Source: Auanema rhodensis (Eukaryota > Animalia > Nematoda). Taken from it: DNA of 64,000 nt. The position numbers were made by a program, and so were the translations under genes. The DNA lies in NCBI GenBank assembly GCA_964057225.1, contig OZ059894.1:5642001-5706000 (forward strand), in the 5' to 3' direction. The notes beneath the pieces were generated by a model that saw nothing but the letters and a program-made list of their open reading frames with translations, was not told where the DNA came from and searched no databases. Positions 1 through 64,000 of this stretch are shown one piece after another (the first letter of the stretch is position 1; every line of letters starts with the position of its first letter).

Positions 1-522
1 AACTAATATGTGTTTGAAGTTTTTAATACTTTAAAAGTTAAAAAAATCATTTATACCTAGGGAAATTAAAAAATTTACAAAATCGCAAAAGAGTATGAAG
101 GTAACATAAAATATACATGAAATATGAAATGATCTATTGACGAATCCAAACATTTTCAAAAGGTAAACCAAATAATTCTCAGATACTTATCATATTTGAA
201 CTGTTGTAATATACAAAAAATGATATGAGATGAGAAAGATTGAACTAAGGTTTTAATATACAAAATATTATGCTCTTTAGTTTATTAAAAATGTACTGAA
301 TGGAAATAGGGAAACAATTTTTCTAAAAATATGGATATTCGACAAAATGCGTAAGTTTTGTTATTTGAGATGTAATGATAATTATATACATAATATGAAA
401 TACATCAACGATATGACTATTAGACATCTGAGGCATTAAGCAAAATTTATGTGGGTTCACCTTGTCCGCAATCAAATTCAAAAAAAGTTTATAAAAGCAT
501 CTGAAACTGCAGAATATGATTC

Positions 523-3070
523 TTACAGAGCAGTTATGCTAAGATCTCTTTTTCCTAGCTGTGCCGCTGGTTTCATTATCGTGTGCAAACGAAACCCTGG
601 TGTTCCTGCATCAAGTTCGGCTTGCCAACGTGTTCGAGAACGTGTCAGATCATTAGCGCTTACAGCGTCGTCACCCCATCCGCTATCACCATCGTCATCA
701 GCTAGTGTCATAGCATTTCCTGGATCAAAACAACCCGGACTCCAATCCAGATTCGGTAATTGACGTTGAGATAATGGTTGCCATACGGGGGATATTCGTT
801 CATTCTCTACAAAATTTTTGCCGTACAATAGCAGTGAAAAATGAAATCACTAGTCACCTGTCTCACCTAAATCTACAGTGGTTTTTTCATTTTCTGATAC
901 TATAGCTGTGACGGCTTGGTAAGCTCCTTGATAATCACGACGTTTTACAAAACAGCAACAATATTCTTGGCGTATTAATCTCAGCAAATGAGCTCCATGA
1001 TGCCTGAAAGAACGATTGGTAGAAACACTGCTGGAGATTTAATTCAATAATGATCTTACTGAAAACATTCTCTATAATCCTTATTAAAAATCATATATAT
1101 GACGCAGTTAACAGATGAATTAAAAATAACTAAGAAGTTACTGGCGTCTGAGAGCAAATTAACCACTAATGGATCTGGGATAGAAAATGTTTCAATCATA
1201 TTAACAACCAGAGCCTTAAAATAAATTTTGATTGCTTTCAATATTGTAAGAGCACAAACGAACCAAAGTATTGCAAGCCAGAAAGAGAATCACAACCATG
1301 ATCATCGTAATAGTATCGTCTCCTGCACCATCATCTGCTTTTGCTGGTAATGATGCATCATGAGCTGAATTGCTAAAAAGAAAAAAAGTCACATATATGT
1401 GACTATCACCATGTAGAAACCATAGTATTTTTTGAAAAAAAATGAAATCGAACCTATCTTTGCTTTTTTTTCTTTCTAAACTCTGTCGACACAGAATTAT
1501 GGCATTCAAACATAAAAGAAATAAAAATGGTAACAAGGTCATCAGTACCATGTACATATATATATTATAAATAACATTAATCGTGAAGAATAAAGAAGTT
1601 GGGCAAATTTCTATTATATGCTCCTAAATTCAAAATAGCAGCTTTTTAATAATTTATTCTATATTACCTGACTAGCTTCATGGAAGCATTTCCGCAAATT
1701 GAACTGGGGAAACCGAAGGGAGTTATACATGATTGACACAATAATAACTGTGAAGCAAATTTTTTTTGCTTGTTGAACAGTACAATAACTTTTTGACAAT
1801 GATTTCCAACAAACCTAAATAAATGAAATGAAAACTTTTCTTTTGAAATAAGAAAATATTTTTTGTTTTCATTAACGTTATTAATTTACATTGATATAAC
1901 AGTCAAATGCTGCAGCAACTGTGAAATAGATACTACACGATTGAGCCATATATCCAAATGGAAGTGTGTATACAGTTGTGTATGGAGCTCTTGCCAGCTC
2001 CGGAATATATGATCGTGCTGAATCTAAAACGTTATGTTGAATAACTCTATAGAATATGATATGCAGGGTTTGTTGTTCTACTTGTTCTTACTGATATACC
2101 ACTTTTTTGAAATGTAAAATGTGTAAATTCAAATACTTTTCAAATAAAAAAGTTCATGATGTCTGTTTAGAAAAGATAAACAAACCGATCCAGAAAATGA
2201 ATAAGCCGGTAACAATGACTAAAAAATCGCTACAGGCAAGAAATAGCAAATATGTATTAGCTGAACTTCGTAACCTGAATGTCTATATTAGGATAGTAAT
2301 TCATATAATTAAACAACCTTTTTCTTGTAAATAGAAAAACATTTATAATATTTGTGAAAACTCCAAAAACTGATAATGACGGTAAGGCTATGATAATGAG
2401 CAAATAATTATACCTGAAAATATCAATAAAAGTGAAACTGGAATGTATAGATTTATTCTAGCAAATAAAACCTTTCTGAAGTCAAGTACATTCATCTTCA
2501 ATTTTTATAACTTTTCTTAAACTTTCTAACAACAAAAAAGAGCAATTGTCTATCAAATTGTATTCTCAAATGTAATTTAAGTAGAAGAGGAATGGATAGC
2601 CATTTGTAGATTAGCCTCAAAGGACTATGTTGGAAGTTCATAGACCGAAGAAGTAAATGAAAATCATATAAGAATTCTACTAACTTCCATCAATCTTCTA
2701 TTCGATTTAAGTCTAATAGAATCTAATGAATTCCCATGCAGTATGCGTACATCTCATTTGCGATAACAATAAATTAATTTAGCTTTTAGGAGTTGTCTCC
2801 AAAGTTTCAGACTGTTTTATTATAACATTTTTTTGATTTGTCAATGAATATACCAATGAATCTAGTACTTTTGACAAGTTCATTTTCTAAACCTATTTTT
2901 TTAACTTCTAAAATTTAGAGAGCCTGCTATGAAATAATATTGAAACAGTAATAAAGAAATTACCAAGCATATAACGGCGAATAGTCTTCTGTCTGAAGAT
3001 CGGAGCACATACAAACTGCTCTATCAATTACATCTGTTATATTATCTGCTGATACGTTCACCTCTTGCAT
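523..3070 (-). CDS. Rhodopsin-family neuropeptide GPCR, FMRFamide-receptor-like (FRPR-4/6/18-type clade), ~10 exons
   Basis: In-phase GT-AG exon chain from ATG 3070 (after tttcag): MQEVNVSADNITD..CMCSD; TM1 IIIALPSLSVFGVFTNIINVFLF; TM2 NTYLLFLACSDFLVIVTG; TM3 AQSCSIYFTVAAAFDCY; TM5 YMVLMTLLPFLFLLCLN; TM6 TITMIMVVILFLACNTLALVVN; TM7 SNFLVIFNSSVNCVIY; C-tail ends ..DLSITAL* at 523. Exact paralog not determined. Confidence 0.9.
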
Positions 3071-6000
3071 TATACTGAAAAAAAATCTTGAAATCATTGT
3101 TATTTATGTTTTCACTATTATAAAAATATTTTCCCTTAATGCAAAGCCAACTTGCCTAAAGAGTTAAAGAATACGTGAAAAAGTGAAACTTTTTACATAC
3201 TTATATTGCAAACGTTTTGTTTGTTCTTTATGATCATTCCTATGAACTTAATAGAAGAAATTCCCTGAATTTTTACTTTCAACTTATTCGTTGCACTTTG
3301 CTTAATAGCTTTTGATAGTATTTGACATAAAAAATGATAAAAAGCAGCAACACCGTTCTGAACATCTCCAAAACTAAGCTATTAGTTTGTCTCAGGAGAA
3401 TAATTCATCAAACCTTATATATCTTATGCATATGTTCTTGGTCTGCTCTATATGTCCAGAGCTTTGCTAATAGATTCACCTTTTCTTTACTATAAAGCTT
3501 ATCAAACCACATAAATACATGATTTATACCAGTAGAGCAATAACTTAAAATGTATAATAACCTTTCAAAATAATACTTTTCTCATCCGCAATTTGCATGT
3601 TTGATAAAATTATGCTTTTATATATTTATGGATGTATATGTATATGTACATAGTTCAGATATATTTTCTCACTTATTCCTTTTTTCTTATTTTATTCACT
3701 TGCATTATAGCACAGAGTTGTCAAAAACATCTATTTGAATTGAATAAAAATATTTTGAAGTTTTTAATATGAATAACATGAGAAATGATTTCCTAACTTA
3801 CTCAGGAAATATTGGAATCATTCCAGAAAAGGTTATCTTCGTAGGCCCTACAGCATCTAACATCTTGTTGTTCAAACAGTCAAAAGAAAAGTTTGTGCTT
3901 AATTCAATAAAAACATACGGAACAAGGTGAAGAAAACTAAAATAAATCGGTGAAATGAATGCAAAAAATTGAAGACGGAGATATTTGATAGAAAAAATGA
4001 ATAACTAATCGAAATCTATATATGTAACTAAAAAGAAAAAATCCTTAAAATTAATATAATTAAGAATTATATGTACAATTCATTATTGTTCTATATATTA
4101 GATCCATAGAAAATGTTGCAGATAATTCAAATTTTAAATTGGAAATAGTAAATAGTAAAGGAAAGATAATTCCATAGATTAATACCCTCCAAGTTTTTAT
4201 ATCTTATATAAGAGTTCAGATAGATATTTTGAATTAAACAAAATTTTTAATTAGTTGTACAAGCTAATATATTTACGAACATTTTTTGTACAACGTTTTA
4301 AGTAGTTACTTAGCTACTTGAATGTATTGAGATCGTATTCCTTCATTAGTCTACTAATCACTATCGTCTTTTATACGGACACAACAAAGAAAAATATAAT
4401 AAGTCATAATAATTCTCACTAGTTAAAAACGACACTTTGGAACGGATATTAAATGAAAACTTAAGAATGAAAGATTTGAAGGTCCCATTATGGATCGCAT
4501 TATCTAGTTGTTCCATCTTGCTAAGCAGCCGGGACATGATGATTCTCCCATAATGTGAACAAGGAAGAATGCAAAAAAGCTACATATAGAGCACATGATA
4601 GCTAAAAAAGAAGCAAGAAGGAAGGAACAAGACGTGTTAAATCGAAATCTAAAGACATCCTCTAAGGATTCAGTATCTTTAGACAGCTCCTACTTCTTTT
4701 ACAAAGTAGGATGACAAAAAAATGAATGTAAAAAAAAATAGAAAAATATTCAAAAAACAAATTGTTGCATTTGCATGACGTTGTTGAAAATAGATAATAG
4801 AACAGTAATAAAAAATATAAGGAAAAGAGCATGACAGACCTGAGATAAAACATAAAAATAAAAAAAAATATATAAAACTTAGTCTGTAATATAATTTTAT
4901 AATAATAACTAGGAGAAATAACAACATATATATCTTAAAACCCTAAACTTTCAAAAATTAATTTTGATTAATAAAAAATATAGGCTGTGTGAAAAGGGCT
5001 AATGAGAATGGTTATGATTCTCCAACGAGGAGGAGCAGCACTGCTTAGACTACATAAATATTATATAACAACAGAGGATATGTGTTATTTGGTCATTAAC
5101 TTTTGTAATGAAAGAAGAGAAAAAATTTTTGAAGACACATGTATTGCAGATAGAGCTTCTATGACTAAGTGGAGGTTGGCTCGTTCTCCTGCGTCTACGA
5201 ATGAGCTTTCAAGCCTATTGAAGAAGAAACAATTTTCAATTTACTTTTCCTTGCTAAATTGGTTGGATTGAAACTATTCATATCATGTAATTGAAAGTAT
5301 TTGAATTGAAAAGAAGAAATCCAAACAACATTCCCTAGTCTGAGAAGAAATAAACGAAATGTAAGAGAATGAGAGAAAAATACGATCAAGTTGATGAAGC
5401 AAGGATACAGTAAAGCTATAACCGTAATTGAAAATTAATCTTGCTGGACGAATGTAGAAAAACCTTATTTTATCGACAAGTTGAAAAAGTTTCAGAGGAC
5501 AGACACAGGGGGGAAGAGCAGCTGAACATTGGTTTTATACTTACTTTTCTTCCAAATAAGAGACAATACATGTCTTTATACTTGTAAGAAAAATTCTTTT
5601 TTTTAATGAAAAATTGAAAGAAGATCAGGAAGTATGGACATAATGCGAGAGAAAAAATTAAAAACATCATACTTATTCGTCTCAAAAAGAAAAAAATAAT
5701 AAAAAATTCAATACCAGATACGCATCTGATTAACGACACTTGTGACGGATATGGAAGAGATAAGCAGTAGAATGAAGGGGGCATAAAACTTAAAACTCAC
5801 TAACAACTATAAGCAATTTCGAAGAAAATTGGAAAAAAGGTTTTTATTTGAAATTGCTAGTAAAGTGTCACATATTCATGAGCTACATTATCTATAGCAG
5901 TATTGTAAAATGTGTTAAGTATTTGAAAATGTTCATATTTTTTATTAGCTTATATGATGAAGATGCAACTTTGTGAAGATGCAAATTTGTGCAGGTTCAT

Positions 6001-9000
6001 GAAATAACCGAAATATTACTCAAAAATATTGTCAGATTGAACAAAAAAGGAAATTTCAAAAAAAAAATTTTAACCTTCATAAACACATTTATTAAAAATT
6101 TACAATAAAATGATTATTCTTGTTCTTTTTTTGATTGTTTTCAATTTTTGCTTGATTAATTTAAAATATTATAATTGATTAACTAAAATATTCTTATCTG
6201 CTTATGTTGGAAAATGTTGTATATCTACTCCCATCCTTCATTTCTGTTTACTTTCAAACTTTTGAGATGAATAAATACAGGAAATATAAAGCAAAACAAT
6301 TATCATGAGGTAAACTGATTGTTGTAGAATCTGAAGAGAATACGTTAGAACAGTGCATAGTGCAGAATTAATTGGAAAAAACGTCAACAAAGCTGAATAT
6401 GTCACACTTGGTTATTGAACATTTTTTTGTGTATGAAATTTCACAAAAGTTTACGAACTAACATTTGAAAATCTGCCTTTCTCATTCTTTTAGAAGATTA
6501 TTTATGCAAATTGTATTTAAATCTGATTTATGTATATAAAATATAAGGTAACATAAATATATGTTATTAGAAAATATTTTATCTACTTTCATAAAACATT
6601 TAACATGTAAGAAATTAGAGGTGAAAATTAATTATAACAAGATGAGATTAATTTCTTTGGAACTTTAGAAAGTTTTTCAGCATTTTCATCTGATGAGGTA
6701 TGAATTTAAGAATGTACCTTCATTCATGATGGAGATATAGAAAGAATTCTCATGAGACGGGAGACTACAAGTGATGTTATCATGGAATATTCACATTTTT
6801 AAAAAACCGAGGCTTCTTCAAGGAGTAAATTAAGAAAAATCGTCAAAAAAAATATCGTCAGATATGCTCGTTAGGATTCATATACCCTTGAACTTAAAGC
6901 AATAATTCAGAACGTTCTTCTTCTTTTCTGGTCATTTTTCTTTCTAGCATTTACTATCTCATTCCGTCTCGTTACTCTTCGAACTAGTTGGTTCACTCAT
7001 AAATTATGCTAAATTTCCATTTTTTTTGAAGAATGAGAGTAAAATTAAGTGGATAAATTAAATATATACTTTTCACTTACGATGTCCCACCCCTCATCTC
7101 TTGAATAACTTTATTATCCGTATCATTCTGTGTGCCATACCATGATCTGTGGATGTATCCAAAATATATTGTTGAAAAACAATTTTTTTGAAGTCAACAT
7201 ATGTTGTTCTGATGGCTCGCTACTTTGAAATGTTTTAGTCCGCAACAATCAGCAGCATCGATTTTAAAAATATATAACTGGTGGGTACAAATTGGGACAT
7301 AAAAGTTTGAAAAAAATAGTTCACTTCATTCTAAGAACATTAATTTTTTTTAAGCCTATGCACTTCATGTATCCCTTTTTTTAAAGTTTGTTTAAAATTT
7401 TGAGTTAATGGTTTAAAAAAAAAATGTTTTACTACTCCGATTTTCAATGTTAAATTTGAAAAAATATTAGATTTTTATTACTTTCAAAACATTTAGAGTA
7501 AGTAAAATCCCTGAATAAATATGATACATTTACATATTCTCTGTATACATAAATTCCTGAAAGTTTTCATAGACCTAAATCAGTTCAGAAATAACTTCAT
7601 GCTTAGAGAAAAAAGTTAATAAACATGCGTGAATATTGAATAATTAATGAAATATATGTTTTGAAAATGTACATGTTTCTAAAGATACTTGATTGAAGAA
7701 AATAATAATTTCGTCTATTTAGTACATTACTTGAGAATTGTAGAAAAGATTCATATGAAGCAATTTGTACTCATTCATTCATATTTGTTGATATGACAGC
7801 TTCTTCGAAGTTCTATTATTATAATATTATGCCCTCCCTCTCTGTAAGATCTTTATTTCACATACATATGTTTCTCTTCCATAATCTCATGTGATTCTCT
7901 AGAGATTTTAGCTCAAGTACAAAAAGGTCTCTCTGCTCATCCTGTTGAGCAATATTGTTTCAGCTGTTTCAAATGGAAGAAACAAGAACTACTAGATGAT
8001 TTTTTCATTCGAATACTATGACATAATTAAAAAAAGCCAATTGAATACACATACCTGTATTTCTATTTGACCAAATAAAACACAGAATCCAGAAGCTTAG
8101 ATTTAAAGAAAGAAGCCCAATCTGTGAAATGAAAATATAAAAAAAAGAAACTGAATTATACGAAGTAATATTAATCAAGAACGTTTCAAAACAACATTTA
8201 TGCTATCAGAGAATAATAGGAAGCAAATTAATTGACTTTTTTATCTTATGATTCTTCGGTATGAAGAAAAAAATAGAAAGGGAAAAAAGTAACCATTGAG
8301 TTAGCCGTACTATTTTCAGAAACAAAAGTAGAAATATGAGATTAATTGTTTTGCATTAATTAAAAGCAAAGCAGTACAATAAAACAAAAAAAAATAATAA
8401 TTTCAAAAATATATTTAAACTGTATGAAAAAATATTATATGAATCAAACAAGAAAGCACAATCGAACATCATAAAATATCTTTAAAAAAATACAGAAAAT
8501 GTAAATTCAACCCAAGAAGGCCAACGTCATATTAAGCGCATTGAGTGAAAATGACAGAAATTGGAAAAACGAAACTGTCATATTCATTTAAAAAGAACTA
8601 CATTCGTGCAAATGCCGTCTTTAAATCTTTGTTTCTCGATGAAGCTTCTTCATTTTCATTCGATTCGCACCCTCTTTCTATGTTTCCCTTTTTTCTCTAC
8701 TCTTTAACAAGTTATCCTTTTCGTACTGCTTCCTTTTAGATTATTTCTAAACGAAGTGACGAAATACTAAATCTTAGCGTTTAAGTACAGAAAATTCGAA
8801 AAATTCTAAAAGTAAATTTGAACACAAATTATAAACAAAGGTGTGATAGAAAAGAAGATAATGTGTGAAAAAAGCCAAAAACTCTTCTACTTGCCTCAAA
8901 ACTTCATGAAATGTATACTGCGATGCAATTTGATGCTGAAAAGTTTGGGTAAGATGGAAAAATAGGTGTAGACATTGCTTTGAATATTTAACTATTTGTA

Positions 9001-10778
9001 TACAAAAAAATTGGAAAAAAATATAGAAAAAGATATACATAAACAACGCTGTTGCCAATTACTTCAGATACACCGAGCTATTCTTTCAAAATCAGAAATG
9101 AAACTATAAAAGATGAACTACTATTTAGAAAGTTTTTTATTGTATTTTTTGTAAATATTTTGCCCTAAGCATTGGAAAAAATGTTCTTTTTTTCTCTTCT
9201 CAATTTGCTACACGTATACGCTGAAAAACTTCCTCTTGAACATGCATTTCATGTATGTATGTTTTCAAAGTTAGGTTTTGAAGAGTATAGTCGCAGAAAA
9301 CATCTCAGGATTATTCGAAACTCTAGCAAACGATCAGTAAACTTATCAAATTCAACAAATTTGTAGAATATTTTCAAAAGTTTTAAAAAGTCTCAACATT
9401 ATTATGCAATGATCTAAATTAGAAAATGTAAGATAAAATATGATGTGAAATTGACTTTGTATATTGAATAAGATGAATTCAAGTGACCAACAACAAAATC
9501 TTTTTATTTTTAACATGATTGAAAAAGAAAAAGTTCATGAAAAGATTTCTCAAATGCTCAATCAAATAACAGAAACAGACATGCGTAAACTATTTTGAAA
9601 AATTGAAAGTGTTCTATAGAGTTTGATAAGTTCAAATATGAAGAACGAAAGACGCGAATAGTCATTAAAATCCGGAAAAAATAGTGATCATTCTGTATGT
9701 TCATAATAATATATGAAAGGTTTTCATAATGATTTTTGAGTAAAATGTTTTTGGTGCATACATGCATATACAAGCTTGTGAGATATAAAGGAAGGAGAGA
9801 ACTATTTCATAGACATCAAGTATAAATGATAAACTATACCATAATATATGTGAATATATATATATATATATATAGATATATGGATATATAGATAAATAGG
9901 TAGCAATATTAATTTATAGATATAGATATATAATATCAGTTTCTGTGCCGCGTTGGGTGAGTACTATGCGAACTAAATTGTCTACTTTCTGTTATTATCA
10001 TCAATCAACAGGTTGAAGGGGGATGTTGTTGATAAAGCTTCGTGAGTATCTTTTTTATCTTTTATAAATGTCCTTTAGTCGTCACGAATGTATATATAAG
10101 AACCGACTATAAGAAGAATGGAACATGATTAACAACTTTTCATGGGCCAATCATTTAATTTCCTTTTTCTATTATCCTTCACTTTTTCTTCTTTCCTATG
10201 TTTTCGCTACCCTTTCGGATATTAATTCGTATAAACGGATGATGTCTGCGGAATTCTGGAGTTAGAAAACTGACAGAAAAGCAACACCGCGGAAAAAATT
10301 CTTCTAAAAATTTCGCTTCTTCGATCATTAAACCATAATATCAATATGATTACCAGTAAGGAATTTAGCAAATAAATCTAAAAAACAAAATCTTGTCATA
10401 AGACTGAAAATAGATGTTTCATTTTTTAATAATGCATATGCTTTTCTTATACAACAAAGGGATTGTTAGATTTGTGGGGAAGAAGAAACGAACGAAAGCA
10501 CCAACATGAGATAGAAAATAACATACGGTTCCTATAAATTTGGCGAATATGTCAGAGCAATCGTCACCTGTACTCTATTATTGTTTTCTTTCTGTTTTTA
10601 AAATTTACTGGCTTCATCTTCCATTCTTTTACCCCCACACAGAAAAACTATCCAGTTTCTAACGAATTCATTATGTTTCACACACGTCATATAGTATACC
10701 AGAATTGGAAAAAAATTGCAGATGAGGAAGTGGAAAATGGTTTGATACCTATCTGAATAATAGAGAGATATATGCAGT

Positions 10779-10781
<3 letters not shown>

Positions 10782-10811
<30 letters not shown>
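10782..10811. repeat. (AT)n microsatellite
   Basis: Directly visible ~30 bp alternating AT. Confidence 0.95.
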
Positions 10812-10815
<4 letters not shown>

Positions 10816-13800
10816 TTGATTACTTACTTATTTATTTATATTGACTGGAAGAATTTTAAAAATGAAATGAATACAACATTTTCTAAAAAAAATCTTTGTA
10901 ATATTACATGAAGAAACATGAAAAAACCTTCTGAATCCAAATTCCCCAATAAAGTTAGTAGATCATATCCCGTTTTTTTCTAAAGGCCTGGAAAATAAAC
11001 AGACTTTTTAAAATATTGAGAAATGTAGTAAAATCAACTTCACAATATGAATATATTTACTAGTTTTAAAAAGAAGATCGAATACTTAGCAATATAACTT
11101 TTGAAACTATGAAAGTCTCGCAAATGTAAAAAAAATAAAAACAAATACTTATTCATTAAGAATCGAAAATCTGTAATAAAGAACAATACAGCAAAGTGAA
11201 GCGTTGGATAATACGAATATTCAGCACAGTTTTCATTCTTCAAAGGACAAACTTCGTAGATAGATAGGCTACATAGTCTTGCTTTAAACATAGTGGAACA
11301 TCAGGCGAAATGAACATTTCTTCACGCAAATTGCCAAAACATTCATATAAAATTCAAAAAAAAGGAAGGCAAAAAGGAAGGCAAAATAATTTGATACGAA
11401 AAATCAGAATTATAACGATTTAGTCTGACATTGTAATGAAAAGCTAAGCATAAAACTTAATTCAATATATGTTTCTATGCACATAAATGCTATATCTTTT
11501 TATTTATTTTGCATTAAAGAAAAAATATATAAATGTTACATGTATGTATATATGTATAACCGTGTTTGCATGTGTATATGTGTGTATATGTACATGTATA
11601 TGTTGATGAGTTAAGATGCACTATCACTGTTCTTTCATTTCTTTCTTTCATTATTTTTTTTCTTCCTCTCGTCTCAAAAAATTGATGAACAACTGTTTGC
11701 AGACTCCTTTTTTGAGATATTTTATTTTCTCAAAACAGTGGTACATTGTATAATCTACTTCCACAGATAATCTTTCATTAATTTCAAATGATAGGTCTAC
11801 ATCATAAATACATTTATTTCAAAAACTTATTTTATATTTTTTATTATTATCTTATTATCTTATAATTTTTGAAATTACCAGAGAAAACATTGTTCTATTT
11901 CTAAAGAACAAGATTCTTTCGCTATTATTAACAGCATTTATTTTTCGAAACTTCTACCAAAGTTCTTCAAATTATAATGAGTTTGAACTACTGCTGATGT
12001 CAAATATTATCTACTTTTGAACATCAAATGAAAACTATCTAAAGGACAAAAACCAAAATACGTGCATTTTATTCTAAGAAAATGAAAGCAAAGTAATGAG
12101 GGATTCACTTTTTTTACATTTTATTGAGTATTTTTGAACTGCAACAGGTATCAATAAATGCCACATATATTTTAAAAAAATTTTCCTTGTTTAGCATTAC
12201 TAACTAGGATAATTCCCGAGTGAATAAGATACATACTATTCAGTTTTCTATGCCCATATTGACTTTTAGTTAAAAAAAAAAGACAAAAAATGACATTGAG
12301 GATTAAAAACAAGAAAATTATGTTTGTGATATAATTAAAAACCAGAAAAAAGAGAGTAGAGATTGTTCTGAATCCAATGAGCAGAGCTCAAAGTCTTGCT
12401 CTTTTATTTTTGGTTAACTAGAAATTTGCGGAGTAGTTTTCGAGATGATATTCGTAAAAATCCGTTGTTTTTCTTATTTTAATCTTTAAAAAAAAAACAA
12501 ATTCCGATGAATTCAATCAAACTAGAGAGTTTGAATATATTACTCTCTAAAATTTTTAAAAAATATCGATAGAAACGTCAAATCAGAAAAAAACAAATTG
12601 TCAATCATTTGCGTTATGTTTCTCATGAAGTAACTTGCGTACCGGTATACCGAGAGAACAGAACTTTTTAATTTCCTGTTAAATTAGCTGATGCTTTATG
12701 TACTTTCATCACATAGCTGACTATTATAAAAAATATATAAAACAATATCAAACTTTTAAAATATGAATTCGTGGGATAGAACTAAAAAAAAATTATTTTA
12801 AAAAATTAATTTGAAAAATTAAATGAACTAAAGAAACGAGCGCATATAAAATTTATAAATATTCTCAGTTTGTCATGCCTACTTACTCATTCTCATTCAT
12901 TAGTGTTATAATCTTTTCTTTAGAATTATTTGACTAATTCGTATATTCTTCCCTTTCCGAGGATTTCGTAAGTTTCATAAGAAATAATTGTTCAAATACT
13001 ATACACATATGAGTAATCGTTCAAATTATTTAATATGCATAGAACATTATCTCTTGAATCCAGAAATTTTCATAAACAAAATGAAAATAATTAAATTGAA
13101 CGTTTATTTGGATTTAATCTAGAAATACTGAAAGAATTGAACTGTTCGCATTAGTTTTATAAAGATTCTTCTTAGGCGAAAATAATTTTTGTTCAAATTT
13201 TAGTTCAATATGAACTTCTTTTTTAATATAAGAAAGTTAATTATTACTTCAATAAAATTCTCTGAATATAATTAAATAAAAATACAAACTTTATGAACCC
13301 AAAAGAACACAACTTGTAAAAAAAACATCGACATCTCTTATATAAAGGTATAAAATATAAAAAAATATTAAGTTGTGCAATTATAGATCTTTTAGCTTGT
13401 TTTTTTCATACACTAAATCAGGAATAAAAAGAAAAATAAGGAATGTTAAGTATTAAGGCAATAAATACAAATTATATGATTTAAAGTTGAATATATAGAA
13501 TGATAGAGAATGTTGTCACTTTTTAGGCCCAAATCTTCATCCTTTACTTGTGAACAGCAGTAAAAAAATGAATGAGAGCTTGAGCATTCGGAACTCGAAA
13601 CGAACAAAAACTGAATAAGAGAAATAAACAGAGATGGACGATGATGTTCCTTCTGCTTGGTTACAAGTAATGTACGTCGGGGAACATTAAAGACAAATGA
13701 TCGTCATGTCAGATGGGTCTAGCTGTCCTTTACCAGAGATGCCCGAGGGGATTCGAAGTTGGAACGCATGCCAAAAAAGAAAAACTAAATTCAAGATCAA

Positions 13801-16753
13801 CAGATATTTTTACGATATTATTGAAACATTTTTGCAAGTTAAACATAGATTACTACTAAATGAATGATGAATATTTGTAAATCAGAGAATTTGGTGAGTT
13901 GGGATAGTTCCCGTTTTGCTTTTACATCTGCACTAATTCTGTAGAAAACATTAGTTAGAGTTTGGAGATGAATAAATTCTTTGCACATTCATCAATTAAA
14001 CAGTTAAGAAATATGAATATACAAGTACAATGATTCAGCTTATATCAAAAAATATATTTTGCTTTTATCCATTGATTTTTACCGAAGGTTTTATTGATGT
14101 TTAGTTTAAAAAACCATTATGTTTTCCAAAAATAAATAGAAGTAATAGTAGAATATTAATTTTTTTCTCCATGATATTTTTCAAGCAAGAAAAATAGTCA
14201 GCTATCTGAGAAATGAAGAAAGTTTTGATCAGAACAAAAAACATTTATTTAATATCATTCTATCTATTTTATTTACGAAGAACATGTAAATGCGCACATC
14301 TTCCGTTTCTAACGAATTCTGCCTTTTCACACAAATTTTCCGTTGCTACCTTCATACAATATTTTCTTTCTAACTAAGTTAATTCGACAACCTTGCAAAT
14401 GAATAAAAGGAGGAAGATGATAAAACTAGCATGAATTTAGCATCTCAATTGTTTTCATAAAATATTACTCAATTTTCCAAATCAATTCACATAAACAAAA
14501 ATTTTAACAAAATATAGCTGCACTTAATCATAAGTAAGGAAGATGATGACTTAGAACATTGAAAAGAAAGTTTACGGATATTCAATACATTGACATTTTT
14601 TTGTTGTCAATAGTCTCTAGAGAAAAAAAGATTTTAAAAATATAAATTTTATAGAACTAAAAAATATACCCAATTAGAAAAAATATAAACTAAAAACAAT
14701 CATGGATGATTAAGCTTAAAGCAAAAAAAATTAAGTTTTTATCAAATTTTCCCCAAAAATAAATAATTAGTTTCCCAAAAAATGCAAAAAAAAATGTTAA
14801 ATTTATGCCATAAACAAAAATCCGTAACCTTACGTATGCGTCAACGAAAAGATGAAAGTTTGGAAAATTCATTGAAGTGTGTCGAAGAAGCATTTTGATG
14901 CCATCTTTCTAAGAAACTTCGGGATTAATTAACTTTTCCTTATTATATTTCATTATAACTAAAATATGAAGCATTAAATTATATAAAATGACCTCTGGTT
15001 TGTATAAACTATCACGTTGTTAAAAAAAAGCCGTTTTACATCAAAAATACATGAATATTTTGAAACTCAAAGATAATCTTAATTGACCAAGATATGCTGG
15101 GAAAAACCAAGTAAAATGGAGATGAATGAAAAAGATGATGTAGTCATTAAATAACTGATAGAACGAGGTAAAGAAAAACCGCTTTCAAAGAGAAATAGAG
15201 CCGTGGCAACGAATATGAATATAAATATTTAGATATATAGAGGATACTTCATACTATGATCATCAGCATTTATTTCGGATTTTTTTCTTTTTTATGTGGA
15301 CAATTAATGAACGAACATGCATTCGGAAATGCATGACATTGATCATGGAAAGCTGAACCTTGAGCCGAGATTGACTAGGCATATCCTACTCCTCCTACAT
15401 ACGAAGGAACGAGCACAAGCTGTATCTGGGCAGCACAATATGCTTTTAAGATTGTTAAGTCACCTGATGAAGTTTTATCAAATATAATGTTGCACTATAA
15501 AAATGAAAAGAAGTTAAAATGCTCAAACGAAAGTTAGATTTTGCAACTAAAATGAACAAACAATCATATTTTGAGAGAAAGCTGCAGATGTCGTTTTTGA
15601 CTCGAACATCTTTCTGTTTCGGGTCTTCAGTGGTGGTCTCTTCACGATCTGAGAAATATGAGGGATGACTACGAAGCTAAGAAGGAGAAAGAAGAAAAAT
15701 AGAAGAAAAAATAAAACAACCAAACCTTCATATCAATGGTGTTGTGCAGTGGCATGCTTAGAGCAGTCCAATACCCTGATACACATGTACATATATCTAA
15801 AATGAGCGATCAGCTATTGTATCAAATCTTCATAGTAGGTTTTCATTCAAAATCTGAATATAGCACGAACACCAAGATTTAAAAAAAAATATTGTCAATT
15901 TAGTTAGCATCGTGTTGACTTATCAGATGGATAACTGATGAGGATAAATACGTTCAGCTTGATAGTTGAAGTCCTTTTTGAAAAGACTACTTTTCATGTT
16001 TGGCTTAAGATGATCGAGTATCAGAAAAGACTTTTCGATGTGTCAATGGTTTCGCTTCATAATCGACTTGGCTTTTCAAGTCATCACATCTCCAGGGATC
16101 TGCTTCTTAGTCTTCTTCAGACCTTACTTCCTGGCGTGCTTCATACTTTGGACATAATTTGGACTATGAACTAGAAATAGACAGGAGAGTATATAACAAA
16201 CGCAGCAATTAAAAGAGAAAGAAAAAAGTGAAACATGAGCCTAGATTTGCTTTATCCTTTGTATTTGGCAACTCTTTTTAGTATTCTAATACGAAATATA
16301 AAGATGGAAAATAAGTTTAGAACTGACATATCCTTTAAATACAACCGCTCTCGACAGACTGATGAGCAACAAGGCAGAATTTGTTGTTTAGCGTGGACAT
16401 CTCCGGCTTTCACGCAACATTTTTTCAGAATACAAAGCAAGAAAAAAAGGAAATTAGCTTTTGGTGTAGGTTTTATTTTATTTTATATACACGAATCAGA
16501 ACCTAAATCTTTCGCCTCAAAAAAGTTGATAAACTTATTCTGTTTTTCAAATTATCTATGTGCCAAATAATTAAACCAATGAATCGAATTTCACATTAAA
16601 ACTACAATATCGTTGTTTGTTGTTTACAAGCGCAAGTTTCGACAATATCGTAGGAAAAAATGAGTTATATACTAAAACTAAGTTTATTCATCAATATTTG
16701 CATTTTATTTATAATTCAATTCTTTCAGTGTAAATTCTACATGTTACTTAATA

Positions 16754-17662
16754 ATGTCTGATGATGTTCTGGGGAATGAAATTATATCAAGTGATATAGT
16801 AAGCATATACAAATATAAAGCTAACAAAATCACATGGTACAGGTTGGGCAAGCTGTAACAGTCGTCGTACAAGGTGTTAATATTTACGCTGATTTTTGTG
16901 AATCTTTATTTACAAATTTGGTCAATTCACTGAATAAGTCTAGCATTGTCTTGAATGAAACAATTATTATTATCATGGATGCTGTTGGATGGCTTTTATC
17001 TATCCCTTTCACAATCCTCACAACCATTTTTAAAATAGTTAATTTTGGTTTAACTATTATTTTCGCTCCGTTATGGTTCGCCCATGCTTTATTTCTAAGA
17101 TTTCCTATAATCAGTACTTTTTTTATTCTTTCTTTTATTCTTTCATGGATACTATTTCGGCAGATTACTAAGCAATCGATTATTCATTACTTCTTATATA
17201 CTGTCGTGCCATATGGAGTATCTATTTTCTACACTGTTGTCGGCATCTTCTTTCCTCAACTGGGCATAGTCAGTCAACTTTTTAAATTGTTATTTCATCC
17301 CATTAACACTCTCCTGGATCTCATAGTGAAAATAACACGCAGAGCTGAGCCAATCCGAGATACAGTAAGACTTTTTTCACCCCCTCGCCAAAAAAATCAA
17401 CAGCTCAACAGGTATATTAAGATTACGAATATATCATGCTATAATTTATCGTTTTCCCAGCAATGAATTTCGGCAAGAAGAGAGAAACAAATTAAGAATC
17501 CAATGTTGTGTCTGTATATTTGCTGAGAAAAACGTACTAATTCGACCATGCAATCATGTTTGTTTGTGTGAATCATGCTTAAATGTTATCTTGAGACAAT
17601 CTGTTCCTAGATGTCCCGTTTGCCGATGTGAAATTAAAGAGCACATGTCTGTTTTTTTATAG
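16754..17662 (+). CDS. RNF26-like multi-pass membrane protein with C-terminal C3HC4-type RING finger (E3 ligase), 3 exons
   Basis: ATG 16754 after tctttcag. The long hydrophobic exon (ORF 16834-17466) has several TM segments. Last exon: CCVCIFAEKNVLIRPCNHVCLCESC..CPVCRCEIKEHMSVFL*. Confidence 0.85.
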
Positions 17663-17711
17663 TTTTATTGTTTGATGTGCCTCATGATCTTCCTATTGAT
17701 AAATGTATCAA

Positions 17712-20700
17712 TTAGTAAACATAAAAGTCTGGATGCTTCCACATCCAGCATACGGGATAATTTGTTTTAGAGTACCGTGGTCGGGTGCATTTCACGTTTT
17801 CATCTTCTTCATAAGTTGGACTAGCAAAATTATCAGCTATAATTGTATTATGAATTATTAAATTGTTACGAAATAAACAAATTCTTACCCCCAACTACAA
17901 CCGAAGGTCTGTTAGCCAATAAATAATCGGCTCCACAATATCCACGATAAGGCGCACAATAGAACGGTCCCTAAATTAATATTCAAATGAATTATTTCGG
18001 TGTAGTTACCAATGCAGTAGCAGCAAATGGTGAGTTAGGACCGAACCAAGTTGTAATAGGTGAACCTTCTAAAAAAAATGAATAACTCAAAAATTTAAGT
18101 TTTTGTAAGTTTGTAAGTCTACGTTTTCTCCAAAGATTGAACACTTTAAGTTTAGGACAGCGTGTTTGAAAATCGTTTTTCCACATGTTATTCGTCACGA
18201 AATATCCAATAGGAACTGAATTTAAACCGTAATAACAGAAAAAAAAAGTTGATAGTACTCTTGTTTTCACGTTTCTTATCATATGACAGGATGCTTCTGT
18301 GATCTGCTTCATTAATACTGAAGCAAATGTATGAATTTTTATATACGAAAAATTTAAACCTGTACGAGTTTGTCGTTTGTATATATGTACTTACAGATCT
18401 TAAAAATTGGTTATTTTCATTTAAAACTACTTTCCGAGCCTGATTGAAGGCTGCCTAAACTATATGTTTAAACGTTTGATGTAGGACAAACATACGCTGA
18501 TGTTGCTAGGAGTATCTTTCCAAATCCAACAAAGTCTTCTGTTTACATTATCGTGATAGAAAGTATTATTTGGTATTGAGCGTACTTCCTCAGAATTTGA
18601 TGGATATAATTTATCGCCACCTACAAGAAAATTATTGAAGATTTTAATTAGTTACAGTATACTGTAACCTCCAACTTTAGAAAGGTATTCTCTTAATTCG
18701 TAGTTTGCCCCACAGTAACCTTTGCTGAAATAAAGTGTTATTCAGATATTCTACAGTGGAACATACCGAGGAGCACAATAGAAAGAACCAACCAACTCTG
18801 TGTTTGCAAGTTTTTCAGTAGTATCGATATATGACCATTTTTGAGTACTTTTACCTGATAAATTTGAAATCAAAAAAGAAAATATATAAATGATAACTTT
18901 GATAAATATTCATTAAAACCAAATTTGGACAACTTGACTTGATTCCTCCCCACATCTGTTTGGTTACGACAAACCCTACGAATTCTGAAATACCGATACA
19001 ATCAGTTATATATTCTTCAATCTTGTATCTTTGCTCTTTTTTCGGTTTTCAGCATGGAAATCTTAAGTTTAAAAAATTGGAAAAAGGTTTTTTTCTTCGC
19101 AACAACAACAGAATATTATTCTTGGCTTACTTTCTTTTGTATAAACATTTGAACAATGCTTATTGAAATCAAGGTGATATTGATGGAATATAAGAGCTGG
19201 ATAATAGGTTCTAGAAATTTTAGCAAATAATTATGAATTTTTTAAATCTAAATAACCTGCGAAGAACATTATCCATATGAAGTCTACCCAAAATTTTTTC
19301 ATTAACAATTTCTTCCCAAACTTCCTGAAAAAAATTGTTACTTATTGGTTGTGAAGTATAAAATACTATTTTGTACTGCTATTTACTGTAAGCATAATTA
19401 TTTTAGAATTTCGAACTATTGCGTCATTCAGAATTATGAACTTGTTTCAAAACCTACTTCTTGCGGTCGAGGTTTAGCTGTAGTTGTTGGAGCTGTAGTT
19501 GTCTTTTTCGTTGTCACTGTTGTACGAGTTGTACCTCGTGTAGTTGTAACCGGCACTCCAGTAGAAGGTTTAACTGTTGTTGTTACAGGAGTTCTGAAAC
19601 CCAGCCGTATGCATGAATATTAGGCTGAAAACATACACGATCGGAGTTGGAATAACAAAGTTTTGGTAAGCAAAGCCTTTAACAGGTGTGTAACAGAGTG
19701 TGCGATATCTAAAGAATAGTTCTGTATATGATTATTAAAGAGAGCAGGGTATACATACTTTTCATATTGGTTTCGTGGAAGCATGTAACCAACGTACGAA
19801 CCCAGTGCTTTATTATGTTTTGATTGCATTACAGCAGCAACTGGGCCATCCAAAGGTTTATAGGTAAAATCTTAAAAAGGATAAAATGATCCTAATAAAG
19901 ACTATATTCTATAAAAATACATACTTGATAAAGGGCTCCACCGAGCATAATCAATTTTATGTCCGGGTGGCATTTTCCAAGTTGATCCGTGATTGTATAA
20001 ACCTGTCCAAACCATTGTTTCCTGTGGTGCAAATCGTAACATGTATTCTATAAAATAGTTTCAAACGGAATTCAATTAAAGTTTACTTAGAGCAAGCTGA
20101 ATATCAGAATCACGATGAAATACAACCGCAGAGGCTTGACGATTAATACAGCTATTGTAGCCTTCTTGATATGTTTTAGCTATAAATCAGTATATAAGAA
20201 AGGCAATGAAATATTCAATAATCTACCATTCGGTTCCAGCAGGAAACATTTGTCGCCAACCATTTCGAATCCTTTATTACATTCTCCTTGTTCTGTAATT
20301 GGTATTTTTCACTTATTCTAAGAATGATTCTCACCTAGATAGCACAATTCGTAAAATGCGAAGTCGTAGTCTCCTTTTCCTAAACCCGCACGTGCTGCTT
20401 TGGCGTATAACTCTCTAGTAACTGTGTATTTCCGAGGTTCTTTGAATGGGAGAGGTACAAGACGATTAATACATCCGACTGGATCAAACCAATCATAGCT
20501 CAAACCCTGATTTCCTTTAAGGCATATCAACTGAAATTTACAAAAAATGCGATATAAATATGTATTTCTTATTATAATATTATGTTAACCTTATCAGGTA
20601 TGAAATACGTCGGATCAAGCAAAGACTCGCATGTATACTGAAGGATTTCCTCTGCAACGATAAGTTGTACCAAAAATTAAAAAAAACCCTTATTACTATA

Positions 20701-20850
20701 AGAAACATCGTATCTAGATTCAGATGCTACCACAAAAATATAAGGAAGCCATAAGAACGCCAGCAGTATATTCTGAAATATTCAATTTTGAGTCAATAGA
20801 TTGAAAGATAAAACTGTATATAATCAAGAGACACCTACCGTTTTGGACAT
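17712..20850 (-). CDS. Secreted protein: signal peptide, Cys-rich N-domain, divergent C-type lectin domain, Thr-rich mucin linker and two tandem DUF5648-like repeats; ~20 short exons; apparent 1-nt frameshift near 19040
   Basis: Signal peptide MSKTNILLAFLWLPYIFVVA. CTLD signature CNKGFEMVGDKCFLL..KTYQEGYNSC..WTGL..RTLC. Linker TPVTTTVKPSTGVPVTTTRGTT. Two repeats share CP.L...N, FYCAP..GYCGA.Y.L and CW.WK. The DUF5648 assignment is from remembered motif similarity only. Confidence 0.75.
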
Positions 20851-21152
20851 ATCCATGTGATATGTGTATGAATGCTAAATATCCAAAACATCTCGACCGT
20901 CATGATTCTCTTAACGATGTGAAATATAAATAAAAAAACAATAAAGGCATGTTTCAATTAGGTATCACATGTGAAATTATATATTTGATGAAATCTAAAT
21001 CAATTTATTGTTATTGATTAGTAATGTTGCTGATTAAATTGTACTTCTGAATATACAATACTAATAATAATACAAAATTATAATGATAATTACACTCAAA
21101 AATATTAATTCTACCATAATATGATACATAATGAATTTTGAAAATGAAAATT

Positions 21153-22640
21153 TTAGGTAGTTGATGTGTCGAATAGATAGACAGAGTTGATATACTGTAA
21201 ATGTTAAATTGAAAATGTGATATAGTATATGAGTAAACCTCTTCTGAATATTCGAGGCATGTTTTTGTATCATCTATTAATATTCAAATTGTGAAAAAAT
21301 CTTATTAGCATATTTTACCTATACTTCTCGCAGTTAATGCATCAGAACTATCTCCTATTGACTCCAAGGATGAAGCTAAAAATAAATATCTGTTTTTTCT
21401 TAATACCAATTGATAAAAGATGTTCTTAAAACCTCTATACTAACCACCTGAGGTTTTGAAAAAAGAATCTGATGATAATGACAATAGGCCCGAATTAGAT
21501 ACTAAATTAAATAAATTAGAAAAAAAGTTGTATCACTTCAAACACCTGACGTCGATGTAGCTTCTTTCTGATACATTCCAGCATCTAGAAAAAATATTGT
21601 TTTCATCGCACTGTCGAGCAACTGGAAGTCTTCAAACCGCATACCTTTTTGTTCACTCAGAGATGATCCTCTAAAATTAATAATAGAAATAGTGTTCAAC
21701 TACAAACAGTAAAACATTAATTTTTTAAGTTTTATAATTTTGATAAAATCAACTCACATTTTATCAATTTTTGTTAGAGATTCGATTGACAATGCCGTTT
21801 TAGCACATGCATCCGATAAACATATCTGAGCTCACAGCAATAAAACATAGTTTGTTTCGACATTGCAAAGCAAACAACTAAGCATTTATAATAAACTTAC
21901 ACTATCTTCAACGGATTTGGCAAAAAGCTTTGATGCATTTGATACGTTCCGAATAGCCGTATGAAGTACAGAACAGTTTTCAGTTAGCATTACAATTGTT
22001 GTTAATGCTTGATTCAAATGCAATTCACTTGATGACAGCTTTAAATAACAATTTCATTGATTATGTGTTTTTAATTAAATATAACTTACTTCCGATAGTA
22101 ATTTATATTCCTCAATACAATTGGAATGACTATTCTTACGACTGACCGAAGGTTTCTATGAAATAATATGAAGTAAAGTTAATGAAAATTAGTCAAAATG
22201 TTTTGTACAAATTAGAGGACAATCCCTAATGTTAACGTTGCAACGATAGTATCAAAAAGTTCAAAAGCACTGAAGTTAAACATACAATTGTTTCTCTAAT
22301 GCTAATCTCATCAGTGGCTATATTTGAATTTTCATTAAAGTCATGCTTGATCTACAAAACAATTATCGAGTTGTATTCGAAACATATAATGAAAATTGTT
22401 AAAACATTGTTAATTGCCTTATTCATTGGTACTGATGACTTATGTTCCGTTGAAGTCCCGTCTTTGATAGCTAATAAACGTTCGAGTACTTCAATTCTTT
22501 TCAATAGCTCATCCTATGAATAAAACAAGAAGTTTAAAAATATTTTCTATTCTGATTAAATGCATTTAATAATAATAAAAAATTAAAAGATATCTTACAA
22601 TTTCCACAAAATGTGTTGTATTCTTGTTCGGCGAATTCAT
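21153..22640 (-). CDS. Uncharacterised ~260 aa protein with short N-terminal coiled coil, Ser-rich C-terminus, ~11 exons
   Basis: Exons join in phase: MNSPNKNTTHFVEI|DELLKRIEVLERLLAIK..|IKHDFNEN..|KPSVSRK..|LSSSELHLNQALTTIVML..|ICLSDACAK..|..|YINSVYLFDTSTT*. No family recognised. Confidence 0.7.
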
Positions 22641-22743
22641 TTCATATGATCAACCGCTACGCACACTGAAAAAGCTTATAAATAAATTCACGTAAACAAT
22701 CAAATGACGTGATAAACTGAAATAGTTCAATACAATTGATTGT
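22641..22743. promoter_or_regulatory. Probable bidirectional promoter between the unknown gene and the MSP-domain gene
   Basis: 103 bp between divergent ATGs; contains TGACGT and a TGATAA GATA site near 22705-22715. Confidence 0.55.
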
Positions 22744-23399
22744 ATGTCTTCCGAAGAAAGCGGTCGTAAACCAACGGAAGAGCTTAACTTATCAATTGAG
22801 TTTCCACTTTTTCCCAGAGTATTTGAAGATTTACAAATAATTCCAAAAAGTTTTGAGGTCAATCTACTAAATAATTATGATGATTGTATTAAACTATTTA
22901 ATTTAATTAATTTTTTATAATGAATTTCAGATTAATGGCTTCGATGAGTTCACCGAGTATGTTCATTTGAAAAATCTATCAGAATGTGGAATTTTATATA
23001 AAGTAAATAAAACATATTGTTTAAATAATTTAAATCTGACAAATTTTATATTTCAGATTAAATGTACATCTAATTCACGAATTCGAATTGAAAATTGTTG
23101 TGATATTCTGATGCCGAGATCAGAAAGAAAAGTAAATCAAATATCAATTAAAAGATTTACTTGTTTCATTTCAGATAAAATTCCGAAAATATGTGAAATC
23201 AGAGCATGAAGATAAAATCTTGGTATTGTATAGCTTAGTTGGAAAACAGTGGTTAACTAAAAAGTCCAACGCGTTCAGGTAAATTAGTTGCTTTCTGAAT
23301 CTAGCACTATAGATATTTTTCGGATGCTGGGAGCGCATTAAAGCTAGAGATATTATAACAAAAAGCAAAGTTATAGATATTATATATAAGAAAGATTAG
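22744..23399 (+). CDS. Major-sperm-protein (MSP/VAP-type) domain protein, 5 exons
   Basis: MSSEESGRKP..LQIIPKSFE|INGFDEFTEYVHLKNLSECGILYK|IKCTSNSRIRIENCCDILMPRSERK|IKFRKYVKSEHEDKILVLY.. fits the MSP-fold pattern (L.I.P...L.N.S....YKIK.T..R.....IL.P....DK..V.Y). The last acceptor is ambiguous (see findings). Confidence 0.75.
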
Positions 23400-24254
23400 A
23401 ATATGAAGATTAAAAAATTAAATATCATTCAATAACACATAGTGGTTGATTGACGTAATTAGTTCTATTACAAACATGCATCTACTTTTAAAGTTTATTG
23501 GTTCACTTTCATAAGTTTATCCCTGATTAAGAAGCATAATTTGAGAACACTTATATGATAATGTTCTTATAGCTTCTAATACTACAAGGTTCTAAATAGA
23601 GTTTGATTTTAAGTTTTCAGTACAATGGTTGACAGATTATTAGATCATAGTTGTTTGCTTGTGTACTTGTTTTCAACTTTTTCTGCATTGATTTCAATGA
23701 TATTTTGATATTTTCTACTCAAGTAGGTATTTGTTGTGATTTTCATTTATAATTTTCAAAAGTTCAACGGTGCCGATAACTTCATTTATAACAATTACAA
23801 TTAAGTTTGAAAAATATTATTCTGTGAGAGATTTTGATGAAATCGTCCGGATACAGAAATGAAAAGAATGTGGAAGTTCGACAAGAACAACTGAGAATTC
23901 AAACTGAATTTGAATTAGAGGACTAGAGAGACCTCGTGGGCATCAAGTAAGGAAAAATTATGTTATAGAGTGTGGTATGTGAGAGCAAGAGAGAGGAGTA
24001 ATGGGTTCAAAGATTGAGAGAGAACAGGTGTATACCAGAGATAGAAATAAGAGATCTTCTGAATACTCGAACTAACTTTGAAAAAAAAGTTTGTTAGCTG
24101 ATTAGATAAGACAAATGACTGCCTATGGTTACGACAACGACAGAAAATTCAAAAGAAGGAAAATGAGTCGACGACGAGAACGCCGATGACGAAGATGACA
24201 ACGACGACGTCGATTGCGGCGACAGCTGACAATGATATTCGGATTCAGGCAGTC

Positions 24255-25033
24255 TTACTTTCGTCTTCCGAAAAACATGATGTTGCGTTCAAAGTCTTCT
24301 CTTTTGCCCATGGGAATGTTGTAATCAACAACAACACCTGAACCGGTGGAGCTGCGCTTTCCAAAAGCCATGATGTCACGATCGAACTATAATTTGGTAC
24401 ACATATAATTGAATTGTCATAACTATGCTTGTTGTTTTTTTTCAATTTGGAAATAAGAACATTTCAATTACTTACAGATCTTTTGCCGAAACTCATGATG
24501 TCACGATCAAAGCCGGGGGATCGTTTTCCGAAGGGCATCAAATTCCGCTCGAACTGAAATTAAGATTATTCATTACAACTCTCAGCTATTAAATTCAATT
24601 AACAAAAAAATAGAAACATAGAACTAACTTCGGATCTCTTTCCAAAAGACATGATATTACGGTCGAAACTATCAGATGACCGCTTACCAAAACTCATGAT
24701 ATCTCGACTGAAATCTCTCTTATCCGCAGAATCTGAAAAGAATAACTGAAAATACAACACCAAACTGATTTCAGTTAGAACTTGAAATAATAATATCAAG
24801 GAGATTTTCTCCATTATTCATAATTTATCAGTAACCATGAACAATAAATTTGTTGTAAACATTAAAAGTGCAAAATAGTATACAGATTCCAAGTTTTAAA
24901 TATGAAGTTGATTTTTTTTTATTGTTTGAAAAAAATTGAGAAAGAGTCCAAGAAAAACAAAGTCTTTTTTGAACCTACATGTCTCGGCGGCTACAGCAGC
25001 ACAGAAGGCCAATAGACAAATGGCAGCTTGCAT
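24255..25033 (-). CDS. nlp-13: Neuropeptide-like precursor NLP-13 (MSFamide family), 4 coding exons
   Basis: Signal peptide MQAAICLLAFCAAVAA. KR-flanked, Gly-extended peptides DFSRDIMSFG, SSDSFDRNIMSFG, SEFERNLMPFG, SPGFDRDIMSFG, SFDRDIMAFG, SSTGSGVVVDYNIPMG, EDFERNIMFFG-RRK*. Matches the C. elegans NLP-13 RDIMSFG motif. Confidence 0.95.
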
Positions 25034-28000
25034 TGTTACCTGAAGATTTCACGTTAAAATTGTTGTATTAAGAGAATCGAATATTCGAGCGAGGATATTA
25101 GTACGAAGAGAAAAATTGTAAACACAAGCATAAATCAATAAAGAAAAAACAAAAATTCTATTTTTATTTAATAATATAGAATGATGAAGTTGTTCTATTG
25201 AGATTTGTAAGTACAATGAAATATTTTAAAAATTTTCAAAATATGGACTAAATTCAATTTGAGGGGTTAGTTGAATCCCAAAATCAAGAGATGTCATTAG
25301 TGAGGATGCTGAAAAAGAAGTATTTAGGCAAAGAGACGCATACAAAGAGGTATTTGATATAAGAAGAAGAGAGATCATGCTCTCACATACAATTTGAATA
25401 ATTAAATAACGGGTTTTAATAGCAGTTGGATGAGATATTTAGTAGAAAAGGCTAATTTCAAAAATCTGGTCAGATTACATAATCAGCCTTCCATTTGTCC
25501 TTCCTTCCTTCCTTGATTGGTCATCAAAACTACTAAACCAATTAAATTAGAAAGAAAAATATGAAAAAATATATGTTGGTTTGAAGCAATTAAACAAAAT
25601 AAATGAGAAGATTGAGAAAAATACAAGAAAAAGCAGATAACAGAAAGAAGCTAAAAATTAATTCTAATAACACTTATCATCTTGACGATTTTAAGATGAA
25701 AATCCATCAAAAAAAGTACTCCAAATGAGAAACACGATTGAATGTGAAGTAGAAGATGAGGACGACGAATATGGAGATGGCCTGCTTCATTTATTTTGAT
25801 TCATATTAGGTAGAGGCCATGTGTATAGCCATAACATTTGTTTAATATTTCAATTACGAAAAAAAAGAAGAAAATGGAAAATGATGATTGACTAGAGTAG
25901 GTGGCTTGAGAATCTTGTATGCATATTATCGCTATATGAATATATCTGAGCAAAACCTAATATATCGAATTCTATCTTAATGAGTATACAATTCAAATCT
26001 TACCGCAAGTGTTCCGAAAAAAATAATAATGCGTTGGGCATTTTTTCCAGTAAAAAGCTTAACGTTTAGCATGCTTCAACAAAAATTTCGTTTATGTTCT
26101 ATGACAAGCATATAACAAAAATTTGAAAAATGCTCTGCGAAAATGCTATTCCTTATGTGTTTTTTCAGTAAGATAACTAAAAGGCTATTAATACGGGAAA
26201 TACTAGACCGGAAACGACGACACCATTGCTGACGATGACTACGACTAGGACGATGTCGTAGTTTCCGTCCTGTTCATGTGGCTGACAAACGATGTGGAGA
26301 GCAAAAAGAAGATGAACGACGTCATCACAAATGACGATTATTTGATCTTAGTGATAAGAGTCTGGAAACATGAGCACAGACGATATTCTTGAAAAGAATT
26401 TTCAATTTAATACGTGTAGGTAAAGAAAACATATAGCCAGACATATCAGAAAAATAAGGAATGTTGTTATCGAACGACTTTTTTTAAAAATGTAAATACG
26501 GTTTTTTATAATATTGCAAAAAAACACAATCATCAAGGAAATAGAAGATGTCTCTTTCTTTTTAATGTTGTAGAATTAACGTTAAAGCGAGTGTGAAACA
26601 CGAAGAAAACGAAAAATAGCGAGAGAAATTCATATAAAAACTAGTGTATAAGATGAAGAATATGAAAAGGTTCAGTAACAAGCAAGAAGGGTAAAAAGAT
26701 AAATAAAGTAGCTTCCCTGAAGAGCTAAAGTTTATGACCAATGGATTTAGTTTCAAATGTCTAATCTCAAAAAGAATACTTTTAGCACCGGTCTCATTGA
26801 GAGTTAAGATGCAAAAAATTGAAAATCTGTCAGAGAATGCTGCGCATGATACGCTAAGCTGTAAAGATGAAGTAAGCGATTGCCAAATATTTGGATTTTG
26901 AAGGAAGAAAATTTTATATTCAGTTGAATATGATTTGAAGTACTGAAAAGACTGATGATGTAAAAAGTACAATGAGTATTTTATTTTGCAGGAAATTGTT
27001 TCAATGTTAAAGTATATATCGAAATTTTACTATATTTGACTGATATGCTGCATGTCTTTTTTTGAAATGATTTATAATTTTTCATCAGAAAATTCAGTTA
27101 ATTCTCAGAATTCCCATGTTGTTGAAGCGGGCACCAAGCATTGTATTGAATGTGGGCATCTTCACAAAAAAATAATGATAATATATGGTTTAATGAATAA
27201 TAAACGAAAAATTAAAAAAGTTTGAATTAAAATATATCAGCTATATATTAATCTTTAAAGATTCATATTGTAATTTACATTTATGTATACTTCTAGAAAA
27301 TGATTTAATAATATTAACGATACAAATAGTAAGCATAGAGAAGAAAAGTACGAAGACCTCAGAATCAAACATGATATACTCAAACGTTAGTCACATTGGA
27401 TGACCACGCCTTGTCTGAAATATACAATGGAAACATGAAGCCTATAGGGGGGTGGGCTTTAAACTGGAGTCGGTTTTCCGGATCCGCCTCCTTGTCTTGC
27501 TCACCTCCTCTTCTTCTAATATGTATATCCTGCTTGTATATATATATATAGCAACCTTTCTAATTTCTTAGAAAATATTTTTAAGAAAGCAACTAGTATA
27601 TAAATAAAAAGTATCCGCGAGGTAGCGAAACTGGAAAAGTTTTTCCTTATTTTGTATAACTACAAGACGTGGGTGGAATTGTACAGATCAAGTAGGGTGA
27701 GAAAAATATAATTTTCAAAATAGATTGAAAACTTCAGAATCAAAGGACAACAGATTTAATAGATACTGGGATAATCCTTATAAGGTTAGCAAGTGTATTG
27801 CTATTCTTGTGTCAATCTTGATTTGCATGAAAAAAATTATGATGAAAAAACATTGTATATGTTTTGAGATAATCGAAAACCTTTATCAGATGAATGTTAA
27901 AATTAAATCCCTTATCTAATTCTTTGAAAATAAGCTTCGACGTTTTTGTTGCAGACTGAAAGATAACAAAACAAATTTTGGACAGCTTCAAACATTTACT

Positions 28001-29096
28001 TACTTAGAGTATAGGAAAAGCAGAGAATAAAGCTTTAGTTTAAGGCTAAAATTACACAAAATACAGGGATCTTCTATGTTGCAACAAGATTTTTATTTCA
28101 TGCTTGAAGCTATTTCTCAATTTGTGTTGAAATTCCAGTTGATATTTGAATAAAAAGAAAAATAATTTTTTTCAATGTTTTAACATTAAAGATCAAACTA
28201 GTGCGAGGGAAAAGCTTTGTTTGAAAACGTAAGACATGCTACATTACAAGGTATGGAATTTCTGTTAAAATTAAATTATTTGTTTAATATTTATTGCTTG
28301 TTTCTAATTTTTTCATTAAAAACTTAAATTTATATTGATATGTTTATTTTTCAAATATCAATATATATCGAGAAAAATGTTTTATTTTCAAACAAAAATG
28401 TTTTTCTTTTATGCATATCTATAGTATTTTATTGAAAAAAATCTTTGATGTTCTCTTAAAAAGGTCCAAACGGAAGTTGAATATGTGAATTGTCCTGAAA
28501 GCCTGTTTATTTGACGGAAACATGAATAAACAGAATTTGCTAACAAAGATGTACAAGTGATGTCATGAATCTGTATCAAGCATCTGAATATTTTTCTCTT
28601 TAAATGGTATTATTATTATAGTGCTTATGTGTTTGCAAACACATATGTATGTGTATATGAATATATAGTAAACTGATACTCTAAAAGTGAAAAAAAGGAC
28701 AAAAGTTATTTTAGGATTTTGAGCTGTAGATTAGAACTTTAGAATTTTTAAAAATTTTTTTAAGAATGATATGATGAAAAATAAGCATAGATTTAGAAAA
28801 AAATTGACATTTTTCTTTAGTCGAGAAAAAAATAACACACCTTATGTTTTAAGATATAAGATATTTTTATATGTCATCAGTTAAAGTGAAGTTGAAACTT
28901 GGTACGCGGATAATTATTCATTTTAAAGGATTATTTTCTTCATCAAAAAATGGGTTAGGGAGCAATTTTGAGAGCATTATTTTTTAAAATTGCAAAAATA
29001 TATCGAAAAAAATTTGAGAGCTCTTCAAAGCCATTTCAATTTACATATTTAAATAGAGTTTTGGAAGAAAATGGACTAAATTAAGAATCTTATTCG

Positions 29097-29098
<2 letters not shown>

Positions 29099-29180
<82 letters not shown>

Positions 29181-29185
29181 CACTA
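29099..29185. repeat. Compound (TA)n microsatellite with palindromic flanks
   Basis: (TA)24, then gtgt, (AT)14a, acacta. Confidence 0.95.
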
Positions 29186-32100
29186 CAAACAAATGAAAAT
29201 ACTTAATTTTTTTAGGTTTATACCTTTATTTTCAGTATAATTCTCTAATCTCTTCATTAGTTCATCTGAAGTTTATCGTTTTTATGTCTTCTCACCCGCA
29301 TCTTTATAATATTTCTCTTCATTTTATTTCTACTATTTCACATAGCTTCTCAACTTATTATTTATTGAGGGTCCTGATCTTAATAATAAGGAACAAAGTT
29401 ATGAGTACTAGATGTTACATGTAACATGTTAGTAAAAAACGCATTAAACGAACTGAAGGAAGTGAAACAAAATCTAGTTATGAAATTTAAAATTTTTTAT
29501 ATTGTATGTATATTATAAGTATCAAAAATAAAAATATATAATAAAATAAAGTTTGGTATTGATGCATTCTATAGGCATTGCTTTGTTTTTAGAAATCAAA
29601 GCCTGTAATCAATAAAATGAATACCAAAAAAAAAATCGAAAGAAAATAAAAGATTTTACACGTGAAATATACATAGATATATTTGTCCATTCAAATGTAT
29701 TTACCAATATAAGCTAATGAGAGAAGCATGATTGGCAGAAATAAAAGCGGAAAAAACTGTTCTTCTCATTGAGTAGCTCAACTATGGTTTTTATACATAT
29801 ATACATTGAAAGATTTCGTGACTGAAGTAATCACTACAAATTTCTTAAGTGACAAATAAGAATACGAATATTGGAATGTACATCCTGTTTCTTCCTCCAA
29901 TGAACTAGATAGTGATGTCTGTATTAATGGTGAAGGAATGAAGCAAAAGAGCACTATTGGACACAATGTTAGAGGATGAGACTTAGAAATTATATATACT
30001 ACAAATATGTTAAAGTATTTTGACAATTAACATAATTATTTAATTATATGCCAACAGTATAGCCAATAACATCGTATAATTTATGTATTATTTCATACTT
30101 TTTCATATGTGCCGCTGTTATTGTAACCGAACATACGTCACTTTATGTATTTAGACGGAAATAATAACGGATATCTTAGTTCTCGATCAACTAAAGTGGA
30201 TCTTCAAATATCAGATTTTGACAACTATTATCACTTGAAAAATTAAAAAAAAGAAAAAGAACACAAAGAAGTGACGATATATTGAGGAATATATGGGAAA
30301 AGAAAGAGAGAAGAATGTTGAAAAGGTAGGAAAAGTGAGTAAGAAAAAGAGAAAAAAAAGAGTCTAAGGGTATAAAAGAAAAATAGATATATGATGAAAA
30401 TTAGATATAGTACAAACCACGTAACAAGGAAATGATATAATGGGTTGAACAAGCATGATTTATTTCCTAATTCGTCACACAATAAGTCACCAGAAAAGAG
30501 CAACAAAGTTCAGAAAAAATCCCAAAGAGAAAATAATGAAAGATTCTCATTATTCCTGTCATTCGTTTGAGGCTCCTTCCTTTTTTCTCATGTGCGCTTA
30601 TTGCTCCATAAGGCCAATAAACAAGCGAATAACGTTGACGTTTCCGTATGTTAAATGCCCGTAATATCCCTTTAGGGGTCAAAAAATTTTCAAAAAAAAA
30701 GATGGATTTTGGTTCAAGAGATAGAAAAGGCCAGGAAAGAGCAAAAGAGATTTCAACAGAACTGAGTTCAGTAATCTATTTGAGGTAATCTCTCAAAATT
30801 TTGATGTGAGAAAGATTACGAGAAAGGGAACAACGGTCGAAGAGAAATAGAGAAAAAGAAAAAATGTGAATTACTAAGCTGATTGAAAAGCTTTTCAAGT
30901 GCCGATCAATCCAACCATCAACGTATTTCAATTCTTAACCTTAGTTCAGAAGATTCACATCAACTAAATGCATCTATCAATAAGTAAGGTATGCAACATG
31001 AGATAGAGTAGTGAAAATTTATGAAAACAAAAAACCTGAAAATAATCAATTTATTGTATAAGCATTATTTTTAAATTATTAACTCAGAAAAAGTGAAATA
31101 TATTTAAAGGAACAACAATTAATACAAGATATGTGTGATTTTCATCTTCTTTGCTAAAAAGCTATTATTCACTTATTAAAAATCTTTGATATAGAAGTGA
31201 GAAAAATTAATGAAATGGGAATTTAAAATCTGTACTAGTGAATAGTAAATTAGTTATTCGATGCTGTCGACCATATTGAATAACCTTAGTTTAATACTCA
31301 AGTTTTTAGGTTTTCTTTCGTTGTTGCCGTCATGAGTTTGTCGTTGCTATCTCACATAGGCAGAAATGTCTAGTATGATGAGCTTATTTCTAATGTTCTT
31401 CATGTGAATTCAACCGAGCTTTAAGAAATTGAAACGACAGATTCTTCAAATGATATTTGTAGGCTATGAGAAGTCTTCAAGAAAATAATGTTAGATACTT
31501 ATATAGAAAACGATAGGACAAGTCAATGAGATCTGCGATAAATATCAACGAAAACTGAGTATAAAATGAGTGTGAGGGTGGAAATAGAAGTGAATATGTA
31601 GATTAAGATATTTCACTTGGATTACCAAATGACTTCGGAAGTTATGACGTCTTATAACTTCAGGAAGATGTCGAAAAGTTTTAAACAGAAAATTCAATGA
31701 CCACAGCAATGTTGAATAAGTGTTAAAATTTTGGAAAACTTAGCACTTCAAGAATATGACGTCATTAAGTATATGCTAAACTGTCTTAATATAAATAATT
31801 AGTGTTAGAACATTGATATATATGCGTGTGTAAAATGTTTTAGTAGTAGCCGTTTTTTTAAAGTTTGTTGTCTCAAAAAAAAAAATAATATTAATCATTC
31901 AAATAAACCAGTCGATAAATTATTCAGCTATAGTTTCAACCTATAATTTCTTTTTTTCAAGTAACTGAACTTATAAGGATTAAAGATGAAGCCAAGATAT
32001 AGTATATGATATATATATATTATAAATTTCTATATTTTCGTAACATTCAAGCGTAAAGATGCGAATATTTTGGCATTCTAAATGGCTAATAACTTTATAA

Positions 32101-35100
32101 AGCTACAAAGAGTAGGAAAATCTTTCAAGCTAAATAACTGTGTTAACCACCCTCAAAAAAGAACAATTATAGTCAGAATGAACATTTAAGATCGTGGGAA
32201 GATTTGAAGCTTTCAGTAATCTTAGTCAGGCATGCTTTTAAACGTTTTTATAGAAAATGGACTTATTATGGGAAAAAGAGCCGAAGATTATCATTCAAAT
32301 TAGATAAAGGAAGAGAGATAAAAGTTTAAAAGAAGCTGTAAATAACAGTTATTTGGGAGAAATCCCACTGTTTGAAAGTGTATATGTCTGTATCAGAATT
32401 GGAATTCCTATTTCGCTGGAAACCGGGATGAGCAAATGAACCGTTAACCAGATTGCAAGCGGTAAGTAGAAACGTTAAAATCGGATTTCATGGCTTCTGT
32501 TATGAAAATAGATCCACGCCTTCAATAAATTGTGTGAGGAAACCTTTTCATACATCAAGTGGTACTAAACTGTGTTTCCGGACGTGATAAATGAAAAATA
32601 TGTGAAAATTTGTTTACAAAAACATTTTATCATCCCATTAATTTTTTTATTAACTAGGTATGAAATATAATGTACATGTGACTATATATATATATATATA
32701 TTTACGTATATCTTTATATATATAATATCCGTATGTAATATGTAACACTTTTCCTGGTTCTCGAAAGAAAGCATTTTTTTAACTTTCATCGTATTTTACT
32801 TTGTTGACATCGTATGCTGTAGATGCAGTCTACTATATTTCCTGTCATCAACTTTACCTTTAACAGGTAACTAATTTTATTGCCATTAGTACTACTTTGC
32901 ATATTAATAGGTTGTGTATGGCCATATGAGTATACGGTGCTTGTGTTTTTGGGAGTGAAAAAAGAAAATATTTCATCGATAACGCATTATCATGTGTTTG
33001 TTCATGACATCGTGGGATATTTCAATATTTTGAATGACGAATGAAAGATACTGTGAGGATGACCTGACTATATAAAAAAACAAATCTTGTTACCCAAAAG
33101 TGTATTAAATGGGATAGGGTAAAAATATTTTTCGATGTTGACATAAAGTTTTAGAAAATTATTGAAGAGGGAAGAGAACATCATTTTTTCTATTCAAGTT
33201 CATTCCAAGTTTAAGAATTAAAAAACCCACTGCTCTTAGGACAAAGAGCATCAAAAAGCTCTCATTTCTATAGATATAACAGATCTTGTTTCTATTTTAT
33301 ATATTATATAATTCTAGCAAAAAAAAAGTTTAAAAATGACCTGTTGTGATTTTCAACTCTATCCGATGAAATGTTATGTTAATGGATAGATTCAGTATTA
33401 GTAGCTGTGGGTATAAAATTACAAACTAAAAAATATTTATGTCCATGTGTCGAAGTTAAAGTGAAAATGGAATAGTAGTTGGTGACCATCGGCGTTCGGA
33501 TATTATTGAAAAATCAAGCATTAAGCAAAATTTAATTCAAAATATAATAAGGATTTCACCAAAGTTTGTGTTAATTTGTATAATGTATTTTAAAAACTCA
33601 AACAATCCTGTAACTATATGCTCATTGTATATGTATATGAAATGTCCATAACATATGTCTTAATGTTGCACTTTTGAACATTTTCATCCTATTAACCAAA
33701 AAACATTCTGTTATTTTTTGGAACGAAAATTCGAATTGCATAGGAATACGTATCCCATGTACAAGGTCATAAAATTATATTTCACCCTCTGCTGACTCAC
33801 CAAACATGGTCAGAACATGAAAAATCACTTCAAAAGTTATAAAAAAACGGAAATGGTATATTTAAATTTTAAACTGTGGTATAAACCCGAGAAATCAATC
33901 AATTGTTAATGGAAAATTGTTGTTAGGCTCATGACGAAGAACTTAACATATAATTGAAGCTCTGAGGGATTAAACTATTAATATGTGAAAACCTCTTTAT
34001 CCATGAACATGAAAAATTCTCAGAATTAATGAATTACTGAGCTAACTTTTTGATATGTTTCTTTGCTCTCTTGGCTTCGTAGAGAAGAAAATAAAGTAGA
34101 ATCAGAAATCCAAGAAAGTAGGAGAAAACGTGAAAAGAGCAAAGAAAGTAAGAGAGACAAACATATATACATAGATAGAGAAATGAAATAGTGATGCAAT
34201 TTGAAGAAGACAAGATAATCATTGAAAATTCCGAAGCTTTCTAATCAAAAGAGCGCAACCAAGCAAAGTAATATTACCCATGTATCTTCTTTGAAAATAT
34301 CCATTAGTCACCCCCCTATAGTACTATATAAGTCATCATAATAGGAATAAATTATAAGATATATTTAATATGCCTCCAGTGCGAAATCACAGAAAAGTGT
34401 GAAAATTATGCGAAATATAACAATGATTTTTATAAGAAAATGTTTTTAAGTTACCTAAGCATGAGCATAAATCTGTGATTCGTCAAATTATAATACAAAT
34501 ATTGAGCAATATCTCAATTTCCAAAAGGCTTTCAGTTGAAAGATGGACTTTCAGAAATTAAAAAACAGTGATGTTAAGAGAAAATTTAAGAAAAAAGAAC
34601 TAAAGAGCCGTTTCAAGCTTAGGCTGTGTCACAGAAGATTGTATCTCTGCCTTCACATTTTTTTAATTTTCTAATTATTATTTCATCTACCTTCCTAATG
34701 AATTTTTGGCTTCTTTTATTTTTCAATTTATTTATTTCCCGAAATCTCACTTTGTGTTTTTTCTCTATCAATTCTTCTTATTCTTTCGGTATTATTCAAC
34801 ATTTAAGTATTTTTTCGAGATCCTTATTTCAACGATAAAGTTAGAATATGAGATAAATCGAAATGATGTTGATCGTGTTCATCATCGTCAACTTCCTCCT
34901 CGTCATCAGTATTATAAAACTTGTACAAGCGATTAGTATATTCTATGAGATTACTAGATAATAAAATAAATACGTGTATAAAGACTTGCTCATAAAACAA
35001 AATGGTTCCAATAAAATTCGGCAAACCGAGAACACCACTCTCTCTGCTCTCTCTGACTAACCTTTACCTTGTTTCTCATAGAACTCTTCTTTTCTCCAGA

Positions 35101-38100
35101 TTCCTATATCATCATTCTACCTCAATATGACGATAGCTCTTTTCTAAACAAAAAGTGATATGCTGTATACCAGACAAACTTAATGAAAAACGGTGAAAAA
35201 TGTTTTGGAAATAGAATGCTCATTTTCGGAAACAAACAATTTTCAAACTGTATAGTACACAAATTAAAACATTTTCTCTATTTATCAAACTTTAGAAAAT
35301 GCTTAGTGAACATAAAAGTTAACAAAAACACTGTTATATAGTAAAATATACATATAGTATTTATAAAACTATCACTATTTTTAAGAAAATATTAAGAAAA
35401 TCTTTTTGGTAAGTGTAGAAATGATCATTGCAGTAGAATATATTCAAATAATCATCAAAAGAGTTTCAAATTAATTTCATAACAAACGAATATGATCAGT
35501 AGAATAAAATTAAAGCCCCAGGCCAATTGAGGTTCTCGCATCTAATGAAATTCTAAGTATACTTAAAGGATCTAGTATTCACTATATGTGAATCTCTGAG
35601 ATCTCTCAAACTATTCAAACAAATAATATCAAACTATTATTCAAAAGTAATCACAAACTTTAAATAAAGTTTTCATTTTGAATTAAGAAATACGTAAGAT
35701 GATACAAATGTTTTTCACGTTATTCATACTATTATATAAGAAAGATGAACGAAAGATTAGAAGAAAAGCAAATACTTTTTTTAATATACCATTTTTAACT
35801 TTAATAGTTTGGTTTTCTTTCGGATATAAAAATAAAAAAATTAAGTGTTTTGTGAAAGTTTGGAAGTAAAATTTTTGTAGATGCAAGATGGAAAATTCTG
35901 TTTATGTTTTAAGAAAAAATAACTTTCATTTTAATTTTTTAAATTAAGTATTACAGTAAATGTATTGATCGTAAACATAGGTTAAAGAATTATTAATAAA
36001 CAGATCCTACAACACTGCAAATGTGATTGGAAATGTATTAAGCACATACATATGTTTCTTAGATAACTTAGGTGGATAGGCATATATAGGTGCGAAAACA
36101 AGATCTGGAAAATTTAAATCTATTTCTATTTACAGGAAAATAGTTTTGTTTTGATTTATCGACACTTTTTCATTATTCAGAATAAATTTTTTTAGTTTTT
36201 CAGAGAATCAAATGAAAAAGCAAAAAATACGATCGCTCATTAAAACAAAGATATGACAAAGGTGTTGGCGACTTATTATGTTCACGTGATTTACATTGCT
36301 CTATATTTGGAAAATTTGTTGAAATATCAAATTGAGTACTTTGATGTATAGAGTATTCTATGTACTTGTATTAAAAAAATATTTTATACTAGTTCCGTAC
36401 TTTTTTTATAAGAATTATTCAGTGAAAAAAAAAGTTGAATGACTGTTTTTTTTCATTTCATAAATATTAGTTAATACTCTATTAGAAAACAAAAAAAAGT
36501 GTTTTTTTTTTCAATTTGGTATCAAAACATTTTATGAGTATATGATGTGTTTGACTAGAAAATCTTTGTTAAAAAACGAATAAAAATGCTACAAGAACTT
36601 TAAATAAAATTTTAGCTCTATATGGAATTTTTAGAATTGTAAGATTAAAGAATAAAGAAGATTAGAATCGGGTTCAAAAGAAGAAATGATTATGAAACAA
36701 ACGGAACTTTGCAGGAGAACGTAGATGATGAGAAAATTTTCCTTCGATGAAAATGGTGCTTCGGATAAAGTTATATTTCAACTACTTAAGGGATCTGAAT
36801 GGTTAAGTCAAGATGAATAAGTTAAGACCTATTGAGAAAAAAATAAATCAAGTATTCCGGATGTCCTTTGATTTCTTTGGTGCAACCCTATGAGGAATTT
36901 CTAAAGTTCATCGGTTGTGGTCAACGAAAAACAGAACAAGTTGTGCCAAGCTGCCATAGAAATTCACACTATTCCTGAGTAAATGGGTTCATTTCCGTTT
37001 TTTCATATTCCTAGCAATTTATTTAAATTGAAAAAAATATTCCTCATTTTTAAATAGCCAATGATTGTTGATCTGAGCTTTATTTAAAATTAGTTAGTGC
37101 TTCTAGTTGGTTTTTAGCTCATTGAAAGTTTTACAAAATTTAAATTGACACGGTTGCTATATAGGTAGAGTGGCAGAGGACAGTTATATTGATATTAAAC
37201 CAAAAGTAACAATATAATTCATGAAAAACACTTTAACTCTATTAACTGAAATTGTTGTACCTCAGTGAAGTTATTCTTGAAGATTATAAGCAGATTTGCT
37301 TATGAGAAATAAATGAAATGATTAATCAGGAAATAGCTGAATTGCTGGTGGTCATAAGCTTTATCGATGACAAGTTCGTAACATCTGAAATGTACATACG
37401 TTGAATATATTTGAGAACATGAAATAGCAGTTTTACGTACATAAGGATATGTACATGTATCTTATCTTAGAAAACAATTAATATGTGAATATAATACTTA
37501 GTAAAATATAGTAATGATTTTATTGTTCATGTCAATGACGTTTCGCGTTGATGATCACATCATTCGCCCAGTCACACCGCGATTATCAAAATGTTCTTTA
37601 AGATTTTAACTGATGAGACTGACTTAAGCGCTTAAGAAAGATGAATGTTTAAATGATCAAGCTCTCAAAATGATCAAATGTACAAAGCGAAACTTTTAAA
37701 AAGTAGAATGAAAATTCTTTTCCAAGTCTAGCTTAGGAAAACTAGTTTAATGTGTAATCAGACAGAAGGGAGAGGAAAACTTTCAAGTTACTTACTAATG
37801 GAATTGAGTATTTGAATAAATGATAATAAATAAATTATTTTGTGTTCTCGATAACATATCTCATATGCAATTTTGTAGAGGATGTCCCGGATAATTTTTT
37901 TTCATCATCATCATCTTTTCCATGTTACAAATAAAAATTGAGTTCATAATTAGTGAATAGTAAAATGTAACTGAACTTGGAGACATAAAAAATAGTTTGT
38001 AATTATATTCTTGTATTATTATATACAATATACGATCATTTTTGATATGAATTAAAATAAATTCTGAGAATTCAATTCAATAATTCCGCTCTTTCAAGTC

Positions 38101-38193
38101 ATGAAGCACATTTTAACAATATTATGGATACTAGAATGTTAAATGCATGTATATGCACATGTATGCATATGTATATACGATTTGATGATTATG

Positions 38194-38197
<4 letters not shown>

Positions 38198-38263
<66 letters not shown>
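38198..38263. repeat. (AT)n microsatellite
   Basis: ~66 bp perfect alternating AT. Confidence 0.95.
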
Positions 38264-38267
<4 letters not shown>

Positions 38268-39661
38268 ACACATATAACTTAATATATTAACTTTGTTACT
38301 TCAACCTTAGCATGATATGTTTATGTTAAGCAAGTTTTTCTCTACTAGCATCATTATGCATTATATTTATTAATAAGAACTGATTATTTGAGAACTGCAT
38401 CTTAATTATGTAGATACATATATGTATATGCATATACCACATATCTATGCTTATATACTCATATAGTAAAAGTAAAATTATTAGAAAACTAATGATATTG
38501 CTTAAAGTTGTCTAGCAGAGCAGTAGAAAATATTTTTTTTAATTGACACATTTTTCTTCATTATAGTTTTTCATATTCAGTTTAACTAATGGAGGAAAAA
38601 AGAAATCTGCAAATTTTCGAAAAATGTATAAGAGCATACAAGAATACAAGTAAATTTGTGCATTTCGTTAAACGGCTAATTCGAAAAATAGTTAAGTGTT
38701 TTAATATTGTACTACAGAATAATAAATGAAGATGAACAATGTTTTCGAATTATGACACAAACTGCAGAATTTAAAAAAATACATTTAAACTTAATAATAT
38801 AATATATAATTCACCTACTTCAGAACATTCATAATTTTTACTTCTGAATAGCAATTTAAAATTTTGGTTAAACATTTTATATGAAACAAATTGCTTATCA
38901 TATATTTAATCTTTATTTCGAAATAAGAATAATTTTTGATTAAATTGAAAAAATCAACCGTTCATCATATGTCCACATAATTAAATAAACTTCATTTACT
39001 ATATTCACGTATTAGTCTTTAATCTGCATATTTATCATAATCGAATGTTTAGATATTATAATGTTTATTTGATTTCTTATTTAATAAAAGATTTTTCTGA
39101 GTTTAAAAGAACATATTACATATGTATGTATACATACATATATGCATATCTATTGTGAGCATGTTTATTCTTACTTTAATTGTTTCAAATATGAAATCAA
39201 TGTAAATCAAACTTAGTTTTTATATTAATAATATGGAAATGTAAATATATTCATATTTATGTTTTATATTATATTTTTATAATATATCAAACAATAGTGG
39301 AGAAATAAGGTTCCTGAAGCTTAAGTATATTGGAAGTTTGATACTGTGCACCAAAGAAAAAGGAGATTATAAATAGATTTTTTCCATTTGAAAAATATAT
39401 TATAATATACATGTGTACATACAAAAAATATGTAAATCCGAGACCAATCTTTTACAGATGTTATAATTACATCATTTTGTATCAAGTTATCTCTAAAACA
39501 AACTTTATTTTTTTCGAATATAATAAATATTAAAAAAATATTTATTTTGGCTGGTACTTTCATATCAAATACCAAGGATTTTGTTACATCTCAGATTGAT
39601 AATCTTTATGATTGAATGTCATTTTTTTCGTTTCATTTTGTTTTCAATTACAGAAATATTC

Positions 39662-39665
39662 TATA

Positions 39666-39741
<76 letters not shown>
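39662..39741. repeat. (TA)n microsatellite downstream of nlp-9
   Basis: ~80 bp alternating AT with one G interruption. Confidence 0.95.
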
Positions 39742-39744
<3 letters not shown>

Positions 39745-40019
39745 GAAGAAATTATATAAGTCGAAACATTACATAATCTAAGAGTATTCTACTTCTTCTG
39801 CTGTGATTTATGTAACACATATAACGATTATTTTTACAAAAACGTTTATTTTCTTGATATTAATATGTTATAGTCAACTGACGAATATAAGTTAATTTAA
39901 AAGTTTTTACAAAACATTTATTTTTTTTTGTTCAACGAAGAGCATAGGTGAACAACCTCTTTATGGTGATAAGCAACACATATAAAGCTTAAGTTGAAAA
40001 AAACGCTCAAAAGTATTTC

Positions 40020-41744
40020 TTAAAATTCATTGGTTGATTGTAGATATTCCCAAAGATTTGATGACCTCTTGTTGTAATAAGGTATTTCGTAGAACCTGAA
40101 AGATAAAAAGTATTCTAACTTTTACAAATAAAAAGCTTCATTATGCAAATAAAGTGAATGACAATTTTTTCTTTATTTTGAATGTCCTTTATGTGTTACA
40201 TACTTGGCTGAATAGAGTTCATTCATTTCTCATATTTTCCTTACACTTCTTTTAAGATTTCTTTGTAAACCTATTTTGGAGCAAAAATATAAATTTTTCA
40301 TAAAATTGGATGTACTACATCATTTTTGAACTCTGTATTAAAATATTTAAACGTTCAATGCTAGAATAAAAAAAATAGTAAATATGTAACCTGCTCATGT
40401 AATCTGGTTTCCATGATCCTGCAAATGCTCGGCCTCCGCCTCGTCGTTCAACGCTGAAAAGAATTTAATTTCATTACTTTGAATTATATATGTATTTTTA
40501 TATTTTTATTTGTATTTCAACAACTTTTAATCAAAGCAATACCGTGGTCCGTATGCATAAGAATTCCAATATGGAGCAAACGATCGTCCTCCTCCTCTTT
40601 TCTCATAGAAATAGTACGGAGAAACTCCTAATGCTGAAACAATAACAGATAGGAGAAATATTTGAATAATATTTATAACATGCTATTTATTAAAAAAAAG
40701 GCTCAAAGAATCAAAAACTACCAACCACTGATTCTTTTGTTTCCTGGGGAATCGTAGAATCCATAAAATGGCCTAGCGCCTCCTCGCTTATCAACACTAC
40801 AAAGTCAGAAAAAGTTGATTAATTGGATAAAATTTTTATAAATTTCATATGAGTATGATTAGTTCATTAACTGGGCTGAAGTCTTTTTTTATTTTTAATA
40901 CAAATTCTCTATTCATATCTATATCAGATAGTTTATTTTATATTTCAGCTTCGTATCAAGATGATTCTTTATATGTTTAAGTGGAACCCTTAACCCAAAT
41001 CGAATTTTAGAAGAAAATGCTCGTAATTGGAGATGATGCAAAAGGAAAATGAAGGACATAAGTACTTATTGAAGTTGCATAGAGTTAAAAGGTTGGCAGA
41101 CAGCTTATTCATGTTATTCTATATTTGACAGTATACTATTTTCAGCTTTTTCCAAATAGTATAGACATGTATAGATTGGAAGATTTGATAAAATTATTTA
41201 AGTATATTATAGGCAAAACAAGTTGACTACTGGAACTAACTATATTTTTTATTTATCTACTTACTTGACGCTATCATCCACTGTCGTTGAATCACTGCCC
41301 ATGGCCATGCCTAAAAAAGTTAATAACTCTAAACAAATTTTGAATCAAATTCAAGCGTCAATGCCAAATTTTGTCACGTTCGCATTAGAGCCGAAAAGAG
41401 TTCTTAAACTTTCCAATAGCAAAACGAATCTTGCAAACAATTTTTCTTGTTTCACTAAGTTTTAAACTAGTTGAAAAGAATTCATTCACAAGTTTAGACA
41501 TCAACGATTTTTGTCTTTTTCAGCCGGAAGATGTAGTGACGCAATACTCTTCTTTATCTTCCGCTTCCAGCTTTCTGCGTTTTCTTGTCTTCTAGAAGAT
41601 CAGTCCTCCAGCAAGAAAAACAGTCATAGAAGATAATTCAATACCCGGTTTGTTGTTGATTTTGCAAGAAAATATAATTTGTAACTTACCAATCGCAATA
41701 GATACTGATAAAATGAACACTGTTAATTGTGTTTGTAACTTCAT
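40020..41744 (-). CDS. nlp-9: Neuropeptide-like precursor NLP-9 (GGARAF family), 6 coding exons
   Basis: Signal peptide MKLQTQLTVFILSVSIAIGMAMG. Peptides GGARPFYGFYDSPGN, GGGRSFAPYWNSYAYGPRVE and GGGRAFAGSWKPDYMSRFYEIPYYN lie between KR/RR sites. They match C. elegans NLP-9 GGARAFYGFY.. and GGGRAFAGSW... Confidence 0.95.
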
Positions 41745-44700
41745 ACTTTGCTATACCCTTAAAAACTAAATAAATAATAGAAGCTTAAAGTTCAATACAG
41801 GTAAAACATAAGAGAAATATATTGAAGAAAAATGTGTAATGTGAAAGAAGAATGATTTTTAAAATTGTTTACAAAGCATATAAATAAAACTCATAAAGTC
41901 AGCTTTCTTACGTAATGAAGAAAACGAAGCTACAGTATATTAGTATTAGTAAAACAGACATAATTTAATTTAATAAGTTGAATAAATAGCAGTATAAAGG
42001 CATAATTCATGTTTTATAAATTGCTCAGTTTGAATTAGTTGAATACTTGAAGAAATATACGATAGAGTAGGAAATCTTCACAGGAATGAAGTAAGTCCAT
42101 GTGCTGAATAAGTCTAGTTTTCAGAATATATCCCTTTCGTTGTTCTTTCTCTCCGATTCTCTGATATACTCTGTATGCATTCTTTTTCTTCAGTATTCTC
42201 TTTCCCTCTTATCTCTTTAAGCGTTTCGTTTTGGCAAACGAAGACAAACCATAACCTCTAGGGAATCTTTTCCTTTTATCGGTCATATTTTCTCTTGCTC
42301 CGATCTGTTTTCTTTTAGCTCATAAGATGAGAGAAATGTTAAGCAAGAAACAAAAAGTTGGTATATGTTCCACTGAACTCTGCTTTATCGCTTGAAGATG
42401 TCTTGAAGCTAAGAAGAAAACAATATAAATCATAGGCTTTAGAATTAAATTGCATTCATTACTACGTTAACATTCTACATTCAAATCTTAAGAAGTGAAT
42501 TTATAAATCATGATAAGCTAATCAGATACTTTAGCTGTTTGATGCAAAATAGGAAAAATAAAGTTTAACAGTTTTTGCATTATGAAGTTTATATAATTCA
42601 CATAATCTTTTCAGGAATAGTCAAAACCTGGAAAACAATGCAAAGAGAATAAAAATAATACAATAATTATATCGATGTTGAAAATTAAAAGCGGTACAAG
42701 AAAAGAATAGAATAGTAAATTGAGAAGAAATGTAAAAAAATGCAAATTTTATACCTTTTCCTAAAGCTTTTAGATCAAAAACATAGAAAAACATTTCCCC
42801 ATAAGAACTACCATTTTGGAAAATGCAGCAGACTACGACTGTTTCAAGTTTTTAAACATAGAAAGTGAAAAATGAGCCTCAGAAAGAAAGGTTTCTTGAT
42901 GGATCCGACCATCGGGCATCTGATTTCGTTAGATAGGCCCGCCCGATTTGGCACCCAATGAACTGCCTTCTTTCAATGGAAGAGTTGCTCACAAGACCAT
43001 TGTGAAATTGATGAAATGAGAAGAGCATATGAGTATGACAGGAAAACGATTTTTGGATATTCACGCGTTTAAGGAAAGACTAATTAAACGAACAGAAGCG
43101 ATGAGGAAGAGTGTAACGGACATGTCAAATCAGAATAGTTTGCAAAACTATTTGATACAAAAATCTCTAATAGTGTAGTGTGAGGATATGCTGTAATTGG
43201 CATCATGATGTTTGCAGAAACTTAAATGTAGAAAAGTCCAACGACTTTTATATTTTAAAAGGTGATGACCAGTTAGAGGGAAATGTCAATGAAAACTGAT
43301 ATTTAGTAGTATATTAGCCAACGAGAAGTGGGCTCACATTTCTCATTTTCGTTATTCCGGAGGTCTACAATATTTAAAGATTGTGAAAATTCAATAAAAA
43401 AAGACTTTTTAGACAGATAGACTTGTATCAGGAAGCATCGAACATTCGGATATAAGGAGTAGCATATCGAATGCCACAAACATCAGTCATAATTTCTGTA
43501 ATTCTCCCCCCTGATGCACAAAGACTTTGTTTTGAAAAAAAATTGCTGAAAAACGATAGTACAAATGTTTTTGAACTTTCTAATGTTCTTAAAATTGACA
43601 GCGATGTCTGTATATGCTTGACATATGAAGATAATTACAAAATATACATACATTCAGATGTTTCAGAAAAAGAAAATGTGGTAATGTTGCAAACAATTAG
43701 TTAGACGATTAAAAAAAAATTTTTGCAATTATTTTTAGATACATTTGGAAATATATATATAGACGAGGAAATGTGCGAATTTTTTCATTACTTTTGTGTG
43801 AATCTGTTTTCTTTTACATTGCATAACTATATTAGAGAGCTTTTCATTACGATTATTCTGGGTATATGACTTTTTCAAATAAAAATAAAAAACTTTTTGA
43901 CTTATTCACAGAATATTAAAGTCATTAAATTGGAATTAATTTCAATCATGTTGAGCAGTAGAAGATTTGGAAAAATCTAAAGCTATTGCATTGACATTAT
44001 CATGATTGAGCAGATATAGAAAAAAATGAAAAGGAATTAAGAAAGTGAGTGTAGGGTTCACATGAATATTCAATTAAATTCAAAAGAGTTGTATAAGTTC
44101 TAACGGAAAAACTTAGATTCAAGAAATAAAAAATGACGTTATATATATATATATATATGCTATGTTATAAGAATAGAAATACAGTAAAAAAATAATAACA
44201 AAAAGAAGAAAATCTTTAAGGAGTATTAGGCTTGTTGCTAAATACCGCGCAAAACATGCATAAATCCAAATAGAAATATTTGTATGATTTGGATTAACAA
44301 AAATCAGAAATCTCAAATTTTCTGATTAACAGATGTATTGAGAACATGTAGCATAAGAACCAGATTTCTATTATTAATATTATGCAATTTACTTTATTTG
44401 CTCCAACTAAGTGTTATTTTTCGCATTATCCCACACATCGAAGAAAAAACATTTGGGCATCATAGCTCAGTATTCTTTGGGAAAAAGATAATAATAAAGT
44501 TAACTCAACTCATTGATCAACTTTGCTCTCTCTTCTTGTAATTTTCACAATGTTATTGCAAATATTAGAACTACTGTTTAGTAAAGTTCTAGTTTCAAAT
44601 GATCTATCTGTTTTAGGCGTTAAATCTCAGGAGCAAACTCCCGAATAAGCGTATGTATGTATGCTCGCAAAATAATGCCATTGTCTTTTCAAAGCAAATC

Positions 44701-47700
44701 CAATCAGCTGAGAAAGCGAAAAATTTCTTTTCAAGCATTAATTAACTCTCACAATAAATCTTATAAGTCTTCTATCTACGGATAAGCCAGATTTTTAACA
44801 GATAATCTAAGTTTCAGCCTTGAATTTGTTTCAGATTTAATTTTGTTCTGGCATCATTTTCACATAGGCCACACGAACGGATTTCTCTTTCTTCTTTGTT
44901 TTTAAAGGAAATAGGAAGTTCGTTTCTAGTTAAAGAAATCATCGTTATAGGGGCAGTTAGTGTAAAAATGAAATATATTATTAAAGATGATTTAATGGGG
45001 CACAAATAGAATGATGTACACACGTGAATATTAGTGACATTTAATGGGTAAAAATAAGATATAATATAGAAGGTATATGAGTTACAAGCACACCATATAT
45101 GAATGACAACTATAAAATATACCAAATTATATAGTTTGACATATTCATAAGAGAAAAGTAATAAATCAACTCAAATATAGTTTTCAACTGATTTGCTAAA
45201 TGTTCCGACATTTCTTCGGAGACCTTTTTTTCGTATGAAGCTTAGAGAGAGTCATTGTCTTTGTGCACTTCGAGCATAAAAGAAAGTGATATTAGTCAAC
45301 AAACTTGGAATACTCTTGCTATACCTTTTGAATAATTTATATTACGAGTTCGGCGTCTATTTTTTCTGTGGAAGGATGTGCTATATGTACATACTTCATG
45401 CACCTTTCCAAATGAAAAACGATATTAAGAAAAGATATGAATTCATTTTACAGAAAATCAAAAGGATACAGATTGATGAAGTATATAACTCTAAAGATAA
45501 TTTATAAAGTTTTGCTATCTAAAAAAATAGTTCTCAAATATCGTTTGTGTGAATGTTCTCACGTGAAATAACAGAAAAAATAATATTATGAAAATGTAGA
45601 AAAGTTTTTCGTCTTCTTTGCTACTACTTCTTGAAAAAAATACGGAAATACTTTTTGAAGTATCAAGCCAGAACGTTGTTAGTTGTCGATAAAGCAATCT
45701 GTATGCGAGACGATAATTGTTATTGTTCAGTTATTTAAGAATTATTACGATATTCCAAAAAACGAAAAGAAAAGAAAGATTGGAAAACGAATTAGAACTG
45801 GATAACTACTGGACACAATCTAATTTCAAATTGTAACCAAGGCACTTTGCCATAACATTCATTCATCACACACTCACATCATCATCATAAGCGTTTTGAC
45901 GGAATATCCGAAAAAACTAGCAATAGCTCTTCAACATCACTGACATAAGCTATATTAGATATTACTCATACTTTAAAAAAAAGCATTGAACGAAAAAAAA
46001 CTTGAGAATTTAGGCAGCTTAACATTAGTATCACAAGGAAAAGTTCAAGAAAATAAATGGAATAAGCTTGAAGTAGAATGATAGTTCTTTTGAAGTTGTT
46101 TTGCAATCTTGAAAATTTCAAATTCGAACAGATTCTGGAATATACGCACATGTACGTCATGAAATTACATTATATATATATATATTATATATATATGTAT
46201 ATACATATATGGTAACGATATCGAAAAAAGAAGCAACAATACGAATTTGAAAGGCCTTAACACACTATATATAGAAAATCTTTGAGAATAAAAAAGCGAA
46301 ATTTGTTGAAGTCCAGCTCGAAGCTCCTGCTCGTCAGACAGTTGATATCAGGCACTCAAATTTGATTTAGACGGCAGGAAAATTTTATACTATTTCTGAG
46401 AAAGCGCTGCTTCTTCAAGTAAACCAGACAAGTGACATCATCAATTTATTTTTATATGGTCTAATGATTACAACTATATACGTTAGAAGGCTGTGAATAA
46501 CATAAAAATGTTAACTGTTCATAGTTCCTAACAACAAAAATAGGAAGGAGGGGGGGTTAGAAAAGGAGAAACTTCATACATTATCTAAACAGTTAGTAAC
46601 GTCAAACTACAAATTTGCAAAATAGCAATTAAAAGAAGAATAATTTTAAAAAACTAGTTTGTTTAAAAAACATGCTCCGAGAAGCCAAGAATATTACAAA
46701 GATCAAAAGAGCATATTACATACAACTTTCAGATTGTTTCAGCGACGTGAAGAAGCATGTTTGTTCACGTCAGCGTAAACTTCATTAGCATATCAAGTTA
46801 GGCGTCAAAACTTCATTTTGATTTGTAAAAAGGACAGAAAATGTTGCATTCAGAGTAACAATAAAATAAATTATTATAATCTTATTAAATTATCACATTT
46901 TTTTAATATTAACATTCATTTGTTGTGAAAAAGAGTAAATATAAAATAAATAAATTACTTTACAGATATAAATATTTTACATCAATTGATATTTGGAAGG
47001 GAGTCAATTGAAAAGCATCTGGGTGTTGTTGTGGAAATCAGACACACTAGTGTGGAAAAAGAACATTAGACTTAACAGCTCAGAAAAACTCTACTTTCCT
47101 TATTAAATTTGACTACTGCTTCCAATCTTGATCTTGAAATCAAATTACGTTGTCACTTCCAACTAAACGAAGAAATCAAAATGTTCATCCTCATGGGTTT
47201 TGGTTCTGGTAAATCAACTCAACCCACATAAACCTCACTACATTTCAGTAAACAATTCTAGGATATCCAGAATAATCCAATTTCCAAACCTAAATAGTTC
47301 TCTTCAATGTTCTTTCGATCATCACTGAGATATGTTGAAGATCTCTGGTGCTTTACACTATGATAGACAGAACTATTGATTTAAGAATCTGGTTGACGTC
47401 ACTTTCCGTATGCCCAAGAGGACCACATATTATCAGTTCATGCAGTGTACCTCAGCATTTAATCTTTCTAGTCTCTCATCAATGCCTTCTCGTCTAGGAA
47501 GAGTTTCCAAATATTTCTCAACTCTCATAAGAAACATCTTGAAAACAAAATCCATACAAACATTTTATTGAAAATGATTACAACTATACTAGAATGAGAA
47601 AAATTGAGCATAACTACTGAAACAATATAGAATTAAAAAAAAGAAATATACAAAACAATACAATTCGGTATCTACATCTATACTCTGTACAATAAGTTGA

Positions 47701-47707
47701 GAATCCA

Positions 47708-47806
47708 GTCTCGGTTCCTACACGGACACTGGTCGCTCACCTGAAGAAATTTCAAATTAAACTGAATACAAAAGGTTACAGAGGGAAAACGAGTAGGAAC
47801 CGAGAC
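47708..47806. repeat. 14-bp perfect inverted repeat (17/19 extended) linking the last intron and last exon of the OPA3-like gene
   Basis: gtctcggttcctac at 47708-47721 is the exact reverse complement of gtaggaaccgagac at 47793-47806. Confidence 0.95.
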
Positions 47807-48964
47807 AGCCATTTCAAAACAAACAAAAGTTATCTACAAAACCTGTGAGTTTATGAATTTAAAACAGTCTAGAGCATATATGGCAAACAGAGTATCATTC
47901 CTAAGAGGTGGATAACAAGTGAGGGAATATGGCACATCCATTTGAAATCACAGCGAGGAAGCTTGTGCAAGAGTTAGAAAATTTTACATTAGTCATCATA
48001 TTAGCCACTCCACCGACCAAACACAGACAAGACAAAACTTTCAGCTAAACCAATAACCCCCGGTCTGGGAAGTTCATACAAAAATTCTTTTTTTCGGAAG
48101 CGCAATGTTTTTCCACGCTCATGAAATGCTCCAGCCTCTTCAATACCGATTGATGACCCACTTCGAACAACCAAAAATTCCTCATTACCTAAGAGAAATT
48201 CATATTCGCTATCAATATAAGAAGCCCTCCAAAAGCAAAGCAGAAAAACACAAGGGAAAAAATTCGAAGATGGAAAAAATTCAACTAACCCTCTAGAACC
48301 ACTTTAGCAGCATCGTCAATAGGAAGCGAAGATACTCTGGCGAAGTTTGCACGTTTACTGCTGGTACCCGCATCAGGTTCATCAGGTTTAGACATATTCT
48401 AAACATAATTCATGGAATACATATGCGAACTAATATTACAGTAGCAAGTACATTGTCATTCAAATGACTTTCTAATATTTTCACCCGTTCTTGCAATTCA
48501 GCAATAGCATCTCCATACTCCTGCTTGATCTTATGAAATTCTTCTGCTTTGATAGATTCGGGAGCATTCCAATTTGTATAGAAATAATACCCGCAAAAAA
48601 CTCCTAGAGAATATGTAAATAGCACAGTTTGTTGCACAAAATCAGACGCCTGAAATCTCGAAATATAGCGCGCAGACACCATAAAATAAAACCTGCTCCA
48701 ATGCAGCAGCTTCCGACACTTGTACGGGCACAGTTGGAGCTCCTAATCCCAAGTTTTTCATTCGCAACCTCGTTGTAAAACGAGCTATCCCTCTACCGAC
48801 AGGAATAAGAATTTTATTCCGAAAAGTTGGATGATTTTTTCCATATTGCAATACTGCGTCAGCTACAGGCTTCGATATCTGGATACCGATATTAAATAGG
48901 TGGAAAATAGAATAATTACCTGACGAGCAGCAATGAGGAAGACTTGAATCATGGGGAAACCCAT
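47718..48964 (-). CDS. OPA3-like mitochondrial protein with alternative terminal exons (stop at 47718 or 48001)
   Basis: MGFPMIQVFLIAARQ|ISKPVADAVLQYGKNHPTFRNKILIPVG..VSEAAALEQ|ASDFVQQTVLFTYS..coiled coil AIAELQERVKILE fits the OPA3 family pattern (RQISKP.A..K.HP.FR). Further exon NMSKPDEP..KVVLE. Confidence 0.88.
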
Positions 48965-49222
48965 GATTAAGCGCTCGATTAGTCTTACGAGGCGCCAAAA
49001 AATATATTATTTAAGAAACGTATGCAAAACAATTCAACTAAGGAGGTATGAAACGGTTAAATAACCTCAAAATGGATAGATACATATAGATATATATCAA
49101 TATGTTTTATACTGTGGAAGCAAAAAGTAACAACAGTTGTGAAACCAAGTACAAAATCGAATCAACAACGAAGCAATAACAATAAACAAAACAAACTCAA
49201 CAGATTTCAACAACTGATTTAC

Positions 49223-50796
49223 CTATACGACATTCAACGCATTATAAATTTGTTCCTTGAGGGAACGGCATTTACTTTCCATTACCTTAACAATTTCTCA
49301 GTTAACGTTCTAATTCGAATATAATCTTTACCTTGCAAGCTTCACTTACGAGTTCATGGGACTTTAATGCTCCTGTAGATTCCACACTAACTAAAAAAAA
49401 AGGATTATTGTATAATACTTAAGTCATTTGTTACAAATAAAGTGATGCTTCTTCTTCCCTAAAACAACAAAAGGTGCAAGATCTTCATGTCGGAAAATAT
49501 TACGACTGCAGGTGTCAATACGAGCATCAACAACGGATGCAATAGATTTGCCTGTTAAATAAAACCAAACTTATGAAAGTTTAAAATAAATAAAAACCAT
49601 TTTTCTGAATAAGCTGGACAACACCTTCAGCAAAAGAACTCTTAACTCTTTCGGCATCCTCATTCTCAAAATCTTTTAAGAATTTTATGGTAGGTAGCAG
49701 CCTTTAATAAACAATACGAATTCTATCAATAATTGAATTACCAATAATACCTGTAACTGGCGGTAGCAACTGGGCTAAATTTTGCATGATCTCTACCAAT
49801 CCCCTTAACAGCGTGACAACTGGCTTCAATCTCTTGACCAGGACGTAATTTAGCTACTAGAATGTTATCATTCACCATTCGGGGTGGCTTATCCACATAT
49901 TCGCTAGCCTGATGCAACAATTAGAGATATACTACATAAATAATAATATAATAAAATTACCTGCTCGCCACATGGTTTCCATTCAAACGAATTAGAGTAG
50001 ACAGAACTGCTGTGATAAAGCTGAATAGGTTCAGTAGCGGTAGATGGAGCATTTTTGTTTCTTTTACAAAGAACGTGAATTTTGAAAACCAAATTTCTAG
50101 ATGAATCAGGTGTAGGTTCTTCATCACAATCCACTCCATTTTCATTTATTCCAACAACCTACAATATACCTAAAGGGTAAGTCAAACAAAAGTAATTCAG
50201 ACCTTTTCTAGAGGAAATTCAAAATTTCTGGGATCAGCAAAAAGAGGTAAGAGACCAATACGGTGGCACAAAACTTCGTCCTAAGAGTAAATCTATTTGA
50301 ATATTTGAATAAGATTTTTACCTGAATAACAGAGGTATTTTGATACAAATATATTTTTTCAATAGCCATGGTTGGAACCTGAAGTGTATAACAGTACATT
50401 AATTTCTGTAGCCAAACTAACCTCAGCAATAAGAATACGTCTCAAAGCATTAGCTATGGGGGCCTCAACATTTATTAAATCAAACTCGAGGATCATTCCA
50501 TCCTCGTTTTCATTTATTATATCGATCTGAATACAAACTTGTATATAAAAAAAAACTTAGTGCTTACCGTAATTTTTTCCAAGTATTCTGGTAAGTTTAA
50601 CTTGACCGTTTGAGAAGAATAATCTGAAGCAGCATCGTACGTCTAAATGTAATATAACACTAATATATCAGTATTCCTAGATAAGATATACATTAAGAAC
50701 TCTCTCATCTTCCATCCGTATTTCATCATCAGCAACGTGGGATGTATCTACTTCTTTTTTAACATTTTGAGCATTAGTACTTCTACTTCGGGCCAT
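49223..50796 (-). CDS. rpac-40: RNA polymerase I/III subunit RPAC1/AC40 (POLR1C), ~11 exons
   Basis: [22 protein letters not shown]|[19 protein letters not shown]|[50 protein letters not shown]|[12 protein letters not shown]. Confidence 0.97.
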
Positions 50797-51099
50797 GACC
50801 TAAACGATACGCTTACAAAGACAAGAAACGAGAACTGAAATAGAAATGAGGATTTAACCTCTCTTATCAATTTAAATTTCAAAATTCATGATATCAGTAA
50901 AATTATAGTGAAACCCAACAAATAAAACAACATTAAATCTAACAGTGGAATGTCCTTCCGCTTTAAGCTTAAAATCCAAATGGTAAAATAAATTATAAGT
51001 ATGTGTACATAGTAAATGTATTCAAAGACCCAAATGAAAACAATTATAAAGCTGAATAATGGTAAGACTATATCAACCCATTGAAAGATATGATAACAG

Positions 51100-52463
51100 T
51101 TATTTATCTTCTTTTTCTGACCAAAGTCCTATAGTATATCTAAACCAAATCAAAACGAGGTCTCTTCCCATTTGAAGCCAAGACCAGATTGGAACAACCT
51201 TTGATCCTTCCTTTTCTTCCCAAGTAACAGATATCTAAATAATATAAAATAATTAAAGCATTAAAATTCACAGAACTAACCTCTTTGATTGACATATTCC
51301 ATTTTTCAGCAAGATACAAAAGTTCAACATCGAAAGCCCATCGCTCGATATGCATCACAGGGAAAAGCTCAAAACGATTGGTAAATAGAAATAGAAAAGC
51401 TAACTCACTCTAGAAGCCGCTGCTCTGGTGAACATTTTGAAGCCACATTGAGTGTCTCTAATTGTACGAACAGTGAAAATGTAGACAATAAAGTGAAATC
51501 CATGCATTAGAATTGTTCGGAAAATGGATCGAGTAGCTCTTGCTTCTGTTTCCAAATGTGCCCTATGAATTGAAATACTTTTAACTCTATTCAACAAACA
51601 ATTACCTGGAGCCAATAACAATGCCTGGGAAAGTAATATCTAGATCACCTCCGCAATTACGAATCATCTCTTTTTCCAACTTTTCGATATCAGAAAATTT
51701 AGAAGCTCCATCAGCATCAGCGAACAAAATTAAACCTCCCCCACTGTGTAATACACCAACACGAACAGCACCACCTATAAGGATTTCAGATTTTTATAAC
51801 AGGGCTATAAAAGTGAAACCTTTTCCACGGTTTTCTTTCAATTTCAGTACTTTCACAGTTTTAAAACGGTTTCCGTAATTATGCCCTACAACAGCAGTTT
51901 TGTCTTGGCTTCCATCATCAACAATTATAACCTACAGATACGATTAGAGCTCACATTAATACACAATAGACATACCTCATATGTAAATTTTCCGTCGTTC
52001 CTGGCCCTGTTTTCGCAATATTCAATACATTCATCAAGCATATCAGGCAAACGTTCCTACAATACCAAGAGGTGGATAATCATAAAGGTAACAAACAAAA
52101 AATAACCTCTTCGTTCATAGCAGGAACAATGACTGATAGATAAACGGAAGGCTTAGTAAACCTAGGACGTTCTGTCGGATCTTCACGAAGTAGACATGGA
52201 AATCTAAGACGTATTGAGTTAAAAAGAAATATATTAAGTTCAATTACTCTTCATTAGTTCCAAAGGAATATTCAGTTTTCAAAAACTCCGACCGTTTCCT
52301 TTGAACCCATGGTGTAATAAGAGATAATCTATTAAATAAATTTATAAACAGTAAAAAAACTTTCCACCTACATACTAATACCAGTTATAACTATGCTGAC
52401 TAATAAAAACACTCCTATGCAAATATGAGAGAATGTAAAAAGCTCAATTACCGCATTCCACAT
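51100..52463 (-). CDS. algn-5: Dolichyl-phosphate beta-glucosyltransferase ALG5 (GT2)
   Basis: N-terminal TM; [78 protein letters not shown]. Confidence 0.97.
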
Positions 52464-52692
52464 ACTAAAAAAGTATTAAAATTAAAATATTTAATATTAA
52501 CCATCAAAAACTTAAGCTTAAAAAAATTAAAATTTCAGTATTCTCGTCTAATTGAAAATACGATAGATATCTTACGACTAGTGCAAATACTATTTTTAAT
52601 CCAACGTCGGCTTATTCAAAATTAGTTATTTTGGAAGCATTACTTTGCGCTTTTACTTGATTTATCACGAAAGTGAAACTGTATCACTCTAA
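52464..52692. promoter_or_regulatory. Probable bidirectional promoter between algn-5 and ints-5
   Basis: Only 229 bp separate the divergent ATGs (52463 minus, 52693 plus). Confidence 0.65.
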
Positions 52693-55600
52693 ATGGAAGG
52701 AGGAGTAGAGTTTTCTCCGTGCTCCGCTGAATCCGGCGAGGTTGGTAATTCTATTACCAGTTTTAATGTCTTGTTTTAGTTGCTAGAAGTGGGCGAAATT
52801 AGAGATGAAGAGGGTGAAGCTGACTTAGGGGAGATATTTGATGAATCCTTAGTTACTATAGATTCTACTGATATGTTTAATGAGTCTGTTGAATGGGACA
52901 CGGTAGAAAATTTGCTTAATATCACATAAGTTTATTTAAAACTTTAGAAATATGATGAGGTTAGGATTGTTCAAGAGAAATTTCTAAAAATTGCAACTAT
53001 TGGTGATTTATCTAGTATATATAGAAATAGACCTATTTGGACCGCTGTTCCTGCTTCTGATCTGATTGAACCTTGCATAAATATATGGAATATTTTACCA
53101 ACTGCTAGGTTGTTAAGTTTGAATATTCTTCTCAGTAAAAATATTTTTTCAGAGCAGCTGCAATGGGTTTCACAAGTCTTCTTATTCATGAGAATACGCA
53201 TTTATTTTTTACAGGAAAAGAAAATGCTCAACTAGGTTTCAGTTTTTCGTTATACTCTGGAGTACAAGTGAATTTCAGCCGGGACAGATTTCTCATCTGT
53301 TGAAAACGCTGCTTTAGCCCTTCTGAAGTTTATGAATGAATATGCTGGTAGTTGCGGAACTGATTTGACTGCTGAAGTGTTGAGGGTTTTTTTTAATTCG
53401 CAGAATGTTTTCTATTTATGTATAACTTAAGTGGTGTTGTGCTACCGGTAGTGAATTGAGCGAACAGAATAAAGGTAGACTCATCGCAGATAATTCAAGA
53501 TCACCAAAACAATTATTTGATCTTTTCTTAACTGTTTCTTCAGTTAAGGAATTAATTCATTTACTAAACTCCCTAATCAGAAAATTGTTTGTTTTATTAC
53601 TATGTAATTCCTAATTTATTATTTACTTATTTTAAGGCTCGACGAAGATCCTGATAAATGTATGACTGTGCTATTTGAAGCTTCAAGATTCGGAGCAGAC
53701 TTCAATTGGATTTGGCAACATATTGTGTATGTTCTTGTTTACGTTTCAATTATTTATTCTTACCAATTTTTTAGCTCTGCTTATACGGATGCAATAGTAA
53801 ACTATATGTTCCTGGTAGGATCTCAACAATTTCATATATTCGTATATAATCTTAAAAAGAAAGATAAAGAGCAGGTATATCACAAAAATATAGTTCTTGG
53901 GTTATCTGTAATTTCAGGTTCATCCTGCAATACTGAACTCAATGCTTGACGACTATAATCGAAAATTTTCTTTTTTATCCGAAGTTTTTAATTTTATATC
54001 TCACAAGGGCAATTCTGAATTGAAAAACAAAGTGTCTCGTATGATTCAAGTTAGTTTTTTAAATCTTAAAATTTAATGAATTTAACAATTAGGAAAGCTT
54101 GGAAAATGATAACTCTGATCAAAAAAATCAAAATTTGAATATGGTATACTTTTTCAAGCTTGTTACTTGTTCTGCAGAAACTCTTCGAATTTTGATCAGT
54201 CAATACTTACATCTAGGTATAAATCACAACATTTTGAAAATTCATTAAAGAAAACAATTGCAGCCAATCCTATAAACTTCATTCGTGGCATTCACCAAGT
54301 GCTCTCGGTTGATAAACGTTTGGTTCTCCCAACATTGTCATACAGTGAGTTTTCGGGACAAATGCTGGCAGCGATTGATTCAAAATCACTGGGAATAATT
54401 TTCAAAGTTATCGCTTATATTGCTTTTGACGATAATATATTCAATGGTATTAATAATTTGTTTTATTTTTGATGTATCATCATTTAAGGCTTGAAATATC
54501 TGGGTAATGATACTATTTCAATTATAAAAAAGTCTGCTCTAATAGCCGTAGAGACTGTAATCAACTCAATTTTGAACATCGCCCATAATAATGAAACAAG
54601 TGTAGATGATCCACCACTTCGTGCTTTTGCTTCTGATGCAGAATTGCAATTCATTATCGACGTAGCTGTAAACAAATTAGATTCGTGAGCTTTATTTTTT
54701 TTTTCCTTATAATCTCTATTATTCAGGACTCCTATTCTATTAAGATATCTACATTCACTCACAATAAAATTAGGAGAACTGAAAGGTGCTGAAATCGTTG
54801 CCAGAATTTTGTTTATTTGCGAAGACAAGACAAAGGTTTTTAATTCAAAGTTTCAAAGCTATGTTTGAATCCCCCTTTTAGCTTTCCATCATTCCTGCGT
54901 TTCTATATACAATATGCCCTTTTTATCCCAACATAATGCAAGTGATGTACCGTAACTTATTGGCTTTCCGAAGTGCTTTCCTTGAACAACGCCAGTGTAT
55001 TTTTCATTGAGTTCTATATTATTTAATTTGGAGTTTTTGTAGCAGAAGACATTGATATTTTAATAGTTGCAAATCTTCAAATTATCTTGAGTTGGGAAAT
55101 TTCTTCGGAAGAAAACAGTCCTCACAAATACTTTAGGTAATCGGTTTCTTTTACCATCAACTGTGTCTTTTCTAGATTTAATCCTGGGTTTTATCTTGGT
55201 GAGTTACTTGCTGATTTGCTTTCTACTACATTAGAATTCATAGCTGAACAGGTCAGTTAAATTTATTACAGTTGAATTTTTTAAATGATTTTATAGAAAG
55301 TTAAACATAATCTGGAAAAAGTTAGATCTATATTACATGCGTTCATCAAACTCTTAACATCTTTATCTCCTTCCAAAACGTCTCAGATAGGTAAACAAGG
55401 ACAGGTATGTAGCTTTACTTTTAAATTATTATCTAGTATTGGTACTTAGATTCGAACTATTCTATTCACTGGTCGTTATGCTTACAAAACTGCTATTCAA
55501 CTTGCTGCCATTGTAAAATCTACTTTAATTGACACAACTTCTAGTATTTGTTTTACATATCTGAGTTTAAATAGGAAAAAAATTACTTTCAGAGAATTCA

Positions 55601-57008
55601 GATGACCTGAAGACGTTCCGTCGACTCTGCTCTGCCATTTTAGATTTTTATAGTAATTATTGTAATGCTCTCATGGATAGTTTTTTTACTTTGTTTATTC
55701 AATCCTATATTATAGGATGCATGCAGGTTAGGCAGCTATTTTTTTATTTCATTTACGAACAATATTAAGGATTCTAATCTACTTTTTGGCGAAGATGTTA
55801 TGCTTAACCCCTGGATTGATCCTTCTGTTGATAAAGAAGCTGATATAGATGTTTTTATATGTGTTCGTGCAAAATAGATTTGAAAGGTTTAGGATGAGTA
55901 CTCATTCTTGGATGCTGTAGAGAAAATGTCCGTCAGAAAAAAAGTGGTACAACTGGCTCATTCTGGAATCATTGGAAAAGGTGCCAGACGTCTTCACCCT
56001 CTGTCTACTGCAACAGTACAGTGCACTAGAATATTTCATCTCATAATTTCTACTTAAGGTTGATCAATATTTCCGAAGAGAAGTATTTGTGGATAGTATT
56101 AGAACACTTTGCATCGGGGAAAATGTAGCTACAAACATTTCTAATTGTAAAGTTTTAGTATGTTAACGGTCGTTTCGAACAGCAGTAAACATTTTTTTAG
56201 GCAAATCTTCTAACTGAATTATTCTGCCAAGATGCATTGTCTGGAGAAATGCTTTTCGGGGAATGGGAGCTAGAGAAGGAAACAATAGCAAGGTATGATA
56301 TTTTCATGTATGGTCGCAACTTTATGAATTCCTGTAGATACTTGGAAATTTTGCATCGCTATAATGCTAGTTCAGTAGGTAGAAGTCTTCTCAATATTGT
56401 ATCCGAGAACAAACCTTGTTTATGGTATTGTTTACCAATACTGAAAGCTGTGCTGGCCTCGATTTTGGTTTGTATTATAACTATTTTGTTAATATATCGT
56501 TTTTTTTTAGAATCGTTTTGAAGGTGCTGTGCATAAGAGTAATCCTCCCTTACCATCTGATGTTGACCAATTAGATTCGTTAGTATTCTTACTAAGGCAA
56601 GCTGATTTGTTGCCTCAAAAATTTGAAATTCTGCTAGATATTGTTCCCGAAGTTTCGAATTATGAAGGATTCTTACTTGTAATGGAAGTGTGGAAATATT
56701 ATCAGGTTTGTACTTTTTCAACCCAATATCTGTACTTCTTTCTCAGAGAAGAACTATAACTATCAGTTTGGTAAATCAAGCAGTGATATCTATGCAGAAA
56801 AACAGCTCGTTAGATACTTTGATGGTTAGTGTTCCTGGATTTATATGTATAATATATATATATATATATATATTTACAGGATAGTTGGGAAGGAGATTTT
56901 GAAGTTTATCGTCTAGTAATTCAAAAACATATCGTCAAATTAGGATATCTGTTTCCTATACTTTTCAAATCTGAAATAGAAGCTTTATCGAAGAATGGGT
57001 CTTCATAG
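52693..57008 (+). CDS. ints-5: Integrator complex subunit 5 (INTS5), >25 exons
   Basis: In-phase exon chain. LPTARAA and [39 protein letters not shown] resemble the INTS5 N-domain. C-terminal [37 protein letters not shown] resembles the INTS5 C-domain. Confidence 0.85.
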
Positions 57009-57347
57009 CATAATGTGATAGTTCTGTGATTGCACTTTGGAAGTTTTCACTAATTTTCTTTTCAGGAATATGTTATTGCTCTATGAGCTTTTAATATTAA
57101 TATAACTGTTTATTTGTTATTCCTTGTTTCGCGTCACTGAATTCTGTTAATTTCGATGTACAGCTCGGTTTATGTTCTGATCTCTTTTTACGGTTTTTTA
57201 ATATAGTTTGTAATAAAAACAATTCTAAGATTTGATACATTTACAAGACAAGTGTAAGAATACTCTGAAAAAAGCTCGTTATTATCAGTGTTATCATATC
57301 TATTTTGATGGCAACGTTGCATTCCTATACATATTGATTACTCTAAG

Positions 57348-58521
57348 ATGTTCCCGATAGGTGTGGTCAGCTCCTCTGGTATTTCAAATATGAGTAAGAT
57401 TTATTATATTTATACTAGTTAAACTTCCACCTGTATAGATGGACGAGTACAAAAAACACCTATTGCTGATTTAACATTTGGAACGTATTCTGGAGGGGAA
57501 GATCATATACGTAATAAGTTAGCCTGCTTATATCGTTTGGTTGATCTCCATAGTTGGAGCCAAAGTATATATAACCACATCACGGTATTGTTAGAATCTG
57601 AACTCGTTAAATTTCCGTCTATCAAGGTTCGTCTTGCCGCATCTGAAAGGGACGAAATACTTATTAATCCATTCGGATTGCTTTACCATGAGATAACTGC
57701 AGCTAGTTTGATAAAAGTAAATTTAGACGGTGATGTTTTAGATCCTGGCAATACTGGATTAGGAATTAACCAGGTTCTATTCAAGAATAACCTTCAAAAA
57801 GAAATCAATATGTTTATTATAGGCAGGATATATTCTTCATTCTGCCCTCCATGCTGCTCGACCAGACGTTCAAGTCATTGTTCACCTTCATGTTCCATCT
57901 GTAGCTGCTGTCGCTTCTATGAAATGTGGATTGCTTCCCATTTGCCAAGAAGCCATGATCGTGGGTGAAGTAGCTTATCATGACTATCAGGTTAGGAGTT
58001 GATGAAGGACAAAAAGGAAATATTCTCATATATCATTAGGGCATTTTGGTTGATGCTAACGAGAAAGCATCTTTGACCAAGGATTTGGGATCGAAAAATG
58101 TCATGCTTTTAAGAAATCATGGTTTTGTTGTTTGTGCTTCAAGCATTGAAAAGGCTTTCTTGCTTACTTACCATCTTATTATTGCATGTGAAACACAGGT
58201 GTTTTTGCTTTTCATGATCTCTAATAAAGGAACAATTATATATATATACAGGTTAAAGCTTTTGCTGCCGGCTTCAATGGTATTAATGTACCATCTGCTG
58301 AAGCAGCACATCGCGCTTTTCACACAGCTTCAGGAGGAGGCGGAGGGGTGAATCGCCAAGCTGATGGTCATGTTGAGACAACTAAGTGGGGTGTGGGTGA
58401 GCTGGAATGGGAAGCTTATATGAGAACATTGGATAATATGGTATTGTTCAATCAAAGATATTTAAATATAATTTTATTTCAGAATTTGGGCACTGGACAT
58501 CAATATCGTAGAGCCATGTAA
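57348..58521 (+). CDS. Adducin head/neck-only protein (class II aldolase/adducin domain; add-2-like), 7 exons
   Basis: [95 protein letters not shown]. Ends ..GHQYRRAM* with no MARCKS-like tail. Confidence 0.92.
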
Positions 58522-58631
58522 AGCTCATTTCACACTTGTTTTATGTGTGAATGAGCAGTAAAACGTGATTTAAATTTTTTAGCGCTGTGCTATATAGTCC
58601 AGATATTGTAGTCACAAGCATCACCGTAAAT

Positions 58632-61044
58632 ATGAAAGCATTGCGCTTTTTCTGTCTCATCCTTTTGATATCTGTAGTCCATGCTGAAATAGGTTGTGAG
58701 GCTAATTGGCACGCCTTTGGGCAACATTGTTATCGTGTAGGATTTTTTGTTTATTTTTATAGAAATTTTTGTTTAATCTGTTCAATATTTTGTATAAAAC
58801 ATTTCTCTATAGCATTATCTTGGGAAACCAGTAACATTCGATGAAGCAAATGAAATTTGTGTAAGTAATGGTGGCCATCTAGCTTCTATCAACACCGTGG
58901 AAGAATCTGCTTTCATATTCAGTAATTTTTCAAACAAGAAGCTTCTGTAATACAGTAACGTAAAGATATTTCTTCGACCGGAGGACAATTCCCATTTGAT
59001 GGCCAGCCATGGGTAGGATTCAAGAAACTCAATAAAAAGTGGCAATGGATTGATGGATCTACTGGCTCTGGAGTGCAATGGGCTCCAGGAGAGCCAGATA
59101 ACAACCGGGGAAATGAATGGTGTGTTAAGGTATTAAGGATTTGAAACAGGTATAGAAATAATTATGTATTTACTAGTATGTGCCTGATATGGCTATGGAT
59201 AATGCGATGAAAATACGATATTACAAAGGTAAAACAAATGTTCTGAACGATGTGCCTTGTGAGAGAGCTACTACAAGATTTATTTGCAAGAAGCCACAAC
59301 ACGTAATACCAAAACCGTTAATTCAAGCTAGAATAGCTGCTGTACCTAATGGTAATCAGACTTAAATTTGGATACAACAACAATCTTTAGATATTGACTG
59401 TGAAAATGGATGGAAAGGATTATCTAGCACTGGCTTCTGCTACAAGGTTTGAATTCGTACCTATTCTTATCTAATATTAAAATATTCAGCATTTTTCTGA
59501 TTCTTCAGTTACTCAAGCTGGTGCTGAAGCTATTTGTGAGCAGCAAGGGGGACATCTGACTTCAATAACTTCAGAAGAAGAACTTTGTTTCGTATCTGGT
59601 TATTTAAGTGCATATTAGATATAATGAAAAAACCATCTACAGAGCTCTCAAAAACCGGAAAAATCTGTGAGTTTGATGATCAACCATGGATAGGTTTAGT
59701 AAAATCAATGTGTGGAAAATGGAGCTGGACTGATGGGGAAGATAGAAAAGTTATAAAATGGGCTCCTGGAGAGCCAAACGGAAATTTTGATTCTGACGAG
59801 AAATGTGTGAAGGTATTGTTTATTCAAATATGGAACTTCTTCAGAAACAGTATTTCAGCTTGTTGTTGATGTAGCTGTTAATTCTAGAAACGAAGTTGTT
59901 TACAACAACTTGACAGAAGTTTTGAATGATGTTCCTTGTGATCGTACTAGTACACGCTTCATTTGCAAAAGATTGTTGGCTTTCAAGCCAAAGATTCAAG
60001 TTCGTCCACCATTACCTACCGTTCCAATACCCGAATGCCCAAAAAACGCGGAAAAAGTTAGTGGTAACTGCGTATGTGTAAAAGGTTCTGTGGATATTCG
60101 CGATACAGACTTTCCTGAAAAGGACAATTATGAACATGTAGGTAGTGAACTTTGGGAGAGAATTTTTTAAATTTTTAGGGAGAAGTGTGTATTCCAAAGA
60201 ATCCTTGTCAAGAAGTGGATATCCCAATATCCATTGTGTTTGTAGTAGACTCATCAGGATCCATAGGTGATGATTGGGTATATGTAGGTTTTTTATATTA
60301 TGGTTTTTTTTCAATTAAAAAATTTAAACTTGATGTGATATATGATAATTATAGGTTCTTGAATTTTTGAAAAACGCGGCTGAAATAGTTCCTAAAAGCT
60401 CTCACGTTGGATTTGTCAAATACTCGAATGATGTCTCTGCGTCATTGTGGCTTCCAAATCCTTGGACCGAAGAACAATTCGCAAACTCCATTCCAGCTGA
60501 ACATGATCAAGGCCTCACGAACACACCTGCGGGTTTGAAAAAGGCACAAGAAATGCTTCAGGTTTAGAAATAATGAATAACAACAAAAAAAAGTAAAACA
60601 ATTAGAAAGATAACCATAAATCCAAAATAGTGGTACTTGTTACTGATGGAATTCCCCAAATCGAGGGATATAGTTTAGCTAGAGCCAATGAAATGTCTAT
60701 AGCTGCTGTAAATGAGGTGGTATTTTAATAATATAATAATATAAAGTTTTTAATTTCAGCTAGATAAGGATGATATCAAGATTTTCATTATGGGCATTGG
60801 TCAATATATTAAGTCAGCCGCTAACTCCATAAAATCTTGGGTTAAAAAGCCTGAAGATTATTTTCCGTATCATCAATCTATTTCGGTACATTTACAATAT
60901 ATCAAATTAGAAGAAGTTGAACGATTTTTTATATGTTTCTTATTATTGCAGATGTTAACCAATCTTCACATGCGCAATGTTCTGATGAAAGTTTGCGATC
61001 AAGACCAAATCCGAGAATATCTCAATCATCCTAAAGCAATTTAA
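58632..61044 (+). CDS. Secreted C-type lectin: signal peptide, 2 CTLDs, EGF-like Cys cluster, VWA domain
   Basis: Signal peptide MKALRFFCLILLISVVHA. CTLD1 GGHLASI..PWVG..WAPGEPD..C..LNDVPC..FIC. CTLD2 GGHLTSI..PWIG..WAPGEPN..LNDVPC..FIC. VWA IVFVVDSSGSIG..GLTNT..VVLVTDG (intact MIDAS). Confidence 0.92.
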
Positions 61045-61279
61045 CATGCAATTACATTTAAGAACGTAATATTTTGTTATTAAGAAGTAATAAACTTTTC
61101 TCTATTTGAAGCTATTCTTTTGAAAAATCGATTTGGAATCTGCTGATTTATCGGCCTTTTCAAAAACACAGCTTGAAAAAAAAGATTTTATTTATATGAG
61201 TTGTAACAAGAATTTATTGTTAATCAAATAAATTATATTGTTAAAAAATTAATCTGAAATATCTTCTATAATGTAGGTT

Positions 61280-62124
61280 TTAGAAAATATTTGAAAGATC
61301 CTCAGCTAGTTCGCTGTAGCTTTTATGACTAGATAAATCGGAAGCCGCACTTCTCTTTGAAACAAGCATTTCGCGTTCTTCGGCAGGGAATATAGTTTCC
61401 AGGTTAAGAACTCCAATGTCAAACACCTTTTGAGGAGTCTTTCCTCTGGTGATGTAAGATTTGGGCAGAGCGAATTTCACTTTACGAGATCCAGGCTTAA
61501 ACACCACTGTTAATATTACAACGAATGCTCTTTTTCTATTTTCATGTAATTTCAATTAAGAATACCTTGATTCCATCATCGCAATCGTGATAAACCTTAA
61601 AGACGGGGTCGATGGGAGTAGCTTCTGCAGTCCCTCCACCGAGCTTGAATTCTCCCTTAGAGTCAGTGTATCCCTGGTCGAGTAAGTCATCTGGATCTGG
61701 CCCTAAAACAAATTGATCAGCGTTTGAAAATTTAATTTAAGTTTTATTTTAATAGCTAAATATTACAATAAACACTAACCAGAGTCCTCCTCCCACAATT
61801 TCACGCGAACCTTTTCAGCAGGCTTAGCTCCACACATCAATTTACCCTTAAAAGAGAAAATTAACATTATTCTAAAAGCTGAAGACTAAAATAATTTCTT
61901 TTTAATTAATCAAACGATGTAAGCGTCATCGAGATCACTTGAATATTTTCATTTATCATTTATAGTTGTAGCTAATTATTGCATTTTTTTATCTAAAGAT
62001 ATATCATGTTCATATATATCGTTTTTAACTATTTGTCTTCGAATTCATTTACCTTAATGGCAATAGATTGGTCTAGAAGAGCAAGAGTAGTTCCAACAAA
62101 AGCGAGAAGAATAAGATACTTCAT
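61280..62124 (-). CDS. Nematode transthyretin-like (TTR-52 family) secreted protein with C-terminal extension, 4 exons
   Basis: Signal peptide MKYLILLAFVGTTLA; QSIAIKGKLMCGAKPAEKVRVKLWEEDSGPDPDDLLDQGYTDSKGEF.L.G...E.TPIDPVFKVYHDCDDGIKPGSRKVKFALPKSYI. Confidence 0.95.
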
Positions 62125-64000
62125 GATGATCTGAATGAAATTTTCTGATTATGAAAAATATAATGAAAAAGCATAAAAGTGCCGAATCAGAAGCATACTA
62201 AAAATTTTTAAGAATTTAAGATTCTAAGAATTTTTTTTTATGAAAGTCGTTCAAATTTCTAAAGCTATAAGTAAGATAATTTGAAAAATTTCAAAGCTAA
62301 AGAATATACATCAATTCAAACTGTTTAATAAGGATACGATTTAATTTTACACTAACACATTTCACTACAATTATAGCACATCGTCAAATGGCAGAAAAAA
62401 AGTTATTAACTGCTGACATTGGTTAGATATAAAGTCAGCAACTATTATAATCTGCTAGTTCATCAAAGTATTCCGAAAAAAAAAATTTTTTGCCTATATT
62501 TATAGACAATGATAAAATACTGTAGAAACGTGCTCTCATTGATATTGATATTTTTGTGTTGTTGTCAATCACTTTGTGCTTATCGAATAATCATTTCTTT
62601 ATCAATTTGAAGGATATTATTATGAATAAAGCTGTTTTAATGATTAGAGAGTCCTTCACAATTATCAAGCTATAAACTTTAAACCATAAAATATGTCTAT
62701 ATATTTTCTATATTCATGTATATGTATATACATAGATATATATTGTAAATATATGAAAAAAGACTATATATTTTGAGAATTTAACATTTTTAAATTCAAA
62801 AAGAGAAGTTAATTAGTTTGATAATGAGATAAAACCAATGTTGATATATAATTGTTTTAAATGAGGCAAAAATGTCTGGATGGAAGTTGAAAAATTCTAT
62901 CTTTCTCGGTTCTATTGAGATTTTGTGATCTAGTTCGACCTTTAAAGCATTAATATCCAGTATTAATTGCAAATTCGCAACTCTATCTCAAAAATTGTTA
63001 AAATGTTTAAGAATATTTATTATATTATGACTTTCATCTCATTTCATATTCCTTCATATAAAATATGATAAGATCTACTTTAAGAATAGTTTGAAACTCT
63101 TAGGCACAAAATATCAAAAATTAATGAAATAGTTTTCAAAAGAATTGAAATAATCTTTTTGAAATAAAATTGCGTCAATGTTGGTTTTTCAATACCTTAT
63201 GCATATTTGAAGTTTTTTGAATAAAAAAATATATGGAGAAGTTCATATATGTGTTCCAAAAATTATATATACGTGAATGTTTCTGGTCAGATGGATGATT
63301 CATCATAAAATATATTGTATCTTAACATGATATTCATTATCTTTTTCAAATTAAAAACCGAGTTCTCTTGGAATTTTATAGATGAAAAAGAACAACTTCT
63401 TCTTTACATGCTTCATGAACATAAGGAATTTAGGGATTCTTCTTGTTGTAGCTAGCATTAATTTTTCTATTATAGAATGTTTTAGAATAGCTAAACCATG
63501 AAAATACTCAGTAGTTGTAATCTAAGATGTTTTGCTATTGAATAGTATGAGAAGTTAGATCCAGACAGATTTTGGAACAGATAACTTGTTGTTGATACTT
63601 TTTAAGATATAAGAAATCTAGAGCACAAAATAAAAAAAATATTAAACTTTCAAATACTTCAATAAAGGTCACAATCATCAAAAATCAGCATGGAAGCACA
63701 TTACTAGTAAACTACATGTTAGCTTTTCAATGAACTACCAATGTCATTTTGAAAAAAAAATTAGAGGTGAACTCCGAATTTAAATATTTTTAATTAAATT
63801 TGTAATTAGAACAAGAATTGCCAAAGAAAAAATGGATGTTGAAACCAGTATTTAAATATTCTAACAAAGAAACTTTAAATGAAGTTTATTTCAAGACATA
63901 TAGCGTAAATTGGTTTTAAAAACATTTTAAAGCAGATTTTGAATATAAATCTAATCATCATGATCATCATCCATCATGTGACGATCAGCTCTTCTTTTGC

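What the first reader, a model, noticed from the sequence alone, without database searches (positions are those of the whole stretch)
47589..47808. Intron-exon duplex buries the OPA3 UAG stop and brackets the last 3' splice site: candidate amber/W editing site or splicing switch
Seen: on the minus-strand pre-mRNA, intronic GUCUCGGUUCCUAC (47806-47793) pairs perfectly with exonic GUAGGAACCGAGAC (47721-47708). The stem extends to 17/19 bp with two U-U mismatches. The exonic arm contains the stop UAG (47720-47718), and the pyrimidine tract and acceptor AG (47742-47741) lie in the ~65-nt loop. A GC-balanced 14-mer match 70 nt apart in such AT-rich DNA is unlikely to be chance. After the UAG the frame stays open for 42 codons (EPRLDSQLIVQSIDVDTELYCFVYFFFLILYCFSSYAQFFSF*, stop ending 47589), including a hydrophobic run. 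Known: ADARs prefer UAG triplets in duplexes formed with intronic complementary sequence, and UAG>UIG reads as Trp (HDV amber/W). Inference: either A-to-I recoding adds a possible tail anchor, or the stem controls use of this acceptor. The hydrophobicity may simply reflect a U-rich UTR.
Basis: partly seen in the sequence, partly recalled or inferred. Interest (0 to 1): 0.8.

Follow-up and report, generated by a model that had tools for sequence, protein, structure and literature searches.

The report
Conserved hairpin around OPA3 splice acceptor
A short RNA hairpin that encloses one of two competing splice acceptors at the end of a nematode OPA3 gene is real and is conserved in at least four distant parasitic nematodes, so it most likely helps set the ratio of the two protein isoforms and does not recode the stop codon.

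Summary
A perfect 14-bp stem (17/19 extended) joins 47793-47806 to 47708-47721 on the minus strand. Spliced RNA contigs confirm the acceptor AG at 47741-47742 and the UAG at 47718-47720.

The acceptor is the distal one of two alternative 3' splice sites that share one donor. The proximal acceptor (48189-48190) gives a 245-aa OPA3 with a conserved long tail. The distal acceptor gives a 190-aa form. In the long-form mRNA the whole hairpin lies in the 3'UTR.

Nematode OPA3 proteins in general fall into these two tail classes; C. elegans H43I07.1 has both.

Haemonchus, Teladorsagia, Ancylostoma and Parelaphostrongylus each carry the same arm pair, CUCGGUUCC/GGAACCGAG, once per gene, around the same acceptor. 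The 3' core starts at exon position 23 in all of them. Three flanking base pairs show compensatory changes.

Recoding is not supported:
- RNA contigs read A at 47719.
- That A is unpaired in 3 of 5 species.
- The post-UAG frame is not conserved.

Best reading: a conserved splice-site-masking hairpin that tunes isoform choice, a new member of a known kind. The direction of its effect is untested.

The parts
47793..47806 (-). 5' arm of the hairpin (GUCUCGGUUCCUAC). It is intronic for the short isoform and 3'UTR for the long isoform. The invariant core CUCGGUUCC is 47796-47804. The imperfect extension reaches 47790-47808.
   Evidence: The core is identical in four other nematodes.
47708..47721 (-). 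3' arm of the hairpin (GUAGGAACCGAGAC), in the terminal exon. The invariant core GGAACCGAG is 47710-47718 and starts at exon position 23. The extension reaches 47706-47724.
47718..47720 (-). UAG stop codon of the short (190-aa) OPA3 isoform. Its G is the first base of the invariant 3' core. Its A (47719) pairs with U47794.
   Evidence: Spliced model from RNA contigs. No other letter in the RNA contigs.
47741..47742 (-). Distal alternative 3' splice site (uucuucAG|GUGAGC), inside the 71-nt hairpin loop. It defines the 549-nt intron 47741-48289.
   Evidence: Joint 47738/47740 to 48288/48290 in RNA runs X10-X12 and absent from DNA run X9.
47551..47740 (-). Terminal exon of the short isoform: 20 coding nt, the UAG, then about 167 nt of 3'UTR. 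The AATAAA hexamer is at 47564-47569. RNA contigs end at 47551.
48189..48190 (-). Proximal alternative 3' splice site (ucucuuAG|GUAAUG). It defines the 101-nt intron 48189-48289.
   Evidence: Joint 48186/48188 to 48288/48290 in X10-X12.
48001..48188 (-). Long-tail coding part of the long (245-aa) isoform (G-NEEFLVVRSGSSIGIEE...GRWSG, stop UAA 48001-48003). The transcript then runs unspliced through both hairpin arms to the same poly(A) site.
   Evidence: The RNA contig 47712-48186 is continuous. The tail is homologous to the long tails of Haemonchus, Cylicocyclus and Caenorhabditis OPA3.
48290..48398 (-). OPA3 exon 4, ending in the single donor (GAGG|GUUAGU, GU at 48288-48289) that both acceptors share.
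48440..48964 (-). OPA3 exons 1-3 (48920-48964, 48693-48878, 48440-48649), separated by 41- and 43-nt introns.
   Evidence: Joints, splice sites and frame, Pfam OPA3.

Best explanation
The window comes from a rhabditid nematode. Its OPA3 gene ends in one donor (after 48290) and two competing acceptors. The proximal acceptor (48189-48190) yields a 245-aa protein with a conserved 61-residue tail. The distal acceptor (47741-47742) yields a 190-aa protein with a 7-residue tail.

A 14-17-bp hairpin closes around the distal acceptor. Its 5' arm lies 52 nt upstream of the AG, and its 3' arm starts 20 nt into the exon. The branch region, the pyrimidine tract and the AG therefore sit in a closed 71-nt loop.

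I read this hairpin as a conserved cis-acting RNA structure that modulates use of the distal acceptor, and so sets the long/short OPA3 isoform ratio. The most likely mode is masking or looping-out. The strong distal site (UUCUUCAG|G) is damped, so the donor can pair with the weaker proximal site. The leftover acceptor then stays inert in the long isoform's 3'UTR.

**Shown:** the two isoforms, the stem, its conservation and covariation, and its fixed register to the acceptor.

**Inferred:** that it acts on splicing, and that its effect is repressive.

The overlap with the UAG follows from the fixed register of the 3' arm. It is not the purpose of the structure.
For: **The enclosed site is alternatively used.**
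- Both junctions (48290^47740 and 48290^48188) were assembled in all three RNA runs, and neither in the DNA run.

**The alternative is ancient.**
- Nematode OPA3 proteins fall into a short-tail class (4-13 aa) and a long-tail class (EEYLVVRRGSS.GIE...).
- C. elegans H43I07.1 has 275-, 221- and 214-aa products.
- The long-tail exon lies proximal and the short-tail exon distal in C. elegans, C. briggsae, C. remanei, C. angaria and H. contortus.

**The stem is conserved.**
- H. contortus, T. circumcincta, A. caninum and P. tenuis each carry exactly one CTCGGTTCC...GGAACCGAG pair per gene. It brackets the short-tail acceptor, with loops of 69-88 nt.
- The loop and flanks are otherwise unalignable to the window.

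**There is covariation.**
- The consensus is a 14-pair helix that is 95.7% paired.
- Nine pairs are invariant and three change on both sides: AU x4/CG x1; GC x3/AU/GU; CG x3/UA/UG.
- 0 of 500 column shuffles reach the observed covariation score. Sliding the partners drops pairing from 92% to 32-47%.

**The register is tied to the splice site.**
- The 3' core starts at exon position 23 in all five species.
- A P. pacificus candidate acceptor is bracketed by a 15-bp helix whose 3' arm also starts at position 23. Its arms look like the core with one U-A pair deleted from both sides. Its predicted stop codon lies outside the helix.

**Context from P. pacificus and the literature.**
- In P. pacificus the long tail is made by not splicing at all. 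This requires the distal acceptor to be held back in some transcripts.
- Looping-out and masking of splice sites by RNA duplexes is an established mechanism (review PMC7404189; PMC11162794).
Against: - No experiment or in-vivo structure probing was available, so the direction of the effect (repress or promote) is inferred.
- The nine core pairs are invariant in sequence. That pattern is as typical of a protein-recognised element as of a pure structural clamp, and invariant pairs say nothing about pairing.
- The covariation rests on only five sequences, four of them from one order (Strongylida). The single CG at pair 21-134 and the UA at pair 24-131 come from the window sequence alone.
- The acceptor in a 71-nt loop is single-stranded and need not be inaccessible.
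- Caenorhabditis has no GGAACCGAG core. C. briggsae, C. remanei and C. angaria fold into other intron-exon hairpins, but C. elegans does not (z +0.4). The structure is therefore not required for the two-isoform design.
- The covariance model did not recover the P. pacificus candidate, and that helix alone is not significant (5 of 60 shuffles).
- Short-tail acceptors in the four other species rest on gene predictions and homology, not on RNA I could inspect.
Confidence: 0.6

Rival explanations
1. The hairpin is a post-splicing cis-element of the long-isoform mRNA. Only that mRNA keeps both arms, in its 3'UTR. A sequence-specific double-stranded-RNA-binding factor would read it to control stability, translation or localisation of the mRNA for this mitochondrial protein. 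Its position around the acceptor would be incidental.
For: - The intact hairpin survives only in the long isoform.
- Nine base pairs are invariant in sequence across five species, which suggests sequence-specific recognition.
Against: - The 3' arm keeps an exact register to the splice site (exon position 23) in five species, and in the P. pacificus candidate, while the distance from the 5' arm to the AG varies.
- A pure 3'UTR element has no reason to straddle an acceptor.
- Caenorhabditis long isoforms lack the core.
Confidence: 0.2
2. The intronic arm serves as an editing-site complementary sequence, A47719 of the UAG is deaminated in the pre-mRNA, UIG is read as Trp, and a 42-residue hydrophobic extension is added. 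A weaker variant is that ADAR binds or edits the duplex without recoding and thereby influences splicing.
For: - UAG is the preferred ADAR triplet (established knowledge).
- The UAG is kept in all five species, with its G in the helix.
- ADAR binding to exon/Py-tract duplexes can mask 3' splice sites independently of editing (PMC7404189).
Against: - RNA contigs of three runs show no other letter anywhere from 47551 to 48186.
- The target A is one pair from the helix end here and is mismatched (A-G, A-A) in three of five species.
- The helix is only 14-15 bp.
- Read-on frames are 10-42 codons long and unrelated beyond EPR.
- There is no W-EPR protein among 50 homologues.
- Caenorhabditis uses UGA or UAA at this stop, and the P. 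pacificus candidate has its stop outside the helix.
- Coding-region editing is about 1% of sites in C. elegans (PMC5644944).
Confidence: 0.06
3. The inverted repeat is a chance or neutral feature of this genome, for example a template-switch product or transposon termini, and has no function.
For: - About one 64-kb window in six contains some perfect 14-mer inverted repeat by chance.
- Earlier notes report larger inverted duplications nearby in this genome.
Against: - Both arms are identical over 9 nt at the orthologous position in four other nematode genera, inside otherwise unalignable sequence, and the flanks show compensatory changes.
- There is a single copy in the window and one pair per orthologous gene.
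Confidence: 0.02

Closest known systems
Looping-out or masking of splice sites by local pre-mRNA duplexes. Examples are summarised in PMC7404189 section 4.2-4.3. From my own knowledge: the chicken beta-tropomyosin exon 6B stem and yeast 3'ss-selecting hairpins.
   Same: - An intron-exon duplex encloses the branch region, Py-tract and AG of an alternatively used acceptor.
- The arms are conserved with compensatory changes.
- The predicted effect is a shift between competing sites.
   Different: - Here the choice is between two terminal-exon acceptors that share one donor and one poly(A) site.
- The masked acceptor therefore stays in the 3'UTR of the other isoform.
- No functional test exists.
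Conserved stem-loops with concealed branch sites, such as the SF3B3 poison-exon switch (PMC11162794).
   Same: - A deeply conserved short stem next to a regulated 3' splice site.
- Destabilising that stem increases use of the site.
   Different: - In SF3B3 the branch site lies inside the stem and both arms are intronic.
- Here the stem ends 52 nt upstream of the AG, one arm is exonic, and the branch region lies in the loop.
ADAR exon/ECS duplexes: the HDV amber/W site, and the GluA2 Q/R and R/G sites.
   Same: - An exonic target triplet UAG is base-paired to intronic sequence.
- The duplex is destroyed by splicing.
   Different: - The helix is short, and the A lies at the helix edge or is unpaired in most species.
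- The complementary arm is upstream, not downstream.
- No A>G is seen in RNA contigs, and no recoded product is conserved.
Human OPA3 isoforms OPA3A and OPA3B, made from alternative terminal exons (my own knowledge, not tested here).
   Same: The same gene family also makes two C-terminal variants by alternative last exons.
   Different: - The human exons are paralogous alternatives.
- The nematode tails are unrelated in length and sequence.
- No hairpin is known there.

Membership tests
RNA-structure-regulated alternative splicing (splice-site masking or looping-out) | The enclosed site is an alternatively used splice site. | tested here: met
   Two acceptors (48189-90 and 47741-42) are joined to one donor in three RNA runs. 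Both tail classes occur across nematodes.
RNA-structure-regulated alternative splicing (splice-site masking or looping-out) | The pairing arms are conserved across species, with compensatory substitutions. | tested here: met
   The five-species helix has 14 pairs. Nine are invariant and three change on both sides. 0/500 shuffles reach the covariation score. The sample is small.
RNA-structure-regulated alternative splicing (splice-site masking or looping-out) | Breaking the stem changes the isoform ratio, and compensatory mutations restore it. | not testable with these tools
   This needs a minigene or genome editing.
RNA-structure-regulated alternative splicing (splice-site masking or looping-out) | The duplex forms in vivo on nascent RNA. 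| not testable with these tools
   Only thermodynamic prediction is available (MFE -36.1 kcal/mol, z -3.25).
Site-selective ADAR recoding substrate (amber/W type) | A-to-G difference between RNA and DNA at the target adenosine. | tested here: not met
   There are no other letters in the RNA contigs that cover 47719 in X10-X12. Contigs drop rare variants, so only majority editing is excluded.
Site-selective ADAR recoding substrate (amber/W type) | The target A is embedded in a duplex with helix on both sides. | tested here: not met
   The A is the second pair from the loop end here. It is the terminal pair in H. contortus and is mismatched in T. circumcincta, A. caninum and P. tenuis.
Site-selective ADAR recoding substrate (amber/W type) | The recoded product is under selection (a conserved extension). 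| tested here: not met
   Post-UAG frames are 10, 17, 22, 24 and 42 codons long. Only EPR is shared.
Site-selective ADAR recoding substrate (amber/W type) | The change depends on an ADAR enzyme. | not testable with these tools
   No mutant data are available, and the ADAR genes of this species were not examined.
Recursive splice site (juxtaposed 3'ss/5'ss) | The regenerated 5' splice site is used for a further splicing step. | tested here: not met
   The site reads cag|GUGAGC, but RNA contigs run on from 47740 to the poly(A) site at 47551 with no further joint. The GU is absent in A. caninum and P. tenuis.
Transposon terminal inverted repeats (MITE) | Multiple dispersed copies of the arms. | tested here: not met
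   There is one pair in the 64-kb window and one per orthologous gene.

The most novel reading that the evidence does not exclude
The hairpin could be a nematode-specific safeguard. In nematodes, an acceptor with no upstream donor behaves as an outron and is spliced to a spliced leader (established knowledge for C. elegans).

Once the donor has been used with the proximal acceptor, or not used at all as in P. pacificus, the strong distal acceptor is left orphaned in the long isoform's 3'UTR. SL trans-splicing there would cut the mRNA off from its poly(A) tail.

On this reading the hairpin shields that orphan acceptor from the trans-spliceosome. The short isoform arises only when cis-splicing acts before the hairpin folds.

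No spliced-leader-like loose end was seen at 47740 in the RNA contigs. That fits this reading but does not prove it.
Probability: 0.15. Interest if true: 0.72.

Novelty: new member of a known kind. Interest (0 to 1): 0.55.

Why it matters
OPA3 is a mitochondrial membrane protein whose loss causes optic atrophy in humans. What its C-terminal isoforms do is poorly understood.

This finding adds three things:
- Rhabditid nematodes keep a long-tail and a short-tail OPA3, made from one donor and two acceptors.
- One acceptor is wrapped in a hairpin whose arms have stayed identical over 9 bp between free-living and parasitic lineages.
- That gives a compact, genetically testable example of structure-controlled 3' splice-site choice in nematodes, where few are documented. 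No paper in the searched library mentions the C. elegans orthologue H43I07.1.

It also offers a way to ask how nematodes keep unused acceptors in 3'UTRs from being trans-spliced.

Finally, it removes an attractive but unsupported claim of stop-codon recoding by ADAR.

Tried and rejected
- **Metagenome scan** for CTCGGTTCC-N(62-92)-GGAACCGAG. It gave 120+ hits. The pattern is palindromic and short. None has OPA3 coding sequence nearby, and none of the six low-GC loci inspected has an ag|G...UAG context. These are chance matches.
- **Auanema sp. JU1783**, the closest available relative (89% protein identity over exon 2). Its locus L001 is replaced by runs of N after exon 3 (4480-5669 and 6086-8279), so the hairpin region cannot be read. 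What looked like an inverted copy of exon 3 there is a 63-nt piece next to the masked stretch.
- **No protein of the window's own species or of a congener** was found in two word searches. Within-genus covariation could not be tested.
- **P0023 (C. elegans short form) and P0018 (N. brasiliensis)** are not on record as gene products. The C. elegans locus was reached through its longest isoform instead.
- **Covariance model R1** finds only its five training loci at high score. It finds nothing in Caenorhabditis or Pristionchus. A weak hit at window 40550-40671 (18 bits) has no such hairpin.
- **An analogous hairpin in Caenorhabditis.** C. briggsae, C. remanei and C. angaria fold intron against exon around the distal acceptor (z -2.1 to -3.5), but C. 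elegans does not (z +0.4). My cross-pair count did not separate real from shuffled sequences. This is left as unproven.
- **A second copy of either arm**, which could act as a competing selector site. None was found within one mismatch in any of the five genes, apart from one unrelated CTCGGTTAC early in T. circumcincta.
- **Pfam on the long tail.** No family was found.
- **Earlier notes of this scan.** Nothing bears on this site.
Full report
**1. The observation**

On the minus strand, GUCUCGGUUCCUAC (47806-47793) is the exact reverse complement of GUAGGAACCGAGAC (47721-47708). One U-U mismatch on each side is followed by further C-G and G-C pairs. RNAfold places this helix in both the minimum-energy and the centroid structures of 47690-47825 (-36.1 kcal/mol, z -3.25).

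It is the only 14-mer inverted repeat that is not low-complexity, with a loop of 3-100 nt, in the 64-kb window. About 0.15-0.18 of any composition are expected per window from base composition and from Markov-1 simulations. A pair as G+C-rich as this one is far rarer: about 7e-5 per window by my own calculation from the frequencies. Because the scan reads very many windows, I did not treat the statistics as decisive.

**2. The gene and the RNA evidence**

The gene is OPA3 (Pfam PF07047). Sixteen public runs hold this DNA. Four small runs from one study hold only two thirds of the sampled words.

Three of those four runs, laid on 45500-50500 together with one DNA run, proved to be RNA. Their contigs skip 41-52-nt GT..AG introns that the DNA run does not skip.

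They give OPA3 exons at 48964-48920, 48878-48693, 48649-48440 and 48398-48290. From the single donor after 48290 there are two junctions:
- One goes to 48188 (acceptor AG 48190-48189; 101-nt intron).
- One goes to 47740 (acceptor AG 47742-47741; 549-nt intron).

Both junctions were assembled in all three RNA runs.

The contig that starts at 48186 runs unspliced to 47712 and overlaps the shared 3' piece 47741-47551. That piece ends 13 nt after an AATAAA at 47569-47564.

Translation gives two proteins:
- A 245-aa protein whose last 61 residues (NEEFLVVRSGSSIGIEE...) end at UAA 48003-48001.

In the long-isoform mRNA both arms of the stem sit in the 3'UTR.

No other letter appears in any RNA contig over 47551-48186, including position 47719. 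Contigs drop minority variants, so only majority editing is excluded.

All three RNA runs come from one study. Read laying was given 5,001 letters.

**3. What organism, and is the alternative conserved?**

The best protein match to exon 2 is Auanema sp. JU1783 (89%), followed by strongylids and other Rhabditida. Introns of 41-52 nt and 30% G+C fit a rhabditid nematode.

A second search reached longer proteins, using a strongylid OPA3 as query. It showed that nematode OPA3 proteins diverge directly after the conserved ...SSLP.D.A..(V/I)(V/L)L.G motif into two classes:
- Short tails of 4-13 residues (ESRKSL, EARKSM, KTYKPT, RRRTTNPQAEPR, ...).
- Long tails of about 55-65 residues (EEYLVVRRGSSVGIE...), homologous to the window's long tail (E down to 3e-13).

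C. elegans H43I07.1 is annotated with all three products: 275, 221 and 214 aa.

The long-tail exon lies proximal, and the short-tail exon 200-620 nt beyond its stop, in H. contortus, C. briggsae, C. remanei, C. angaria and C. elegans. The same order holds in the window.

**4. The stem in other species**

In H. contortus the short-tail exon reads uuauuuag|GU GAA UCU CGC AAG UCU CUG UAG GAACCGAGGUAUG. The sequence CAUACCUCGGUUCCU lies 54 nt upstream of the acceptor AG.

T. circumcincta, A. caninum and P. tenuis show the same arrangement. Each gene has exactly one CTCGGTTCC and one GGAACCGAG, 69-88 nt apart. The pair brackets the annotated short-tail acceptor.

In all five species the UAG occupies exon positions 21-23, and the 3' core begins at position 23, on the G of the UAG.

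Outside the two cores and the acceptor, the window sequence is essentially unalignable to the strongylids.

RNAalifold returns a 14-pair helix. Counted on the model-fitted alignment:
- It is 95.7% paired.
- Nine pairs never vary.
- Three outer pairs change on both sides: AU x4/CG x1; GC x3/AU x1/GU x1; CG x3/UA x1/UG x1.
- No column shuffle out of 500 reaches the observed covariation score.
- Sliding the partners by 1-3 columns drops pairing from 92% to 32-47%.

There are caveats. The sample is five sequences, four from one order. The alignment was fitted to the structure. The shuffle control ignores phylogeny.

An inner helix that would pair the AG itself is also predicted. It sits in poorly alignable loop sequence, so I do not rely on it.

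**5. Beyond that clade**

P. pacificus has no proximal acceptor. The long tail is read straight through the donor (GAAG|GUGAGC). About 300 nt past its stop there is an acceptor-like uuauag|GUAAGU that would give a G-KSE-UGA tail.

That site is bracketed by a 15-bp helix, UCGGUCCUUCCUUUU/GGAAGGAAGGAUCGA, whose 3' arm again starts at exon position 23. The helix arms resemble the core with one U-A pair removed from both sides (CUCGGU-CC; GGA-UCGA).

This is suggestive of homology, but it is unverified:
- The helix alone is not significant (5 of 60 shuffles).
- The covariance model did not find it.
- I have no RNA for it.

Caenorhabditis lacks the core. Three species fold other intron-exon hairpins around the distal acceptor, but C. 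elegans does not. The hairpin is therefore not indispensable to the two-isoform design.

**6. Mechanism**

What is shown:
- There are two competing acceptors.
- A conserved, covarying hairpin encloses one of them.
- Its 3' arm is locked in register to that acceptor.

The simplest reading is that the hairpin modulates use of the distal acceptor. I favour repression (masking or looping-out) for three reasons:
- The distal site is the stronger match to the nematode UUUUCAG|R consensus.
- In P. pacificus the long isoform can only arise if the distal site is left unused.
- In the long isoform the unused acceptor has to remain inert in the 3'UTR.

The direction is inference. Looping-out and steric masking of splice sites by local duplexes are well documented (PMC7404189; PMC11162794).

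The main rival is that the intact hairpin, which survives only in the long mRNA, is a post-splicing 3'UTR element read by a protein. The sequence invariance of the core speaks for that reading. The fixed register to the acceptor speaks against it.

**7. The editing idea**

Several points speak against amber/W recoding:
- No A>G is seen in the RNA contigs.
- The helix is only 14-15 bp. The target A is one pair from its end here, and it is mismatched in three of five species.
- Read-on frames are 10-42 codons long and share only the stem-encoded EPR.
- No homologue reads through.
- Other lineages use UGA or UAA at this stop, or place the stop outside the helix.
- Coding-region sites are about 1% of C. 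elegans editing (PMC5644944).

The UAG is conserved because its G is the first core pair and a stop is needed at that position. Low-level editing, or editing-independent ADAR binding, cannot be excluded with these data.

**8. Novelty and verdict**

No paper in the searched library mentions H43I07.1. Searches for OPA3 with nematode splicing structure found nothing specific.

This is a new, well-conserved member of a known kind of regulator, not a new kind.

An untested and more novel possibility is that the hairpin protects an orphan acceptor in the 3'UTR from spliced-leader trans-splicing.

Noticed in passing
window 48995-49093 (minus strand) and upstream to about 50500; loci L001, L002, L003, L124, L126, L128, L129, L130: The RNA-polymerase I/III subunit gene (RPAC40-like; RNA_pol_L and RNA_pol_A_bac domains) ends about 100 nt upstream of OPA3 on the same strand. 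The order glycosyltransferase - RPAC - OPA3 is kept from Auanema to Caenorhabditis and strongylids. This looks like a conserved operon.
   Followed up: partly
window 47736-47742 (minus strand); L003:5335-5342; L124 about 6079-6086; L127:4682-4689: The distal acceptor is directly followed by a 5'-splice-site-like GUGAG or GUAAG (cag|GUGAGC, uag|GUGAGU, uag|GUAAGU). This is the look of a recursive splice site. However, RNA contigs keep the exon through to the poly(A) site, and A. caninum and P. tenuis lack the GU.
   Followed up: partly
L127:4582-4720 (Pristionchus pacificus): The long OPA3 tail is made by reading through the donor without splicing. A predicted distal acceptor at 4682-4683 is bracketed by a 15-bp helix. 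Its arms look like the conserved core with one base pair deleted on both sides, and its 3' arm starts at exon position 23 as in the other species.
   Followed up: partly
L130:4457-4498 (C. elegans H43I07.1): A third annotated isoform (214 aa, tail GTYDDD) arises from read-through of the same donor. The same TYDDD tail occurs in C. japonica and in a transcript-derived protein. Retention of this intron therefore seems conserved within Caenorhabditis.
   Followed up: no
L001:4417-4479 and 6023-6085 (Auanema sp. JU1783): A 63-nt piece of OPA3 exon 3 appears twice in inverted orientation, each copy next to a long run of N. This may be an assembly or masking artefact, or a real inverted duplication. 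It made this closest relative unusable.
   Followed up: partly
window 29098-29170 and 39679-39730: Long (TA)n microsatellites dominate naive inverted-repeat counts in this window.
   Followed up: no
window 47433-47555 (minus strand): A 40-codon ORF (MDFVFKMFLMRVEKYLETLPRREGIDERLERLNAEV...) starts directly after the OPA3 poly(A) site. No RNA contig covers it in the three runs laid. It may be the first exon of a downstream gene.
   Followed up: no
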